Source of the DNA: a virus
Lineage: Duplodnaviria; Caudoviricetes
DNA length: 64,000 bases
Strand: one strand, 5' to 3'
IMG/VR virus record: IMGVR_UViG_3300020161_002811
Location: 1-64,000 of that record
The notes under the pieces are model-generated. The model saw only the letters and a program-made list of their open reading frames with translations, was not told where the DNA came from and did not search any database. Made by a program: the position numbers and the translations under genes. Positions 1 to 64,000 of this stretch are shown here, piece after piece (the first letter of the stretch is position 1; the number at the start of each line of letters is the position of its first letter).

Positions 1-38
1 ATTAATAATACTGATAAAATATTTTTGAATTTAGACAT
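1..38 (-). CDS. 5' end of a gene running off the left edge (MSKFKNILSVLL...)
   Basis: ATG at 38 on the minus strand, preceded by GAGGGAG RBS; TACTATA motif 35 nt upstream. Only 12 codons are visible. Confidence 0.6.
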   Translation of the reverse strand, partial: MSKFKNILSVLL

Positions 39-72
39 ATCTCCCTCAATTTTTTAACTTGTCCGCAGGAGA

Positions 73-81
73 TATAGTAAT
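73..81 (-). promoter_or_regulatory. candidate late promoter motif ATTACTATA
   Basis: Same core at 1287-1293 and 25704-25710; each is intergenic and 32-35 nt upstream of an ATG. Confidence 0.5.
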
Positions 82-90
82 GACACAAAT

Positions 91-127
91 AAAAAAAGGG
101 CTATGACATGTAGCCATAGCCCTTTTT
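91..127. terminator. intrinsic terminator, symmetric A/T tails
   Basis: AAAAAGGGCTATG-9 nt loop-CATAGCCCTTTTT, just downstream of the 144..278 gene. Confidence 0.85.
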
Positions 128-143
128 AATTGAAACGATTAAA

Positions 144-278
144 TTACATCTTCTTCTTTTTCTTAGCTATTGCAGCCTGGATAAAAGGGGGAAGTTTCTT
201 TTGTGCTGCAGACATGCCAGCTGTTTTTTTTGAAGCTGTCTTCTTAGGTGCAGCTGCTTTCTTTTTCATCATTGCCAT
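144..278 (-). CDS. 44-aa Lys/Ala-rich basic protein (histone-H1-tail-like composition)
   Basis: Hand-translated: MAMMKKKAAAPKKTASKKTAGMSAAQKKLPPFIQAAIAKKKKKM; AAAGGA RBS; below the ORF-track cutoff. Confidence 0.8.
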   Translation of the reverse strand: MAMMKKKAAAPKKTASKKTAGMSAAQKKLPPFIQAAIAKKKKKM

Positions 279-319
279 AATTTTATTCCTTTGTCTTAAA
301 CTAAGACTGAAAATTAATT

Positions 320-433
320 TCAGTACATTTTCTTGGTACCCATTTTCTTAGTACCCATTTTCTTGGTACTCATTTTTTTAGTGCTCATCTTCTTAGATTC
401 ACTCATTTTTTTGTTTCCGACGTGACCAGCCAT
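320..433 (-). CDS. 37-aa Lys/Met-rich repeat peptide
   Basis: Hand-translated: MAGHVGNKKMSESKKMSTKKMSTKKMGTKKMGTKKMY; starts 2 nt after the upstream stop; synonymous variation between repeats preserves the frame. Confidence 0.75.
   Translation of the reverse strand: MAGHVGNKKMSESKKMSTKKMSTKKMGTKKMGTKKMY
326..418. repeat. 15-bp tandem repeat, 4 good and 2 degenerate copies, encoding KKM(G/S)T
   Basis: CATTTTCTTGGTACC / CATTTTCTTAGTACC / CATTTTCTTGGTACT / CATTTTTTTAGTGCT at 326, 341, 356, 371. Confidence 0.9.
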
Positions 434-435
434 AA

Positions 436-702
436 TTACACCCCCTCTACTTTCTTTTTTCCTTCAGTAGATTTTTTATAATGCCACATCATGTGACCCT
501 GCATTTGGTCGTCAACTTTGTCAACCTGCTCATCTACATGATCTATTTTTGAATGAAGGTCAATGATTTGATCCTTAACTTCTAGTAAAACAGAAGCTAC
601 CGTGTTATGGTCATTTTTATTTTCTTTACGACTTCTTTGAATGAGAACAACTAGTGGCCCCAAAATTACGGCTGAAATTATTGTAGACCAGAAAGCTGAC
701 AT
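436..702 (-). CDS. small membrane protein, N-terminal TM helix plus coiled coil (holin-like, resembles actinophage DUF2746-type proteins)
   Basis: Hydrophobic MSAFWSTIISAVILGPLVVLI followed by heptad-like IIDLHSKIDHVDEQVDKVDDQM. Confidence 0.55.
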   Translation of the reverse strand: MSAFWSTIISAVILGPLVVLIQRSRKENKNDHNTVASVLLEVKDQIIDLHSKIDHVDEQVDKVDDQMQGHMMWHYKKSTEGKKKVEGV

Positions 703-705
703 GGT

Positions 706-993
706 TTACCATTTTACTTTATTTGCCCAAAAGGCTGCAGAAAGCTTACCCTTGGCAATGTTCGCAGCATGTCGTGCTTTAAAGGACTTTCTTCTAGCTG
801 CGTCAGAAGAAGATTCACCCTTCTTTGCGGGAGAGCCAGATACGCCTTGCTGACCAAAGCGAATAGTCTTAACTGTATCTCCAGACTTAGCCACAACTAC
901 ATGTGACTTAGTGGGGTGACTAGGTGTTCGCTTGGGTTTATTGTAACCAGAAACTCCAGCTTTAGTTAATCGTGAATCTTTTTTTGCCGCCAT
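706..993 (-). CDS. 95-aa basic conserved phage protein (IRFGQQG...RRKSFKARH...SAAFWA type)
   Basis: Very K/R-rich; I recall this motif set from uncultured aquatic phages; function unknown. Confidence 0.75.
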   Translation of the reverse strand: MAAKKDSRLTKAGVSGYNKPKRTPSHPTKSHVVVAKSGDTVKTIRFGQQGVSGSPAKKGESSSDAARRKSFKARHAANIAKGKLSAAFWANKVKW

Positions 994-1103
994 TATTTTT
1001 TCTTTCTAGCTTTACGTTTTTTACCTAAAACTGGACCATTGCTTTTTTGGTTATTTGTACCCATGCGAGGACCACTAATGTAAATTGACTTTTTAAAAGC
1101 CAT
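993..1103 (-). CDS. 36-aa basic peptide
   Basis: Hand-translated: MAFKKSIYISGPRMGTNNQKSNGPVLGKKRKARKKK; TAATG stop/start overlap with the 706..993 gene. Confidence 0.75.
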   Translation of the reverse strand: MAFKKSIYISGPRMGTNNQKSNGPVLGKKRKARKKK

Positions 1104-1105
1104 GA

Positions 1106-1255
1106 TTACTTCTGCTTTTTAGCGTTTTTCCAATGATCTGAATACTTAGTATCTGTCTTTGGGAAATCTTGGACATTCATTACTGCGTCTTTGAGATATT
1201 TATATTGATTTTTTTCTGAAGAAGTTTTACTTCCCCAACCTTTATCCTTAGCCAT
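1106..1255 (-). CDS. 49-aa Lys-rich protein
   Basis: Hand-translated: MAKDKGWGSKTSSEKNQYKYLKDAVMNVQDFPKTDTKYSDHWKNAKKQK; AAGGTAGG RBS; first gene of the cassette. Confidence 0.75.
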   Translation of the reverse strand: MAKDKGWGSKTSSEKNQYKYLKDAVMNVQDFPKTDTKYSDHWKNAKKQK

Positions 1256-1286
1256 AATGACCTACCTTGTATAATAGTGTAATACG

Positions 1287-1295
1287 TATAGTAAT
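1287..1295 (-). promoter_or_regulatory. candidate late promoter motif ATTACTATA
   Basis: 32 nt upstream of the ATG at 1255, just downstream of a terminator. Confidence 0.5.
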
Positions 1296-1305
1296 CCCAT
1301 ATAGC

Positions 1306-1335
1306 AAAAAAGAGAGGCAGCGCCTCTCAATTTTG
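1306..1335 (-). terminator. intrinsic terminator
   Basis: Minus strand reads GAGAGGC-gct-GCCTCTC then TTTTTT; follows the 1347..1667 gene. Confidence 0.75.
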
Positions 1336-1346
1336 TCTATAATATG

Positions 1347-1667
1347 TTACTTTTTACTGGGTGGAGACTTCTTAGGAGCCTGAGCCTTACTCTTATCGGG
1401 TGTTGATGCGCCCTTTGGTCTTCCGGCCTTTTTCTTTTGCGGGACCTTGTCTACTGAAGGGGCAGATTTAGCGACAGGAGATGCTTTAGCTGGGTCACTA
1501 GGTGTAATCTTAATGTCTGAAGACTTAGAATTAACTGACGTAGTGGGAGTTGTCCATATGATCGGCTTATCTTCCTTGACGTTAGTCTTGTCGTCTAAGT
1601 CATATCCACCAATTTTTGTTTTATTTTTAAATAGTATTTTTCTTGCTATTTTTCTAATTAGTTTCAT
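1347..1667 (-). CDS. hypothetical basic, low-complexity protein (Pro/Lys/Ser-rich tail, AT-hook-like KAGRPKG)
   Basis: ORF track; AAGGA RBS upstream. Confidence 0.7.
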   Translation of the reverse strand: MKLIRKIARKILFKNKTKIGGYDLDDKTNVKEDKPIIWTTPTTSVNSKSSDIKITPSDPAKASPVAKSAPSVDKVPQKKKAGRPKGASTPDKSKAQAPKKSPPSKK

Positions 1668-1711
1668 TATTGTTTTTATCCTTTTTCCGTATGTTAGCTA
1701 ACGTTTATTTA

Positions 1712-2032
1712 TTATTTACCTTGTTGAGATTCTTTGATTAACTGATATCTTTCGCCAGTCTCTTTTGAGACAATTGAAAAGCCATAAGAAGCTGCAGCTT
1801 CTATAATCTCAGTTAATTTATCTTTATCTTCCAAGGAAACATCATTTAATGGCAAGGTAATTCCAGCATAGACGTCTATGTTTTCAAAGTTGCCAATATT
1901 AATTTTTCTATTTACTCCACATATAAATACTGGATTAGTTGAAATAGATATTTCTGAACTCAAAATATTCACCACCTGGTCTATGGGAGAGTCGATTGAC
2001 TGCTCCATTGCTGTTTTTGTTATCTTAGGCAT
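1712..2032 (-). CDS. hypothetical protein
   Basis: ORF track 1712..2056; likely start MPKITK at 2032, overlapping the upstream stop. Confidence 0.75.
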   Translation of the reverse strand: MPKITKTAMEQSIDSPIDQVVNILSSEISISTNPVFICGVNRKINIGNFENIDVYAGITLPLNDVSLEDKDKLTEIIEAAASYGFSIVSKETGERYQLIKESQQGK

Positions 2033-2810
2033 ATACGTCCGTAAGGGATTGTACAATCTTAATTGTTTCTGCGGTTTGTTCTTCTATTGTTAGGTTATCA
2101 GTATTTATAATAGCTGATGCCATATCTTTGACTAGATCTATTTCTTGCTCAGACTTATGATTCATTTGAGCAGATGTCATTTTGTATCCGTCTCTTTTCA
2201 TCATTCGTTCTCCCCTAATATCTTCGGAAGCCTCATAGCATATTATCATACCGTTTGGCTGCTTTAGTATAGACTTTGCCTCGTTCTCGAATCTAACATC
2301 CGATATTATAACACACAAGGGATTATCATTGTCTACATATTCAGGAGTTTTCATGTACTCTCTATATATTTTATTAGACTTCAATACACCCCACTTGGCA
2401 AAGCATTGTTCGTCATGCTGACGACATAGGTCTCCAGCCTTCTGCAGGAAAGTTCTTGGCTTGATTCCCTCTTCTTCTATCGGAAGTTCGTATATATCAT
2501 TGACTAGCTTTGTGAAAGCCTCATACGAGGGGATGGAACCTATGGCATTAGATCCAAAAATATCATAAACAATTTCGTGTATAGAAAAGAGTTGTCTATC
2601 TTTTTGGCGGACACCAAGTGTATTCTTTTTGACCGAAGCTAATTCATATAATGGGAGAGCAAAAAAGATATGATCCCAGACTATGTGGTTGCTAACGCTA
2701 TTTATTTGGGCTTTTGGTACTATTTTTTCTGCTACTGAAGTTTTTCCAGTAGCAGCTTTGCCAGCTAAGCCTATGACTATTGGGTAATCTTTGTGATATT
2801 TTTTATCCAT
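2025..2810 (-). CDS. deoxynucleoside monophosphate (dNMP) kinase
   Basis: P-loop IGLAGKAATGKT and VIISDVRFENE, typical of T4 gp1-like dNMP kinases; C-terminal HKSE. Confidence 0.85.
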   Translation of the reverse strand: MDKKYHKDYPIVIGLAGKAATGKTSVAEKIVPKAQINSVSNHIVWDHIFFALPLYELASVKKNTLGVRQKDRQLFSIHEIVYDIFGSNAIGSIPSYEAFTKLVNDIYELPIEEEGIKPRTFLQKAGDLCRQHDEQCFAKWGVLKSNKIYREYMKTPEYVDNDNPLCVIISDVRFENEAKSILKQPNGMIICYEASEDIRGERMMKRDGYKMTSAQMNHKSEQEIDLVKDMASAIINTDNLTIEEQTAETIKIVQSLTDVYA

Positions 2811-2826
2811 ACGTATATTATAGCAC

Positions 2827-3276
2827 TTAAGATTTACTAATGTGCTCTTTTCTTATCTCTAATCCATTTAAAAATGCGTTTGCTAGGGCGTCTGGCTCCC
2901 ATACAAAAGACCTTTTAACCTGTACTACTCTAAAATTAAATTCATCTCTTATTTCTTCGATGGTCATCAATAGGGGTATGAGTGCGTCGTTCTTGCATTT
3001 CCATCTGCCATTAACCTGGTTTGCCACAACGGCAGAGTCGGTATATATTATTGGATCCACTAAGTCTGCCATTGAGCATATTAATAGTCCGGCTATTACG
3101 GCTTCGTATTCTGCTTCGTTATTAGTCCTGGGACCTAGTCCTCTAGCGAACTGTGCAATCTTTTTTCTATTCTTATAGACGACAGCTGAACAAGCTGCTT
3201 CACCAAACTTCTTCTGTCCTTGCCCTCTAGATGCACCGTCACAAAATACTTCTATATTCATAATATTAGACACCAA
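2827..3276 (-). CDS. rnhA: ribonuclease HI
   Basis: FCDGASRG, TNNEAEYEAVIAGL, YTDSAVVANQVNGRW, PDALAN: full D-E-D-D catalytic set. Confidence 0.92.
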   Translation of the reverse strand: MVSNIMNIEVFCDGASRGQGQKKFGEAACSAVVYKNRKKIAQFARGLGPRTNNEAEYEAVIAGLLICSMADLVDPIIYTDSAVVANQVNGRWKCKNDALIPLLMTIEEIRDEFNFRVVQVKRSFVWEPDALANAFLNGLEIRKEHISKS

Positions 3277-3297
3277 TCTTTTATTGATAATAATTAA

Positions 3298-3519
3298 TTA
3301 ACTGATGGTGTTCGGGTCAATTTTAACATCGTATTCTATCCCGTTCCTAGAGGCAGTCTCTTTGAGGTTTTTCTCTCCGCTTAGAGTAACCTGAATAGTC
3401 TTTCCGAGAAGATATCTATCCCCCTTGTACTCTACCTGCATGGGGAAATTTAAATCTTCTCTTTTAGAGGAATAAAATTCTTTAGAAGAATTGACACTCT
3501 TATAGTAACCTATAAACAT
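3298..3519 (-). CDS. hypothetical protein
   Basis: ORF track; AAGGA RBS; fits the tight operon packing. Confidence 0.7.
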   Translation of the reverse strand: MFIGYYKSVNSSKEFYSSKREDLNFPMQVEYKGDRYLLGKTIQVTLSGEKNLKETASRNGIEYDVKIDPNTIS

Positions 3520-3537
3520 ATAATATCCTTTTAACTA

Positions 3538-4053
3538 TTAGTAGGTGCTGAAATCTGAATCTAAATAAGATCCTTTATCTTCACGATGTGCTGCTATTTG
3601 CATTGACTGGACTTTATCCATTATTTTTCGAGCCGACTCAGAAGCTATTCTTGCAGAAGCCTCCATCGCTTCAGCCAGGGAAACGATAGCTTCGCAAGTA
3701 ACTAGGGCAAAATATTCATCTTCTGCTGCATCCATGGCAGCAGCTTCTCGCTCAGCTTCATTCTTGCCGACTCTATTGGACTTATATATCTTTTTATATT
3801 TTCCTTCTAGTATCTTATATTGAGCTCTTGCTATTCCTGCAAAGCGCGCAGAACGACCATAAACGTTGGAGGTTCTAGCTACCAGGGATGCTATTTTTTC
3901 TATACCAAGATCTACAATATCTGTTTCTGGTATTTCAATAAAGTATTTGTAATTGTTGTCATTATTAGTGTACGCGTCTATAACTTCTTTTAATTGAGGA
4001 CCAAGAAAATTTTCAAGAAGTTCCTGTAATTTTTCTAAAGAGTATGAATTCAT
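3538..4053 (-). CDS. helical coiled-coil protein, possibly a UvsY-like recombination mediator
   Basis: Ala-rich helices (KNEAEREAAAMD...AEAMEASARIASESARKIMD); function is a weak resemblance only. Confidence 0.5.
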   Translation of the reverse strand: MNSYSLEKLQELLENFLGPQLKEVIDAYTNNDNNYKYFIEIPETDIVDLGIEKIASLVARTSNVYGRSARFAGIARAQYKILEGKYKKIYKSNRVGKNEAEREAAAMDAAEDEYFALVTCEAIVSLAEAMEASARIASESARKIMDKVQSMQIAAHREDKGSYLDSDFSTY

Positions 4054-4910
4054 TCCGTCTCCGTTTTGAATAGGAAGAAAAGTTCTTCCATGTTTTCTTC
4101 TTTCATTATTTCTTTTACTTTTTGCTTTATTTTATTTATGTGTTCTCTTACAGTATTGGGATGCTCATTAATGATTAGGGATATTTGACTAGATCTTTTG
4201 AGATCTGCATATCTCCATTTTAACAACTGCCTTTCCTGCACGGACAGTCTATCAAAGGGAGGCTGAGCTTTGTCGCCTAGAACCCAAAATTCATCAATTG
4301 AATCAGTAGCCAAGAGCTCTTCCATGCTATGCTCAATTGGGTCAGCCTTAAAGCCAATCACAAAATTTTCATCCCCTTCATCATTTGTTGCGTCGTCATC
4401 TAGGAGTGGGAATGTTTTTCTACCTAGTTGATCTATTAGGAACGTATCTACGTTTTTTTTCAACAGATAGAAGAAGTAGCTGTACAGAAATCCGCTAAAT
4501 GGAATTGGCCCTTTGGCTGAATCTTTTCTTTCATATCTGTATATGCACTGGAAGAATGTCATATAGACGGTCTGTCTAATGTCTTCTTCATCTCCATATC
4601 TTTTGGTCATATAATGAATACCTCTCATGCACTCATTAATGATTTTTAGATTATGGTTGTTCATTTTATTTTTCATTAGAGCAAAACGAGTTGATGGATC
4701 TTTTATGAAAAGAGAAATAAACCTCCTGATGTCATAGTCATTTAAATTAAATTTCCCATAGTACAACAGTGATACATACTTAGTTAAAAAGTTGCTAAAC
4801 ACTTTCAATAGCTCTTCTTGAGCTTTAGATGATCCCTTTTTTGTATTGGATATTAAATCTTGCATTTCCTGCTCCGCTAAGGAGTAGTATTGTTCTTTGT
4901 AGCTCGTCAT
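4050..4910 (-). CDS. phage RNA polymerase sigma-70-family factor
   Basis: LISNTKKGSSKAQEELL (region 1.2/2.1), EEDIRQTVYMTFFQCIYRYE...FSGFLYSY (region 2), LSVQERQLLKWRY...SQISLIINEHPNTVREHINKIKQKVK (region 4 HTH); start at 4910 gives an ATGA overlap. Confidence 0.8.
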   Translation of the reverse strand: MTSYKEQYYSLAEQEMQDLISNTKKGSSKAQEELLKVFSNFLTKYVSLLYYGKFNLNDYDIRRFISLFIKDPSTRFALMKNKMNNHNLKIINECMRGIHYMTKRYGDEEDIRQTVYMTFFQCIYRYERKDSAKGPIPFSGFLYSYFFYLLKKNVDTFLIDQLGRKTFPLLDDDATNDEGDENFVIGFKADPIEHSMEELLATDSIDEFWVLGDKAQPPFDRLSVQERQLLKWRYADLKRSSQISLIINEHPNTVREHINKIKQKVKEIMKEENMEELFFLFKTETE

Positions 4911-5473
4911 TTTTTTCCTTCCCAATTTATAATATATGGGCTATAATAATCTCTTATGTCTTCGTAGAAGACTATTTTAGAAACTTCTATTTCTGCCATG
5001 AAATTTTTAGCTTCGTTTGAATACTTGCTTATCACGCATGTCAACTTCGCAAATTCATCAGGATAATATCTTTTAAATCTTTTTAGTTTTATCTTACTTT
5101 TGTCATCAAGGTAGCCTTTAATCTCTATCCATTCATTATTTCTTACTAAAAAGAAATCAGGAGTATAGGCTCGGGTTCCTCTTTTGATTGGAAATGGAAA
5201 AACAGTTGGCTCAAATTTAAAATCTATTTTATAGATATTTAGAATCCTAACAAAATTAGCTTCCCAGCTAGACCTAACATTCAGATCAATATCTTTCCTG
5301 TATCCGGTCCTTGTGTACTGGTATGCGTTGCCCTTTTTCCTGGCAATGACTCCGTCATTTTCTATGACTTCAGAGTTGATTGATTTATTCCTAATGTTAT
5401 TAAGATTAGGATGTTTCTTGAAGGAAGATTTTTCCAAAAAAAAGTCTTCCGGTTTGACAACTTCTATGTTCAT
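4907..5473 (-). CDS. PD-(D/E)XK endonuclease, T7 endonuclease I / Holliday-junction-resolvase-like
   Basis: RSSWEANF...FEP...YTPDFFL...IEIKGY; start MNIEVV at 5473 with AGAGGA RBS. Confidence 0.75.
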   Translation of the reverse strand: MNIEVVKPEDFFLEKSSFKKHPNLNNIRNKSINSEVIENDGVIARKKGNAYQYTRTGYRKDIDLNVRSSWEANFVRILNIYKIDFKFEPTVFPFPIKRGTRAYTPDFFLVRNNEWIEIKGYLDDKSKIKLKRFKRYYPDEFAKLTCVISKYSNEAKNFMAEIEVSKIVFYEDIRDYYSPYIINWEGKK

Positions 5474-5510
5474 TCGATATCCTCTACAGGGTAAACATGT
5501 GGTGATATAA

Positions 5511-5539
5511 ATTATACACCATAAAAATAAAAAAAGCAA
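5511..5539 (-). promoter_or_regulatory. sigma70/SigA-type promoter TTGCTT-17-TATAAT for the nuclease/sigma operon
   Basis: Read directly on the minus strand with an exact 17-nt spacer. Confidence 0.75.
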
Positions 5540-5543
5540 AATG

Positions 5544-5563
5544 TTTGCAATTCGCGTTGCAAA
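5544..5563. promoter_or_regulatory. palindromic candidate operator TTTGCAA-N6-TTGCAAA
   Basis: Perfect 7-bp inverted repeat between the two divergent promoters, overlapping the plus-strand -35. Confidence 0.5.
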
Positions 5564-5585
5564 TACAAACAGGAAGAGATATACT
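5557..5585 (+). promoter_or_regulatory. sigma70/SigA-type promoter TTGCAA-17-TATACT, leaderless configuration
   Basis: -10 ends at 5585 and the ATG is at 5593, 7 nt later. Confidence 0.65.
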
Positions 5586-5592
5586 GATCATC

Positions 5593-5769
5593 ATGAACAC
5601 ACTAAAGACAATCATCAACAGTATCAATCAGAACATCAATGAAGAAATCATTGAAGATTTAACCTCAACTTTGGGATTCAATCATGGAACCGCAGTCAAG
5701 ATGGTTACTGAATTCGAAGATTTCAACCTTTGGTTGTCAGCTGAAGAAAATCCAGTTACTGACTTCTGA
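5593..5769 (+). CDS. 58-aa acidic protein, the only credible plus-strand gene
   Basis: MNTLKTIINSINQNINEEIIEDL...; fills a gap between minus-strand genes and has its own promoter and terminator. Confidence 0.8.
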   Translation: MNTLKTIINSINQNINEEIIEDLTSTLGFNHGTAVKMVTEFEDFNLWLSAEENPVTDF

Positions 5770-5793
5770 TCAATACTTAAAATAAAAAGATTT

Positions 5794-5820
5794 GGGGCCG
5801 AGAAATCGGCCCCTTTTCTT
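5794..5820. terminator. terminator between convergent genes
   Basis: GGGGCCGA-GAAA-TCGGCCCC then TTTTCTT; A-rich tract on the other side. Confidence 0.85.
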
Positions 5821-6620
5821 TATCTAAGGTTATTCTTCTTATTTCTAAAGACACCAGTTCCACAAGCTTCACTTTTTGCATGATCGCAATAGCTACACGC
5901 TCTTGTATTGGCGGTTGGTAAAAAGTTGGTGTCTGTAATTATATTATTGATAGCTTTCAATATTCTAACTTTTACATTTTCTATATCATCTAAAGAAAAT
6001 AGATGACCTTTCTTCTTTCCAGATCTCAGATAATATAGTTCTGCATATATCTCTTTTTCAGGAAAGATGTTGTGCATGGCAAGCGCATATATGCCTAACT
6101 GAAGATTGTTGTGAATATCCTTTTGTGTAGCTTCCCATTTACCAGTCTTATAATCGGTGATATGAACTCTATCTCCAATGATGTCAACTCTATCTATAAA
6201 TCCTATGATCTTATATATTCCAATGATGAAATTAAAGCTCATTTCTTTTTCATAAATATTTAATTTTTTATCTGCGTGTTGATCATAGAACTCATCTATG
6301 ATCACTGATCCGACTGATAGCAACTCCGAAGGAATTAAATTATCAGGATCCCAGATGGGAATATTTTTTTCATATTCGTTTCTAAGATCCGTTATGTCTA
6401 ACGTTTTTTCATTGTCTAAAATATTTTCTAAAACAGAGTGAACTATATTACCAAGAACAGCTGGGGGATTAAATTGTCTAGGCTCTTTTAAGATGTAGGA
6501 ATAAAAATACTTAGCTGCACACTGTGTGTAGGTGTCTATTCTTGAATAAGAAAAATCAACTACTCCTAATTTTTGCAAATCGTTTAAACTATCATAGTTT
6601 TTAATTGATATAGAACTCAA
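5820..6620 (-). CDS. RecB/Cas4-like PD-(D/E)XK exonuclease with 4 Cys (putative Fe-S cluster)
   Basis: FSYSRIDTYTQC...GFIDRVD...ITDYKTG...QLGIYALA...RACSYCDHAKSEAC; TTG start. Confidence 0.85.
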   Translation of the reverse strand: MSSISIKNYDSLNDLQKLGVVDFSYSRIDTYTQCAAKYFYSYILKEPRQFNPPAVLGNIVHSVLENILDNEKTLDITDLRNEYEKNIPIWDPDNLIPSELLSVGSVIIDEFYDQHADKKLNIYEKEMSFNFIIGIYKIIGFIDRVDIIGDRVHITDYKTGKWEATQKDIHNNLQLGIYALAMHNIFPEKEIYAELYYLRSGKKKGHLFSLDDIENVKVRILKAINNIITDTNFLPTANTRACSYCDHAKSEACGTGVFRNKKNNLR

Positions 6621-6628
6621 AAATATTC

Positions 6629-6796
6629 CTACTTCTCTTCATTAGGGTCATATATTAATCGACCATTTTCATCGAATTCTCTTCCGATTTCATCTATAGT
6701 ATGATTATTATATTTATTCATATAGGCGCCTTGCCCGATTGATACCCAGCCAGTTTCGCCTAATTCCATATGATCATCTTCTTCATAGGGCCACAT
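6629..6796 (-). CDS. 55-aa acidic hypothetical protein
   Basis: Hand-translated: MWPYEEDDHMELGETGWVSIGQGAYMNKYNNHTIDEIGREFDENGRLIYDPNEEK; fills the gap; GGGGG RBS. Confidence 0.7.
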   Translation of the reverse strand: MWPYEEDDHMELGETGWVSIGQGAYMNKYNNHTIDEIGREFDENGRLIYDPNEEK

Positions 6797-7013
6797 GTTC
6801 GCCCCCTATGGATACCTTAACGTCTGTAAGTTCTTCTGCATGCAAGTAATAACTAACTACCGTATATAGGTCCTTCAGTTCTTTTTGCGTCAGGTAGAAA
6901 CCAACGCACGTGCATTGAAGAAATAACTTATCGTCATAATTATATGTCGAATCGGTATATTCGGTTAACTTAATATTGCCTTTTTCTACTGTTGCTGGAA
7001 CATTTGCTAGCAT
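6783..7013 (-). CDS. hypothetical protein
   Basis: ORF track; GAGGAG RBS. Confidence 0.7.
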   Translation of the reverse strand: MLANVPATVEKGNIKLTEYTDSTYNYDDKLFLQCTCVGFYLTQKELKDLYTVVSYYLHAEELTDVKVSIGGEHVAL

Positions 7014-7017
7014 TTTT

Positions 7018-7383
7018 TTACTCCTCGTAAATACCTATTGGATTCCAATTTGGATTATCTAATTTTTCTCTCATATCTTTAACATAAGAATCCCAGTCTC
7101 GTTCATCTTCTGTTATTCTTTCATACTTCACTTGACCTTTGAATGGATTTGTCTTAAACTTGGTAGTTATCAAACGACCTTGCTGAGTCTTCCATCTAAG
7201 TACGCCATTTTTACAGTCGCAAAAATCATCATTGTCTGCAGTAACTTTTAGCTCAGGGTCATAGCGCCCACTGCAGCCATTACACTTTGTGTATCGCCCT
7301 TTATCCTGGCACCTATTGCAGGACGGACAAAAAACCCAACACCATTTATCGGTTGGGTTTACTGATGGGTTTACGTTAGGCAT
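7018..7383 (-). CDS. Cys-rich (8 Cys) putative zinc-binding protein
   Basis: CWVFCPSCNRC...KCNGC...FCDC. Confidence 0.7.
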   Translation of the reverse strand: MPNVNPSVNPTDKWCWVFCPSCNRCQDKGRYTKCNGCSGRYDPELKVTADNDDFCDCKNGVLRWKTQQGRLITTKFKTNPFKGQVKYERITEDERDWDSYVKDMREKLDNPNWNPIGIYEE

Positions 7384-10300
7384 TTTGTTTCTCCATTCTA
7401 ATGATTTCTTCTATAAAACTTTTAACTTTTTCAGATGTATTATTTTTAAAGTTATAAATAAATTTATGCGCACCGTCTTTTATTTGCAAAAAGACTGGTT
7501 TGTCACCTTTTGACGATTCAATTATATCATATATTTTTTGAATAGTTAAAGGCGAGATGCTTTTATCGACATCAAATATTAAAGCTTTCCCACTGGAAAA
7601 TACATGTGAATCTATTTTTTCTGAACTATTATAAAACAATCTTACGATAGAGCCTTCTTCATCGCTCTCTCTATTTACGGATCCTGACATAATAAAAATG
7701 TCTCCCTTAACAAAGGGATCTTCTCCCAGTTGTTTGGCGGAGTTGGGAAATATAACAATTTCTAGGTCTGAAGATATATCCTCTAGTAAGATTTTATACA
7801 TCTTCGTTCCCTTTTTTGTAATTATACTCTTCACGTCTGTCACAATTCCCCCAACTCTTACTGGGGTTCCATTTGCAACTTCCGCTAGATCAATAATTTC
7901 ATAATCAATTTTTTTAGATAATATATCCCATATGCCATTAACTGGGTGATCTGTTACGTACATCCCAAGTTCTTCTTTTTCTTTTTCTAAAAGTTGTATT
8001 TCTTGTATCCTATTAATTTCTAGGTTATCTCTATAGTCAAATAACTCATCAAAGGCTCCAGCGTTTGCAAGATGTTCTAGCGTTGTTTTCTTAAGTGTTG
8101 ACGGATCACATCTTCTAAAGAAATCATAAATACTAGTATATGGACGATTTAAATCTCGAGCATTGACAATTGCATCTGCGATAGAAACGCCTATTCCATT
8201 AACAGCTGATAGACCAAAAACTATTGCACTATCTCCATCAACTTCAAAGTCGATTCCAGAATAATTAACCGATGGAGGAAGTACATTTATTCCTAGTTTT
8301 CTACAGTCAGCTAAGTAAAAGGATTGCTTTTCTTTATTACCAACCACTGAAGACATTAGTGCTGCCATGTATTCAACTGTATAGTTAGCCTTAAGATAAG
8401 CTGTGACATAGCTAATCATAGCGTAGCTAGCTGCGTGTGCTCTGTTAAATCCGTACCCTCCAAAGTATTCAATATCTGAGAATATTTTATTAGCTAAAGA
8501 TGCAGTTAAGCCGGATGTCTTTTGGCAACCTTCCACGAACTTTGAGCGTATGCTTGCAATTTTCTCCATTAACTTTTTGCCGATGACTTTTCTAAGATCG
8601 TCGGCTTCGGCAGATGTAAATCCAGCTAATTCTCTTGCCACTCCCAAGACATCTTCCTGGTATAGCATGATGCCCAGAGAGGGTGCTAGAACCTTTTCTA
8701 GCTTCTCGTGCTCATACTTGACATTACTGCGACCGTGCTTTCTGTCGATGTACTCTTTGTCCATTCCAGAGCCCATTGGACCAGGTCTGTACAGGGATAT
8801 TAGGGCCATAATGTCTTCAACATTGCGTGGCTGTAGCTGCATCATCAGCTGTCTCATTCCAGATGATTCAAGCTGGAATACTCCTGCGCAGTTCCCCTTG
8901 CAAAGCTCATCGTAAGTTTTGCTGTCGTCTAAGGGAATTGAATCTATATCTACGTCTATACCTCTATGTTTGAGAACTAATTTAACACATGAATCAATAA
9001 TGCCAAGATTTCTAAGTCCAAGGAAGTCAATCTTAAGAAGTCCGCATTGCTCAACTCTTCCCATGTCCCATTGAGTTACTAACGGGTTGTCGGCACCCTT
9101 TTTCATTACTGGAAGATATTCAGTAAGAGCTTCGCGAGAAATAACAATTCCAGCGGCGTGAATGCCAGTTTGTCTAACCAATCCCTCTAGTCCAAAAGCT
9201 GCGTCAATAATATTTTTAGCTGTTGAATCTTTATTATAAAGTTGACTGAAGTCTTCAACGTCCATACACTCAGATAGGCTCTTGGATACACCAAGAATAG
9301 GAGGTGGAACTAACTTTGCAACTGAGTCACCAGTAGTGAAATCGTGCCCTAGTGCTCTTGCAGCGTCTCTGATTGACTGTCTGGCACCGCTTCTATTAAA
9401 TGTGCAGATATGTGCAACGTGGTCCGATCCATATTTTGATCTGGCGTAGTCAATAACTTCGTCTCGATGTCTATCATCAAAGTCGAGGTCGATGTCAGGC
9501 ATCGACTTTCTTCCCTCAACTAAAAATCGCTCAAACATTAAACCAAATTTAATGGGATCAAGATTAGTAATTTTAAATGCGTACGACAAAATACTTCCGG
9601 CAGCGGATCCTCTACCCCATCCAACTCTAATGTTATTATCTTTAGCCCAATTCACTAAATCAGAAACAACCAAAAAATATTCCGGGAAGCCCATATCCTT
9701 TACGACTCTCATCTCATAGAGAGCTCTGTCTACAATATGCTGCGGGAGTGGGTCGCCATATCTTTCCTTTAATCCGCTCCAGGCTAATCGCTCAAAATAA
9801 TCTATGGAAGATTCACTTGTAGGAATAGGAAAATTAGGAAAATAAATATTTCCAAAATTAAGATTAACGTCTACCATGTCACATACGTCCATGGTATTTC
9901 TCAGCCACTCTGAACTAAATCTTCTCTCCATGTCATCATAGGACTGTAGATAGAACTCATCGCCACTAAAAGAGAATCTATTAGGAGTGTTGATATTGGC
10001 GTTAGTGGCTACGCATAACATGATGTCATGCGCTCTAGCGTCGTGCTGATGCACGTAATGACAATCACCACTAGGAACGACTTTGGCGCCAATTATGGAT
10101 GCAATTTCGATTAGCTGATTGAATACTTTTCTTTGCTCGGATAAGCCGTGATCTTGAATCTCAATGAAATAATTCTCTTTTCCTACAATGTCTTGCATCT
10201 TTTTAGCAGACGCCAGTGCGTAGTTGAAATCATCTCTCAATAGTGCTTGAGATACTTCTCCGTTAAGGCATCCAGATAGGACGATGATGCCATCAGAATG

Positions 10301-10711
10301 TTCTGATATGAGATCATGATCAACTCTTGGCTTAACATAATACCCCTCAATAAAAGACCTAGAGGACATCTTAATTATATTATTGTATCCGGCGTTGTTC
10401 TTCGCTAAAATAGTTATGTGATAGGGGCCTCTTTGTTCCCACTCATTTTTAGCTGGACCTGATCTTTCTTCTTGATCTTTATCAAATCTACTTTTTCTAG
10501 CTTGATAAAATTCAGAACCTAAAATTGGCTTAACCCCAGTAGCTACTCCAGCGTCATAGAAATCTAACCATGAATGGATGTTTCCGTGATCGGTAGTCGC
10601 TAGCCCCTTCATCCCAAGGGACTGCGCTCTATCAAGATACTGCTCTATTCGACCATGACCATCCAACATGGAGTAAACCGTATGGTTATGTAAGTTTGTC
10701 CAATTTTTCAC
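7376..10711 (-). CDS. dnaE: DNA polymerase III alpha subunit (family C), with PHP domain
   Basis: LHNHT, TTDHGN, SGCLNGE, DCHY, GRGSAAGS, MPDIDLDFD, TGIHAAGIVI, LLKIDFLGLRNL, YGFNRAHAASY, C-terminal OB fold. Confidence 0.97.
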   Translation of the reverse strand: MKNWTNLHNHTVYSMLDGHGRIEQYLDRAQSLGMKGLATTDHGNIHSWLDFYDAGVATGVKPILGSEFYQARKSRFDKDQEERSGPAKNEWEQRGPYHITILAKNNAGYNNIIKMSSRSFIEGYYVKPRVDHDLISEHSDGIIVLSGCLNGEVSQALLRDDFNYALASAKKMQDIVGKENYFIEIQDHGLSEQRKVFNQLIEIASIIGAKVVPSGDCHYVHQHDARAHDIMLCVATNANINTPNRFSFSGDEFYLQSYDDMERRFSSEWLRNTMDVCDMVDVNLNFGNIYFPNFPIPTSESSIDYFERLAWSGLKERYGDPLPQHIVDRALYEMRVVKDMGFPEYFLVVSDLVNWAKDNNIRVGWGRGSAAGSILSYAFKITNLDPIKFGLMFERFLVEGRKSMPDIDLDFDDRHRDEVIDYARSKYGSDHVAHICTFNRSGARQSIRDAARALGHDFTTGDSVAKLVPPPILGVSKSLSECMDVEDFSQLYNKDSTAKNIIDAAFGLEGLVRQTGIHAAGIVISREALTEYLPVMKKGADNPLVTQWDMGRVEQCGLLKIDFLGLRNLGIIDSCVKLVLKHRGIDVDIDSIPLDDSKTYDELCKGNCAGVFQLESSGMRQLMMQLQPRNVEDIMALISLYRPGPMGSGMDKEYIDRKHGRSNVKYEHEKLEKVLAPSLGIMLYQEDVLGVARELAGFTSAEADDLRKVIGKKLMEKIASIRSKFVEGCQKTSGLTASLANKIFSDIEYFGGYGFNRAHAASYAMISYVTAYLKANYTVEYMAALMSSVVGNKEKQSFYLADCRKLGINVLPPSVNYSGIDFEVDGDSAIVFGLSAVNGIGVSIADAIVNARDLNRPYTSIYDFFRRCDPSTLKKTTLEHLANAGAFDELFDYRDNLEINRIQEIQLLEKEKEELGMYVTDHPVNGIWDILSKKIDYEIIDLAEVANGTPVRVGGIVTDVKSIITKKGTKMYKILLEDISSDLEIVIFPNSAKQLGEDPFVKGDIFIMSGSVNRESDEEGSIVRLFYNSSEKIDSHVFSSGKALIFDVDKSISPLTIQKIYDIIESSKGDKPVFLQIKDGAHKFIYNFKNNTSEKVKSFIEEIIRMEKQNA

Positions 10712-10917
10712 TAGATTCCTCTACTTTTATCTGAACCATCTAAGGCTCTATTTCTTGTTTGACGATAAGTAATAATGACTACTCCACCACAAAACTTACA
10801 AGGCACTGACTTTCCTTCTTGGGCAAATGGACTATTGTACATATATTTTTCTGGTTGATCTGACTTGCATTCAGAGCAAACGCCAATCACATCGTCTACT
10901 TCATTGTTCTCTTCCAT
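10711..10917 (-). CDS. small zinc-ribbon protein
   Basis: CSEC...CKFC; likely start MEENN at 10917 with GGAGG RBS. Confidence 0.7.
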   Translation of the reverse strand: MEENNEVDDVIGVCSECKSDQPEKYMYNSPFAQEGKSVPCKFCGGVVIITYRQTRNRALDGSDKSRGI

Positions 10918-12112
10918 GTTCACCTCCTTTACTGAGAGCTGCGTACGCAAATCTGATCGGAGATGGAGCAGATTGCTCTTGAGTTTCCATAAATTTATCC
11001 CCTACTTTTACCCATTTATTTCTCTTCTCCAAAGAGCATTGGCCGCATCCTACTCCGGCTGCATTTGCTCTTTCGCAAGTATAGGGTCTTCCACCAATTC
11101 CTAAGTTTCTTCTCTTGACCCAATCATTAATGTGGCTATTAGTTTTCTCCACATTATAATCGTCACAGTTACTCAGTATACCGTGCAAGAATTCAATAGA
11201 CTCTTGATTGTAGGTTAGGATTGAACACAGGAACAGTCTAGCCTCATGCTCTAAATATTTACTGTCAATAGCCTGTTGCCATAATCTTTTAATGGCAGAG
11301 CAGCTTTCCAGTAATCTTTTTGGGGTAAAATCTTTTTCTTTTTCTTCTACTGTCTTAAAGGCTGATGACCCATGCCTATTAAAGTATCCAATAAAATCCT
11401 TAGATCTTTCTTTATCTATTTCTAAGTTATATGTAAACTCTCTAAACCATTCATTTGCTTTAGCGTTAAAGGACTGTTCTTCTATTTTATTTTCGGATTG
11501 ATCTTTACAGTACTCTAATATGTCTGCAATTCCCTTATTTAATATCTGAAGTGGAATTATGTTTTTATAAAGACCAGTGTCTTGATGTTGACTTCCCTGT
11601 AGTCTCCACATTCTTCTTGCGTCATATACGCTAAAGTCCAAAGAGGTAAGGCTAAGCTTTTCCTTTAGGGAAGTGGCAATGAATCTAAATATGTTTGGAA
11701 GATTATTGGATGGACTTATGCCCAGAGTGACAGCTTCGCATTCGATGTGAAATCCTTTTTTGCCCGTAAAGTAAACTATTATGGCAGATTGCGGAATATG
11801 CTGCAATAGGTATTCATATAACTTCATACACTCTACGTAAGATATTTCTTGGTCTTTATTATCAATGTCAAAGTATAAAGACCCTAGTCTAACCGCCTCT
11901 TCTAGATCCTGAGAGTTATAGGACCAGACAGATGTATAGAGTCCAGTGTTTTTATTCTCTGCTCTAAAAGACTCGATATCATTAACGTCTATGAGGACTG
12001 GTTTATCGCCATTCTTAGAACGTATTACTCTAGAAAGAGAAGGTACATATCTAGCTATTTCTACATACTTCCAAGAAGACAAATATTTAGAATCATCATC
12101 TGGTATTCTCAT
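10901..12112 (-). CDS. archaeo-eukaryotic primase (AEP) with PriL-like C-terminal Cys domain
   Basis: LYFDID (motif I), FTGKKGFHI (motif II), RMWRL; C-terminal SCSAI, LEHEARL, PYTCE, GCGQC. Confidence 0.85.
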   Translation of the reverse strand: MRIPDDDSKYLSSWKYVEIARYVPSLSRVIRSKNGDKPVLIDVNDIESFRAENKNTGLYTSVWSYNSQDLEEAVRLGSLYFDIDNKDQEISYVECMKLYEYLLQHIPQSAIIVYFTGKKGFHIECEAVTLGISPSNNLPNIFRFIATSLKEKLSLTSLDFSVYDARRMWRLQGSQHQDTGLYKNIIPLQILNKGIADILEYCKDQSENKIEEQSFNAKANEWFREFTYNLEIDKERSKDFIGYFNRHGSSAFKTVEEKEKDFTPKRLLESCSAIKRLWQQAIDSKYLEHEARLFLCSILTYNQESIEFLHGILSNCDDYNVEKTNSHINDWVKRRNLGIGGRPYTCERANAAGVGCGQCSLEKRNKWVKVGDKFMETQEQSAPSPIRFAYAALSKGGEHGREQ

Positions 12113-12294
12113 AGTATTTTAGCCTTACCTTCTTCACAGTTAATATCAATTGTGGCTATTTTTTCTTCTACAATACTGCCAGAATGTGATCTATAGTAAA
12201 TGGACTCTTTTATTATATCATCTAGGTGCGACAGAATAAACATCCTATTAACTATTCTCACTTGCTTATTTCGAAGACTTTCTCCACTGTTCAT
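12109..12294 (-). CDS. hypothetical protein
   Basis: ORF track; overlaps both neighbours by a few nt. Confidence 0.55.
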   Translation of the reverse strand: MNSGESLRNKQVRIVNRMFILSHLDDIIKESIYYRSHSGSIVEEKIATIDINCEEGKAKIL

Positions 12295-12940
12295 TCATTA
12301 ACTCGCTATCTTCAATAACTTTGTGAATTTTACTTGCAACGTTGTCTGCTATATGAACAATATAATCCATATATGTTATTGGGCAGGTCTCTGGAACTGG
12401 AGACCAGGGACCAAGGTGACATCTTATCAGGCGCAATATAGTTTGAGCCACATCTTCTGATATAAATAGACTAGTAGATTGGGAGTCATTTCCGTACTCC
12501 TTATCATGCATCTGGCATTTAGATATAAAATTACCTACTGTATAGGGGTGCATTGGATCATAATTAAATGAGGTTAAATCTTCAGAGGCAATGCCTTTTG
12601 TTACATCATGAAGTATGCACGCGGCGATAATTATATCTCTCTCATCTTCCGACAATGAATAGGAGTCACACATTATCGAGGCGACTCTAACCACACGCTT
12701 AGTGTGAAGAACATTGCCTCCGGCATTGTGTTCATCCGGCGGATGATATTTTCCAGAAAAACTTGATGGTATATTCCAAAAAATCTCTGCCTTAAGTAAA
12801 ATTGATCTAACGAAAGATGCTATTGAGTCATCATTGATGAGATTAATTTCGTTTAAAAGTTCAGATAAAATTTCATTCTCATTTGAGATGATATCACTCT
12901 TATCTTCTTTTAGTATTTCATCTAATATATTCTTAGCCAT
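12266..12940 (-). CDS. HD-domain phosphohydrolase (YhaM-like HD)
   Basis: HTKRVVRVA, ILHDVTKG, HPY, CHLGPW, VHIADNVAS; start at 12940 via TAATG overlap. Confidence 0.85.
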   Translation of the reverse strand: MAKNILDEILKEDKSDIISNENEILSELLNEINLINDDSIASFVRSILLKAEIFWNIPSSFSGKYHPPDEHNAGGNVLHTKRVVRVASIMCDSYSLSEDERDIIIAACILHDVTKGIASEDLTSFNYDPMHPYTVGNFISKCQMHDKEYGNDSQSTSLFISEDVAQTILRLIRCHLGPWSPVPETCPITYMDYIVHIADNVASKIHKVIEDSELMNEQWRKSSK

Positions 12941-13719
12941 TACTTCCATCCATTCCATTTTGAGCAAGGCGCATCGAATGGACACTTCTTGCAGTATTGC
13001 GTTAAGCCTCTTCTGGGGACAAAAACTTCTTTAGATTCTATGGCGTCGCACCAGTATTCTATTGAGTCTATATCTTGCTGAGTTATCTCATATTCATTAA
13101 ATGACAAGTTGTTAGACAATAAATCTATATATCCAAACTTAGTATTTTTTATTTTAGCCGGATGCAAATTCTTAAATGCAAGATACATGGCCGCAAAATC
13201 CATTTGATATATGTGTCGATAATTATTTTTATAGTTAAACATTAATTTAACTACATAATTTTCATTATCTTTTCTATATATGACATCAAATTTATCTTCT
13301 ATTCTGGTGCCGTTATTGACTGTAATGATATAGTCATCATAGATAGATAAGGGTATCACATCCATTTGGCTATATGTTTCATGAAACCTTAATAGCAACC
13401 CAGCTGCCTGCGTTGTAAGGCTCGCTGCATTGCCGTAGGCGCTTTCATGCTTTTCCGTAGTTATGTCATAGTGACTAGTATCTTTTGGAAACCAAATTTT
13501 TTCCCATCTATTTAATAGAGAAGCGTATGACGGGGTAATGCCACCTTGTTTTTTAAACCAAAAAAAATGTATGATGCTTTTTATTGTTGCTTCAAATCTA
13601 GAAGTATATATATCTCTAGAATAGATAGTTTCTGGAAGCTTTTCTACATACCTATAATCATATAGTCTTTCACATGTTTGAAAATCTTTAATCGAATTTA
13701 CACTAAGGTTGATCATCAA
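12940..13719 (-). CDS. second RecB/Cas4-like protein with degenerate active site
   Basis: SVNSIKDFQTC and YCKKCPFDAPC match the first paralogue's Cys layout; DKFDVI...VVKL replaces ID..D...DYK. Confidence 0.7.
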   Translation of the reverse strand: MMINLSVNSIKDFQTCERLYDYRYVEKLPETIYSRDIYTSRFEATIKSIIHFFWFKKQGGITPSYASLLNRWEKIWFPKDTSHYDITTEKHESAYGNAASLTTQAAGLLLRFHETYSQMDVIPLSIYDDYIITVNNGTRIEDKFDVIYRKDNENYVVKLMFNYKNNYRHIYQMDFAAMYLAFKNLHPAKIKNTKFGYIDLLSNNLSFNEYEITQQDIDSIEYWCDAIESKEVFVPRRGLTQYCKKCPFDAPCSKWNGWK

Positions 13720-15179
13720 TCAAATCCTTCTCCACTTAATAGGTTTTGTAAGTCTGTTTCATTTGAATATGAATCTTTAGAAACATGTTCATATTCTTCA
13801 TATATTTTCTTTTCATCATTATATCTAACTAGAGGTGGATCATACATGAATGCAGAGCCAGTAATTCTATTCTTAGGTATTTGAAGCTGCATTACGTGTT
13901 CATCTTCAGTCTCATCACTTGATGCTAATCGTTTTTCCGTAATGAAAATAGTTACTGCACACTTTTGTTGAATGGCAAGAGATCCGCCCGTATCTGATTG
14001 CTGAACAACTTCTCTTTTTTCTTTCATTCTATTTGAGTTTTCCTGCGCTGTAATAATTAGTGCACAGTTCATATCTCTAGCTAGCTTTTCTAGGCGCACC
14101 ATCATCTCTTCAAATTCGCCCCAACGTGGTTTGCCTTTTCCTGCACCTCGGGTAAACATGGATTGTATTGTGTCAATAATCAAAACATCTGGAATTTTAT
14201 CCCCATGGCCTATTAAGTCTCTTAACCATAATTCAAGGTCTTCAAAGTAGGGGGTGTCCGGATCATGGCGAACCATTAAGCGATCTCCCCATTCCTCAAG
14301 CTTAGCCTTAAATTGATTTAAGTACCCCTGCTTTTCGGTCTCAGTCCACTTATCTGATTCTGAATAAACATTTTTGCCAATAATTTGAGTCATAAGGATT
14401 CTCTCCCAATGGCCAGTAGCTTCTTCAAAGTTTACGAAAAGAACCCTATGCCCAGTATCCAGCCAATGATTGGCTAGGCACTTTGCGAAGGTGCTTTTGC
14501 CCTTGCCAGAGGCAGCTATAATCGCGTGTACGGCGCCCTTAAAGAACCCTCCTTCGTCAGTGTACCCCATTGCTCTATTGAGCGATTTAAACTGGGTAGA
14601 CATAAAGTTGGGAATGTCCAAAAGGCCATCAACTCTTGCCAGAATATCATTGGCGGTTGTTAATTTATCTAATGGATTATATTTAATTGAGCTTTCTAGT
14701 TCCTTAATCTGAGATGTAACTTCGGAAATTCTATCTACATCTTCTATTGACTTTAGGCCCTTTTTATTCAAAAGCAGTTGAAGCTCGTGTAAGTAATTAA
14801 TTTGCTTACGTTTATTTGCCTTATGCTTGAGCAGTTCTAAAACGGATTCTCTACTGGGAGTATCGACACCCAAAATATAGTCCAGCATAATTGATATGCC
14901 AGCACCGCCGCCTAGGGCAGAGTAGATATCTGTTTCACTTTCCAACCAAGACTTAAAGGCTATTGGATTAACTATGTCTAAGTTAGTGGCCCTATGAAAA
15001 GATAGTAAAGCTTCATAAAATTCATGAGTTCCTTTTTCGCCATGTATCAATCCAACTATATCCGTAGGTAAGTTGTCATTAAAAAAAGATATTGCCCCAT
15101 GCTCTTTTAGGCATAGGGCAAAGGCCTGATACTCTAACGGTGAATTTTCTGACTCAGAGATTTCTTCTATTGTCATCAA
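13716..15179 (-). CDS. dnaB: DnaB-like replicative helicase (SF4)
   Basis: Walker A AASGKGKS, VNFEE, Walker B LIIDTIQ, ITAQEN, IQQKC, IPKNR. Confidence 0.9.
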   Translation of the reverse strand: MMTIEEISESENSPLEYQAFALCLKEHGAISFFNDNLPTDIVGLIHGEKGTHEFYEALLSFHRATNLDIVNPIAFKSWLESETDIYSALGGGAGISIMLDYILGVDTPSRESVLELLKHKANKRKQINYLHELQLLLNKKGLKSIEDVDRISEVTSQIKELESSIKYNPLDKLTTANDILARVDGLLDIPNFMSTQFKSLNRAMGYTDEGGFFKGAVHAIIAASGKGKSTFAKCLANHWLDTGHRVLFVNFEEATGHWERILMTQIIGKNVYSESDKWTETEKQGYLNQFKAKLEEWGDRLMVRHDPDTPYFEDLELWLRDLIGHGDKIPDVLIIDTIQSMFTRGAGKGKPRWGEFEEMMVRLEKLARDMNCALIITAQENSNRMKEKREVVQQSDTGGSLAIQQKCAVTIFITEKRLASSDETEDEHVMQLQIPKNRITGSAFMYDPPLVRYNDEKKIYEEYEHVSKDSYSNETDLQNLLSGEGFD

Positions 15180-15810
15180 TTTTAGAACCTTTTATTTTTC
15201 TGTATAGACTTTTTCTATACTCAGAGTTTTTCTTTTTTGCTTCGTTGTAGAATGGGTTGTCTGTAAGTGATTTTTTTTGCTTCTTATCAGAGATATAATC
15301 GCTGGATCTAATGGCCTCTAGCATTCTATTATACACGCTGTCTTCAGTTAGGGAGTCATTATAGCGAAAAACTATTAGAGCAATACCATTATCTTTGCAG
15401 TATTGAACTTTCTTTTCATCTCTTTTTTGAGCTTCTTCAAACTCATATTTAGATTCAAAAAATCTACTAGTGTAAAAAAAATGTTGACGTCCGTGATATT
15501 CTGCCGCAAGCTTATATGAAGGACAGTAAACATCAAATCTTAGCCTATCATCAATGTGATACTCATTTACTATTTCTTCACCTGGAAGAATCTTTTGCAT
15601 GATCTGAGTTAGAGCTGTTTGACCTCTAGACATTTTTTTTCTAGATTCTTTCAACCAAGACAAACCTAATTGATTTATTTTTTTGTTGACTTCATTAACT
15701 GAAACGTCTAACTGTCTAGCTATTGCACTAATCGATGAATTTGTTTCTAGCAAGAGATCGATCAAAAACTGTACATCATCTTCTTCTAATTTATTTTTTT
15801 TATCTTTCAT
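15154..15810 (-). CDS. N-terminal HTH plus DUF559/Vsr-like endonuclease
   Basis: SISAIARQLDVSVNEVNKKI (HTH); LRFDVYCPSYKLAAEYHGRQH; RDEKKVQYCKDNGIALIVFRY. Confidence 0.75.
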   Translation of the reverse strand: MKDKKNKLEEDDVQFLIDLLLETNSSISAIARQLDVSVNEVNKKINQLGLSWLKESRKKMSRGQTALTQIMQKILPGEEIVNEYHIDDRLRFDVYCPSYKLAAEYHGRQHFFYTSRFFESKYEFEEAQKRDEKKVQYCKDNGIALIVFRYNDSLTEDSVYNRMLEAIRSSDYISDKKQKKSLTDNPFYNEAKKKNSEYRKSLYRKIKGSKIDDNRRNL

Positions 15811-16448
15811 GCTACTGGCTGAGGATATGTAACCTTACTCAAACTAAGTGTTTTACCAAAATCTATGGTCGACATATTTAAGTTTTCCCATACCTTAGAC
15901 ATTAAGGCTAGCCCCAATACTCCACAGTCCATAATGCAATAGTCGACTCCGCCTTCAAACTCTGCGAGTTGCGCATATATGTTATCAATCTTTTCATAAT
16001 AATTAGTATATGCTACGTTGATAATATGAGTACTGTTTCCAAAGTGTTTTTGAATTATCTTCTTATCATGAAAAGTAATAACAACACTAGGAGTATTCTT
16101 AATGTAGTAATTAACTGTTGAATTATATATCTCTTTATTATTCATGTAATAATACTCAAAGATATTAGAGTAGTAATACTCTCCGTTTTTATGAAGACCT
16201 ATTTTGTAATGCTTACCATCTTCAATATCAGATACTAGTGAATGCGAGATTGCTTTCATTACATTTGGATCTGTATTTTTCAATGATGAGACTACACTTT
16301 TTGCAAAATGACTTGGAAAAGAATTATCCGAGTTTTTACTTAGGGCAATTATTGCTGATTTTGGAACATTGATGTATGAAAATTTTTTCTTCTTTTCCAT
16401 AGCAGATGTTAGGTTGATAATGGACTGTGTTTGATTTAAAAATGTCAT
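15807..16448 (-). CDS. GT-D-fold (DUF1792-like) glycosyltransferase-like protein
   Basis: C-terminal DYCIMDCGVLGLALMSKVWENLNMSTIDFGK resembles the GT-D signature; sits next to a GT2 gene. Confidence 0.5.
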   Translation of the reverse strand: MTFLNQTQSIINLTSAMEKKKKFSYINVPKSAIIALSKNSDNSFPSHFAKSVVSSLKNTDPNVMKAISHSLVSDIEDGKHYKIGLHKNGEYYYSNIFEYYYMNNKEIYNSTVNYYIKNTPSVVITFHDKKIIQKHFGNSTHIINVAYTNYYEKIDNIYAQLAEFEGGVDYCIMDCGVLGLALMSKVWENLNMSTIDFGKTLSLSKVTYPQPVA

Positions 16449-16457
16449 ATTTTCCTA

Positions 16458-17150
16458 TTAAATTCCAAATGTTTCCCAGTCGATTAAGACTGGGTTAGTG
16501 TCCAATATTGAGTTGATATGGCTAAGATTATGAAACTCTCCACCATCTATTTCAGTATATCTCTCATGCTTTATTTGCTTATCTTGATCTAAAATGTACC
16601 CTAGATGTTGCATTACCAGTTTAGAGTCTTTCCAAAAGTTACCTTGTCTCATCCAGTCAGCTACATAAGTAGGTTCTGAACCGCAAGCTAATTTTCTATT
16701 TGCAAATCCGCCACCCTCTAAAAATCTAAAAATTCTAGAACTATTATTTGGCGCCCAAAGCTTATCTACTCTATATTGATTTTCGTTCCACATATGATAA
16801 AATCTTACATTGACTACATCTTGTGGAGATTGACCTAATACTGTTCTAATGTCAATATTTTCTAAGTGAAAAAGCTTTTCATCACAGTCGATTGCAATGA
16901 TCCAGTCACCTTTTTGGGCAAACTTTTCCATATTGCCCCAGGCATATGCTCGAAGCTTAGCTTCGTGAACCTTAAAGAGTGGCTCTGGCGACTGAAACAC
17001 TTCTGCATACTTTGCAGCTATTTCAGGAGTATTGTCAGTGGAGCAATCATCAGTAAAGATAATTTTATCAACTTGACTACTAAGTTTTTGAAGAACATCT
17101 TCTAAAAATCTAGAAGACTCATTGCGGCCTATCATTTGTGCATAAATCAT
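16458..17150 (-). CDS. glycosyltransferase family 2 (GT-A)
   Basis: MIGRNES, IFTDDCSTDNT, WIIAIDCDE (DxD), HLGY; start at 17150 (the ORF-track extension crosses a terminator). Confidence 0.88.
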   Translation of the reverse strand: MIYAQMIGRNESSRFLEDVLQKLSSQVDKIIFTDDCSTDNTPEIAAKYAEVFQSPEPLFKVHEAKLRAYAWGNMEKFAQKGDWIIAIDCDEKLFHLENIDIRTVLGQSPQDVVNVRFYHMWNENQYRVDKLWAPNNSSRIFRFLEGGGFANRKLACGSEPTYVADWMRQGNFWKDSKLVMQHLGYILDQDKQIKHERYTEIDGGEFHNLSHINSILDTNPVLIDWETFGI

Positions 17151-17170
17151 TATTGTCCTAAGGGTAAAAA

Positions 17171-17201
17171 AGATTGAGGGGAGGATCTCTCCCCTCAATC
17201 T
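17171..17201 (-). terminator. intrinsic terminator
   Basis: 13-bp stem AGATTGAGGGGAG / CTCCCCTCAATCT, 5-nt loop, T-tract on the minus strand. Confidence 0.85.
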
Positions 17202-17227
17202 ATATTGAATAAGATACGAAGACTATA

Positions 17228-17422
17228 TCAGTTAACTAGTTGTTCGCGAGCTTCAATAGCAGAAATTCGCTCAATCTCTACATCGCTGCAGATGAGTTCT
17301 CCGGAAATACCAGAAGTGCGACGACCGTTGCTCATTGCAATTTTTTGAGCTTCAGCCTTATTATTTGCCTTAACTACTGATGTTGTTGTGACTGTGAAAT
17401 ACTTGAACTTATTGTCTGACAT
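17228..17422 (-). CDS. hypothetical protein
   Basis: ORF track; AAAGGA RBS. Confidence 0.75.
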   Translation of the reverse strand: MSDNKFKYFTVTTTSVVKANNKAEAQKIAMSNGRRTSGISGELICSDVEIERISAIEAREQLVN

Positions 17423-17438
17423 TTTAGTCCTTTCTAGA

Positions 17439-17843
17439 CTAATTTGATGGATAATTGACTGCGATATATTCTATCGCATCTTGCATTGATGGTGCAAGCT
17501 TTGTTGCCATGTATTTTAGGTAGACTCTATTTTTATTTGAGTCACAGCAAAAAACTACTGCTGGCTGATTGTTAAATTTAGCCCAAGCTAACTCAAAATC
17601 AGTACCTATATACGCGCGATCTTGTAACATATATTCTACCAGAATGATATCTGCTCTGCGTTGCATGAAAAGATTTTTTTCAACAATTTCTTCTGGTTCT
17701 TGATAACCCTCATCTATGATGGTAGTTGGATCCAAGACATCGTATCCCGCTAAATGCAAGCCCTTGGTTGCCGACTTACGCCAAAAGCGGCCATACTCTT
17801 CTACTCCCTCGATTGCTCCGGAAAGAAATACCTTAAGCGGCAT
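17439..17843 (-). CDS. nucleoside 2-deoxyribosyltransferase / nucleotide N-glycosidase-like protein
   Basis: KVFLSGAI, VLDP, ADIILV, GTDFELAWA (catalytic Glu position of the NDT/RCL family). Confidence 0.75.
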   Translation of the reverse strand: MPLKVFLSGAIEGVEEYGRFWRKSATKGLHLAGYDVLDPTTIIDEGYQEPEEIVEKNLFMQRRADIILVEYMLQDRAYIGTDFELAWAKFNNQPAVVFCCDSNKNRVYLKYMATKLAPSMQDAIEYIAVNYPSN

Positions 17844-18252
17844 ACGATACCCCTGGCCAATAATACTCTAAATCATTCGGTTCATCAAAATATTGTGAAT
17901 AATATCCAAAGTCTTTACGAAGAAGATTTGATCTATGAGATCTATGAAATTCTTCATTGCCAAACCAAAATGGCATAACCACTGAGTTTGGTTCTATTTC
18001 TTCATAGGACATATTGTTATTGTATCCTCTACGAACCCATTCCCGTATGGTTATATTTTGATAAAGCTTTAAAGCGGATTCATAACCAGTCCACATTAAG
18101 GTAACAGGGTGATTGCGCCATCCTTTAGTCTGAGTTCTATTCAATAGGACATTTAAAACTTGGAAACTTTCTACACGTTGTTTTCCAAGACGACGATAAT
18201 CTAATACTTCTACAGACTTTTGAAAATCTGCATATGGTAGAAATGTTTGCAC
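17833..18252 (-). CDS. MSMEG_6728-family / pyrimidine-dimer DNA glycosylase (DenV-like)
   Basis: MQTFLPY...LDYRRLGKQRVE...GWRNHP...MWTG...HRSHRSNLLRKD...YYWP. Confidence 0.85.
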   Translation of the reverse strand: MQTFLPYADFQKSVEVLDYRRLGKQRVESFQVLNVLLNRTQTKGWRNHPVTLMWTGYESALKLYQNITIREWVRRGYNNNMSYEEIEPNSVVMPFWFGNEEFHRSHRSNLLRKDFGYYSQYFDEPNDLEYYWPGVSYAA

Positions 18253-18253
18253 T

Positions 18254-18652
18254 TTAATCCTTTTTGAATTCGGTAAATGTTTTGTCGCCTACGCCAAAGT
18301 ATTCTCTAGCAAGACCAGATGCTATTATAGCATCATTTAAGCACTCTCCTGCTGCATTCCATACTCGAGCTAGAACTCTTCCATATTTTTCATTCTTATC
18401 AATGATAGTTTCTATTTTAACCTTATGGCTAGCGGCTGTTAACCATTGATCAGTAAATTCTTTTGCGGCTAGGCCCATTTTCTTTTCTTCAATATTCGTA
18501 GTGCGACTCTCTGGAGTATTTACCCCATAAAGACGAACTCTACCTCTTTTCAGAGTATCGAACCCTAGGTCAATAATAATATCAAATGTATCACCATCAA
18601 CAACTTTCTTTACTTCTGCATTATATATCCATGGATTTAATTTATCTACCAT
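18254..18652 (-). CDS. thermonuclease (SNase) family protein
   Basis: VVDGDTFD, RVRLYGVNTPE, EKYGRVLA; no signal peptide. Confidence 0.92.
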   Translation of the reverse strand: MVDKLNPWIYNAEVKKVVDGDTFDIIIDLGFDTLKRGRVRLYGVNTPESRTTNIEEKKMGLAAKEFTDQWLTAASHKVKIETIIDKNEKYGRVLARVWNAAGECLNDAIIASGLAREYFGVGDKTFTEFKKD

Positions 18653-18653
18653 C

Positions 18654-19445
18654 TTAATCTCTTTCTATTCCAATATAATCGCACGCATTGCGAAATATTG
18701 CCTGACTTGTTTTAAAGTGAGAATCTGCTTCGCCCCCAACAGTGGAAGACTTGTGCCAGCTATGGCCAATAGAAACGCTTCCATCGTATATAACGTTATA
18801 GCCTAAGTGTCTTGCAAAGTAAGAGCACCAAGTTTCTTCGTAATAGTGAGGGGTAGGGAGGAAAGCTCCTTCTGCGTTAGGATGCATCTCTCTGTAGCCT
18901 GGGTGATTAGTTAACGCATTCCAAACCTCTCTGCGGATAAAGTATGCCGAACCTGATACGGTAACGCATTCTACCCTATCTTTATACAAAACATCTCCTG
19001 GGTCGTGCTCGCGCCATCCTCGATGTCGTGGCTGTGTATTTGTGCCAACGATTCCTGCGTGAGTTATATATCCGTTTTCATCTCTTTGTTTCGGACCTAA
19101 AATATGGATATCTGGATTGTTATTAAATATATTTTGAATATTAACTAAACTCTCACTTGAGAGCCACACATCTGCGTTTAACAGGCAGATTATATCTGCT
19201 TCCCCGTCTTTAGCTAATTGATTACAAGCGGCTGAATATCCTATATTTTTATTATTGTATACCTTATTGATTTTATATCTTTCAGAATTGTACTTAAGCC
19301 ATTCTGCGCTATCGTCTTTTGAATCGTTATCAGCTATATATAAATTCCATACTTTTTCATTTGCATGCAGGTCGTTATGTAAACAGTCTAGAAATCTATT
19401 AAGTAAGGGCCTAGTATTGTAATTAACTACACATAAATCTATCAA
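18654..19445 (-). CDS. glycosyltransferase family 2 (WbbL-like)
   Basis: CVVNYNT, IADNDSKD, NIGYSAACNQ, CLLNAD, VSGSAYFIRR, YYEET, GHSWHKS. Confidence 0.9.
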   Translation of the reverse strand: MIDLCVVNYNTRPLLNRFLDCLHNDLHANEKVWNLYIADNDSKDDSAEWLKYNSERYKINKVYNNKNIGYSAACNQLAKDGEADIICLLNADVWLSSESLVNIQNIFNNNPDIHILGPKQRDENGYITHAGIVGTNTQPRHRGWREHDPGDVLYKDRVECVTVSGSAYFIRREVWNALTNHPGYREMHPNAEGAFLPTPHYYEETWCSYFARHLGYNVIYDGSVSIGHSWHKSSTVGGEADSHFKTSQAIFRNACDYIGIERD

Positions 19446-19699
19446 TTTAGTTCTCCGCTAAAAGTAATTGCCTCAAAGGCCATTGCCGGACTCATTCCAA
19501 AGTCAATTAAATTAAAAAATTCTTGTTCAATACTTTCTATTTTATCTTCATTAAAAAATTCTTTAAATCTATTTAGATATTGATGTAATGTTGGATTTTT
19601 TCTGTGTTCTTCTGACATTTTCTTTGACCTATTTTGACCTAATGCATATCCAATTGCAAGTAAATTAACAAAAAAAAATAACTTATTACCACTCTTCAT
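19442..19699 (-). CDS. small protein with N-terminal hydrophobic anchor
   Basis: ORF track (to 19720); likely start MKSGNK at 19699; LFFFVNLLAIGYALG. Confidence 0.65.
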   Translation of the reverse strand: MKSGNKLFFFVNLLAIGYALGQNRSKKMSEEHRKNPTLHQYLNRFKEFFNEDKIESIEQEFFNLIDFGMSPAMAFEAITFSGELN

Positions 19700-19919
19700 A
19701 GTCATCATCCGTAGAGTCAAAATAATTTTCTATGGCTTGCATTCTAACGGTGTCAGCTACTCTTCTGAAGGACTCTGCATGTTCGTTTTCATTTTCATTA
19801 GCGAGGTAATCATATGTTTCAGCGATATGCATAGCTGTTTCGTAGTCTATTACTATGGCAGTATCTCCAATTGATAGTTTGACGCTTAGCTTTTTTTTGT
19901 TATTCTGTTTCTTTGACAT
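19686..19919 (-). CDS. hypothetical protein
   Basis: ORF track; overlapping operon packing. Confidence 0.7.
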   Translation of the reverse strand: MSKKQNNKKKLSVKLSIGDTAIVIDYETAMHIAETYDYLANENENEHAESFRRVADTVRMQAIENYFDSTDDDYEEW

Positions 19920-20118
19920 TAATTTCTTCCTTATTATTTACTCTATGTATTGCAAGATTATCGGTATCTGGCTCAAATGTTACAAAAAAGATATTCTTAT
20001 CCTCTAAGGAATAACCTTCAGGAGGAGGGCTATCTAATGCTATTTTCTTGGAAGAGGAACCATAGACTTGACTGTGATTTTTGTATACTACTAAATAATT
20101 TAACTTAGCTGCTGGCAT
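19900..20118 (-). CDS. hypothetical protein
   Basis: ORF track; GGAGG RBS. Confidence 0.7.
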   Translation of the reverse strand: MPAAKLNYLVVYKNHSQVYGSSSKKIALDSPPPEGYSLEDKNIFFVTFEPDTDNLAIHRVNNKEEINVKETE

Positions 20119-20560
20119 GGTTCGCCTCCAAAACTTCTACGGAACACTCAGACAAAAACTTCTTCACTTTAGGCCATTCTTTATAGGACTGATCGGATAG
20201 GCAATAGACTGTATCTACTGTTGAGTTAGCGATTAGTTTAGCACAAGAGAAGCACGGTGGTCCATTGATGTACATTTTTTTTGCTCTTGAGGAATAGTCA
20301 GAGTGCAGTAATGCATTTGCTTCTGCGTGAATTGCTATACAATTATCATAGATGGAACCATTTTCGGAACCCTCTGTTAGTCTGGGGCATCCGCCCTGAT
20401 CACAGTGAGTCACTCCACTGGGGCCACCGTTATAGCCAACTCCAACTATATGTCCATACTCATCTACTAAAATAGCAGCGTACTTTCTTTTAGCGCACGT
20501 TGAAAATATCTTAGATATGGAGCTACATAACTCCATGTATTGTTCATCTTTTCTATTCAT
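20105..20560 (-). CDS. dCMP deaminase
   Basis: GYNGGPSG, HAEANAL, PPCFSC (Zn-binding CMP/dCMP deaminase motifs). Confidence 0.92.
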   Translation of the reverse strand: MNRKDEQYMELCSSISKIFSTCAKRKYAAILVDEYGHIVGVGYNGGPSGVTHCDQGGCPRLTEGSENGSIYDNCIAIHAEANALLHSDYSSRAKKMYINGPPCFSCAKLIANSTVDTVYCLSDQSYKEWPKVKKFLSECSVEVLEANHASS

Positions 20561-20567
20561 TAGACTA

Positions 20568-20726
20568 TTACTTTACCATTAAGGCTGCAACTATGCCTGA
20601 AACTAGACATAAAAGAATTGCAACTGTTTTTTCTTTTCCTTTTGGAAGAGATTGATTTAAAATTTGAAGTGACACGCACCAATTAATAACAAAAGTAAAT
20701 ACTAAGATTTTTAATATGTCAATCAT
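20568..20726 (-). CDS. 52-aa two-TM membrane protein
   Basis: Hand-translated: MIDILKILVFTFVINWCVSLQILNQSLPKGKEKTVAILLCLVSGIVAALMVK; GAGG RBS; fills the gap. Confidence 0.7.
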   Translation of the reverse strand: MIDILKILVFTFVINWCVSLQILNQSLPKGKEKTVAILLCLVSGIVAALMVK

Positions 20727-20727
20727 G

Positions 20728-21429
20728 CTAACCTCTAGTTAGGAGTTCTATGCAGATTGGGAATTTATCCATAATAAGAGTATGTATCGCTCTTGCATAT
20801 TCCTGTATTTCTTTTTGCGAATCTTCTGCTAATCTCTGATTTAGGAAAAGAGCTACAGATTGTAGGCTAGCAGACCATCGGTATATAACATGCATTCCAT
20901 AGGCTGGTAAAAATAATCTAGCTTGTTCTGCCGCAACACCATTCTGCATAGCCATAGAGTAAAGTGCTTCACCTTGAGCAATATAATCCTGTAATTGCTG
21001 AGTTAAAAGTGATCCTGTCCATGGGTCTATTGGTCCACCAGATCCTTGCTTTTTATTATCCGGAGCCAAGCGCCATTGCTCATTGGTCGGAATGTAGAAC
21101 TCCGGATCCATAGTAATATATCTTCTACTAGACTCATTCCATGAGTCCATTGTGTGATCAGAGCCTACTACATACTTCCAGTGCTGACGAGCAACCATGA
21201 GAGGAGCCTTCATTTCAAACGTCATAAAAGCGTGACGAAATGGAGACATATGATTTTCTCTTACTAGAAAATCCAACAGTCTTCCATCGTTGACTGTCAT
21301 TTCCTTAGATTCTTTAGCAAATGATGCTCTTGCGGCATTTACGACAGATAGGTCGGAACCCATAACGTCAACTAATCTAACGTATCCGTTATTTAATACC
21401 GTAATTAATTTATCTTCATTCTGTTCCAT
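20728..21429 (-). CDS. thyX: FAD-dependent thymidylate synthase
   Basis: VVNAARASF, HMSPFRH, VARQHWKY, WNESSRRY, EQARLFLP, QKEIQEYA. Confidence 0.95.
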   Translation of the reverse strand: MEQNEDKLITVLNNGYVRLVDVMGSDLSVVNAARASFAKESKEMTVNDGRLLDFLVRENHMSPFRHAFMTFEMKAPLMVARQHWKYVVGSDHTMDSWNESSRRYITMDPEFYIPTNEQWRLAPDNKKQGSGGPIDPWTGSLLTQQLQDYIAQGEALYSMAMQNGVAAEQARLFLPAYGMHVIYRWSASLQSVALFLNQRLAEDSQKEIQEYARAIHTLIMDKFPICIELLTRG

Positions 21430-21772
21430 CTTCAAAATCCTCATCTTCATCATCAATGATTGTAAAAGAGATAAAGTTATCTGTCATGCAATCATTAAAA
21501 TCTTCTGATATTTTATACAACGAACCAAGTATATCAGATATTTCGCTATCTGGCTCTCCGAGCATATTTTCTCCGTCCAGAGAAGCTATGATCACTTCTG
21601 TGATATTGGAAATATTATCAGCTAGCGCCTGTTGAATTAATAGCAGTTCTTTTGTCCCGAGCTTTACCTCGGTAGCAAAAGAATCTGATATCTCTTTTAG
21701 TTCATTAGAATTAACTATTTCAGAAAATTTCTTTTCAAAGTCTTCATTTTCAAACTCATTTTTTTCGGACAT
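21416..21772 (-). CDS. acidic hypothetical protein
   Basis: ORF track (to 21811); likely start MSEKNE at 21772. Confidence 0.7.
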   Translation of the reverse strand: MSEKNEFENEDFEKKFSEIVNSNELKEISDSFATEVKLGTKELLLIQQALADNISNITEVIIASLDGENMLGEPDSEISDILGSLYKISEDFNDCMTDNFISFTIIDDEDEDFEDGTE

Positions 21773-21776
21773 AGTA

Positions 21777-23711
21777 TCACTTGATCGGGCAAGCTCCGCC
21801 TTCACACTCAAGACTATCTATTAAATCCACATTGCCAAAATCGGTGAAGTTAATTCCATCTTTAATTTTTGACTTTAGTTTATTATACATTTCTTCAGTT
21901 ATTTCTTCATATGGAGCAAGAGTAAAACCATGCTCACTATGTAACAAGAATGATACTGACTTCACTTTATTCTTATAATTCTTTTTCATCCACTCTTGTA
22001 TTTCTGGCAATTCTTCTTTCTTGTAATAAACGGTAACGCTTACGTTGTTATCCGCCCATGCTGATTGGGCCTTAACTACCCATTCAAGTTGATCGATTGC
22101 AGTTATTTGACCTGCAAGCGTAGCGTGCTCGGGAGTTTTGCACGGGAAATCAACAACGCAAATCGTATGATTTTCTTTGCCATCTAAGCCTACATCGTAC
22201 TGAACCTTGTGTCCTTTGTCTCTACAGTAATTCACTAGTGGATCATTACTGCCCATGCGTACGCGACGAATATAATATTGTGCGTAAGCCGGATGGATGC
22301 CAGGTGTTACCCCAGCTAGCAGACTTAAGGTGCCACTTGGCTTTACTGTTGTTAACTTAATTGACTTATTTATCCCTAGCGTAGCGGACCACTTTTCGTC
22401 AATCTGCTTAAGGTTTTTATATGCTTCATCAATCCATGACAACTGCTCTTCTGTGGCCTGCAGCCAACCTGTAATGCCCTGGCCTAATCTTCGATTTTTC
22501 TCGATTACATCTTGACTCTTCTTATATGGATAGGCCAATGTTGTTATTGCCTTTTGAGTCTTATAGAGCAGCATACTCACGTCAAATAACTCTTCCTTTG
22601 AAGTGATATTGGGAAGGAAAATTTCAGCTAAATTACAGGGTTCTCCATCCTCTAAGCCGATTTCGCCACAAGGATTAGTTCCAATGACTTTTGAGTCATT
22701 AGCCTTTTCTCCCAATCTGCCATTCTTGCGAATAAGATTTCTATTGATCAAACCATAGGGTTCGCCTGAGCCGTCATAGCCTTTCCAGAATTCGTCAATA
22801 ATCTCTTCGTACGCGTCGGCATAGATTGAATTATTTGAGTTGCCACGCCAAGCGGGAATGTCACCCTTGCCCCAATTCTTCGCCTTTAAGAAAAGGAAAT
22901 CATCAGGGTCTCCGATAGCTATTTGAGCAGATCTTCGAGCAGAGCCAGCTACAACTATCTTTCCGATGATATTAGCTATGTCTAATGCGTCGATTGAGCG
23001 AATCTTTTTTCCGATGCGAGAATTTAGAATATCACAAATATTCTTAATGCCCTCGATAAGAACTTCGGGACCAGAGGCTGTTCCTCCAAACGTTTTCAAT
23101 GGTGCGCCATACCCTCTAACTAGAATGGTACTGTAAGTAAACGATTCGCCAGTTTCAAAATAGCTTCTCAAAACTTTTCCGAGCAGTGCCGACCAACCTT
23201 TTCTTGAGTCGCCAACGATAAAGTCGGCGTCGTTGGTTTTTTCATGTCGAATAAATTGAACATTTTGAACCTTGGGGAAGTCGTGAACATTTGCTCGCTC
23301 TACGGTGAAACCAACGCCACCACCCACCATTAAATGATCCATTAAGAATTGGAAGTCTTCTACCTTGGAGATTGTTGTCATCCAACAGTTTACCAAGGAG
23401 ACGCCACTCATCTGCTCCACTAAAGGCGTGCCCAATTGCCATAGGCAACGTCCGGCAAATATGCCCTTAAGATTAAAAATATAATCGAACAGTCTTTCTG
23501 CCTCTTCCTCTGTATAGCCTGCGCCTATTTTCTGAGCGCCGTCTATACAACGTGCTATTGTCTCATGCCAATATTCTTTTCTACCTAAGGACTCTATTTC
23601 TCTAGAATAGGTTCTCCGATATACTATTTCCCCTAGACCATTAAATCCCCAAGGAGCTACCTTGTTTGCATATGAGTTTATAAAGTCTTTAGAAAGAATA
23701 CTGTTTTCCAT
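21777..23711 (-). CDS. nrdJ: class II (adenosylcobalamin-dependent) ribonucleotide reductase, monomeric type
   Basis: LVNCW, GGGVG, GSARRSAQI, TNPCGEI, CNLAE, TTVKPSGT, C-terminal CEGGACPIK. Confidence 0.93.
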   Translation of the reverse strand: MENSILSKDFINSYANKVAPWGFNGLGEIVYRRTYSREIESLGRKEYWHETIARCIDGAQKIGAGYTEEEAERLFDYIFNLKGIFAGRCLWQLGTPLVEQMSGVSLVNCWMTTISKVEDFQFLMDHLMVGGGVGFTVERANVHDFPKVQNVQFIRHEKTNDADFIVGDSRKGWSALLGKVLRSYFETGESFTYSTILVRGYGAPLKTFGGTASGPEVLIEGIKNICDILNSRIGKKIRSIDALDIANIIGKIVVAGSARRSAQIAIGDPDDFLFLKAKNWGKGDIPAWRGNSNNSIYADAYEEIIDEFWKGYDGSGEPYGLINRNLIRKNGRLGEKANDSKVIGTNPCGEIGLEDGEPCNLAEIFLPNITSKEELFDVSMLLYKTQKAITTLAYPYKKSQDVIEKNRRLGQGITGWLQATEEQLSWIDEAYKNLKQIDEKWSATLGINKSIKLTTVKPSGTLSLLAGVTPGIHPAYAQYYIRRVRMGSNDPLVNYCRDKGHKVQYDVGLDGKENHTICVVDFPCKTPEHATLAGQITAIDQLEWVVKAQSAWADNNVSVTVYYKKEELPEIQEWMKKNYKNKVKSVSFLLHSEHGFTLAPYEEITEEMYNKLKSKIKDGINFTDFGNVDLIDSLECEGGACPIK

Positions 23712-24429
23712 TTTTATCTCCTGAGTTGATTTCTATTGTTTTTATGTATTTATTACTAGTTTTAGCTAATTCAGCTAATTTTATTTTCTTAATTTGTTCT
23801 ACTGAATAGACTTTGTGTATTTGCTTTTCAAAAAAGTAACCGCTTCTCCAGTTGAAAACTTTATCCACATTTGATTTATGGTTAATGAATATGTTACATA
23901 TAACAGCTCCACCGTATGCCTTGACTAGATTAGTCAGCTTGGCATTTAATAGTGATGTGTCTATCTTAGACATGTCTTCGATCTCTTCAGCTTTTTGATA
24001 TAACCAATTATAGGCCTGTCTTGTAATCGGAGATATGTCTATCGGATCTATTATACCTAATCTTATGATTTCATTTCTTGTTTCATTAATTTTTATGTCT
24101 TCTTTTAAGATATCTAGGTAAAGACTAAACCAATCATTCTTGCCGAATTGAGCCCATCCTGTGCACCAAAATAATAGATTAGTGGCTGGATCGGGGATAG
24201 TTGTTTTTTCCATCAGAGGAAGTATAGTAGCACAGCTGATTGCCTTCTTCACATGCTCTTTTGCAGCTTCTTGATTCTGTATTTTATTAATAGAATTTTT
24301 CCATAAGGTTGCTATTGCGTCCTGCCAAGACACATCCGCAACATAGAGCTTAAGGTACTTTTCTGCAACGTTAATGGGTAGCGAGTTGTTATCGATAGCC
24401 TGTTGCACTTCTTGTATAGACATCATCAA
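23689..24429 (-). CDS. hypothetical helical protein, first gene of the replication/metabolism block
   Basis: ORF track; AAGGA RBS. Confidence 0.8.
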   Translation of the reverse strand: MMMSIQEVQQAIDNNSLPINVAEKYLKLYVADVSWQDAIATLWKNSINKIQNQEAAKEHVKKAISCATILPLMEKTTIPDPATNLLFWCTGWAQFGKNDWFSLYLDILKEDIKINETRNEIIRLGIIDPIDISPITRQAYNWLYQKAEEIEDMSKIDTSLLNAKLTNLVKAYGGAVICNIFINHKSNVDKVFNWRSGYFFEKQIHKVYSVEQIKKIKLAELAKTSNKYIKTIEINSGDKNGKQYSF

Positions 24430-24485
24430 TCCTTAATAGTTCCAGATAAAATTATGTAAACATATATACTTGTCCAGGGAAACAG

Positions 24486-24514
24486 ACAACCCCGCCTCAT
24501 GTGGACGGGGTTGT
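24486..24514. terminator. GC-rich hairpin at the late/early module boundary (terminator or attenuator)
   Basis: ACAACCCCG...CGGGGTTGT stem; weak U-tract. Confidence 0.6.
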
Positions 24515-24540
24515 TGTAACAATGGCTTTCTCATTCCTGC

Positions 24541-24549
24541 ATTATAGCA
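24541..24549 (-). promoter_or_regulatory. extended -10 promoter TGcTATAAT
   Basis: Read directly on the minus strand in the intergenic region; no clear -35. Confidence 0.55.
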
Positions 24550-24577
24550 TGAGAGTACCAGATTATGTTCTATTGAC

Positions 24578-24778
24578 TTAGTCTTTTATTGTTGCTGCGC
24601 TTTCAGGATTACCCATTTTCGTTGCAACTAAACCTTTAACTACACTTATTGCTGCTGCGACTGCAGCTGTGGCTGCTGACTTGATTTCGTCAACACCACC
24701 TACTGTATAGACAGCAATAAAAGCTTGCGCTGCTGTCCAAATAGCTCTTTCTAAAATATCTTTTTGTAATTTATTCAT
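24578..24778 (-). CDS. putative holin, r1t-type
   Basis: KDILERAIWTAAQAFIA...AATAAVAAAISVVKGL matches the ERA(V/I)xTxAQ pattern of r1t-family holins; two hydrophobic segments. Confidence 0.75.
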   Translation of the reverse strand: MNKLQKDILERAIWTAAQAFIAVYTVGGVDEIKSAATAAVAAAISVVKGLVATKMGNPESAATIKD

Positions 24779-24788
24779 GGTACCTACC

Positions 24789-25133
24789 TTAGGAAAAATT
24801 CTTTCTAATTAGCTTCTCTATAAGAAGATGAAAAGTTAAACCTAGCCACACTCCTGTGAATATACTTCCTGTTATTTTATTTTCTGTATGCCTCCAAAAA
24901 GCTCGAGTTAGTGTCTCGATTTTTTTGGACTTTATAGCATATATGTCATACGCTATAATCCCAAGGGCTAAACCGCCCCAAGCTATGGTCCCACTTTTTT
25001 TATCATCTTTTTCTAAGATGAGCGGGGTGCCAAATATTTTAGAGAGCTTTAGCGGAAGGAACTCCATTGAATTCTTTGACCTTTTCGCGACCGTAATCTC
25101 CAGTAGTATTTGCCTGACCATAACCAGCAACAA
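24789..25133 (-). CDS. small two-TM membrane protein, possible lysis accessory
   Basis: AWGGLALGIIAYDIY, ETLTRAFWRH, GVWLGLTFHL; true start probably near 25067. Confidence 0.65.
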   Translation of the reverse strand: MLLVMVRQILLEITVAKRSKNSMEFLPLKLSKIFGTPLILEKDDKKSGTIAWGGLALGIIAYDIYAIKSKKIETLTRAFWRHTENKITGSIFTGVWLGLTFHLLIEKLIRKNFS

Positions 25134-25671
25134 ATACTACAGTACTTGTGACACCATTAAATCGACTTGGCTGAAAGAATCCGAATGAAGCCGGTGCGCC
25201 AGCAGCATCTGTGCGCTGAGCATGGCCGGTGTTCGCAAAAATATTAGCAGAAGGGACGCCGTCGAATATGAAATTATCATATAGGGCATAGTCATTGAGT
25301 CTATTGTATGCGTGTCCGAAGGTTGAAGGGAATGCAGATGCGCCAGCTAAGCCTTTATACTCTTTCGGCTTGAATCTAGCTCCATCATATGTTGCAGAAC
25401 CGTCAGGGAACGTGCCAGAAAGAGGATGTACATATAGCGTAGATCCGTTAAATAACTGGGACAGGAATCTGTTTCCAGGGAACTGACCGGTGCCAGGAGC
25501 AAAATGATTGTCTGGCGCACCATCTAGAACGTGACTGGTGCTATATAGTGGATAAAAAGAATATGTACCAGTGCCCTTGGCTTTGCCGGTCATTGAGACA
25601 TATGGGTTAACCATTCCAGCTGTTGTTCTGCCCTTTAATACTGGTCTGGGCCCTTGGTAAAACGTTGCCAT
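25039..25671 (-). CDS. Gly/Pro/aromatic-rich hypothetical protein, probably virion-associated
   Basis: ORF track; AAGGAG RBS; TACTATA motif 33 nt upstream. Confidence 0.75.
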   Translation of the reverse strand: MATFYQGPRPVLKGRTTAGMVNPYVSMTGKAKGTGTYSFYPLYSTSHVLDGAPDNHFAPGTGQFPGNRFLSQLFNGSTLYVHPLSGTFPDGSATYDGARFKPKEYKGLAGASAFPSTFGHAYNRLNDYALYDNFIFDGVPSANIFANTGHAQRTDAAGAPASFGFFQPSRFNGVTSTVVFVAGYGQANTTGDYGREKVKEFNGVPSAKAL

Positions 25672-25703
25672 TTATTTTCTCCTTATAAAAAGATACGTGT
25701 CTT

Positions 25704-25711
25704 TATAGTAC
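25704..25711 (-). promoter_or_regulatory. candidate late promoter motif GTACTATA
   Basis: Intergenic, 33 nt upstream of the ATG at 25671. Confidence 0.5.
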
Positions 25712-25734
25712 ACCCAAAATGTTTTTTTTAAACC

Positions 25735-27000
25735 TTAGTTGTATTGAATAATTAAATCAGACAAAACTGGAGCTGTTGTGTCATTTGCCACACTTAAGGT
25801 GACTTCAATCCATACATGATTATTGGCGCCCGGATTTTCTAAACTATATGTTCCACCATTGTCATATATAATTCTATAGTCAAAAACATTGCCTATTTGA
25901 CTTAGGGGTACATTATATATTTTTGGCGTAACGTTAGTTATTTCATCAATTACATCACCAATCTTTGGGGTATACTTTATTATTGTTCTTCCAGTTGGTA
26001 AGAATTTGTCATACCTTATGTCAAGATCTGAAAGACCATAAGTATATATATAATTTCCAAGTTCTGTAAAGTAATTCTTTTGATTAAATTTTATCCTTAT
26101 AGCAGTGATGTCCGTACTGGGGAATTGATAACATAGTGGTCCTGAATTCTTTACTGAATCCGTCCCAGCTGTATTCCACCCACCAGGTGGAACCTTACCT
26201 ATTGCAGAAATATCTCCATCATAGTACCCTTTAGAATTAAGCGGTATCCATGTATCACTATCTGATAATGATGGATCTGTATTAGTGGTGTATTCTATTG
26301 AATAAATTTCTACCCCAAATGCTGGGAAGGGATTAAGTTTAATTGTATTTGTCTTACTTGATCCTGATATTTCTGGAGACACTCTCACATAGAGCATCAT
26401 CTGAGCTCCAGTTACTGGATTACTAGGTGAGATTACTGTTCTTTTCCAAACCTTATCTGGAGAGTCTAGAATAGCATTGTATACGGGAGTGGAGTCAATA
26501 ATAGCCCCATTGGTGTCTACTCCGGCAAAACTGAGACTTAGCATGGTCTTAAAGTAATCGGGGACAATCTGTCCGACACCCGGCTGCCCAAATTTGAGTT
26601 TTGAAAAAGATCCGCTAGACACTTTAGGTAGGGAAATTACGTTATACGTTGGATCAAAACTTAATAGTTCAGTACCCGCTACGGCAAAACTTGTTCCAAT
26701 AAAATTAGAATAATCTAGCTGAGAAAATGAGTGAATAGATAAAGTATTGCTATCAGATTCTAAAGCTTTAATTCTATCGGAAATATCATTAATTGCATTC
26801 GATAGGAAGGCGTGATCCTTGAGGACTCTCTCGAAGGCATCTGACAGTTTTGTGTCAACCATATTTGATTTATTATATAAATATACTAAATCTTGATAGT
26901 TTTCTTCTATTCTAGAATTATAATCAGAGCTGTCAACAGGTCCGTTATACTTATAATCTCTTTTTTTGGTTTTTAAAATATCTGCCATTTCAGTTGCCAT
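25735..27000 (-). CDS. virion/baseplate structural protein (paralogue family member 1)
   Basis: Beta-rich; shares YxYGLxD and C-terminal PxL motifs with the three larger upstream genes. Confidence 0.65.
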   Translation of the reverse strand: MATEMADILKTKKRDYKYNGPVDSSDYNSRIEENYQDLVYLYNKSNMVDTKLSDAFERVLKDHAFLSNAINDISDRIKALESDSNTLSIHSFSQLDYSNFIGTSFAVAGTELLSFDPTYNVISLPKVSSGSFSKLKFGQPGVGQIVPDYFKTMLSLSFAGVDTNGAIIDSTPVYNAILDSPDKVWKRTVISPSNPVTGAQMMLYVRVSPEISGSSKTNTIKLNPFPAFGVEIYSIEYTTNTDPSLSDSDTWIPLNSKGYYDGDISAIGKVPPGGWNTAGTDSVKNSGPLCYQFPSTDITAIRIKFNQKNYFTELGNYIYTYGLSDLDIRYDKFLPTGRTIIKYTPKIGDVIDEITNVTPKIYNVPLSQIGNVFDYRIIYDNGGTYSLENPGANNHVWIEVTLSVANDTTAPVLSDLIIQYN

Positions 27001-27385
27001 TTTCTAATAGTGAAACTTTGTAAAATAATCTAGCTAATTTACCACTTAGCTTATTCATGGTATCTACCTCAAATGTATTCTCGATAGAATCTATATCATC
27101 TATATAGATACCTACGCCATCAATAGCATAACTTATTCCATCGTCTAGTTTTGAGTTTTCGTTATAATCTATAATATCTCCGATAAGATACGTTATCTTA
27201 TCTAAAACCGTTAAATCTACTGTTGTAAGTTCATTTAATATTCTTGCAAAATCAATTTTTAATAAATTACTCTCTAAGTTTTCAGACAAACTATTTCTTG
27301 GAGACTTAAATTTTACTCTATTTAATTGAAATAAAGGTTCTTTAATTCTATTTTTATTTTCGGTCTTATTAAAAGTAATAGCCAT
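26990..27385 (-). CDS. hypothetical virion protein
   Basis: ORF track; inside the structural operon; short coiled coils. Confidence 0.6.
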   Translation of the reverse strand: MAITFNKTENKNRIKEPLFQLNRVKFKSPRNSLSENLESNLLKIDFARILNELTTVDLTVLDKITYLIGDIIDYNENSKLDDGISYAIDGVGIYIDDIDSIENTFEVDTMNKLSGKLARLFYKVSLLENGN

Positions 27386-27386
27386 T

Positions 27387-29531
27387 TTAGCCTTCTTCGC
27401 TATGCTTGAATTTAACTCTTATACTATCTATCGATGGTGATACTAACGGGTTGCTTGACCTATATAAATCTGCCCTATATCTAATTGCATCAATGGGTCT
27501 AGTTATCTCTGAATAATACTTAATCTGAGACACACCATGTAGATATTGTGATGCAATGATTTCTCTAGAGCCCAATACATTATCTATAGTAAATGTAAAA
27601 GATGAATCTGATACACGTTGCCTAAATTCATATGGATCTAGATAGGTAAAATAATCTAAGAACAAAGTTCCATAGTCAGATATTGATTTTCCAGACATGA
27701 TATTGAAAGTTATTAACCCTTCAAAATTTTTATCATACGCAATTTTTATAAAGTTTATTCCCTTTTTAAAGTTCCATTCAACATCTTTACTAAGTGTTCC
27801 ACTAGGAAGATCAGCTATTAGGGTATCATTAAGGTATATGGCTAAGTTAAAATCTTCCCTACTCTTTGTCACTACATGTACAGCGTTGTTTTCTGAATCG
27901 CAGTTAATCTTAGCGTCTAGCAGGCCTGAGCATATACCATAAAAGCCTGGACTAATGGAACTTAATTGGTTTACTATTGGGGAGCTAATGGTTACATCTG
28001 ATCCATTGGCAGCGTTTACTTTTTCACTCCATACATTTAATGCCCTGTATATTTCTACTGCATTTACGGATGAGGATCTTACTATCGAATAATTTTTAAA
28101 TGAATTTATTCCAGACAAAATAAATGGTTGCTTCATAACTTCCGTGCCAACTACTGCTATTCTGTAAACGCTCTTATCAAAATATACAGACGTATTAGGA
28201 TTCAACTCATTTACATTAAGGGATGTTGTATTTAAGTCAATTAATTCAAGTCCACCCTTACTTAGTCCACCATTCTCTATGGTTTTCATAGACTTAGTTG
28301 ATGCTTGCAGGTTAACCGATGTTGGATTTGAATTATTATTTGCGTTGATTGGATCAATCGCTATCCAGTTAAAGTTTTCGATTCCAACAGCGGATGGATT
28401 ATCTACTGCTATAAAATAACTTATATCATAGCCGGATCCTGTTTGATGATTTACGTCAAGCGCAACTGATTCTATTGCCAGTAAACCATTGTCAGTGACT
28501 GGAATTGATAATGGCTTAGATATTAGGGTTGCTCTTTTGTCATGATATTTTGCACCTATGAAAAGGTCCCTTAGCCCAAAGGTATACATATAAGGTTTGT
28601 CAGAGTTATTAGAAGTTTCATCAGGATATGTTTTAAATAAAGTTAATTTAATTCTAGAATATTTTAATGGATTAAATGTAAAAGAAAATCTATCATAATC
28701 AGATCTCGAATTCTTGATTTTTATTTGTTCCGGAATTGAAGAATCATTTGGAGTTGCTGTTATAATTACGGTGACTGGACTTGTTGTCAATAGGCTTCCT
28801 TCAATCTTGGATATCGTAAAATTATTATTAATAGGAATATTAATATCCATTGAAGTCAAGGATGATTGTGCTGATTGATGCTTATAACTCCAATAAGTAT
28901 CAGTTAATCCATCTAAAGCATTATCGAAATCATTGATAGACGTATTGCTATAAACCTCTGCTCCGTTTTCAAATATTGAAACTTTTACAGACTGAATATC
29001 TACTATGGACGAAGATATCATATCAAATATACCAGAGCTAATTTTTGGAATAGTTACATTCCCTATGGACGTATCAATAAAAGCGTCCGTTAGCGACATA
29101 TCTATTTGATTTGTATTTGAAAAATTATCAACTAAAGAATAAAAAAATCCATCTGAATTTAAATTAGAAAATATTAACTGATCCACTTTTCCTTCTAATT
29201 CTCTTCTTTTTGTTTTTAAATTTGACAACCTTTTATTTAAAGAAGTTATCGTTGACATCAATTCATAGTTATTTTCATTAACGCATTCATATAGAATTTC
29301 TAGATTGAATAGAGAAGTTATCATTAGCTCATTGAGATCAGAATGATTAATTACATTAGACTGATTTAAGGCATCGTAGTCAACTGAGACGGGAATGCCA
29401 AGTCTATTGTTTGAAAAATATATATTAAATATTTTTCTTATCTCTTGTTCTGAGGGTTTATTGCCAGACGAATAAAATAGTTTATATATATTGTTTAAAA
29501 ATTTTCTTTTTTGTATTGTTGCTATGTTCAT
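27387..29531 (-). CDS. virion/baseplate structural protein (paralogue 2)
   Basis: N-terminal coiled coil, YTFGLRD, C-terminal SPSIDSIRVKFK. Confidence 0.65.
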   Translation of the reverse strand: MNIATIQKRKFLNNIYKLFYSSGNKPSEQEIRKIFNIYFSNNRLGIPVSVDYDALNQSNVINHSDLNELMITSLFNLEILYECVNENNYELMSTITSLNKRLSNLKTKRRELEGKVDQLIFSNLNSDGFFYSLVDNFSNTNQIDMSLTDAFIDTSIGNVTIPKISSGIFDMISSSIVDIQSVKVSIFENGAEVYSNTSINDFDNALDGLTDTYWSYKHQSAQSSLTSMDINIPINNNFTISKIEGSLLTTSPVTVIITATPNDSSIPEQIKIKNSRSDYDRFSFTFNPLKYSRIKLTLFKTYPDETSNNSDKPYMYTFGLRDLFIGAKYHDKRATLISKPLSIPVTDNGLLAIESVALDVNHQTGSGYDISYFIAVDNPSAVGIENFNWIAIDPINANNNSNPTSVNLQASTKSMKTIENGGLSKGGLELIDLNTTSLNVNELNPNTSVYFDKSVYRIAVVGTEVMKQPFILSGINSFKNYSIVRSSSVNAVEIYRALNVWSEKVNAANGSDVTISSPIVNQLSSISPGFYGICSGLLDAKINCDSENNAVHVVTKSREDFNLAIYLNDTLIADLPSGTLSKDVEWNFKKGINFIKIAYDKNFEGLITFNIMSGKSISDYGTLFLDYFTYLDPYEFRQRVSDSSFTFTIDNVLGSREIIASQYLHGVSQIKYYSEITRPIDAIRYRADLYRSSNPLVSPSIDSIRVKFKHSEEG

Positions 29532-31723
29532 GATCTTTTAACCTTAGCTATTAATTGGTAAGAATATATACTTGGAGTGAAATTTATTCTATTTTTTTTA
29601 ACTATTTTTATCTTAACTAAAATATTTTTTACCTCTTTTGGTATCGTGGGATAGTTAAGGTATGACGCACCAGAAAGTCTGTATTCATTCAGGACTGATT
29701 GATTAAAGAATAAAACTTCTGGTACACCTGAAAAGTCTAATTGTATAGGAGATATTTGAATCCAATTGCTGCCATTGTCCACTGAGATATATCCTAATAT
29801 AGATACATTTTTTAGCATTTCTTCATCAATATTGGAATCAATATCTAGCATTACTGACTCTACCGGAAAATCAAAACTGAATGGTAACGAAATTATTTCC
29901 AATTGTGAATTAAAGGTTTCTTTATAAACTTCTATATCCCTTAACCCTATGCACCAGCGCTTAGCCGGATATCTTTCCTTGGCTGTTTGTACTGGTACTC
30001 TATAGTTTTTTACTCTTTCCTGTGCAGTAAAGGATTGCTCCACTACGGTTATCATATTGACGGTACTTCCGTCGTCTAACAGCGTCGGGGTGGCCTGATC
30101 TAAAAGATAAATATTTATTAAATCGTCAAAATCTTGTTGGGCGGCTTCAATCGTGTCATAGTTTTTATTTTTTATTTCATCTTCGGTAACATCTATAGAA
30201 TCTAGAAATCTTGGAACTCGTATCACTATGAAATTGCCATTTGCATCTCTGTCGGAAGAATTTTCTGAAAACCATCCTTCAAAATACGCTTTTACCTGTT
30301 GATTAGAGGGGTTAGTTATGCTAACTTCTATGACGTAAAATTTTCTTGCAACTGGTTTCTTTTTAATCGAAACATCAACGGACTTAAAAGCCTGCCCTAA
30401 TTTTGAATATTCTGTTGGATTTGAGACCGTAGGAAGAAGACTGTACTTATTGTATTCTACCTTTTCATATATATCTTTATTTAAAGCGTCAGGGTTAAAG
30501 CGTTCCAAGTTTACAAAGGGGTTATTTATATTTGAAGAGGTCGGCTTCCAGTACACATGTTGAATCTCTACATTGGAATACTCTGGCTGTTTAAATGAAA
30601 CTTGAATTTTAAAGACTCGTCTCTCCGCAAATCTTATTGTTGCCTTACTATAAAAATATGATTTAGCCATTTGTAGATTAAGTGGAACCAATGAAGATCC
30701 TATGTATATCGGAGCATCAAGTGCTTCTTGTGATACCCCATCTTTTCCATATATTAATACGCTAGTAACTTCTACGTATTTCATTGAGCCAAAATATGGA
30801 GTGATATCTATGCTATTGGCAACAGGGCTACTAGAGGAAGTTAATTCTAGATCGAGCACCAGAGGGTCTGTAGTGTTGTGAGTCGACCAATCTATTAAAT
30901 CACTTTCACTAGTATTTGAGCTGCTAAATTCAGATTTAATATACTTAAACTCATTTTCCCTTGCCGGGATAGAAGGTTGGGGTGTCGGTCTACTCTTGTC
31001 GACATTCAATGCTTCGTATTCAAAATATGTTAGAGGATTAGAATCTTTTAAACTGGTAAGATTATTTAAAGTAGAACTATTTTGATATATATATTTATAT
31101 TCACTACTTTCTTCCGAATCTATTGCCTTGGTTACCTGGTGGCTATTGCCGATAAAACCTCCGGAACTTAGAACTTTTGCTGCATTAGCGTTCCATTTTT
31201 GAGTAGCGGATACGGGCAGGGTCATTACTCCATTTTTAATTAATGGATTTAGTCCAGCTTGTATTTTTGAATAGTCTATCAAGTCATCATTATCGAAAGA
31301 GTCTCCTACGTAAAAAATGTCATCAGCTGGACTTCTAGAGTACATCTGTAAAATTTTAGATTTTGATGCTATTCTTTCTGAAAATCTTTTTTCATTTTCT
31401 ATTTCTGTTGAAAACAAATTAAATATACTGATTGACTTTGCGTTCAAAAGATCGACTTGACTAGCTATAGTATTGAGATCGGTTGAGCATCCGTCAAAAA
31501 ATAGATTAATCTTTGAGGATATTGGTGGCTCACCTTTAATGAATGGATCATACTGAGTTAAGGGTGCACCTATTTGTTCCTGCACTTCAGTCAAAATGTT
31601 TGAATACTCACTAGCTATTTCTTCTTTAGAAAAGATTCCCGTAGAATTAACTATGCTAATCAATCTAGATACTTTGATTAATAATTGCTGATACGATAAT
31701 AGGTTTGCAGATAATTGTGTCAT
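29528..31723 (-). CDS. virion/baseplate structural protein (paralogue 3)
   Basis: WCIGLRD, C-terminal TPSIYSYQLIAK. Confidence 0.65.
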   Translation of the reverse strand: MTQLSANLLSYQQLLIKVSRLISIVNSTGIFSKEEIASEYSNILTEVQEQIGAPLTQYDPFIKGEPPISSKINLFFDGCSTDLNTIASQVDLLNAKSISIFNLFSTEIENEKRFSERIASKSKILQMYSRSPADDIFYVGDSFDNDDLIDYSKIQAGLNPLIKNGVMTLPVSATQKWNANAAKVLSSGGFIGNSHQVTKAIDSEESSEYKYIYQNSSTLNNLTSLKDSNPLTYFEYEALNVDKSRPTPQPSIPARENEFKYIKSEFSSSNTSESDLIDWSTHNTTDPLVLDLELTSSSSPVANSIDITPYFGSMKYVEVTSVLIYGKDGVSQEALDAPIYIGSSLVPLNLQMAKSYFYSKATIRFAERRVFKIQVSFKQPEYSNVEIQHVYWKPTSSNINNPFVNLERFNPDALNKDIYEKVEYNKYSLLPTVSNPTEYSKLGQAFKSVDVSIKKKPVARKFYVIEVSITNPSNQQVKAYFEGWFSENSSDRDANGNFIVIRVPRFLDSIDVTEDEIKNKNYDTIEAAQQDFDDLINIYLLDQATPTLLDDGSTVNMITVVEQSFTAQERVKNYRVPVQTAKERYPAKRWCIGLRDIEVYKETFNSQLEIISLPFSFDFPVESVMLDIDSNIDEEMLKNVSILGYISVDNGSNWIQISPIQLDFSGVPEVLFFNQSVLNEYRLSGASYLNYPTIPKEVKNILVKIKIVKKNRINFTPSIYSYQLIAKVKRS

Positions 31724-31733
31724 GTAGGTCTCT

Positions 31734-34337
31734 TTATCTTAAATAAGAATTTAATTTTTCATAGTATGGATCATAATTTATTGTTTTCATTTTTAATATT
31801 AAACTATCAATTGATATTGGATTTGTTGATTCCGTTATGTTTTTTCTTAGAATTATCCTAAATCTTAAATCATTTGGGATGTACTGATACATTACATTAA
31901 AGGGAGTATTTATGTTTTTATTAAAAATAATTCCTTGTCCACTGTGAATGAAAATAGTATTATTAGTATCATAAAAACTACTTTCCTGAGAAGCGGAAGT
32001 ATAGTTAGTTATATTAAGAGCATAAGATCCGTCTGATAACTGAACCCTTACCGGAGAGTATCCAGCAAAGTTGCCCGAAAAACTAGTACCAGTAACCCTA
32101 CTATAAAAGGCATTGGTTGCCGCTCCGGCGCTAACGTAGGGAGTGTATGACAACCTAATGTAGCCATTAGAGTCAGTTTGCTTAAATCGTTCACCTGGTC
32201 CATTTTCTGTCCCAAAAGATTTAACTGATTCAAGAAATATATTTTGTCTAATAAAATCAATTTCATCTGGTGAAGACGAGGAATAATCTAAGGAGTAACT
32301 AGCAACATAGGTATCTACTTGATTGAAGGATTCAGCAGACAATGTAATTGTTTTATTATTGTTTGAATAAACATAGCTAGCACTACCTCTTGGCATGAGC
32401 ATGCCGTTCTTGTAGACATTTATAGAATTGCCTATGGCATTAAAACGAAGAGTTGCTTTTTTAGATGCGGGATCAAAAAATAGCATTTCAGATTCTATAA
32501 AAGAAACACCGTAAGGAACTATGGGAGTCCAATCTGACTCTGTGTTGGGGGCAGGCTTATTAGAGATTGACACTTCATATGATGCCGCAGATCCTAAATC
32601 TAACCGAGAAGGTACTAGTGAGAGGGAATTGTTCGCCTGATTAAGTTTCACCTTTAAGGCTGTTATTTGTCCATCTACTGGAATTTTCTTACTAACAAAA
32701 ACAGCCTTATTGCTTGCTTGACCTAAGGTTTCAATGAGCTCTATGGATTTTAGTGAAAAAGAATACTCGTAAGATTCTTCAGATTCTGCAATTTGAGAAT
32801 TATTAACTGCATTAATATTAGGAAAAGAAATTATTGGATCAGAAAATTGATTACGATAATCCGCTATTTTATTTGACGCATTATATTGAGTAAATCCGGT
32901 TTGATTGATTTTACTTGTAACCCTGCTATTCATTCCCATTTCTAAATATTCTTTGTTATCAAAAATATTTAACTTACCAGAAAATCCATCTAACATTGTG
33001 TTGATTAGATTTATAAATATTGGAGTATTGGAAAATACATTTTTATCTTCCATAATTAAGGAATTAAAATCTTTAATTTGTTCGTTTAGAGTTGAAATAT
33101 ATGAACTAAACTCAGAAGGAAATCTATAAGTATAGTAATCATTATCTAGGTAGTCATTTTTGGACAGGCCAGCTATCGTATTTTTCCTAACAAAGAACCA
33201 ATAAACTATATCTTGAAATTTACTAAACCTCTTAGCCCTATCATTAATTACCCCCCTAACAAAAGAGTCTAATACTTTTGAGTTTAACTCTGAAGATAGA
33301 GCAGCCTTGTTTGATCTAGTATAGTTTGCTTGATTGAAAATGAATATAATTTTTTTTACCCTTTTTTGATCAAATCTTAATTCAAAGACTCCATTAATTA
33401 GCTTTGGCCGATCTAATAGGGTTGTATAATTTTCTGCGGCGTTTCTATTATTCGACTGCTGTGGCGAACTATGGAATACTACTACCTGAAGAATTTGAAA
33501 GTTATTAGATTCATTTGGATTAAATCTAATAGTATCAATATTTATGCTACGCTGCAATTCGATTTCGGCGGATGTGACTGCGCCTTTGACTAGTGAATAA
33601 TCATACTTGATATATTTTAAAAATTCTGTGATTTGAGATTCAAGTATAACTGGACTCTTGACAGTTATAGTCCATGAGTCTGATAGATTATCATTAAATA
33701 AATTAAAAAAATCATTATTAGTAGTTATGTAGTTATTATAATTTGTTTTAATATTAATATTTTTAATGTTTCTAATTATGTTTTTTGTATCTTGAGAATT
33801 GCCAATCTTAAAAACTCCAACAGATCCATCCACAAAGGCATTTCCGTTTTCTCCAAATTTAATATTATCTCTATCAGGAATATTAAATATAATATTATCT
33901 GACCTGTAGTCATTAATGAGACTATCAAATTTTTCTATATAGTTAGCGTTGAAGAGATCATCTTTGCCAGATATAAATTCGTAATTATCAATAAATAATT
34001 CTAATTTATCTAAATCATTTTGAACTTTATCTATTTCTGAAGAAAAAATATCTACCATAGACGAGAGGACTAGGCCATTAGCATTTGCTGCAGAGAAGAG
34101 CTGTTGCTCCCTTAGATACAAATTTCTAAATGAGTCAATTAATATTTCTTTTGAGATTACAGAAAATGTTGGTATCCGTGACGCTGAAAAGTTTTTATCA
34201 ACTACATTATTATTCATCTTATCTACTAGTGATGATAGCTCTACTTTAGAAATTTTCATACTTTTAATTAAAGAAGAAATACTAGTTCTAGTTGAAGAGG
34301 AGTACTGATTTATGGTTTCTGGTAAATAATTTAACAT
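31734..34337 (-). CDS. virion/baseplate structural protein (paralogue 4)
   Basis: YSFSLKS, C-terminal PISIDSLILKMK. Confidence 0.65.
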   Translation of the reverse strand: MLNYLPETINQYSSSTRTSISSLIKSMKISKVELSSLVDKMNNNVVDKNFSASRIPTFSVISKEILIDSFRNLYLREQQLFSAANANGLVLSSMVDIFSSEIDKVQNDLDKLELFIDNYEFISGKDDLFNANYIEKFDSLINDYRSDNIIFNIPDRDNIKFGENGNAFVDGSVGVFKIGNSQDTKNIIRNIKNINIKTNYNNYITTNNDFFNLFNDNLSDSWTITVKSPVILESQITEFLKYIKYDYSLVKGAVTSAEIELQRSINIDTIRFNPNESNNFQILQVVVFHSSPQQSNNRNAAENYTTLLDRPKLINGVFELRFDQKRVKKIIFIFNQANYTRSNKAALSSELNSKVLDSFVRGVINDRAKRFSKFQDIVYWFFVRKNTIAGLSKNDYLDNDYYTYRFPSEFSSYISTLNEQIKDFNSLIMEDKNVFSNTPIFINLINTMLDGFSGKLNIFDNKEYLEMGMNSRVTSKINQTGFTQYNASNKIADYRNQFSDPIISFPNINAVNNSQIAESEESYEYSFSLKSIELIETLGQASNKAVFVSKKIPVDGQITALKVKLNQANNSLSLVPSRLDLGSAASYEVSISNKPAPNTESDWTPIVPYGVSFIESEMLFFDPASKKATLRFNAIGNSINVYKNGMLMPRGSASYVYSNNNKTITLSAESFNQVDTYVASYSLDYSSSSPDEIDFIRQNIFLESVKSFGTENGPGERFKQTDSNGYIRLSYTPYVSAGAATNAFYSRVTGTSFSGNFAGYSPVRVQLSDGSYALNITNYTSASQESSFYDTNNTIFIHSGQGIIFNKNINTPFNVMYQYIPNDLRFRIILRKNITESTNPISIDSLILKMKTINYDPYYEKLNSYLR

Positions 34338-34338
34338 T

Positions 34339-37113
34339 TTAGTTCCAGTCTTCTCCGCTCATATCCTGGAGGTCAAATACAACTCCAGCCGTAAGGTTAT
34401 TTTGAATTATACTATATATTTCTTTTTCGTCAATAAAATTATCTTTGACTTCTTCTGGTATTCTAATTATAACATATCCACCCCTACTATATGCGTGTCC
34501 CTGTGGAGGATATGTATCCCAGTAGGATAGTATTTCGTCTATATTTTCAATGATTTCTGAGTTTTGGATAGATGCCTTTACTCCACCACCTCTTAATCTT
34601 AAGTCTGACAATTCTGGATTTTCTCTATTGGGATTATTTGTTACATAGATAATGGCTATCATTAAAGCAAATGGATCATAGTTAATGGAAAGTATGTCAA
34701 AAATTGTTGGATCATAAGTAAAGTTTATACTCTGTGCATAATCATGATCTAATACTTCTGTATATTGAACTGGCAGTGAATTCGCATTGGTATATGTTTT
34801 CTTGTATATGTTTTTTGGAGTTATATATATATAAAGTGGTTTGTCAAACTCAATAACGTCTGCATTTAATAGGGGGTTTAGGGGAATGGGATTTCCATCT
34901 ACTTGCCTTAGTAAAATATTTTTATTTTCGGTTGTATAAGAAACTTTAATGAGAGAATTGCTTGATGGCACCAGTGGGCGCTTAAAGGTAATCACTCCGG
35001 TATAGGAGTTTATATCTTTAATTAATCGGTATGGTATTTCAACCCATTCACTATTTGCCGTTTCCTTTGTGAATACTTTAATTTCACTTTTAATTAATCC
35101 AGCTATGGATGATGAATAACTTGTTGGGTGATTCCAGTTTAATATTGGAGTTCTTTTTACTTTTATATTTTTGCTATCTAATATTATAGGATATTCTTCT
35201 GTGACATCATAATAGCCATGACCATATATTTTTGACCAAGAAATATTTTGCTGATCTAGCGTACTGTATTGTGCCAGTAAAGACTGACCTTTGTAGTCTT
35301 TCTTCCAATCAAACCACTGATTCCTTTCAGAAATAAGTATTTCTTTTGAAAAAGCGCCGGGCGAGACAGGGAGTTCCCATGAGTCAAATTTAGATAGATT
35401 TGGACTTATTTCATTAACCTTAATTGAGCTTGAGGAATTATATTTTACAGAATATACTGGAACTAGATACTTTAACGGGACTCTACTTGGTATAAATGTA
35501 CTAGAATTATTAAGACCAAAAAACTCATTATCACCAGGTTTTCCATCTGCATCTAGTGCGCATATTCCAATGAATATATTTTGAACATTTCTGCTTAAAG
35601 AATTTTCTGACCTTGAATAAAAGTCAACATAATTTAAATAATTTCCTAAGAATTCTTTTTTCTCTATATCATAGAATCCATACTTAATGCCATCGTCTGG
35701 AAATTCACTAGTAATTGAAAAGTATCCATACTGCAGGTCCCTTTCTTGAAGATCTATTGCATTTTGTAATGACATATCCTCGATGGCGGATCTTATTTGA
35801 CCAATGGTTGGAATTCCTATTGGCTTACCTTCTTCATTACAAAAGAGCAAGACTCCATCCCCATAGTTTATGGTATTTTTATCGATTGCAGATAGTACAG
35901 TTCCTGACACTGTTCTCATTCGATTGGCGGACAAATCAATTGAACTTGTTGCCACTATTGAATCACCATAATATGTTGCTGATGTTTCAACCTTAAGTAT
36001 GTTGTTATTGTTGGAGACGGAAACTGGGGTGCCTTCTAATATATCTTGACCTGCAGATGTAATATTGTCCAAGGATATATTCGACAATATAATAGGCTGA
36101 TCTGTGTCGATGTTAGAGAATGAATTAACTCTTATGTCATCATTATTGTAACCAGTTGTATTCAATGTCTTTGCATCGCCGGAAGTAAAAGTAATAGATG
36201 TATTGACTCCTTCTACCTTTGAGGGATATTCAATTTTAGAAATATAATGATTACCGTTCCTCAATGAAGTCAAAGATTTAAGATTATCTAGACTATTCAG
36301 TGCCACTAACTTTGATGTGCTTGGGGAGATATTTTCAACGGCACCAGATATTGAAACGCTAACGGTAATTGGCAGAGGGGAATAGACAGTATCAGTTCGC
36401 GGAACTGACAAGGGTCCGGGTTGAACTATTCCATCTACGTCTATCCTTGCAATGGAAAACCCTTCAGCTTGTCCAAAGCCAGATATCTTATTGCCAATAA
36501 GGTTAATGCACATATACTTTGCGTCTAATGTGCTCCTGCCATTCATTGGAATTGTTACAGTCCCAGACTGTGCTGATAAATCTAATAATTCAAGTCCGCT
36601 AAGTTTAAAAATATCAGTTTGATAAGTAGGGGACCATCCGATTAAGGCAACTTTGAATTGTCTCCATTTAGGATCTGAATCTGCCGTAATAATAATATTA
36701 TTTATCTTTAATATATCATCTGGTATTTCAAAGAAAATAACATCTGATGCTACAGAGGGACCGGTTACTCCACTAAAGCTTAGTTTTTTATATGATTTGT
36801 TAGAATTAATTGACGAAGTAGTTCCCATATTTTCAACGGCAATAATATACTTTCTTATATCCTCTGAGGCGAGGTTCTTCCAGTCTTGAAATAATCCTGG
36901 AGTTGATGACTTCATATTCAGCCAGAATTTAGCTAAATACCATTTAGTTTCGCTATCTACTTTGCCATCAATAAATCTTTGATTATTATTTGCTTGAAAA
37001 ACCTTAACGGAGGATTTTGTCTTTGGACCATATAGCCCATCTATGGCCTTAGAATAATATCCATTAGCTGCTAATGTATACTGTATATATTTTACGTATT
37101 CATGTGATGACAT
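34339..37113 (-). CDS. large virion protein with N-terminal peptidoglycan-binding domain
   Basis: YVKYIQYTLAANGY...IDGLYGPKTKSSVKVFQ...IDGKVDSETK, typical of PG_binding_1. Confidence 0.7.
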   Translation of the reverse strand: MSSHEYVKYIQYTLAANGYYSKAIDGLYGPKTKSSVKVFQANNNQRFIDGKVDSETKWYLAKFWLNMKSSTPGLFQDWKNLASEDIRKYIIAVENMGTTSSINSNKSYKKLSFSGVTGPSVASDVIFFEIPDDILKINNIIITADSDPKWRQFKVALIGWSPTYQTDIFKLSGLELLDLSAQSGTVTIPMNGRSTLDAKYMCINLIGNKISGFGQAEGFSIARIDVDGIVQPGPLSVPRTDTVYSPLPITVSVSISGAVENISPSTSKLVALNSLDNLKSLTSLRNGNHYISKIEYPSKVEGVNTSITFTSGDAKTLNTTGYNNDDIRVNSFSNIDTDQPIILSNISLDNITSAGQDILEGTPVSVSNNNNILKVETSATYYGDSIVATSSIDLSANRMRTVSGTVLSAIDKNTINYGDGVLLFCNEEGKPIGIPTIGQIRSAIEDMSLQNAIDLQERDLQYGYFSITSEFPDDGIKYGFYDIEKKEFLGNYLNYVDFYSRSENSLSRNVQNIFIGICALDADGKPGDNEFFGLNNSSTFIPSRVPLKYLVPVYSVKYNSSSSIKVNEISPNLSKFDSWELPVSPGAFSKEILISERNQWFDWKKDYKGQSLLAQYSTLDQQNISWSKIYGHGYYDVTEEYPIILDSKNIKVKRTPILNWNHPTSYSSSIAGLIKSEIKVFTKETANSEWVEIPYRLIKDINSYTGVITFKRPLVPSSNSLIKVSYTTENKNILLRQVDGNPIPLNPLLNADVIEFDKPLYIYITPKNIYKKTYTNANSLPVQYTEVLDHDYAQSINFTYDPTIFDILSINYDPFALMIAIIYVTNNPNRENPELSDLRLRGGGVKASIQNSEIIENIDEILSYWDTYPPQGHAYSRGGYVIIRIPEEVKDNFIDEKEIYSIIQNNLTAGVVFDLQDMSGEDWN

Positions 37114-37142
37114 ATCTTTTAGCTCTCATGTGCTAGTATTTT

Positions 37143-40100
37143 TTAGGGGTTGTAACTTATGAAGCTTGCTGGGAAAGTGCCCAAGCCTAGGCTATATAGT
37201 TGTGTTTGGGTTTGATTGTACAATATTTTCACAGTACTACAAGACTTAAATCCTGGAGTGCAGAAAGTAAAAATTATCTCATATCTACCAAATTCGCCTT
37301 GATTAGCTAACTTACCTACTCGAAATTGAGTATATGCTGCTAAGCCGGCGTTTGTTGAGATTGTTCCACTCTTGAATCGTGTAAGTGTTATTATAGCCGG
37401 ATTAGTTCCAGGCGCAATGACACCAACGCTTTGCACTGTTATAATATCTGGTTTACTTGTCGTTGAATTGGTAATTGGAACGACAGGTGGAACTGGAGTG
37501 GTGTCGGGTGGAAGACTGGCAAGATACGCAGCTATGGCTGCCCAGTCTATTGACTCATCACCATCATCTTCATCATCATCACCACCACCACCATCTACTG
37601 TCTGCTGCCATATTGCTGTAATTCCATGTATATCTATATCTCCAGTATATGGAAAAACATTTGTACTTTCTGAAACATTAGTACTGCGTTGCAAATTAAG
37701 GTCATCAATCGCAGATTGCCAATTTTCAGTTCCTACGATATCAGGTCTTTGCGCCTGATTTTCAAGTTCATACCAAGTTATTAAATTTTTACTTTCTGCA
37801 TTAATCGCTACCGTAGCTGTTAGCGAGAGATTACAGTCGAATCCATAAGGTAAGTCTATTCCTTCAAATGATGTAAACTTAGAAGATAATTTAAATGGAT
37901 AAGAATTGAATCCTGAAGAAAATCCTATTAATGAGTTAAGGTTTCTAGTAGAGGATGTTCCAGTTGGCCTTTCCACTAATAAGTGGGGACCAAGTCCGCT
38001 TAATCTTTGTAGGGATGGAGAATATTTTTTAGTATAGGCAAGCAGGGGGGCATTCGGTGCGTTTGATGCTACAACTTTATGAAGTGAATAAGACGATGGT
38101 ATATTCTCAGTTGTGTCCGGATTATCTATTACGTCGGCATCTTTAAATGCTACGTCGGGATTTGTGGCTTCTATATAAAAAGTAATATCCTCAACGCTAA
38201 GTTCAGCTAATAAATTACGTTGAAAGTCTGGCAATTTTTCTGACATTTTTGTTTTTAAGTAAGTGAAAATACTAGAAGTATTTGAGGATATATCTGTTGT
38301 CAGATTTCTAGCATAGACACTCTCAGATGGCGACAAAGATACAATTTCAAATAAAGTTTTTTCAGAATCCTCTAGAGCATCTGAATACATCACCCAAGAT
38401 GAATCCCAGTCTGTGACAAAATTAATTAAAGATGAAGCCACAGTTACATCTCTTAGCGATTGAGACTTGCAGTATATTCCATAGGAGACAGCATTGAAAA
38501 ATAACTTAAATGGCCCTTCAACGATTGCAGAAAAAACGTTGTTGTCATTTTCAATGCTACCATAGTGAGATGAGTCGTTATTATAATTGATTACTTTCTC
38601 TGAGTAAGCTAAGTCGTATACTGAGTTGCAATATGCCAGTAAATTAAATGTTGTAGCAATAACATTACCTTTTGACAAAGTGTCTACATTGGTAGATGCG
38701 GGAATAATTGCTCCTATTGGATATTGCGAAGAAGTTGTGGGTCCGGCTTTAAGGAAAATGTTGTTATTGGCTAGATTCGAAAAATATTTATAAGTTTTTG
38801 GCAGAGTAGTATCGCCGTTTATAAGTCTTGATCCGAAAATTCCATAATAGTCTTTTTCAAAAATGTTATCTAGCAGGGACCATCCGCCATTTTTGGTAGA
38901 ATCTATAAGATAATTATTATCTATCATGTCCACTGTATTTGCGGCAACTGGATTCGACATCACTAATTGAGTACCAGCGTTTAACTTTGAAGCGTCTGGG
39001 CATAGCGACAGATCTAGTATTACTGTTCCAAATTTATTAGCTGTGAAGTAGTTAATCTTTGCTGCTTGATCAGGCGTAATCGCTGCATCGGGTGACCAGA
39101 CTAAAACATCATACTGACCCATGTCTGAAATAGATATAGTATCTATATTCATTTTCCAATAGTTAGCTTGATTTTTAGTTATGCCATTTTGTGCTAGCGG
39201 ATTCGTAAATTTTAGACGAGTAAGATTAAAAGGAGAATTTTCAAGTCTATATATTGCGTATGGATTGGTATTGGCACTGCTTGAGTCGGTGCATACAACT
39301 GCTGCTTTTACAGTTCTAGAAAAATTTCCCGAAGATATGTCAGACTCAACGCCATAGTAAACTTGATTAAAATTAAGGTTTCTTTTAATTCTTCCTATTA
39401 TTCGCCAGTTAAAAACTTCATAAGTTCTATAATCTTTAATAGCCTTACTGGGAACTATGACTTGGTAGCCGTTTTCTATTGGTTGATTATTTAGATTAAT
39501 ATTAGTATATTTTTGATCTATTTTTTTTATAGAAAAATTCTTTGAGCCATAGTAGTTAGGATCGATTACAAATGACTCTTCGGGCAATTCCTTGAAATAC
39601 TTAACAGGATTTATTGTTTCAGCATACCGCAATTGAAATCCAAATACATTTCCAAGTTCATCTGATTCAACTTTATTGTACATTAATTTTAAGTTGATTG
39701 GTTCTTGTGGATCTAGAAATACTAAAATTCTATAAGGAATTTCAGTAAGGTAAGAATTATCTTCAGTTCTAAATGGTTCTAATAAAATTTTATATTTTCT
39801 TTTGTTTGTAATTGGATTAATATAATCTTTTCCAAATTCATCTAATACCTTTATCCCCAAGCTAATTATTATATCATCGCTAATATAATCATCCAAAGAT
39901 ATTAAAGAAATAGACGATGGAGCTATCGCAAAGTATCTACTTACATAGAAATAATGACTAAATGAGTCTGGATTTATTTGATTTAAATCCAATATCTCAG
40001 AGACTGTTTTCTTGTGCACAAAAGAATTGCTAATTGTTATATTTTGAGTTGCAATAGAAGATGAACCATTTAATCTCCTTAAAATGCCAAGCTCATCTGC

Positions 40101-40301
40101 ATACATTATTTCTGATGAAGACGTTTCTTTAATCTTATTTTCTATAATTACTTCTGAAACATCTGCAATAAATACATTTTTTGCTGGACTAATTGATTCT
40201 GAAGTAAACCAAGATATACCCGCGGCGTGCAATGGAACTGTAGTCCCTATCTTTGTTGCTTTTTCCTTGCCAGAAGTAGTTAAATTGTCAAATATTTCCA
40301 T
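37143..40301 (-). CDS. large virion (baseplate/tail) protein
   Basis: 1052 aa, beta-rich, in the structural operon; acidic/Pro linker near the C-terminus. Confidence 0.65.
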   Translation of the reverse strand: MEIFDNLTTSGKEKATKIGTTVPLHAAGISWFTSESISPAKNVFIADVSEVIIENKIKETSSSEIMYADELGILRRLNGSSSIATQNITISNSFVHKKTVSEILDLNQINPDSFSHYFYVSRYFAIAPSSISLISLDDYISDDIIISLGIKVLDEFGKDYINPITNKRKYKILLEPFRTEDNSYLTEIPYRILVFLDPQEPINLKLMYNKVESDELGNVFGFQLRYAETINPVKYFKELPEESFVIDPNYYGSKNFSIKKIDQKYTNINLNNQPIENGYQVIVPSKAIKDYRTYEVFNWRIIGRIKRNLNFNQVYYGVESDISSGNFSRTVKAAVVCTDSSSANTNPYAIYRLENSPFNLTRLKFTNPLAQNGITKNQANYWKMNIDTISISDMGQYDVLVWSPDAAITPDQAAKINYFTANKFGTVILDLSLCPDASKLNAGTQLVMSNPVAANTVDMIDNNYLIDSTKNGGWSLLDNIFEKDYYGIFGSRLINGDTTLPKTYKYFSNLANNNIFLKAGPTTSSQYPIGAIIPASTNVDTLSKGNVIATTFNLLAYCNSVYDLAYSEKVINYNNDSSHYGSIENDNNVFSAIVEGPFKLFFNAVSYGIYCKSQSLRDVTVASSLINFVTDWDSSWVMYSDALEDSEKTLFEIVSLSPSESVYARNLTTDISSNTSSIFTYLKTKMSEKLPDFQRNLLAELSVEDITFYIEATNPDVAFKDADVIDNPDTTENIPSSYSLHKVVASNAPNAPLLAYTKKYSPSLQRLSGLGPHLLVERPTGTSSTRNLNSLIGFSSGFNSYPFKLSSKFTSFEGIDLPYGFDCNLSLTATVAINAESKNLITWYELENQAQRPDIVGTENWQSAIDDLNLQRSTNVSESTNVFPYTGDIDIHGITAIWQQTVDGGGGDDDEDDGDESIDWAAIAAYLASLPPDTTPVPPVVPITNSTTSKPDIITVQSVGVIAPGTNPAIITLTRFKSGTISTNAGLAAYTQFRVGKLANQGEFGRYEIIFTFCTPGFKSCSTVKILYNQTQTQLYSLGLGTFPASFISYNP

Positions 40302-43300
40302 TATTCTTCCTCATGGTCTGGATGTAGTTGCGAGTAGTCAGATATATAGTACGGAGTAGATCCCATCAATCCCATTTGATATTGATCATATCTATTTAAT
40401 GGGACCCACTTAGGGGGCAGCCAGTTGGGCGTAGAGTTATATGGGTAAATAACCTCTGCATTGGAGTGCTCATAGGCGAAGCTAGGAGTTGCAAGTATCA
40501 GTGAGTTTTCTTGCCTATTAATCGTATATATGTTTGGTAGCGGGATATCATTCTCATAACTATATTGGATGGCGTCATATGATTCATGCCAATATATAAC
40601 ATCTCCAGATATAGTAACGTCATTAGAGGAAAGAACCTCTCCACTAGAAGTTAGAATAGATGTGACAGCCTCTGGATTGGAAACATTAATGCGAGCGAAC
40701 CAGTAACCTGGCGTACTTGAATCATTAGCTGTAATGGCATTTGATATAGTAAATTCTCCATTAGAATCAGTATTTACTACGTAATCAGGCGTAGCAGCAA
40801 AAAGATTCTTTAATGTTCTACCAGTGTTCCAGGAAAGTTGAATCTGATTATTAAATGGCTTATTCTTCCAGTACACTTTTCCAGATATTGATAACTTACT
40901 GATTCCGTCTGCATTTATGTTTAGGTCCGACGCTGCTGCCTTTACTGACAAATTAAATGGGTCATTTCTACTTACTTCAAATGGCACCTCTAGACTATAG
41001 CCTTCAGAAGAACTATTTTCTCCACCATTTGGAGTAGCAGATCCTATTCCAATAATATTAATTACTCCCTCACGATGTACTGCTGGTATATCACCATTGT
41101 ATCTAATGATGGATGTTGCTAATCCATTATCGCTTGTTGTTATAAACGATGGCGTAGCTGAAATTAAATCACCAGAAATAGCAAACGTTTGACCTGGCTT
41201 CAGGTTGTATTGATTATCGTGGGATACTAGAGATAAGTACATTAAATCTGAAGTAGAGTCAGAAATATACGCTGGTGACAAATGAGCTTCAACATGCGAA
41301 AATGGATAATCTTCTTTGCTGACATATATATATCCTTCATCTATCGGATTTAAAGATGAGTTCAGATGTAAATTAATTGGATATGTAATATCATTAATTG
41401 AATTTTCGTAAGTAATATTATATGAAGAATTTGAGTTTGGAGTTGAACTAAAATAAATTACTGAATTATATACGTCAGCGATTGGGTCATAAACGTCATT
41501 GTCAAGATACCATGCATTATTTACCTTATATGAAACTAAGTATTCCCTATCATACACAAATGGCGTGGCTGCACTCTCCGGAGTATCTTCATTGATGAGA
41601 GTAATTTCATTTTCATTTACTAGTATAGTGTCTAATATCTGTTTACCAGTATAATTATCTAAGATTGATACATCCATTATGTCTTTATAAGCTAAGTAGA
41701 TTATTTCATTTGCGCTAGCATTGACTACTTCGGAGTTTTGAAAAGTTAATTTTCCAGGAGTAGCAGCGTCTTCAAAAGCTATATTTCTATAATTCTGACC
41801 ATCAACGTCAACAAGTACAGGAGCACCATTCCTGGGCGTATTCGAAAGGTTGACGTTAAAAAATCTTCCACTAGAAGATTCTGTAACTGGATTTGCATAT
41901 ATGTAATAATCGTTTTCGTCTAGATATATCCAGCCTGTGTGTAGTGCTGATCGTTGTTCTTGAATTAAGAACTTATCCTTTTGGGCATGCACATCTACGG
42001 ACGTTTCTATGCCTTGACTGAATGAAGAATTTAGATTATTTAAAAGCAAATCTTGAGATTCGACGTATGCCTTAACTGAATTTTGCCCAGTATCTAATGT
42101 GGCCTCTTTTATAATATATACATCATCTTGAAGGAGACCAAAAGAATCTTTACTTAAGTAAATTTTACTCAAAAAAGAATCGGTATTAAAATAGGAATTT
42201 AGAGGATCCTCGCCCGTCTCATATACGTTATCTAACGAATCTATATATCCACTAAATAGATTTGGAGTTGCCTCCGCTGTGAATGTTTCGTACGCGTCAA
42301 AGTATATAGGATAATAACTTGATGTAGCTGATTCAATTAGCATGTAGTGCGGTGTTGACGCATAGTTTATTGTTGCAGAATCGAAATAATCAGCTGCTCC
42401 CATAGACGCGTTCGAAGAATTAAAAGGCTGCCATAATATGTTTGGGGATGATGGTATTAGGTACTGGGAGTTATCATCTGGATTAATGGTTCTTCCGCCA
42501 ATAATATTTGTTTCTATATCTTCTGACCCAAAATATCCCACCCCATTTGGAGCGCTAACGTTCACATAAAGGTACTGAGGTGTTGCGTCAAACGGTAAGA
42601 TTACTCTATCTAGCATCTCGTTAATGTAGATGGATTTTGTTGAAGTTCCTAAGTTAGTAGGATCATTTTCAGAATTTAGAACAAGAATAGACTGTAACGG
42701 GATCGTATCTAAATTAACTATCTTTGTTGAGTAATTAGTAGATCCAATTTTTACATTAGCGTCTTGCGGCTGCCTATTGGGGGTAGCCATTGATGTGTAG
42801 GCGTTGGCAGCTGGGTTAGTATAGTAATTTGGAGTGCCCGTAGTAAAGGAGGCCCAATAGCTTGCCGTTGCAAGGGAGGTGTCATATGTTTGGGAAATAT
42901 AATTCCATCCACCATTAGAAAAAGTTATTTTAACAGAGGATGCGTCATAAAAGTTAATATTATTAGTTGTCGGAGTTGCTTGAGTATTGAGATAGATCTG
43001 ATTATATACCTTATCTTTAAATACTATATCAGGAATTGTATTGCCTTCTTGATCAAATATTCTAATATAGTTAAATTCGGGACTAGCAGAACTTGTAGCG
43101 GGAAATCTATTTCCTACATAAAAATCTTCTCTATTAGTGTAATTTAAATTTGAATAAAATGTAGAAGGAGTGGCGTAGTTGTCGTGTGGGGGCATTATTA
43201 TTTCATATGTCAGCCCTACTCCTATATTTTCTAACGGAGGCGCAGCAAAAGACCGCACTGGGCGAGCCATAATCGCTGCTGGAAATACAGCATCATATTT

Positions 43301-45460
43301 AACGTTGTTTGACATAGATGAAACTGGCGTGTACATTGCTGTATTCAATGCGCCATCAGGGTCTACTTCTGTGGAACTCCAATACGAATAAATAGTGCTT
43401 AAATCTCCGATGATTGCTTGTTGATTTCCCAATTCAATCAATTCATTTTTTGAAGGTAAAAACCAGTCCGTCAATCCGTTTGCTTCATATGCGCTACACA
43501 TTGACGCTGCAGTGGATGATGTATTGCCTTGAGCAACAATATCTAGAGTATTCTGATATCCAGTACCTATTGCTTCCCCATTTGCTCCAGTTACTGCGGT
43601 TGTTGCATAGGCTGAAAGGGACCAAAACACCACTGGGTCTGCTCCGCCACCATTCCATGTAAATGGCGCCACTTCAAAGTATTTACCTGTGGAGTTACCA
43701 GCCGTAGAAGGAGTGATAAATATTTTTCCTCCACCAGGACCGATATCCCCAATTGCGTAGGCTCCCGGTCCCGTACCAGCTTTTTTTCTGCCAGCTTCGT
43801 AATCCTGAACGGTTCTTAAGTAATTAACATACCATGAATAGTCTACGATAATTGGTGTGTAGGCGTACTCTATTCCGGTCTTGTGCACTCCAGATATAGA
43901 CATTGACCCATTGAATGATATAGTAGATTTCTCTAATGATTCTAGAATGAATCTTCCGTCAGAAAAATCTCCAATACCTGGCTGATAATATTCCGATAGG
44001 GGAGATGTGTCCGTGTCATATATAGCGGGTATTCTAGAGACACCTTCTCCATCCATCCCAGAGTAATCCCAGGTTCCCTCACCCCATTTAACGTATCCTA
44101 TATTAGATGGATATCTATTATTTAAGTCTTCTACTAGATCTTTGAACATTTTTTCTGGCTTACCAGAAGGGGAAAAATAAGGTGTTGTTTTTTCTAAGTC
44201 TGAAATTTCATAAATGTATGGAAAAAATTGAGTGCTGTCAGAGTCTACATCTACGCCATAAGTTCTCCATATGTCCAATTCTCTTCTTAGTGTTCTTTTT
44301 AGCCCATCACTATGGATTCCTGGAATATTCTTAGATACATCTAATATTCTTTGCTTGTATCTAGAGTTGGTTTCTTTATATAGTCTCTCTAGGCCTACTC
44401 TTGCGCCAAATTCATCAAAGTTATTAAATATATTAACTGCATATTGCTCGTAAGGAGTTCCGTTTATGGAAAGCGTTACGTACTCTCTCATGACAAGAAT
44501 CTGTTTATCCATTGGGTTATAATAATAAACATGATCTGTTATTTTACTTCTGTGAAAATCTGATAAGGAATTTACAGGCGAAAGAATAACGTCATCACCT
44601 ACTATGGTCTGCAGATTTGTTGGAACATCATAGGACACGTAAGCCCACGCAAGCATATTTTCATCGGCACTATTGATATAGGCATTGATGTCTCTTAGGT
44701 CAATCTCTGAAACAATCGCATCTATGTTTTCTTGAACCAATGCTGTTAAAAATTTTCCACCCGTAGATTGTGGAATAGCTAAAGAGGGGGTGGCAGGCTC
44801 TAGTGAGTCATCAAATAATTTTGTCCACGTTGGAAATCTTCTTAGGATATTCCTTGCTGAATTTGATATTACTGGAGACGTGGGTTCGTGTATACCTATC
44901 TCCAAATAGAATAGCAGTCCGAGCGTCGATACGTCTATATTTTCAGAGAATATTTCAAGTTCTATTTTTATCCATGGCTTAGCGTTTCTAATGAATATAA
45001 TATTAGAATCAAACGATAACGAAGACTTTAGCCATGGACCATCTTCTGTGTCGGACTCATGCATCTGAATGTTAAAGGATGGTACTTCAAATCCTGGTAC
45101 GTTTGTAAAGGTATGCTTATAGGCTAGAATATCTATTCTTGAGCTAGTATCCAGGAAGCGTATTAAGTCAGGTGTAGCTGGCTCGTAAACTACTTCACCG
45201 GCATTAGTCACATACAGTGCGTTTGGACTAAGGGGGGTTGACATATCATTAGAATGTGATGGCGAGGTGACCTCTGTACCCACATAAGTGTTATCGCCAA
45301 TTAAATTAAGGCCATAACGAGATCTAGTATATGAGTAATTATTGTACTGGCTATTGCTATATAGGTTTACGGCACTGCTTGTCCATAGCGGATTTCCCGT
45401 TAAAGCGTCATGTGTTTTAGTGAAATCTCCACTTTTAAAAAGTAACAAGTACTGCTTCAT
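40301..45460 (-). CDS. large baseplate wedge-associated protein with an internal Lcl/DUF1566-like domain
   Basis: FDEFGARVGLERLYKETNSRYKQRIL resembles the wedge/tail-protein-I motif; follows the J-like gene; internal YAIGDIGPGGGKIF...WFLPSKNEL...YWSSTE...RPVRSF. Confidence 0.7.
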   Translation of the reverse strand: MKQYLLLFKSGDFTKTHDALTGNPLWTSSAVNLYSNSQYNNYSYTRSRYGLNLIGDNTYVGTEVTSPSHSNDMSTPLSPNALYVTNAGEVVYEPATPDLIRFLDTSSRIDILAYKHTFTNVPGFEVPSFNIQMHESDTEDGPWLKSSLSFDSNIIFIRNAKPWIKIELEIFSENIDVSTLGLLFYLEIGIHEPTSPVISNSARNILRRFPTWTKLFDDSLEPATPSLAIPQSTGGKFLTALVQENIDAIVSEIDLRDINAYINSADENMLAWAYVSYDVPTNLQTIVGDDVILSPVNSLSDFHRSKITDHVYYYNPMDKQILVMREYVTLSINGTPYEQYAVNIFNNFDEFGARVGLERLYKETNSRYKQRILDVSKNIPGIHSDGLKRTLRRELDIWRTYGVDVDSDSTQFFPYIYEISDLEKTTPYFSPSGKPEKMFKDLVEDLNNRYPSNIGYVKWGEGTWDYSGMDGEGVSRIPAIYDTDTSPLSEYYQPGIGDFSDGRFILESLEKSTISFNGSMSISGVHKTGIEYAYTPIIVDYSWYVNYLRTVQDYEAGRKKAGTGPGAYAIGDIGPGGGKIFITPSTAGNSTGKYFEVAPFTWNGGGADPVVFWSLSAYATTAVTGANGEAIGTGYQNTLDIVAQGNTSSTAASMCSAYEANGLTDWFLPSKNELIELGNQQAIIGDLSTIYSYWSSTEVDPDGALNTAMYTPVSSMSNNVKYDAVFPAAIMARPVRSFAAPPLENIGVGLTYEIIMPPHDNYATPSTFYSNLNYTNREDFYVGNRFPATSSASPEFNYIRIFDQEGNTIPDIVFKDKVYNQIYLNTQATPTTNNINFYDASSVKITFSNGGWNYISQTYDTSLATASYWASFTTGTPNYYTNPAANAYTSMATPNRQPQDANVKIGSTNYSTKIVNLDTIPLQSILVLNSENDPTNLGTSTKSIYINEMLDRVILPFDATPQYLYVNVSAPNGVGYFGSEDIETNIIGGRTINPDDNSQYLIPSSPNILWQPFNSSNASMGAADYFDSATINYASTPHYMLIESATSSYYPIYFDAYETFTAEATPNLFSGYIDSLDNVYETGEDPLNSYFNTDSFLSKIYLSKDSFGLLQDDVYIIKEATLDTGQNSVKAYVESQDLLLNNLNSSFSQGIETSVDVHAQKDKFLIQEQRSALHTGWIYLDENDYYIYANPVTESSSGRFFNVNLSNTPRNGAPVLVDVDGQNYRNIAFEDAATPGKLTFQNSEVVNASANEIIYLAYKDIMDVSILDNYTGKQILDTILVNENEITLINEDTPESAATPFVYDREYLVSYKVNNAWYLDNDVYDPIADVYNSVIYFSSTPNSNSSYNITYENSINDITYPINLHLNSSLNPIDEGYIYVSKEDYPFSHVEAHLSPAYISDSTSDLMYLSLVSHDNQYNLKPGQTFAISGDLISATPSFITTSDNGLATSIIRYNGDIPAVHREGVINIIGIGSATPNGGENSSSEGYSLEVPFEVSRNDPFNLSVKAAASDLNINADGISKLSISGKVYWKNKPFNNQIQLSWNTGRTLKNLFAATPDYVVNTDSNGEFTISNAITANDSSTPGYWFARINVSNPEAVTSILTSSGEVLSSNDVTISGDVIYWHESYDAIQYSYENDIPLPNIYTINRQENSLILATPSFAYEHSNAEVIYPYNSTPNWLPPKWVPLNRYDQYQMGLMGSTPYYISDYSQLHPDHEEE

Positions 45461-45538
45461 TTAATCCTCAGTTTAACTAAAATTAATGTTTAAATAAAGT
45501 ATATTATAATATATATTTTATTTATAAATAACTTATTT

Positions 45539-46708
45539 TTAATAAGTTGTAGATCCCATTATAACAGAATTTATACTAACAGTTCCAGCTGATATGTAGT
45601 TTTTAATGCCTTGTAACGAAAAATCTTTTAGTGGCAATTCTTTTCCGTCGGCGGTAATGCTGGATACAATTGTGTTTCTTATATAATCAGAAGATCTGTT
45701 AATTTGGTTTTCAATTTGGGTCAAGGACATAGTATCCCCTATGGTTAGTGAATTTAAATACCTTTTAACGAATAATGATGCTTGATTTGCAATGCCGGAA
45801 GCCAAGGTCTCAGATACACCCATGGGGATTCTAATAGTAGCTGCGACTGAAACTGTAACTTTTTCTGCTATTCTAACATTAAATTTAACGCCTACTGGCT
45901 TGACCGCATTAACTGCTATTAAAATATTTTGAGGAAGATTACCTAATCCATTACTTGTTTCTGGGACTACTACAATATCGCAAGATCCTATTCCATAAGA
46001 GCCTTCTCTAATTCTGACATCTCTTACGCCCCTCACTCCTAAGGCAGCAAATCTTACTGATTCTGCACTGCCTACTGCCTTTGACTTAATTGACGCAATT
46101 ATTCTTCTTCTAAAATTAGAATCAGATTCTGAATTTATATTAGAATATACTTCCTTTGGATTATTGCAAAATAGAATTACTCCCGCTGGGGAAAAGAAAT
46201 TGTGCTTTGTCAAAGAGTTAACTGGAGCTACATACGCGTTGTCGGAGAAATTCGGTTCTACCCTACCATAGGCTCTAGTTGAACCTGTTGGAATTACTAC
46301 ATCACCAGCTAATTTAAAGCCATACTGTTTTGATATAAAATTTGACACATCATTATAAACTAGTACGTCTTTTGGAATGGTTATAGCCGAGCTATGGGCT
46401 TTATTTATAAAGAATTCTATGTTAAAAGACTGCCTATCTTCAGAGGCATAATCTGTTATGCTCTTTCTTGTTATGCCGTAAAGATCGCCAATCAGATCTA
46501 GATTCCTACCAGAGGCACTAGATAGATCTCCTTGCGTTATATTAAATCTCAGTGCCTCATAAAGGTCTGATATTTCAGAACTAAATGCCTCTGCAAAAGC
46601 TCTGGCAATGGATCCTGGATACACTGCTGATATTGCTGCATCTTTTTGTAAGGAATTTAATATACTTACTAATATATCTGATTTACTTTTAATACCATAA
46701 ACGGACAT
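45539..46708 (-). CDS. baseplate J-like wedge protein
   Basis: PGSIARAF, ASGRNLDLIGDLYGITR, ESDSNFRRRI, VRGVRDV, VKPVGV. Confidence 0.9.
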   Translation of the reverse strand: MSVYGIKSKSDILVSILNSLQKDAAISAVYPGSIARAFAEAFSSEISDLYEALRFNITQGDLSSASGRNLDLIGDLYGITRKSITDYASEDRQSFNIEFFINKAHSSAITIPKDVLVYNDVSNFISKQYGFKLAGDVVIPTGSTRAYGRVEPNFSDNAYVAPVNSLTKHNFFSPAGVILFCNNPKEVYSNINSESDSNFRRRIIASIKSKAVGSAESVRFAALGVRGVRDVRIREGSYGIGSCDIVVVPETSNGLGNLPQNILIAVNAVKPVGVKFNVRIAEKVTVSVAATIRIPMGVSETLASGIANQASLFVKRYLNSLTIGDTMSLTQIENQINRSSDYIRNTIVSSITADGKELPLKDFSLQGIKNYISAGTVSINSVIMGSTTY

Positions 46709-46711
46709 TTA

Positions 46712-47092
46712 TTAATCTCCTAGATTTTGACTTACTGATAACATGATGGGTTCGTCTATATCGGATACTATATGGATATCAAATTTAATAGTATCCCTAC
46801 TGGTTGGAACGGCAGTAATCTTAATATTGCGACCCTTAAAAAGGCCTTCTCTTTGAAGTCCAGCCATAATGAGAGCTTTGCCAAATTCTGCTGTTTCCTT
46901 TGTCTGTGGCAATCCATAGAGTCTGGATAAGTCTATTCCAAGTTGTGGGTAGATGTAAAAATCTCCAGGCTCTGTCATTAGCCTTAGGTAGATTTGCTGA
47001 ATATCTTCGTGTAAAGAGGATGGAGCTAATCCGAGGTCCTTTTTTCCGTCAATAATAAAATCTCCATCTAAAGTAAAATATAGGTCACTCAT
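46712..47092 (-). CDS. baseplate wedge subunit, gp25/GPW-like (sheath initiator)
   Basis: LRLMTEPGDFYIYPQLGIDL; size and position just before the J-like gene. Confidence 0.8.
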   Translation of the reverse strand: MSDLYFTLDGDFIIDGKKDLGLAPSSLHEDIQQIYLRLMTEPGDFYIYPQLGIDLSRLYGLPQTKETAEFGKALIMAGLQREGLFKGRNIKITAVPTSRDTIKFDIHIVSDIDEPIMLSVSQNLGD

Positions 47093-47729
47093 TCACTGCC
47101 TCTAATGCTAACTGGTGTGCCTGTTCGAAGGATATTCCCTCTTTCATAAGACTTATCATATATTGAATATGCTTCTTAGAATAATCTGATTGATATATTT
47201 CCAGTAAACCTATTTGCTCATTTGTCAATCCATCTATACTATATTCTGATTGATAATTTTGCTTTAATTGGTCTACTACTGGAGCAAATCCATACTCACC
47301 AGTTATAGTAATGGGCTTTTGCTTTTCCTCCTGGTCATATTTCTTAGCTGTATCTAAATAATAGCTGACGCCATTCTGGGCAGAATGTATTGATTTAGCA
47401 TTTATTTTAACTAAAGTTGGCTCAATATAGGACGATGCTGCGTAGTTGAAATTGTAACTATTCCACCTAAGGCCATCTTCTTTTGTGTGCATTCTGACAG
47501 AGTCCCCAAAAAAAGATATTGACTTTGATCTTGCGCTAATGATTATTCCTATACCGGGGGCAGCAAATATTTCTATATCCCCTTCGTCATTTAACCTAAT
47601 AAAACTAGATAAGTCGGGGTGCGTTAGCCCAACTTCTCTGTCGGAAAATTCTTTTCTTTTTTTAATTTCAGAAGATACAGGTAGAGCTGGATCTTGGTAA
47701 TTAATATTATTTATTGACGCTCTGCTCAT
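47085..47729 (-). CDS. putative central-spike beta-strand component
   Basis: Short alternating beta strands (SFIRLNDEGDIEIFAAPGIGIIIS...SISFFGDSVRM); position between the OB-like gene and gp25. Confidence 0.45.
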   Translation of the reverse strand: MSRASINNINYQDPALPVSSEIKKRKEFSDREVGLTHPDLSSFIRLNDEGDIEIFAAPGIGIIISARSKSISFFGDSVRMHTKEDGLRWNSYNFNYAASSYIEPTLVKINAKSIHSAQNGVSYYLDTAKKYDQEEKQKPITITGEYGFAPVVDQLKQNYQSEYSIDGLTNEQIGLLEIYQSDYSKKHIQYMISLMKEGISFEQAHQLALEAVNE

Positions 47730-48097
47730 TAGTGGACCATAAACCTTGGTATTCCAGTATTTACCCTGTATTGATAGGCTCTATTATATCCAGAATTGGT
47801 ATCGTCATAATAGTTTATCACATAAGGTTTTGCTTCATTGTTATCCCTGAAACCTATTAGGCACCTAGAACCTGGTACGGGAGCAACAATCTGAACCCCT
47901 CTAACGCTGGGGCATACTACGTCTTTAATTATATTTCCTACATTTTCTGAATGATGATCTTCCAATACTACAACTGCGGTATTGTTATTGTTATTGTAGG
48001 ACATAATTACTCCAGGCCTTGACCTAGATCTTTGCATCTGGGATAGATCAATTTGGTCTTGTATTTTTTTGTCAAATTTTGGATAATTAACTGGCAT
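47729..48097 (-). CDS. gpV/gp5-like N-terminal OB-fold spike protein
   Basis: PGVIMSYN...TAVVVL...APVPGSRCLIGFRDNNEAKPYVI. Confidence 0.55.
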   Translation of the reverse strand: MPVNYPKFDKKIQDQIDLSQMQRSRSRPGVIMSYNNNNNTAVVVLEDHHSENVGNIIKDVVCPSVRGVQIVAPVPGSRCLIGFRDNNEAKPYVINYYDDTNSGYNRAYQYRVNTGIPRFMVH

Positions 48098-48128
48098 AAA
48101 AGATCTCCTTATTCATAAACTATTATGC

Positions 48129-50393
48129 TTAATCATTTACTAAATACTCTCCATTTAGCCATCTATCGATGTATGCGGCGGAATTCTGGCCTTGTGTACT
48201 AGCACTTTGGGAATATACGTCTTTAACCCATTTCTTTAATGCTGCTTCAGTGCCTCCACCATTTACATAGACTCTTACAGCGTGTTCAAATTTAACTGAT
48301 CCCAGCCATCCATATGGGTCTTTGTAGTTATCGCCCCATGCCGCAAATAAATATCCGGTTTCTGGTGTAGTTCCCAGTTTTGGAAAACCGTAATATGGGG
48401 CTTGTCTGGTTACTAAAGTCCAGAACATATATGCTTGATTTAATGGTATCCAGACTCTACGGTCAACTAGTTCTCTTAATCTTATAACAGCGCCGTTGTG
48501 ATCGCCTTTTGCATAAAATAATTCTAATTTATATTTTTCATTTAATTTTTCATTATAATTATCTATAGTAGGGGGTTGCTCTCCAGGATAAACTGTAGTC
48601 CAATTTTTGCTTGCTAGTTGCCATCCTTGCATTTTCTCTTTAGTTGTTCCCTCTGTTAATTCGTAGGTCTTTGTACCGTGTGCCCCTGACACACTAGAGC
48701 CCCTTTTAATTGTTCCATTCCTATATTCCCTAAATCCACCAACGCCCATGTTGATCTGGAATATACCCAAAGACATGAAGTCGCCACTTAAGGTGTTGGG
48801 ATTACATGAAGTCGGATTGCCCCCACCACTTTCTCTGACGGTAATTGCGGTCATAATTGCTGCGGTTTCTTTTCCGCATACAGTAGTGTGTAGCAGTTCG
48901 TATACTGCGTCCTGCCCTAAGTTGGTTCCCCAGTCACCATAGTAATTTTTTGTAAGGTTAGATGTAGGGGGAGCTGCTGCTGTCGGAATAGGAATAAAAC
49001 TTCCGTCAGAGGGATCGAGCATAAACCCAGGAGGTACTCCGTTAACTTGTCCATCGACAGCAACAATCCCTGCTGGATTCATTGCTCCACCAGGTCCCGT
49101 ATACTTTCCAGCGCGCATTCCACTAAAGCTTAGGTGTATATGATTGGTATGGTTATTGTCTCTATTATCGGCAAAGAAGTTTACATACTCTAGCCATGGT
49201 CGACCTATTTTAAATGCGTTGGTACTTGCATCATTATTGCCACTTTGGTCGATGTTATAATTAATGGCGTAGTCTTGATGGATGCACAATAGGTCTGGAA
49301 GCAAGTACGGAGCTACATCTCCCAGGGTATCCAGCAGCAGTGTTAAAGGACCATCGTATACATCTTTAGTAACTCCGGGACTCAGATCTATTGCATTACT
49401 ATTAATATTACCAACTGAAAATATGTCAACGGCTCTTCCGCTAGAGTGATCGCTCAGCCATACCTCACCTTCATCATTTGGTTCCTTTGTCAACGCTCTT
49501 CCAGCACTGAATTGGCCATGAATAACTACGCCCTTTGAATGTAAAGCCAGTAGCAGCTCTATTAAAGCAGGAGCTACATAGGCATTTATGTCCGTTGGAT
49601 CTTCTAGAATAATATCTTTAGAAATGATTCTCTGTGAGTCACCCACTATGGCATCTGGAAAATATGTATCTTCTCCGTTAAATACCGTGATTCCATCGGC
49701 AGCATATTTATTAGCAATGTCAAATTTAAAACTTGTATCAGTAAAAGTGTTAGGATATTTAGAGCGCAATAAATCTATCCTCTCTTGATACCATCCCTTT
49801 TCTAGTTCAGTCATTTGAGTAAAAAGTGCTACATTTCTCATGCCTGCACTCTGAGCTTCAGTGGACGGTATCTCACTTCCAGTAGATGGATCAGCCGTAG
49901 TGCCTGCCGTCTCTGTGCCATAGTTACCAACACTTATCTGTTGCATATTGGCTATTGAGCTACTAACGAACGATCCACTAAAATTTTTTCCACTCAATGA
50001 ATTTGCTATAATTCTATTGATTGCGGCTCCTCCAGTTAAATTACTAGTCCCCTTATCGTCTCCTTGACTTTCGGGATTACTAACTTTAACATTTGGATTT
50101 TCCTGATTGCCTGCTGATGCTATTGATCCGCTGCCTGTAATCAGTGTATTTAGCGAAGAAGATACACTTTTGTTCATTGCAGCAATAGCGTACTTTGGAC
50201 TTCTAAAAAACGCATCACCATTTATTACATCTGATAATGTTCTTGCGCTTAGAGTTTGACCAACCATAGGTCTGCTGACTGAGGCGCTAGTGTTTTTTAC
50301 TGGAGTTTTTCCGCCCGGAAAAAAGTCTGCATGCAATGAAGTTGCAAATGATGCTGAATTGGCTAAGGCTGCATTATTAAAACTAAATGACAT
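48129..50393 (-). CDS. tail-associated cell-wall hydrolase: M15/LAS-type peptidase plus lysozyme/SLT-like domain
   Basis: SDHSSGRAVD and HTNHIH (H-x6-D, HxH Zn ligands); AITVRESGG and LGIFQIN (lysozyme-fold catalytic Glu and GxFQ). Confidence 0.75.
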   Translation of the reverse strand: MSFSFNNAALANSASFATSLHADFFPGGKTPVKNTSASVSRPMVGQTLSARTLSDVINGDAFFRSPKYAIAAMNKSVSSSLNTLITGSGSIASAGNQENPNVKVSNPESQGDDKGTSNLTGGAAINRIIANSLSGKNFSGSFVSSSIANMQQISVGNYGTETAGTTADPSTGSEIPSTEAQSAGMRNVALFTQMTELEKGWYQERIDLLRSKYPNTFTDTSFKFDIANKYAADGITVFNGEDTYFPDAIVGDSQRIISKDIILEDPTDINAYVAPALIELLLALHSKGVVIHGQFSAGRALTKEPNDEGEVWLSDHSSGRAVDIFSVGNINSNAIDLSPGVTKDVYDGPLTLLLDTLGDVAPYLLPDLLCIHQDYAINYNIDQSGNNDASTNAFKIGRPWLEYVNFFADNRDNNHTNHIHLSFSGMRAGKYTGPGGAMNPAGIVAVDGQVNGVPPGFMLDPSDGSFIPIPTAAAPPTSNLTKNYYGDWGTNLGQDAVYELLHTTVCGKETAAIMTAITVRESGGGNPTSCNPNTLSGDFMSLGIFQINMGVGGFREYRNGTIKRGSSVSGAHGTKTYELTEGTTKEKMQGWQLASKNWTTVYPGEQPPTIDNYNEKLNEKYKLELFYAKGDHNGAVIRLRELVDRRVWIPLNQAYMFWTLVTRQAPYYGFPKLGTTPETGYLFAAWGDNYKDPYGWLGSVKFEHAVRVYVNGGGTEAALKKWVKDVYSQSASTQGQNSAAYIDRWLNGEYLVND

Positions 50394-50402
50394 TTTTTAT
50401 TC

Positions 50403-53400
50403 CTACGTTCCTGGATTCAATGTAACTTGTCTTGGAATTAACGCTGATTCTTCTGCGCTAATAACTGATTGAGACTCTATCTGCAACTGCTTTGTATAAA
50501 CTTTTGCAAGATTATTAACGACGAGTTCCCAGTTTAGAGTAGCGGGATATCCATCTTCATAATATTCATCCCAGAATATAGTAGGCCACTCATTAACCTT
50601 TTCGTAAGTTGCCTCTAATACCTTAAAGCAAACTAGATTGTTATAAAATCTAGTAAAGTCTTCTTCCGTCAGTCCGTAATCTGCCACTGATTGTATAGAA
50701 AGATCTAATGGTGGAGTGTATTGAATACCTAAAGTATTGATTTTGTCTATAATTTTAGATCTTTTTACATTGAGAGGAGACTCCTCGTATATCGAAGTAA
50801 AGAACTTTTGAGTAACGGGATTGGATAAGTCTCCAACCTCTATTACTTTTCCTCGGTTTGTGGCAAAACATGATCTAACAAAGTCTTTTGCTTGATTAAT
50901 AACTGATTCTGGCTGGTAATACCAAACTGTTGCCATTGCTCTAGTTCCCTCATCCCCCATGAAAGAATCTTTTGTATAATTTGCAAGTGTATTTTCGGTG
51001 GCTCCAGGTTCAAACTGAGCTTCAAATATAACGTCATTACTTGAGCTATTGCTAACTTTTAATCTTAATACAAATACTTTATTAGATAATTTACTCTGTG
51101 TGTAGATCTTAGCTCTACCCCCAGGGGTTGAAGTGGACGTTAGTGTTGTTGTGTTGTCAAATGGGTAATTTACATCCCCACCTGGTTGACTTGGAAGTGT
51201 TCCGACTCTTGTGGTATTAGTTTCTCCTGTGTCCATTCCGTCAAATCTCACAGTAAAAGTTGCTCCAGATATAACGTCTTCAACATCAAAGGTGTCACCG
51301 TCTTCAAATTTAGTAACTGTTGCTATTACTTTAAATAAGGACGTTTGCAGGGAAGTTTTTTCTGGACCAAGTCCGCTAAGACTAAGAACTCGAGCGTGTG
51401 TTAGTGCATTTTCGTAGTCAGTGTATCTAACTAAGTCTTTTATTTCAGTTTCCTGCCATCCTAGGCTCTTTAACAGGTCATCGCTTCTAATGAACGCATT
51501 TCCTTCAGGAGTTTTTACTTTTGTTTTTGTCCCTAAAATTCCTGGTAATAAAGCTTTCGTGTGATATCTGCCCACGACCATACCTTGATTATATGATAAT
51601 CCTGCGTCCATTGGCTGACCATTCTTATTGAGATACTGAACATAGCAGCCATGCTGATCGAGTACATTATCCCTTAGCCATGTCCAGCCCTTCCATGCTA
51701 ATTGCCCAACAATTGGAACTGCCCTTGCTAAAGATGCTCCTACCACTGCAATAACCGTTTCTGCTCCTGGAGTTTTGCCTTGCCCTGTTCTTGTTATCTC
51801 ATCTCGTGCTTTATCCGGAAGACTTAGTGCAGTTTGATTTGCCATAATGTCTTTCATTAAAGCTGAAGATCCGTGCGTATACTGAATTCCGCCAATCATC
51901 TGTGTACTCAAGGAGTCTGCCAGGGCATCTACAGAAATATTACCACCCATGTTTATACCAGAGTTTGATGCCATAATATTATCCATGTAGAATCTAGTGT
52001 CATTTCTTAGGTTCTGCATGCTCAGCCATGAGTGCAACCATGTCGACATAAACCATCTAGAGGGATCATTAACTGTAACTAAGGCATTGGGTGTGATACT
52101 GGTAATATATCCCATCTCTGAAGTAAAATGATGGACTACTTGTTCTACCTCAAATATTCCATACATTCTACTATAGACATCAGATAGGTATACTAAGTCG
52201 TGCGGTCTAATATCTGGATTTCCTACCAAGGTGAGTTCTCCACCATAGATATCCTTAATAGATTCCTTTAGATGAGATAGTGCCACTCTTCTCGCGGATA
52301 GTTCGTCTGGAGTGCCTTGTAATGTTTTTGCATATCCTCTAAACGTTTCCAGCGGATGCATAAATGGGTGAAGTACTCCAAGGAATCCAGAACCAACCAT
52401 ATTGTCATAATATAATCCAGTTTCAACTGTGGTCTCTGTTTGACGCTCCGATGGAGCACCTTTATCTAATGCAACTGTTACTGGATTTTTTCCATCAGAA
52501 ACGGCTGTAATAACAGTTGAGACGTTATTTAAATTTTCTTGAATTTGATTAGATATAATATGAGAGAAAGAACTTAAATAATGTATTCTTTGGAATGGCT
52601 GGCGAACCTCTACTACAGGCTCTCCATATTCTCTAGTGAATGGATTGTCAACCGCCCTTAGTAGCGTTCCTGGTCTTCCAAGTGAATAGTATATTGAATC
52701 ATTTAATACCTTATTAAGAATATGAGCCTGCTTGCTAAAGTTCCCAACTTCAGAAAGTGCATATCCCATCTGCATCATGCTCAACTTAAACATACCCAAG
52801 AGTGAGCTCAGGCCATCTCCAATAGCTCCAAGTATTGGACCAATATTGGCGTTATAAAAATCTGATACGTCTTCAGTTATTCCACCAATAAACGTTGAAG
52901 AGTTACTTCCCTCCCCCTTTGTCGAAACTAAAAGCTTTAGGAATTTACTATTGTCTTTAGCGTATTGGCTATATGGATTAATGAATGCTTCAAACACTTT
53001 ATCGACTGGCTTAAAGGACCACTGTCCATCTTCGCCTCCTCCGCCAGCTGTAATGGCACCACGTTTTCTGTCTGGCTTAAGCACTAGCCAAGCTCTACCA
53101 TATCCAGAGCTCCAAAGCTTTTGTCTAAATAATCCAACCATCAATAAGAATAGTTGCTTAGGTGTCTTAACTGCTTCTGATAAATTTATTGCAGTTTCTG
53201 GATTATCTTTATTCTCAATTGAAATTGAGAGCGCATTATTAATTACCTGTGTTTCAAAGAAATTTGACCTGATGCCATCTAGTGATCTAGAGATAACGCT
53301 ATTGAAATACTGTATAATTCCAGCGTCACCTTGAACTCCTTTGCTTTGATAGTCTATATAGTTTTTTCTAATAAATTCCACAGCTTCTATTTTATCTTGA

Positions 53401-56400
53401 GGTGTAGATTTAGTAGAACCGTAATTGCTTCCGTATTCAGTTTCTGAATTAAAGAAATCGGAACCCAATAGAATAGCCAATTCATCTACTCCCGTACCGT
53501 CAGTTGCGGAAAGACCAGGAATCTTTATATTAGATTCTGAGAAATTTTGAAATGAGGTAGTATTATTTGCTCCTAGTATTCTTGAGAATTCTTCAGGGAA
53601 AGGATCTGTTGAATCAGCGTCCATGCCATATGTTTTAGTGAATATAGCCTTAACACTTTCGTAGGTGTGATATCCAAATCTAAACTGATCCCAAATATCG
53701 CTTGCCTGATTAAGTGTTCTTCCGTTTCCAGCTATTACCGAAACATTAGGGTCAAAATTTTCATCGTAAAAAGATCTAGCTTCAACTGAAGTTGAATCCA
53801 TTGGCGAATAGACAGCGGCAAAACCGACTCGTTGACCACCAGTGTCTCTATCGCCGGTATCGTATGATTCCTTATCGAGGCGTTCATATAAGTTACCCTT
53901 ATCTAGGGCATCGTAGTCCTTATCTAGGATTGCTTGAAAGTAGCTTGGATCATCTCCACTTTGAAGAATGTTCCCACCATACTCATAATTTATAGCAGTG
54001 ATCTTAGCGTTCTCCGCAGAATATTCTTCCAGTGAGTTATTACGACGACCAGCAGCCGCGCTAGTCCCTTTAGAATCGCCAAGATCTTCGGGAATAAGGG
54101 CTGATTTTGAGGCAATAAATTTATTGCTATCTCCATTATCATTTATGGCGTATTCTCCAAAGCCAATAATATATGCATTTGCGTCAGTGGTGTCATAAAA
54201 TCTTTTTGCCGGAGCTGCGGCGGCTGCAACGACTCCTAATGGGGTGCTGTCAGGGACGAAGGCAAAGAGACAATCAACGTCTCGTGGGAAAGTGCTTAGG
54301 CCGCTTAATTTTTCTAATTGAGCGTATGTACTATTTGCTATGGTCATATCTAAGGTATTCGAATCATGGCTTTTCAAATTTGCCCAAGCGGGTAAAGACT
54401 CTGAGAGTTCACTAATTAAATCAGCTCCCTGATTAAGGTGAGACACGAATGTTCCCAGGTACCACGCAGCGTCGGGAGATACAACTGCTGCAACTTCTTC
54501 ATCATTATCCTCTCCCCACATAAAGTATGCCGGGACACAAACAACTGCCCTTCCCGTTAATGGACTAAATACAAGTACTCTTCTTTTTTTATAGTCGCTT
54601 GCTGTTCCATATAGATCTTCATTGGGGAAGTAAATGTCTTTAAATTTACTGAGTGACGAATCGGGAATCGGTCCATCGGATGTAGTAGGCAAATAGGGCC
54701 ATTTCATGGCTATGTAGAATTGCTCTTCCGCAGCAGTTGCTGGACAACCCCATTCCTCATATGTTATTTGTTGATTTAATTCATATTCAAAACTGAAATC
54801 ATCCGAATTCTCTTCTGTTTGAGCAGTAGTACTATTGATCATCTCAAAGCCTACTAAAGGATAGTTTTCTTTCTGTAAAGAAGAAACAGACGGCAGCGGC
54901 ATTCTTGCGACAGTAGTTTGATCTAAATTTAAAAACTCCACGCCAGAAGAATCAATCGAGTCCATAAGACTCGTAAAACCTAAAGGTCTATCTAATTCCA
55001 ATATGCCAGAACTAGGTCTTATTGTAATCTCCGTCTCTTGCAAAAAGCGCGATTCTAGTTGAAGAAAATATATTAAGTTTACTGCCAACGTAGCCCCACC
55101 TTCTGTGTACTCAGATGATTTTATGGCTTCATTGTATCTATCCATTACATTTTTTTGATTGAACAGAGTTTTATCAAAATCGTCAAGGTCATTAGTATCT
55201 ATTTCATTTTTGGCTGAAAGAAGGTCAGTAAATCCAGAAAGTAAGCCACCATCTCTAATCTCATAAGATTTTTTATCAAGAACTGTAGTTTCGGATATTG
55301 TATAAAATGGGTATTTGAATCTTACTGGAAGATTATCTAGTTGTCTATGATCATAACTAGGAGTCAAAGGTGCATACGTTGTGGGATTAGTGCTGACGGG
55401 TAAGTGAAAGCCCATTTTAACTTTACCAGAACTGATAGGAAGTTTAGAAATAATAATTTCATTTCCGTCTGCGTCTTTGGTCGTTCTTATCTTTGCTAGA
55501 TTTGAATTAAAATTCAATAGCTTTCCTGTTAGACTTTTTGTTGGAGCATACTCTCCAGTAGAAGATGCTTGATCTATTGCTAATCCAGCCATGACATCGC
55601 TAAGTTCTTCAGATCTCTTAAACGCTTCGTAATCAGCTAATGAATTAGACTGCTTATTTACATTATTCATAATTGTCTGAATATCGTCATTAGGACTTCT
55701 ATCTTTTGGATAGCCTGGAAGATTTAATTCATTAGCTTTTCTTACGCTTGGGAAACCAGTAGTCACTGGAACTACACCGGAAGTATATAACCAATGTGGC
55801 TTTCCATAAAAAATAGTAGATCTATCTTCAAAGGGCCTAACTGCTACTATGTAATTTGGCAATAGCCTTGCGCACATTTGGAAAAGATCCCATACCGTTC
55901 TCATGTATGTTTGTGCACGGAATGATACTTCGTCAAATCCGCTTAAGTCATCGTCAGAATTAGGTGCTATAATTCCCATTGTTTTAAATACGTTATTGCC
56001 CCCTCTGCCCCTTAGCAGGCCCATGAGCGCTCCACCTCCTGCCACTCCCGCAAGGACGTTGACTCCGGGTATAGCTGCAACTCCTGCTGTTAAGCCGCCC
56101 AATAGTACGTTCTTTACTGCTCCTGCTCTTCCTTCTGCGGAAATTAACTCATTACCTTCAACATAGGAATCTATAGTGTTATTAGCCGAAACTGAGCCAT
56201 TTTGAGCTTCTACTATTAATCTATTCCAAGATCTATCTGTTCCATTTTCCAGGTATGCTTGCCCAGCTAGAGTTTTTCCATCGCCTTCAACCAAGGAAGC
56301 CGCAGTCAGCCATCCATCGTCTAGGTCTCCACCTAAGAATTGTGCGAACCCGGTTCCATTTCCAGGATAAATATTTCTTTTATATAATTCAAGATCTACT

Positions 56401-59400
56401 TCTGAAGAAAAATTAGACATTAGTTGACCCATACTGGTCATGATTTTTCCATCCCCAAAAAATGTACTAACAGGATTTCTTGTGAATACATTTGTTGATA
56501 ATTTAAAGGTTGCGGCATTAGCTGCTCCACCAATATCTCCTTGCCCAGCGTTAGCGTAAGCGTTGGTGACGACGTTTCTCAATCCATCGGCTCTTTGTCT
56601 TTCAACTTCGTTGATTGGCTCATATAGTATTGTGCCAAAATGTCTAATGCCAAATCTATTTTCAGAAAAAACAGTTCCCAGAGTTGCTCTTGCTATCGCT
56701 TCGCGAACCCTGGATGCTCCCATACTTAAGAGTCTAACCATTAAGTCTCTTGGCTCAGAAAGGTACATGCCAGTATCTACTCCGCCATCGATTTTTCCGG
56801 AGTCACCCTTTTTATTTGTTGAGTTGACTACGGCACCTAGTTCAATTGCGTCAGATTGGGCAGTGATAGTAACTATCTCCCCTTCTTCAACATTTGTTAT
56901 AACTCCATTGAATAGTGTTTGCAGTGAGTTTGGATTCGAGCCATATCCGCCTCTTAAGTGAAGTCTAACTCCTGGCTTTAATCTTATGTTGTTAATGTCA
57001 ACAACGTAATCATTTCTCATTCCGGAAATAATATTTTTAGCTATATTTAGAGTTCTATCTAAGATTGCGCTAATTCCATCTATAGGCGTTAGGGGATCAT
57101 TGTTGAAGTCGTCATTACCTGCGTTAAATATATCTGTAGACGGGCGCGTTGTTAACTTGGAGTACATGTTTGAAACTCTTAATATTAATGTGTCTCCTAA
57201 TAAATCTTCAGATGATACAACTGAAAAATCTATAACAGACTGAAGTCCATAGAAATTATCGAACAATTTAACGCCTGCAAACATTCCACCTTCATCTATA
57301 AGCCATAGCATGTAAGTAGGGAATGCTCTAATCATGCGCCCAGATATATCTCTATATTGGACATCATTCAACATCTTTTCCATATGATTATTAAAGGAGC
57401 CATCATAAGCTTTTTGGTACGCAGACAGCGGTTGAGCTCCACTGATTCCGGTTAAAGATTTAGTGCAGCCTGTATCTGGGGTCTGCATATCTTTTACATA
57501 ATTGCTTTCGAGCTTTTTTGCGCCATCTTCAATTTTAACATTAGCGCCTTCTATTGTAAGGTAAAATCTTCCAGTATCTTTATCAATATAGCCAAAATGC
57601 GTTCCAAGAGCGCTGTACATTATTGCTGGAATTTCACTAGCGGATTGTTCTTCAGGATTAGTTAGTGGAAGTAAATTAATAATTTTATGAAAATCGACTT
57701 CATCTGGATCAAAACTAACAAATTCTTCTTCTGCTAAATGAGAACTAGACAACACTTGTGCAATAATATTTTCTGTTTGCGAACTTGTAATTCCAACATT
57801 ACCTATAACGAATGGTGCTCCATTAAACTCTTCAAAGAGTTGGCTACTCTCAGATGACTGTGAAGCTAAGAATATATAATCAGTTAAAAGTGCAGTCTTT
57901 GAATAATTATTAATGGTGTCATGGTCTGGCTCTAATGAAGCTTGTTGAAACAACGCAATAAAGTTATGAATACTGATTCCAGACTCATTTACATAGTCTA
58001 TCATTTCATTGATTAAATCCTGATTTGTTTGTCTTCTAGATTCCATTGCAACAGCGTTTGTGGCGTCCGTGAATGAATATCTTCTCATGAAATCTTTAAT
58101 CCTATTTTTTACAGATTGAATTTTTCTTTCAATGGCATCAGCTCCACTAGGACCATCAGTATTTCTTGCCCATTTGTCTGTACTGTCAAAAGTAAAAGCC
58201 TTAGTTAGATCTACTTGAGTAGTATTATTATTTATAATGTCACGATCAAACATTTCGAAACTTCTAAAATAGAAATCTGGATCTAGGTTGCCAACAATAT
58301 CTCCATTCTTATCCTTTACGCCTAATGGAAGGTCGGGGTAGGCATTGAATGAGCCCCACAATTGCTTCATTCTTAAGAAGGGATTTCTCTTCGTGCCAAA
58401 GTGATTAATTAAGTCTTCTTGTTGCTTTGAAGAAATTTTTTCTCTCTGCTGCTGGAATATGTCAAAGTCAACTAGGCTCAGTTGGACTGAGTAGACATGT
58501 GGGTAATTCGGTATTGTGTCCACTTTATAATTGAGTGGTAATACATATTTAATACCAGATAACGCAGTTATAATATTTTTAATTCCTAAGAATCCTATAA
58601 CTCCAGTAGAATGTTCTAATCTAGCTAGACCATTAACATGGTCAAATACTGATCTAATTTTTAATAATTCTTTTTCACCAAACACAGTCATGGACACATT
58701 GATATAACTATCTTTTCCGCCAATGTATTGATAGCTAGGCTCGTCTTGCATTTGAATTTGTAGTTTTGCTAAATTATTACCCATCGAAACACTAACGCCG
58801 TTAACTATGGCATTTTTTGGATCTAGATCTACGCGATTCATTGGAACTTCCCACTCATTAAAGTGGTAGTCTCCATCTTTCAGCCTAGTTGCCTCCATCA
58901 TATTCTTGACAAAGCCATCCGTAAAGAATCTTTCATACATATTTACTTGAAATGCTTCAGTTACCTGCTGTTTAACCTTTTCTCTATCTGGCTCTATTCC
59001 GGTACTTTTGGTCTGTCTAGCAATTTCTTCGTCAATCAAGATATCTAATATCTCTCCAGAATTATCGGCTCTTTGATCAAACCTATGCTTGATCTCATTT
59101 AAGCTCTTATCGCTTGTTAACACTCCGTTTAGATAGTAAGACTCTTCAGTACTAGAGTATTGAGAGAAGTATCCGGCTACCAAAACTCTTTCTTCTGACC
59201 CCAAATAATCTGTAAGCCACTTTTTTTTCTCTTCATCTAGTCTAGTTGCATTTTCAGCTACAAAAGATTTTGCTAAATAAAGATAGATTTTTTTCTTAGT
59301 GTCAGTAGTGGATATGCCTGCGGTAAGTACATCAATTGCTTGCTTTAAAAAGGTTCTCATACCCTTTGGAGTTGACTCCAAGGACATTGACCTAACTCCA

Positions 59401-61658
59401 TCCAGATCCTTTATTAGAGGACTGTTGACGCTGCGTTCTATTCCGAATGAGTTAAGAAGTTTATCCCAGAGTCCAGACGCTGTATCGTTTAGTATTTTTT
59501 CTTGCTCACTTCTAAACGAAGTATTATCGGGTAGGAATATTTTTGTTTGAACTTCAGCTGGAGTAAATAGAGTTATATTACTTCCATCTCTCCATTGAGA
59601 AATAATATTAGTAGATAAAACGTCATTTTCGAAAGAATTCAGATATGTAAGTTTTACATCTTCTGGGAGTACATTTATATCAAAAACTTCAGACTGAGCT
59701 TCAAGCCCTGCAGCTGTCAATGCCCCTTGATCTACTGTAGTATCCGCAGTTTTATTGTCAGAAGTTTTGATTAAGAAACTTTCATTGACATACCTGTGCA
59801 TTTCTCCGGCTGCTTTACCCATATACTGACGATACTTGCCCCAATGTATTGCCTGGTTAAAATCTTTTAGCATTGGCAGGAATGGCTTATGATTGAAGTG
59901 AACCATTTCTAAATCGATAACAAGAGCAAATGGATAATTTGGAGCTGTTGCAATGGACATATTTGAAAGCCCAACAGCGGTAATACCGTGTACGGAATTC
60001 AGGTAATCATTTTTAATTGGCAAGATTGGAGAGTACTTAAATGCAGCTACAAGACCTCTGAGCGATGATAGAAATTTGTCTATTTTTTCTTCGTCATCTC
60101 CGCCATTTTTAAAATCAATCTTAAAGGTTTCATCTAGGTTTAATGTCGCGGCATCAGAGATTGACAGGCCCCATATCTCTTCATAGTTAGGAAAGAATAA
60201 TCTCATAGAGATAGTGGTTTCCTTATAGCCTGCATTAAATTTAGGTGTGTTTTTTTGCCTGATTGCTCCACCTGTTAGTGATCCTGTTTTGAAATTAGAA
60301 TTTACGCTAATTGAAACTGGAGGAACATAGAAGTTAGCAGCACCCAGTCTGAGATGAAATATATCTGGTTTTCTGGGTGGAATGTTTTCTCTAAATGGGA
60401 AATCTACAAGCGCTTGCTTAATGCGCTTCGCAGTGCTGTCCACCTTAAAGGCTAGGGTAAATATTGCTTCGCCACCTTTAGTGACTCCAAAAGCTTTTTC
60501 CAGTGAATCCATTGCGTCAGCTTCATTGTTCAGAGTGTCTTCTGCTCCACCACCCTTACCATTATTTGAGTAATCACCCACCGCAGCTAGTGCATCGAAT
60601 ACGAATGTAACTAAACTTGGAAAATAAAAGTTTATTATAGAAAATGATATTGGATCTTTTTGAAGATTATAAACTACTTCACTTAATATTGTTAACCATG
60701 GAGTATCTATTTCAGGACTAGTATATTCATCCATTGACCTTTTAGCTGTTGCAACGCTCTGCAGTCTTTTTTTCGCAAAATTACTAATTTCGTAGGCAAA
60801 TGAAGCTAGCTGTAAAATTCCGCTTGACTCTAACCTGGCGTAGATAGATTTGGAAGTTGCGGTCTCTAATTCTATGGGGCCAGAAGCGCCTAAACCAAAA
60901 ATTCTACCAGTTGTGTTTATTGTGTTTTCGTCGGCTTCAAACCCGGAGCCTCTGTTTGTCGAGAAATATTTTTTTATTACTCCATTAATATCATTAGTCT
61001 CATTTACTGGATCACTCCCGTACACATTATGTAAAAATATTCTAAATTCTGTTAGGTAATCCTTGGTGACTTCATTTTCTGGCTTATTATCTTCTAGCTC
61101 TTTATCTTTTTCTGTTGTATTAATTTTTTCTTCTAGCTCAAGGGCAACTAGATCTTCATCAGTTATTCCGTCTTCGCCTATGTAACTTTTCCAGATATTA
61201 AGCCTGTCAATAATAATTGACTTAGCTGTTTGCATTGTGATTTTTTTTGGAGAATTGTTAGGTAAGTAGGCGTAAAAAAACCAACTTAGTGCTTCTTCTA
61301 TTTTTGGAACATTTATGGTAGCATATCCGTAATTAACTGCCCATGTCTGAAATGTTTCAAGTACAAATAATGAATTTGAATCTTTATCTAAAATTTCGCA
61401 GTTTGCCAAACGAAGTATTGACAAATAGGCGTACTCGTCGCCTGTGCTTTTAAAGTCATCATCAATTGCATAAATAAGGGCTTTTCCACCTTGATTATTA
61501 TCATAACCAACTATATCCGGGTAAGATCCTGGCAAAATTAAGAACAAGTACATTTCGCTTTCACTGAAAGCAGTAATATCTTCAATTATTGAATTAATAC
61601 GATTTTCATCTTCAGATAGATACTTTAAGAGATCTTTTGCTATTGGATTAATTGCCAT
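50403..61658 (-). CDS. 3751-aa baseplate hub-like protein with C-terminal thermonuclease domain
   Basis: Hub-like segments (LRGGYG...LFNGVITNV; GELTLVGNPDIRPHDLVYL...GIFEVEQVVHHF); SNase motifs EDGDTF, VRFDGMDTGE; position between tape measure and lysin. Confidence 0.7.
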   Translation of the reverse strand: MAINPIAKDLLKYLSEDENRINSIIEDITAFSESEMYLFLILPGSYPDIVGYDNNQGGKALIYAIDDDFKSTGDEYAYLSILRLANCEILDKDSNSLFVLETFQTWAVNYGYATINVPKIEEALSWFFYAYLPNNSPKKITMQTAKSIIIDRLNIWKSYIGEDGITDEDLVALELEEKINTTEKDKELEDNKPENEVTKDYLTEFRIFLHNVYGSDPVNETNDINGVIKKYFSTNRGSGFEADENTINTTGRIFGLGASGPIELETATSKSIYARLESSGILQLASFAYEISNFAKKRLQSVATAKRSMDEYTSPEIDTPWLTILSEVVYNLQKDPISFSIINFYFPSLVTFVFDALAAVGDYSNNGKGGGAEDTLNNEADAMDSLEKAFGVTKGGEAIFTLAFKVDSTAKRIKQALVDFPFRENIPPRKPDIFHLRLGAANFYVPPVSISVNSNFKTGSLTGGAIRQKNTPKFNAGYKETTISMRLFFPNYEEIWGLSISDAATLNLDETFKIDFKNGGDDEEKIDKFLSSLRGLVAAFKYSPILPIKNDYLNSVHGITAVGLSNMSIATAPNYPFALVIDLEMVHFNHKPFLPMLKDFNQAIHWGKYRQYMGKAAGEMHRYVNESFLIKTSDNKTADTTVDQGALTAAGLEAQSEVFDINVLPEDVKLTYLNSFENDVLSTNIISQWRDGSNITLFTPAEVQTKIFLPDNTSFRSEQEKILNDTASGLWDKLLNSFGIERSVNSPLIKDLDGVRSMSLESTPKGMRTFLKQAIDVLTAGISTTDTKKKIYLYLAKSFVAENATRLDEEKKKWLTDYLGSEERVLVAGYFSQYSSTEESYYLNGVLTSDKSLNEIKHRFDQRADNSGEILDILIDEEIARQTKSTGIEPDREKVKQQVTEAFQVNMYERFFTDGFVKNMMEATRLKDGDYHFNEWEVPMNRVDLDPKNAIVNGVSVSMGNNLAKLQIQMQDEPSYQYIGGKDSYINVSMTVFGEKELLKIRSVFDHVNGLARLEHSTGVIGFLGIKNIITALSGIKYVLPLNYKVDTIPNYPHVYSVQLSLVDFDIFQQQREKISSKQQEDLINHFGTKRNPFLRMKQLWGSFNAYPDLPLGVKDKNGDIVGNLDPDFYFRSFEMFDRDIINNNTTQVDLTKAFTFDSTDKWARNTDGPSGADAIERKIQSVKNRIKDFMRRYSFTDATNAVAMESRRQTNQDLINEMIDYVNESGISIHNFIALFQQASLEPDHDTINNYSKTALLTDYIFLASQSSESSQLFEEFNGAPFVIGNVGITSSQTENIIAQVLSSSHLAEEEFVSFDPDEVDFHKIINLLPLTNPEEQSASEIPAIMYSALGTHFGYIDKDTGRFYLTIEGANVKIEDGAKKLESNYVKDMQTPDTGCTKSLTGISGAQPLSAYQKAYDGSFNNHMEKMLNDVQYRDISGRMIRAFPTYMLWLIDEGGMFAGVKLFDNFYGLQSVIDFSVVSSEDLLGDTLILRVSNMYSKLTTRPSTDIFNAGNDDFNNDPLTPIDGISAILDRTLNIAKNIISGMRNDYVVDINNIRLKPGVRLHLRGGYGSNPNSLQTLFNGVITNVEEGEIVTITAQSDAIELGAVVNSTNKKGDSGKIDGGVDTGMYLSEPRDLMVRLLSMGASRVREAIARATLGTVFSENRFGIRHFGTILYEPINEVERQRADGLRNVVTNAYANAGQGDIGGAANAATFKLSTNVFTRNPVSTFFGDGKIMTSMGQLMSNFSSEVDLELYKRNIYPGNGTGFAQFLGGDLDDGWLTAASLVEGDGKTLAGQAYLENGTDRSWNRLIVEAQNGSVSANNTIDSYVEGNELISAEGRAGAVKNVLLGGLTAGVAAIPGVNVLAGVAGGGALMGLLRGRGGNNVFKTMGIIAPNSDDDLSGFDEVSFRAQTYMRTVWDLFQMCARLLPNYIVAVRPFEDRSTIFYGKPHWLYTSGVVPVTTGFPSVRKANELNLPGYPKDRSPNDDIQTIMNNVNKQSNSLADYEAFKRSEELSDVMAGLAIDQASSTGEYAPTKSLTGKLLNFNSNLAKIRTTKDADGNEIIISKLPISSGKVKMGFHLPVSTNPTTYAPLTPSYDHRQLDNLPVRFKYPFYTISETTVLDKKSYEIRDGGLLSGFTDLLSAKNEIDTNDLDDFDKTLFNQKNVMDRYNEAIKSSEYTEGGATLAVNLIYFLQLESRFLQETEITIRPSSGILELDRPLGFTSLMDSIDSSGVEFLNLDQTTVARMPLPSVSSLQKENYPLVGFEMINSTTAQTEENSDDFSFEYELNQQITYEEWGCPATAAEEQFYIAMKWPYLPTTSDGPIPDSSLSKFKDIYFPNEDLYGTASDYKKRRVLVFSPLTGRAVVCVPAYFMWGEDNDEEVAAVVSPDAAWYLGTFVSHLNQGADLISELSESLPAWANLKSHDSNTLDMTIANSTYAQLEKLSGLSTFPRDVDCLFAFVPDSTPLGVVAAAAAPAKRFYDTTDANAYIIGFGEYAINDNGDSNKFIASKSALIPEDLGDSKGTSAAAGRRNNSLEEYSAENAKITAINYEYGGNILQSGDDPSYFQAILDKDYDALDKGNLYERLDKESYDTGDRDTGGQRVGFAAVYSPMDSTSVEARSFYDENFDPNVSVIAGNGRTLNQASDIWDQFRFGYHTYESVKAIFTKTYGMDADSTDPFPEEFSRILGANNTTSFQNFSESNIKIPGLSATDGTGVDELAILLGSDFFNSETEYGSNYGSTKSTPQDKIEAVEFIRKNYIDYQSKGVQGDAGIIQYFNSVISRSLDGIRSNFFETQVINNALSISIENKDNPETAINLSEAVKTPKQLFLLMVGLFRQKLWSSGYGRAWLVLKPDRKRGAITAGGGGEDGQWSFKPVDKVFEAFINPYSQYAKDNSKFLKLLVSTKGEGSNSSTFIGGITEDVSDFYNANIGPILGAIGDGLSSLLGMFKLSMMQMGYALSEVGNFSKQAHILNKVLNDSIYYSLGRPGTLLRAVDNPFTREYGEPVVEVRQPFQRIHYLSSFSHIISNQIQENLNNVSTVITAVSDGKNPVTVALDKGAPSERQTETTVETGLYYDNMVGSGFLGVLHPFMHPLETFRGYAKTLQGTPDELSARRVALSHLKESIKDIYGGELTLVGNPDIRPHDLVYLSDVYSRMYGIFEVEQVVHHFTSEMGYITSITPNALVTVNDPSRWFMSTWLHSWLSMQNLRNDTRFYMDNIMASNSGINMGGNISVDALADSLSTQMIGGIQYTHGSSALMKDIMANQTALSLPDKARDEITRTGQGKTPGAETVIAVVGASLARAVPIVGQLAWKGWTWLRDNVLDQHGCYVQYLNKNGQPMDAGLSYNQGMVVGRYHTKALLPGILGTKTKVKTPEGNAFIRSDDLLKSLGWQETEIKDLVRYTDYENALTHARVLSLSGLGPEKTSLQTSLFKVIATVTKFEDGDTFDVEDVISGATFTVRFDGMDTGETNTTRVGTLPSQPGGDVNYPFDNTTTLTSTSTPGGRAKIYTQSKLSNKVFVLRLKVSNSSSNDVIFEAQFEPGATENTLANYTKDSFMGDEGTRAMATVWYYQPESVINQAKDFVRSCFATNRGKVIEVGDLSNPVTQKFFTSIYEESPLNVKRSKIIDKINTLGIQYTPPLDLSIQSVADYGLTEEDFTRFYNNLVCFKVLEATYEKVNEWPTIFWDEYYEDGYPATLNWELVVNNLAKVYTKQLQIESQSVISAEESALIPRQVTLNPGT

Positions 61659-61667
61659 TGCGCTTTC

Positions 61668-62117
61668 CTATTTAAACATCATATTGTTACGAACAACAGT
61701 TCTAAGTCTATCACTTGAAGAATCTTTCATTGTAACAGAAGTATAGTTATTCATTATACTAGACTTTGTTTCTCTTTTGAAGGAATCTAAGGTAAAATTT
61801 TGCTTTTTTGTTTGCAGGTCCTTGTTGTACCTGGCTTGCTGGTGTCTTTTGCCACTGTATCCGCTGCCATTCATCTGAAGACGCGTAGTTGGGGCGTCAT
61901 CTAAGCCCTCTTTAGAATATTTAACTTTATCAGATTTGCCTGATGCCTGTATCTTTTGGCGTGATTCGCCTACAACATTTTGGGTTGGGCTTTTACTAGA
62001 AGCTATTTTTGCTGCATATTTGTTTGCTGTTAAGGATCTATGGGATGTGTCTTTGGGCTGTTTAGCAGCAGCGCTGAGTGCTTTATTTTGGTCCTTGACA
62101 TTTAAAATCATATACAT
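61668..62117 (-). CDS. basic hypothetical protein
   Basis: ORF track; K/R/S-rich, low complexity. Confidence 0.65.
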   Translation of the reverse strand: MYMILNVKDQNKALSAAAKQPKDTSHRSLTANKYAAKIASSKSPTQNVVGESRQKIQASGKSDKVKYSKEGLDDAPTTRLQMNGSGYSGKRHQQARYNKDLQTKKQNFTLDSFKRETKSSIMNNYTSVTMKDSSSDRLRTVVRNNMMFK

Positions 62118-62123
62118 TTAACC

Positions 62124-64000
62124 TTAATAAGATCGGGCCATCGATTGATATGGGTCTCTTGCCACATCCGGGATTCTATTATACATAGTACTGTTAATAT
62201 TCCCATTAGTAAGTCCTGATGCTGCTGTGCTGAACTTTTGTATTTGATCTCTATCTCCGAACAGGGACACCTTATAGTTCATGCCAGCAGTGTAGCCTTG
62301 ACCTCTGGCCTGAGGAATCTCTGGTGACCTTTTTGGGTAGTCGGATTCATAGGCAGATCCTCCTGGCAATAGCGGTGGACCAGAAATATCTTCTTGGGTA
62401 TGATCTTTCCTGCTTTGATATAAAAAGCTTGCTGCTATAGCCAACCCAGTTCCTATTGCTGCATTGCGGACATTGGACTTACCAAACTGTTCTGCCAGAT
62501 ATTGTTTATTAATTCTTTTGTAGGCCGTTGCTGATGAGGAGGATTCACCACTGCCTGACAAGTCTCTAAGTGTGTCAGCGACTATGCTAGAGGTTTGATC
62601 TGTAATATCGTCTGCGTTCCGAAGAATATTACTTGAAGCTAAATCTCCATTTAAAAAGGCTGCAGCTTCTTTGTCTGCCTGTGCATTTAATTCGAAAATA
62701 GTTTTACTTCTTAGTGCGTTAGCTATTTTTTGCTCTTCCATACTAGCTGGCGCCTCAAGGGTTTGACCTTTTATTAATGATGAAATCACAGAAGATTTGT
62801 TGTTTGTTCCAAAGAAATCCTCTGCAAAATTTAGATCTAGTCCATCTTCTACAATGCCAGCCTTTTGAGCGTCGGACATGCCGCCAAAAATGTTATCAAT
62901 ATATTGCCTTAATTCAACATTCCTAGTTTCTTTTTCATATATAGCTTTATCTTGTGACATTTTCATATATCTTTGAAAAAGATTAGCACTTGTTCCATCT
63001 GGTCTCATAGATGAATCTGGAAGTTTTGTAAAAAAACCTATATCTATATTCTTTTTTATTCCACTATACTGAAGGGCGTTAGTCATCTCGTACCCGGATA
63101 TGCCCATTGACCTTTGTACGTCCTGCATCCCCTCTAAGAGCTTATCTCCTAGTTGCATTTTGCTTATTTCCATTTCTATCTTTGCCATTTCCCCTCCCCC
63201 GTCGCTATCTATTGTTCGACCTAAGTCTTGTATTGACTTTATCAAGGATGCATTTTCATCTAATATTTTTTCTGAAGCAACCTGAGAGCGTTGTGTAATC
63301 CTAGAGGCTAATTCTTGCTCTCTAGATATTTGTGAATTTGCACTTAATCTTGTCTTAGCCTTGAGGTAATAGTCAGAAGTATTGGCTATGTCTACCATCT
63401 CTGAGATAGATCCCTTACCTATAAATCCCCTAGCTCTTAAAACTTGTTCTACTTTTTCATATTGACTAGATTGTGCAGCTGCGCTGATGTCGGCTATGTC
63501 TGCATCGGGATCTGCCAATGCCATTCCTTCTGATAAGCTTTTAGCAAAAGTGACAAGATCAGTTTGACTCATCTTTCCACTAGTTAAAAGAGCTTCATCT
63601 AATACGAGTTTCTTCTCTGTTATTGGGTCAGCAAGGTCATATTTTTGCTTTGCGTAGCCAAACATTTTTCCATACTGTTCAATTGTAGTATTGCCTAGCT
63701 TATCTAGGTCGGCATCTTCTCCATATATCGCCTTGAGCATCAGGTCAGCCTGCAGGGGGTCCATGCTTCCAGCCTGTGCCATTTGTTGCATGAGTTGCCT
63801 ACTAGAAGAAATACTTGCTGTAACAATATCCTTCTTAGCTGTAACAATCTTCATCTTGCCGGAAGTAAGAGTTTGAGTCATGTCAATGACCTTTTCAGCG
63901 GTAGGGAAACCTAGTAGTAATCCCTTATCCATAAATTCTTGTTCTATGCCGGGAATTGCGCCTAGTATTCCCTCCATTTGCCTAAGACCATGACCAACTA
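62124..64000 (-). CDS. 3' part of a probable tape-measure-like protein, open past the right edge
   Basis: The frame has no stop between 63977 and 64000; helical Ala/Met/Gln-rich sequence with a hydrophobic C-terminal IGTGLAIAASFL; position upstream of the hub. Confidence 0.55.
   Translation of the reverse strand, partial: VGHGLRQMEGILGAIPGIEQEFMDKGLLLGFPTAEKVIDMTQTLTSGKMKIVTAKKDIVTASISSSRQLMQQMAQAGSMDPLQADLMLKAIYGEDADLDKLGNTTIEQYGKMFGYAKQKYDLADPITEKKLVLDEALLTSGKMSQTDLVTFAKSLSEGMALADPDADIADISAAAQSSQYEKVEQVLRARGFIGKGSISEMVDIANTSDYYLKAKTRLSANSQISREQELASRITQRSQVASEKILDENASLIKSIQDLGRTIDSDGGGEMAKIEMEISKMQLGDKLLEGMQDVQRSMGISGYEMTNALQYSGIKKNIDIGFFTKLPDSSMRPDGTSANLFQRYMKMSQDKAIYEKETRNVELRQYIDNIFGGMSDAQKAGIVEDGLDLNFAEDFFGTNNKSSVISSLIKGQTLEAPASMEEQKIANALRSKTIFELNAQADKEAAAFLNGDLASSNILRNADDITDQTSSIVADTLRDLSGSGESSSSATAYKRINKQYLAEQFGKSNVRNAAIGTGLAIAASFLYQSRKDHTQEDISGPPLLPGGSAYESDYPKRSPEIPQARGQGYTAGMNYKVSLFGDRDQIQKFSTAASGLTNGNINSTMYNRIPDVARDPYQSMARSY

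What the first reader, a model, noticed from the sequence alone, without database searches (positions are those of the whole stretch)
144..1293. Self-contained late cassette of tiny Lys-rich proteins: candidate protamine/histone-like DNA-condensing system
Seen: six genes (49, 36, 95, 88, 37 and 44 aa) are tightly coupled by a TAATG overlap and 2-4 nt gaps (except a ~40-nt gap before the last gene). A terminator (1306-1335) plus a TACTATA motif lies in front of them and a terminator (91-127) behind. Five are strongly basic, including KKAAAPKKTASKK, GKKRKARKKK and (KKM[G/S]T)n; four are absent from the ORF track. Known: short basic proteins condense viral DNA in adenovirus (pVII, mu) and baculovirus (p6.9). 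Inference: a separately expressed operon of genome-coating or ejected core peptides, or inhibitors of host nucleic-acid-binding complexes. The single membrane/coiled-coil gene in the middle could anchor them.
Basis: partly seen in the sequence, partly recalled or inferred. Interest (0 to 1): 0.75.

Follow-up and report, generated by a model that had tools for sequence, protein, structure and literature searches.

The report
Conserved array of tiny polycationic phage proteins
An uncultured freshwater phage carries a conserved, separately punctuated row of six very small genes, five for lysine-rich proteins; their best-conserved member sits among head-assembly genes in hundreds of other aquatic phages, so they probably bind the phage's DNA, but nobody has tested this.

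Summary
Six minus-strand ORFs (49, 36, 95, 88, 37, 44 aa) lie at the stated coordinates. Spacing is 2-3 nt or a TAATG overlap, plus one 41-nt gap, between two intrinsic terminators. All six are real genes: colinear synteny in 30 of 30 distinct relatives, and dN/dS 0.06-0.21, like the neighbouring enzymes.

The core is g36-g95-g88-g44; g49, g37 and the upstream AT-hook-like g106 are accessory. Relatives add further small basic families (DUF6496, DUF5872 and others).

The 95-aa protein is phrog_7595. It occurs in over 600 IMG/VR contigs and 46 cultured aquatic phage records. In unrelated phages its neighbours are mostly portal, terminase, minor head, scaffold and capsid genes. Its domain is also fused into a polyvalent-type protein encoded next to a portal gene.

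That gives indirect support to a DNA-associated, head-linked role. Virion presence, DNA binding and late timing remain untested. No sequence or fold similarity to protamines, histones or any characterised family was found.

A terminator followed by TTACTATA is conserved in relatives. The motif also precedes the tail-sheath gene.

This scan has noted the same kind of cluster before on other DNA (look-alikes in 81 genomes). Verdict: real, widespread and uncharacterised; moderately interesting.

The parts
1347..1667 (-). g106: 106-aa Lys-rich protein just upstream of the cassette. It has an N-terminal basic amphipathic segment, a GGYDLDDK motif and an AT-hook-like KKAGRPKG core.
   Evidence: ORF. 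Net charge +18, pI 10.3. The (K)KPG(R/K)PK core is kept in all 24 distinct homologues while the middle of the protein varies. dN/dS 0.30. Found in 15 of 30 distinct relatives.
1312..1328 (-). Intrinsic terminator-like hairpin (7 bp, 5 GC) followed by TTTTTT. It ends the replication/g106 transcription unit.
   Evidence: A hairpin plus T-run is kept at this position in relatives.
1287..1294 (-). TTACTATA promoter-like motif, 39 nt upstream of the g49 ATG.
   Evidence: It is kept about 35-45 nt upstream of the g49 start in divergent relatives whose flanks differ, and lies inside the hairpin arm in some of them. The same motif precedes the tail-sheath gene.
1106..1255 (-). g49: 49-aa basic protein with the conserved motifs GWGSKTSS and YYKLLKD.VMNV.
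   Evidence: dN/dS 0.20. Found in 18 of 30 relatives. AAGGTAGG ribosome-binding site.
993..1103 (-). g36: 36-aa protein with a conserved N-terminal KK.IYISGPRMGTNNQKSNGPV segment and a variable K/R tail.
   Evidence: dN/dS 0.21. Found in 23 of 30 relatives. Net charge +12, pI 11.8.
706..993 (-). g95: 95-aa member of phrog_7595 and the most conserved gene of the cassette. The model shows a beta-hairpin (KSHVVVAK.G..VKTIRFGQQG) followed by a basic helix that ends in KVKW.
   Evidence: phrog_7595 at E 2e-40. 46 cultured phage records. 30 invariant columns in 42 sequences. dN/dS 0.057. Head/packaging neighbours elsewhere. Fused forms exist.
436..702 (-). g88: 88-aa near-neutral protein with an N-terminal transmembrane helix and a His/Asp-rich coiled-coil-like segment (HLHHKIDHVDEQVDKVDDQM.DHMMWH).
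   Evidence: phrog_32850 at E 2.7e-12. Found in 29 of 30 relatives, always directly after g95. dN/dS 0.14. Small transmembrane neighbours of g95 are not seen in other lineages.
320..433 (-). g37: 37-aa (KKM[G/S][T/S])n peptide that always ends in KKMY, encoded on a 15-bp tandem repeat.
   Evidence: Repeat number varies from 4 to 6 among relatives while the reading frame and the KKMY end are kept. dN/dS 0.12. Detected in 13 of 30 relatives.
144..278 (-). g44: 44-aa protein with an H1-tail-like K/A/P N-terminal half and an invariant G(L/M)T.AQKKLPPFIQ.AI segment followed by a poly-K end.
   Evidence: Found in 28 of 30 relatives. dN/dS 0.125. The motif recurs in 122 clusters (50% identity) of a 1.84-billion-protein library, often in tandem inside longer proteins.
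93..127 (-). Strong intrinsic terminator-like hairpin (15 pairs) plus T-run that closes the six-gene unit.
   Evidence: It is conserved in the nearer relatives and absent in distant ones, where further small basic genes follow directly.
73..80 (-). Second TTACTATA motif, 43 nt upstream of the next gene.
   Evidence: Conserved as CATTACTATA in relatives.
1..37 (-). Start of the next gene, cut by the contig end. It is complete in the near-identical locus L082 8001-9413: a 471-aa secreted Ig-like protein with a C-terminal LPTTG sorting signal.
   Evidence: Weak Big_1 match. In L082 it is followed by a VanY/PG_binding endolysin, a membrane protein and three more small basic genes.

Best explanation
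The cassette encodes a set of tiny, mostly unstructured polycations (g49, g36, g95, g37, g44, and the AT-hook-like g106 just upstream) that bind nucleic acid, most likely the phage's own DNA. It is transcribed as its own unit from a phage-specific TTACTATA promoter that the tail-sheath gene also has.

The proposed mechanism has three steps:
1. The proteins are made in bulk together with the virion proteins.
2. They neutralise and compact phage DNA in or on its way into the head.
3. They may be ejected with the DNA into the next cell.

g88, the one membrane/coiled-coil protein, is a conserved partner specific to this lineage, and its role is unclear.

Shown: the genes are real and under purifying selection; their charge; the punctuation; the wide distribution of g95; its head-module neighbourhood elsewhere; and its fusion into a polyvalent-type head-module protein.

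Inferred: DNA binding, late timing, presence in the virion, and condensation.
For: - Real, selected genes: colinear order in 30 of 30 distinct cassettes. dN/dS is 0.06-0.21 against 0.12-0.21 for the flanking genes g114 and dNMP kinase.
- Charge: net +6 to +18 with almost no acidic residues. g44 has an H1-like K/A/P tail. g106 has a conserved GRP AT-hook-like core.
- Unit structure: terminator plus TTACTATA on both sides. The motif is kept in divergent relatives and precedes the tail-sheath gene. 4 of 23 TACTATA sites fall in the 4.4% of the contig that is non-coding (P = 0.018).
- g95 context in 74 unrelated loci: the nearest large same-strand neighbours are dominated by head and packaging families: phrog_578 in 17 of 65, plus terminase, portal, minor head, scaffold, protease and major head.
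- In cyanosiphoviruses KBS-S-2A and MED4-184, g95 lies between the minor head protein and the scaffold/coat genes.
- Fusions: P0009 combines an InPase domain, a DUF6496-like segment seen by eye in its sequence, the g95 domain and a weak kinase match. It is encoded two genes after the portal gene and before the capsid genes. InPase is described as restricted to phage-type polyvalent proteins that are predicted to be packaged (PMC5512222).
- P0051 (F6 domain plus g95) lies in a row of small genes before TerL and portal.
- P0128, a protein with g44-type motifs, abuts TerL.
- Small basic ORFs are enriched directly upstream of g95 in other lineages: 22 of 64 against 12 of 96 for control genes, P = 0.0014.
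Against: - There is no direct evidence of DNA binding, virion presence or timing.
- In this phage the cassette is not in the head module. It lies between the replication genes and the lysis block.
- Identity of 75-85% for g95 across podo-, sipho- and myoviruses of different hosts argues for a universal partner. That fits DNA, but it fits RNA or a conserved host machine equally well.
- Proteins loaded into procapsids usually need phage-specific targeting. No shared targeting sequence or protease site is apparent.
- TTACTATA also occurs before RNase H and primase, and it is missing before other structural genes. 'Late' is therefore weak.
- The downstream enrichment of basic neighbours is not significant.
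- The AF2 model is of low confidence and matches no fold.
Confidence: 0.4

Rival explanations
1. The proteins act in the cytoplasm and are not virion components. They coat or remodel host or phage DNA or RNA during infection, for example by nucleoid compaction, transcription or replication accessory roles, or protecting replicating phage DNA from host nucleases.
For: - In this lineage the cassette directly follows the replication and nucleotide-metabolism genes: DnaE-type polymerase, primase, helicase, exonuclease, a sigma factor, RNase H and dNMP kinase.
- g106 has an AT-hook-like core.
- The extreme conservation of g95 across unrelated capsid types suggests a universal target.
- TTACTATA also precedes RNase H and primase.
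- P0125, which carries the g44-type motif, lies in a replication block.
Against: In most other phages g95 sits in head and packaging modules. It is fused into a polyvalent-type protein encoded next to a portal gene.
Confidence: 0.25
2. g95, and possibly its partners, is a DNA-packaging accessory factor. It would be a small DNA-binding or DNA-bending protein that helps the terminase recognise or start on phage DNA (TerS-like or IHF-like), not a bulk condensing agent.
For: - Terminase large subunit families and portal are frequent immediate neighbours.
- P0051 and P0128 lie directly upstream of TerL.
Against: - In this lineage, in cobaviruses and in S-EIV1 the gene is far from the terminase.
- L170 has a separate 141-aa gene at the TerS position, with only a very weak Terminase_2 match (E 0.058).
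- Packaging-specificity factors diverge with their pac or cos sites, whereas g95 is nearly invariant.
Confidence: 0.1
3. The cassette is part of the lysis machinery. g88 would be a holin- or spanin-like membrane protein, and the cationic peptides would disrupt the envelope, like the cationic 'disruptin' of some phages (recalled from memory).
For: - In near relatives the cassette is followed by a VanY/PG_binding endolysin and a membrane protein.
- In cobavirus ICBM2 the g95 homologue lies three genes after the endolysin, near the end of the late arm.
- In S-EIV1 a lysozyme gene lies two genes downstream.
- g88 has an N-terminal transmembrane helix.
Against: - Only 1 endolysin and 2 spanin matches occur among the 133 neighbours of g95.
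- g37 and the K/A/P tails have no hydrophobic face.
- The adjacent gene carries an LPTTG sortase signal and the membrane protein weakly resembles an actinobacterial holin. This points to a Gram-positive host with no outer membrane to disrupt.
- There is no lipoprotein partner for g88.
Confidence: 0.07
4. The proteins are ribosome- or RNA-associated and modulate translation, like the ribosomal proteins that some aquatic phages are known to carry (recalled from memory).
For: - Their composition resembles that of small ribosomal proteins.
- The weak, non-significant PDB profile hits are mostly ribosomal: uL24 KOW region at E 0.28-0.55, and uS3.
- One record annotates the next gene as 'ribosomal L37ae family'.
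Against: No match reaches significance in Pfam, NCBIfam or PDB. The gene neighbourhoods are those of head and packaging genes, not translation genes.
Confidence: 0.05

Closest known systems
Tlr6F / Pfam DUF5754 (PF19058)
   Same: It is a small protein of unknown function, conserved in nearly all polinton-like viruses, several virophages, many giant viruses and 'some poorly characterized phages' (PMC4642659; PMC12220804). Like g95 it is small, widespread in aquatic DNA viruses and sits among morphogenesis core genes. In PgVV a few Tlr6F peptides were seen in purified particles, below the significance threshold (bioRxiv 10.1101/2022.07.28.501842).
   Different: g95 scores only 10-15 bits against PF19058, whose cut-off is 27.4, and the match covers about 14 residues. 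Only 1 of 42 homologues matches at E <= 0.01. Membership is unproven, and Tlr6F itself has no known function.
Adenovirus core proteins pVII and mu; baculovirus P6.9
   Same: These are small, strongly basic proteins made late that condense viral dsDNA inside the capsid (established knowledge). They share size, charge and the proposed role with the cassette proteins.
   Different: Those proteins are Arg-rich, whereas these are Lys-rich. No sequence similarity was found. They belong to eukaryotic viruses with different packaging. Virion presence and condensation are untested here.
Phage T4 internal proteins IPI, IPII and IPIII
   Same: They are basic proteins packed in the head in hundreds of copies and injected with the DNA (established knowledge). 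They are the closest precedent in a tailed phage for DNA-associated head contents.
   Different: T4 internal proteins carry an N-terminal capsid-targeting sequence that the prohead protease cleaves. No shared N-terminal signal is evident here. There is no homology, and these proteins are far smaller and of lower complexity.
Polyvalent proteins of phages (Iyer et al. 2017, PMC5512222)
   Same: The g95 domain occurs inside a 1236-aa protein with a phage-type InPase domain, a DUF6496-like segment and a weak kinase match, encoded two genes after the portal gene. The paper notes that solo versions of polyvalent-protein domains are common and are probably deployed in the capsid too.
   Different: The window genes are single-domain proteins in their own cassette. 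The g95 domain is not among the domains I saw named in that paper. Packaging of polyvalent proteins is itself mostly a prediction.
Histone-H1-like bacterial and viral proteins (chlamydial Hc1/Hc2, AlgP) and fusellovirus SSV1 VP2 (PF25632)
   Same: The K/A/P-rich low-complexity tails of the g44 N-terminal half and the g106 C-terminal half resemble H1-type DNA-binding tails. One related cassette family (F10, phrog_20603) has a weak 13-residue match to Fusello_VP2_Capsid at E 0.003.
   Different: The resemblance is one of composition only. All matches are below threshold. The conserved parts of g36, g44, g49 and g95 are specific motifs, not H1-like repeats.

Membership tests
PHROG phrog_7595 (unknown function) | Full-length match to the family profile. 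| tested here: met
   g95 residues 2-95 match profile positions 2-96 of 96, E 2.1e-40, 138 bits.
PHROG phrog_32850 (unknown function) | Full-length match to the family profile. | tested here: met
   g88 residues 1-76 match profile positions 1-72 of 73, E 2.7e-12.
Tlr6F / Pfam DUF5754 (PF19058) | Score at or above Pfam's gathering threshold (27.4 bits). | tested here: not met
   15.0 bits in hmmscan and 10.4 bits in the genome search. 1 of 42 homologues matches at E <= 0.01. In the ESM Atlas, a look-alike cluster carries PF19058 in 12% of its members. Remote kinship remains possible but is not shown.
Pfam DUF6321 (PF19846) | Score at or above the gathering threshold (28.5 bits). | tested here: not met
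   20.6 bits, E 6.9e-4, over residues 55-83 only. 8 of 42 homologues match weakly.
Protamine / viral core DNA-condensing proteins (adenovirus pVII and mu, baculovirus P6.9) | Small size and extreme positive charge. | tested here: met
   36-95 aa, net charge +6 to +18, pI 9.7-11.8. The charge comes from Lys, not Arg.
Protamine / viral core DNA-condensing proteins (adenovirus pVII and mu, baculovirus P6.9) | Sequence or fold homology to a characterised member. | tested here: not met
   No significant hit in Pfam, NCBIfam, a PDB profile search or Foldseek.
Protamine / viral core DNA-condensing proteins (adenovirus pVII and mu, baculovirus P6.9) | Present in the virion, bound to the genome, and able to condense DNA. 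| not testable with these tools
   The only support is indirect: head-module neighbourhoods of g95 homologues and a fusion encoded next to a portal gene. I found no virion proteome that covers a homologue.
AT-hook (for g106) | A G-R-P core flanked by basic residues (canonical form R-G-R-P). | tested here: inconclusive
   The window protein has KKKAGRPKG. All 24 distinct homologues keep (K)KPG(R/K)PK. The GRP core and the basic flanks are present, but the first Arg of RGRP is replaced by Pro or Ala.
T4-type internal head proteins | A shared N-terminal capsid-targeting sequence with a prohead-protease cleavage site. | tested here: not met
   The alignments show no common N-terminal signal among the six proteins beyond Met-Ala starts. 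No prohead protease was examined.
Holin or i-spanin (for g88) | Transmembrane domain(s), a position next to the endolysin, and (for a spanin) a partner lipoprotein gene. | tested here: inconclusive
   There is one N-terminal transmembrane helix. The endolysin lies about 2 kb downstream in L082, not adjacent. No gene in the cassette has a lipobox or Cys. Only weak sub-threshold SLATT and NPV_P10 matches were found.

The most novel reading that the evidence does not exclude
Aquatic tailed phages, and perhaps polinton-like and giant viruses through Tlr6F, DUF5754 and DUF5872, share a mobile pool of tiny polycationic proteins that act as protein counter-ions and condensing agents for packaged DNA. 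On this reading, the heads of many abundant environmental phages would hold a nucleoprotein core, not naked DNA. The proteins might stand in for polyamines in oligotrophic hosts and travel into the next cell with the genome.
Probability: 0.25. Interest if true: 0.8.

Novelty: new variant of a known kind. Interest (0 to 1): 0.55.

Why it matters
Tailed phages are generally taken to package essentially protein-free DNA, with ions and polyamines neutralising its charge. Here a family kept at 75-85% identity across hundreds of unrelated aquatic phages recurs with other tiny polycations, in head modules or in cassettes of its own.

If these proteins ride with the DNA, that would change models of packaging physics, capsid pressure and early infection for some of the most abundant viruses in lakes and oceans. 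It would also give a function to several widespread DUF and PHROG families, and possibly to Tlr6F of eukaryotic viruses.

There is a practical point as well. Four of the six genes fall below common ORF length cut-offs, and their Lys content makes them nearly invisible to tryptic proteomics. They are therefore systematically missed by both annotation and proteomics.

Tried and rejected
- AF2 model of g95 from a 42-sequence alignment: mean pLDDT 67, pTM 0.42, showing a beta-hairpin plus a helix. Foldseek against the PDB gave nothing below E = 1.4. The fold is uninformative.
- PDB profile search: best E 0.14. The hits were a phage baseplate component and uL24 KOW regions, none significant.
- Pfam and NCBIfam: no match above threshold for any of the six proteins or g106.
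- ESM Atlas: only unnamed viral clusters.
- Tlr6F/DUF5754 membership fails the Pfam threshold. I could not run a profile-profile test because no tool gave me Tlr6F sequences.
- Cultured relatives of this phage lineage: g88 and g114 have no match in 50,697 phage records. No timing or proteome data therefore exist for the lineage.
- Literature on virion proteomes of carriers (the cobavirus paper, phiRIO-1, cyanosiphoviruses, HMO-2011) did not mention the protein. The S-EIV1 paper is not held.
- g36 is too short for the search for homologous proteins.
- A general pairing of g95 with a small membrane protein is rejected: 0 of 61 downstream and 3 of 64 upstream neighbours in other lineages.
- The enrichment of small basic ORFs around g95 is only moderate: significant upstream, not significant downstream. 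The control comes from the same loci and uses crude ORF calls.
I repeated it by reference. One family search was mis-specified and returned an error.
Full report
**Setting**

The window is the first 64 kb of an 82,226-bp IMG/VR contig with 37% G+C. CheckV estimates 39% completeness. Nearly all large ORFs in the window are on the minus strand.

PHROG matches identify the contig's genes:
- Structural: tail sheath, baseplate wedge and a major-head-like protein.
- Replication and nucleotide metabolism: ribonucleotide reductase, a DnaB-like helicase, an AEP-type primase, a 1111-aa DnaE-like polymerase, exonuclease, a resolvase-like nuclease, a sigma factor, RNase H and a dNMP kinase.

The cassette lies at the extreme end of the contig, downstream of the replication block. 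Related contigs of 193-206 kb exist. No cultured relative of the lineage was found.

**Observation**

The six ORFs are exactly as described:

| Gene | Coordinates | Net charge |
|---|---|---|
| g49 | 1255-1106 | +6 |
| g36 | 1103-993 | +12 |
| g95 | 993-706 | +18 |
| g88 | 702-436 | -1 |
| g37 | 433-320 | +11 |
| g44 | 278-144 | +14 |

- All six start with ATG. Spacings are 2 nt, a TAATG overlap, 3 nt, 2 nt and 41 nt.
- pI is 9.7-11.8 for all except g88, which is 6.5.
- g37 lies on a 15-bp repeat of 4.7 copies.
- Terminator-like hairpins with T-runs lie at 1328-1312 and 127-93 on the coding strand. Each is followed by TTACTATA about 40 nt before the next start codon.

**Are they genes?**

Using the upstream 106-aa gene g114 as bait, I fetched 80 related IMG/VR loci.
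- Among the 30 distinct cassette sequences with enough flank, g95 is present in 29, g88 in 29, g44 in 28, g36 in 23, g49 in 18, g37 in 13 and the upstream g106 in 15. The order is the same in all 30.
- Pairwise Nei-Gojobori dN/dS is 0.057 for g95, 0.12-0.14 for g37, g44 and g88, and 0.20-0.21 for g49 and g36. The flanking genes g114 and dNMP kinase give 0.115 and 0.21.
- dS is near saturation, and homologues were chosen by protein similarity. The values are therefore approximate, but the direction is clear.
- The alignments show specific conserved motifs, not mere composition:
  - g36: KK.IYISGPRMGTNNQKSNGPV.
  - g44: G(L/M)T.AQKKLPPFIQ.AI.
  - g49: GWGSKTSS..NYYKLLKD.VMNV.
  - g37: a variable number (4-6) of KKMG(S/T) units, always ending in KKMY.
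  - g88: a transmembrane helix followed by a His/Asp-rich coiled-coil-like segment.
  - g106: an AT-hook-like (K)KPG(R/K)PK core, kept in all 24 distinct copies while the middle of the protein varies.

**A larger pool of small basic genes**

- Relatives carry further small basic families in the same array:
  - a DUF6496 member (E 6.6e-10);
  - proteins that match the N- and C-terminal halves of DUF5872, below Pfam's threshold;
  - phrog_20603, phrog_34011, phrog_6437 and phrog_23735.
- In distant relatives, g44 is followed directly by such genes with no terminator.
- In the near-identical locus L082 the sequence beyond the contig end runs as follows:
  - a 471-aa secreted Ig-like protein with an LPTTG sorting signal;
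  - a VanY/PG_binding endolysin;
  - a membrane protein;
  - three more small basic genes.
- The cassette is thus one segment of a variable array that flanks the lysis block. 'Self-contained' holds for its transcriptional punctuation but not for its gene content.

**g95 outside this lineage**

- g95 matches phrog_7595 at E 2e-40.
The best 80 are 72-94% identical.
- 46 cultured phage records carry it, all of them aquatic. They include cobaviruses such as SIO1 (where it is unannotated), HMO-2011-type phages, several cyanosiphoviruses and a Vibrio phage.
- 30 of 95 alignment columns are invariant in 42 sequences.
- In KBS-S-2A and MED4-184 it lies between the minor head protein and the scaffold/coat genes.
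- In cobavirus ICBM2 it lies near the end of the late arm, three genes after the endolysin. In S-EIV1 a lysozyme gene lies two genes downstream.
- I took the nearest same-strand ORF of 120 aa or more on each side in 74 unrelated loci and scanned them against PHROGs.
  - Downstream: phrog_578 'head closure' in 17 of 65, then terminase large subunit, scaffold, portal, head morphogenesis, minor head, maturation protease and major head.
  - Upstream: portal families, head-tail adaptor, terminase and major head.
  - Only one endolysin and two spanin matches appear.

**Fusions**

- 959 longer proteins contain the g95 domain.
- A common 174-177-aa marine class joins an F6-like (DUF5872 C-half) segment to g95 (by eye). 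One member, P0051, sits in a row of small genes just before TerL and portal. That row includes a 70-aa basic protein that looks F8-like by eye.
- P0009 (1236 aa) has an InPase domain (E 2e-26), the g95 domain and a weak kinase match. By eye it also has a DUF6496-like stretch just before the g95 domain. It is encoded two genes after the portal gene and before the capsid genes.
- P0016 has DUF6496 (weak, E 0.004), the g95 domain and a weak kinase match.
- Iyer et al. [quoted passage not shown] They also note that solo versions of such domains are common.
- The g44 motif occurs in 122 clusters of the 1.84-billion-protein library, often as two or three tandem copies in longer, otherwise acidic proteins. 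One such protein abuts TerL and another lies in a replication block.

**Regulation**

- TTACTATA is kept about 35-45 nt upstream of the g49 start in relatives whose flanking sequence differs. In some of them it lies inside the 3' arm of the preceding hairpin.
- The motif also lies before the tail-sheath gene and before the 210-aa gene that ends the structural block.
- 4 of the 23 coding-strand TACTATA sites fall in the 4.4% of the contig that my crude ORF calling leaves non-coding (P = 0.018).
- It also occurs before RNase H and primase, and it is absent before several structural genes.
- It is therefore a plausible phage promoter element, perhaps read with the phage's own sigma factor. It does not establish late timing.

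**Interpretation**

The sequence shows a conserved, separately punctuated set of micro-proteins with specific motifs and extreme positive charge. The neighbourhood and fusion data link g95, and more weakly the g44 motif and the DUF6496/DUF5872 families, to head and packaging modules across many phages.

I therefore take the most likely role to be binding of phage DNA in connection with the head: charge neutralisation or condensation, possibly with co-ejection. I put this at about 0.4.

Rivals:
- **Cytoplasmic nucleic-acid binding (0.25).** This fits the cassette's position beside the replication genes in this lineage. It also fits g95's near-invariance across capsid types.
- **Packaging-initiation accessory (0.1).**
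- **Lysis role (0.07).** This is weakened by the neighbour census and by signs of a Gram-positive host: the LPTTG signal and a weak actinobacterial holin match.
- **Ribosome or RNA role (0.05).**

**Comparison with known systems**

- None of the proteins is a member of any characterised family.
- The nearest named entity is Tlr6F/DUF5754. It is described as conserved in polinton-like viruses, virophages, giant viruses and some phages, with unknown function (PMC4642659; PMC12220804). g95 fails its Pfam threshold, so kinship is unproven.
- By function the closest analogues are adenovirus pVII and mu, baculovirus P6.9 and the T4 internal proteins. That resemblance is one of size, charge and proposed role only.

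**Novelty**

The families are catalogued as PHROGs and DUFs but are uncharacterised. I found no paper that describes such cassettes. This scan has flagged the same kind of cluster repeatedly on other DNA (look-alikes in 81 genomes), and earlier follow-ups reached similar untested conclusions. Those notes are leads, not evidence.

I rate this as a new variant of a known kind (viral polycationic DNA-associated proteins), interest 0.55.

Noticed in passing
window 1-37 (minus strand; complete in L082:8001-9413): The gene after the cassette encodes a 471-aa secreted protein. It has a weak Big_1 Ig-like match, a Thr/Pro-rich stalk and a C-terminal LPTTG motif followed by a hydrophobic helix and a basic tail. 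This is a sortase-type cell-wall sorting signal carried by a phage, and it suggests a Gram-positive (perhaps actinobacterial) host.
   Followed up: partly
window 1287-1294, 73-80, 25704-25710; contig 78653-78660: TTACTATA or TACTATA lies 37-55 nt upstream of start codons after terminators, including the tail-sheath gene. In some relatives the motif forms part of the 3' arm of the preceding terminator hairpin, so the terminator and the promoter-like element overlap.
   Followed up: partly
window 144-278 (g44), residues 26-33: The invariant QKKLPPFI has the spacing Q-x-x-L-x-x-F-I, which resembles a PIP-box or clamp-binding motif. In the wider family it reads QKKLP.ALQ.AI, without the aromatic residue, and occurs in tandem copies inside longer acidic proteins.
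   Followed up: partly
window 436-702 (g88): The soluble part of g88 is unusually rich in conserved His and Asp (HLHHKIDHVDEQVDKVDDQM.DHMMWH). This suggests metal binding or pH sensing. The gene always directly follows g95 in this lineage.
   Followed up: no
NC_002519.1 / AF189021.1 24065-24277 (Roseobacter phage SIO1): The classic marine phage SIO1 has a g95 homologue (60% identity over residues 18-95) at a position with no annotated feature in either record.
   Followed up: no
L114:6534-9280: One relative has about 2.7 kb inserted between g49 and g36. The insert carries three paralogous 183-207-aa genes, which shows that the array is a hot spot for gene insertion.
   Followed up: no
L175:904-4023: A phage contig that carries a protein with the g44-type motif encodes a DnaE-type polymerase with an intein (PF14890 match precomputed for the product).
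   Followed up: no
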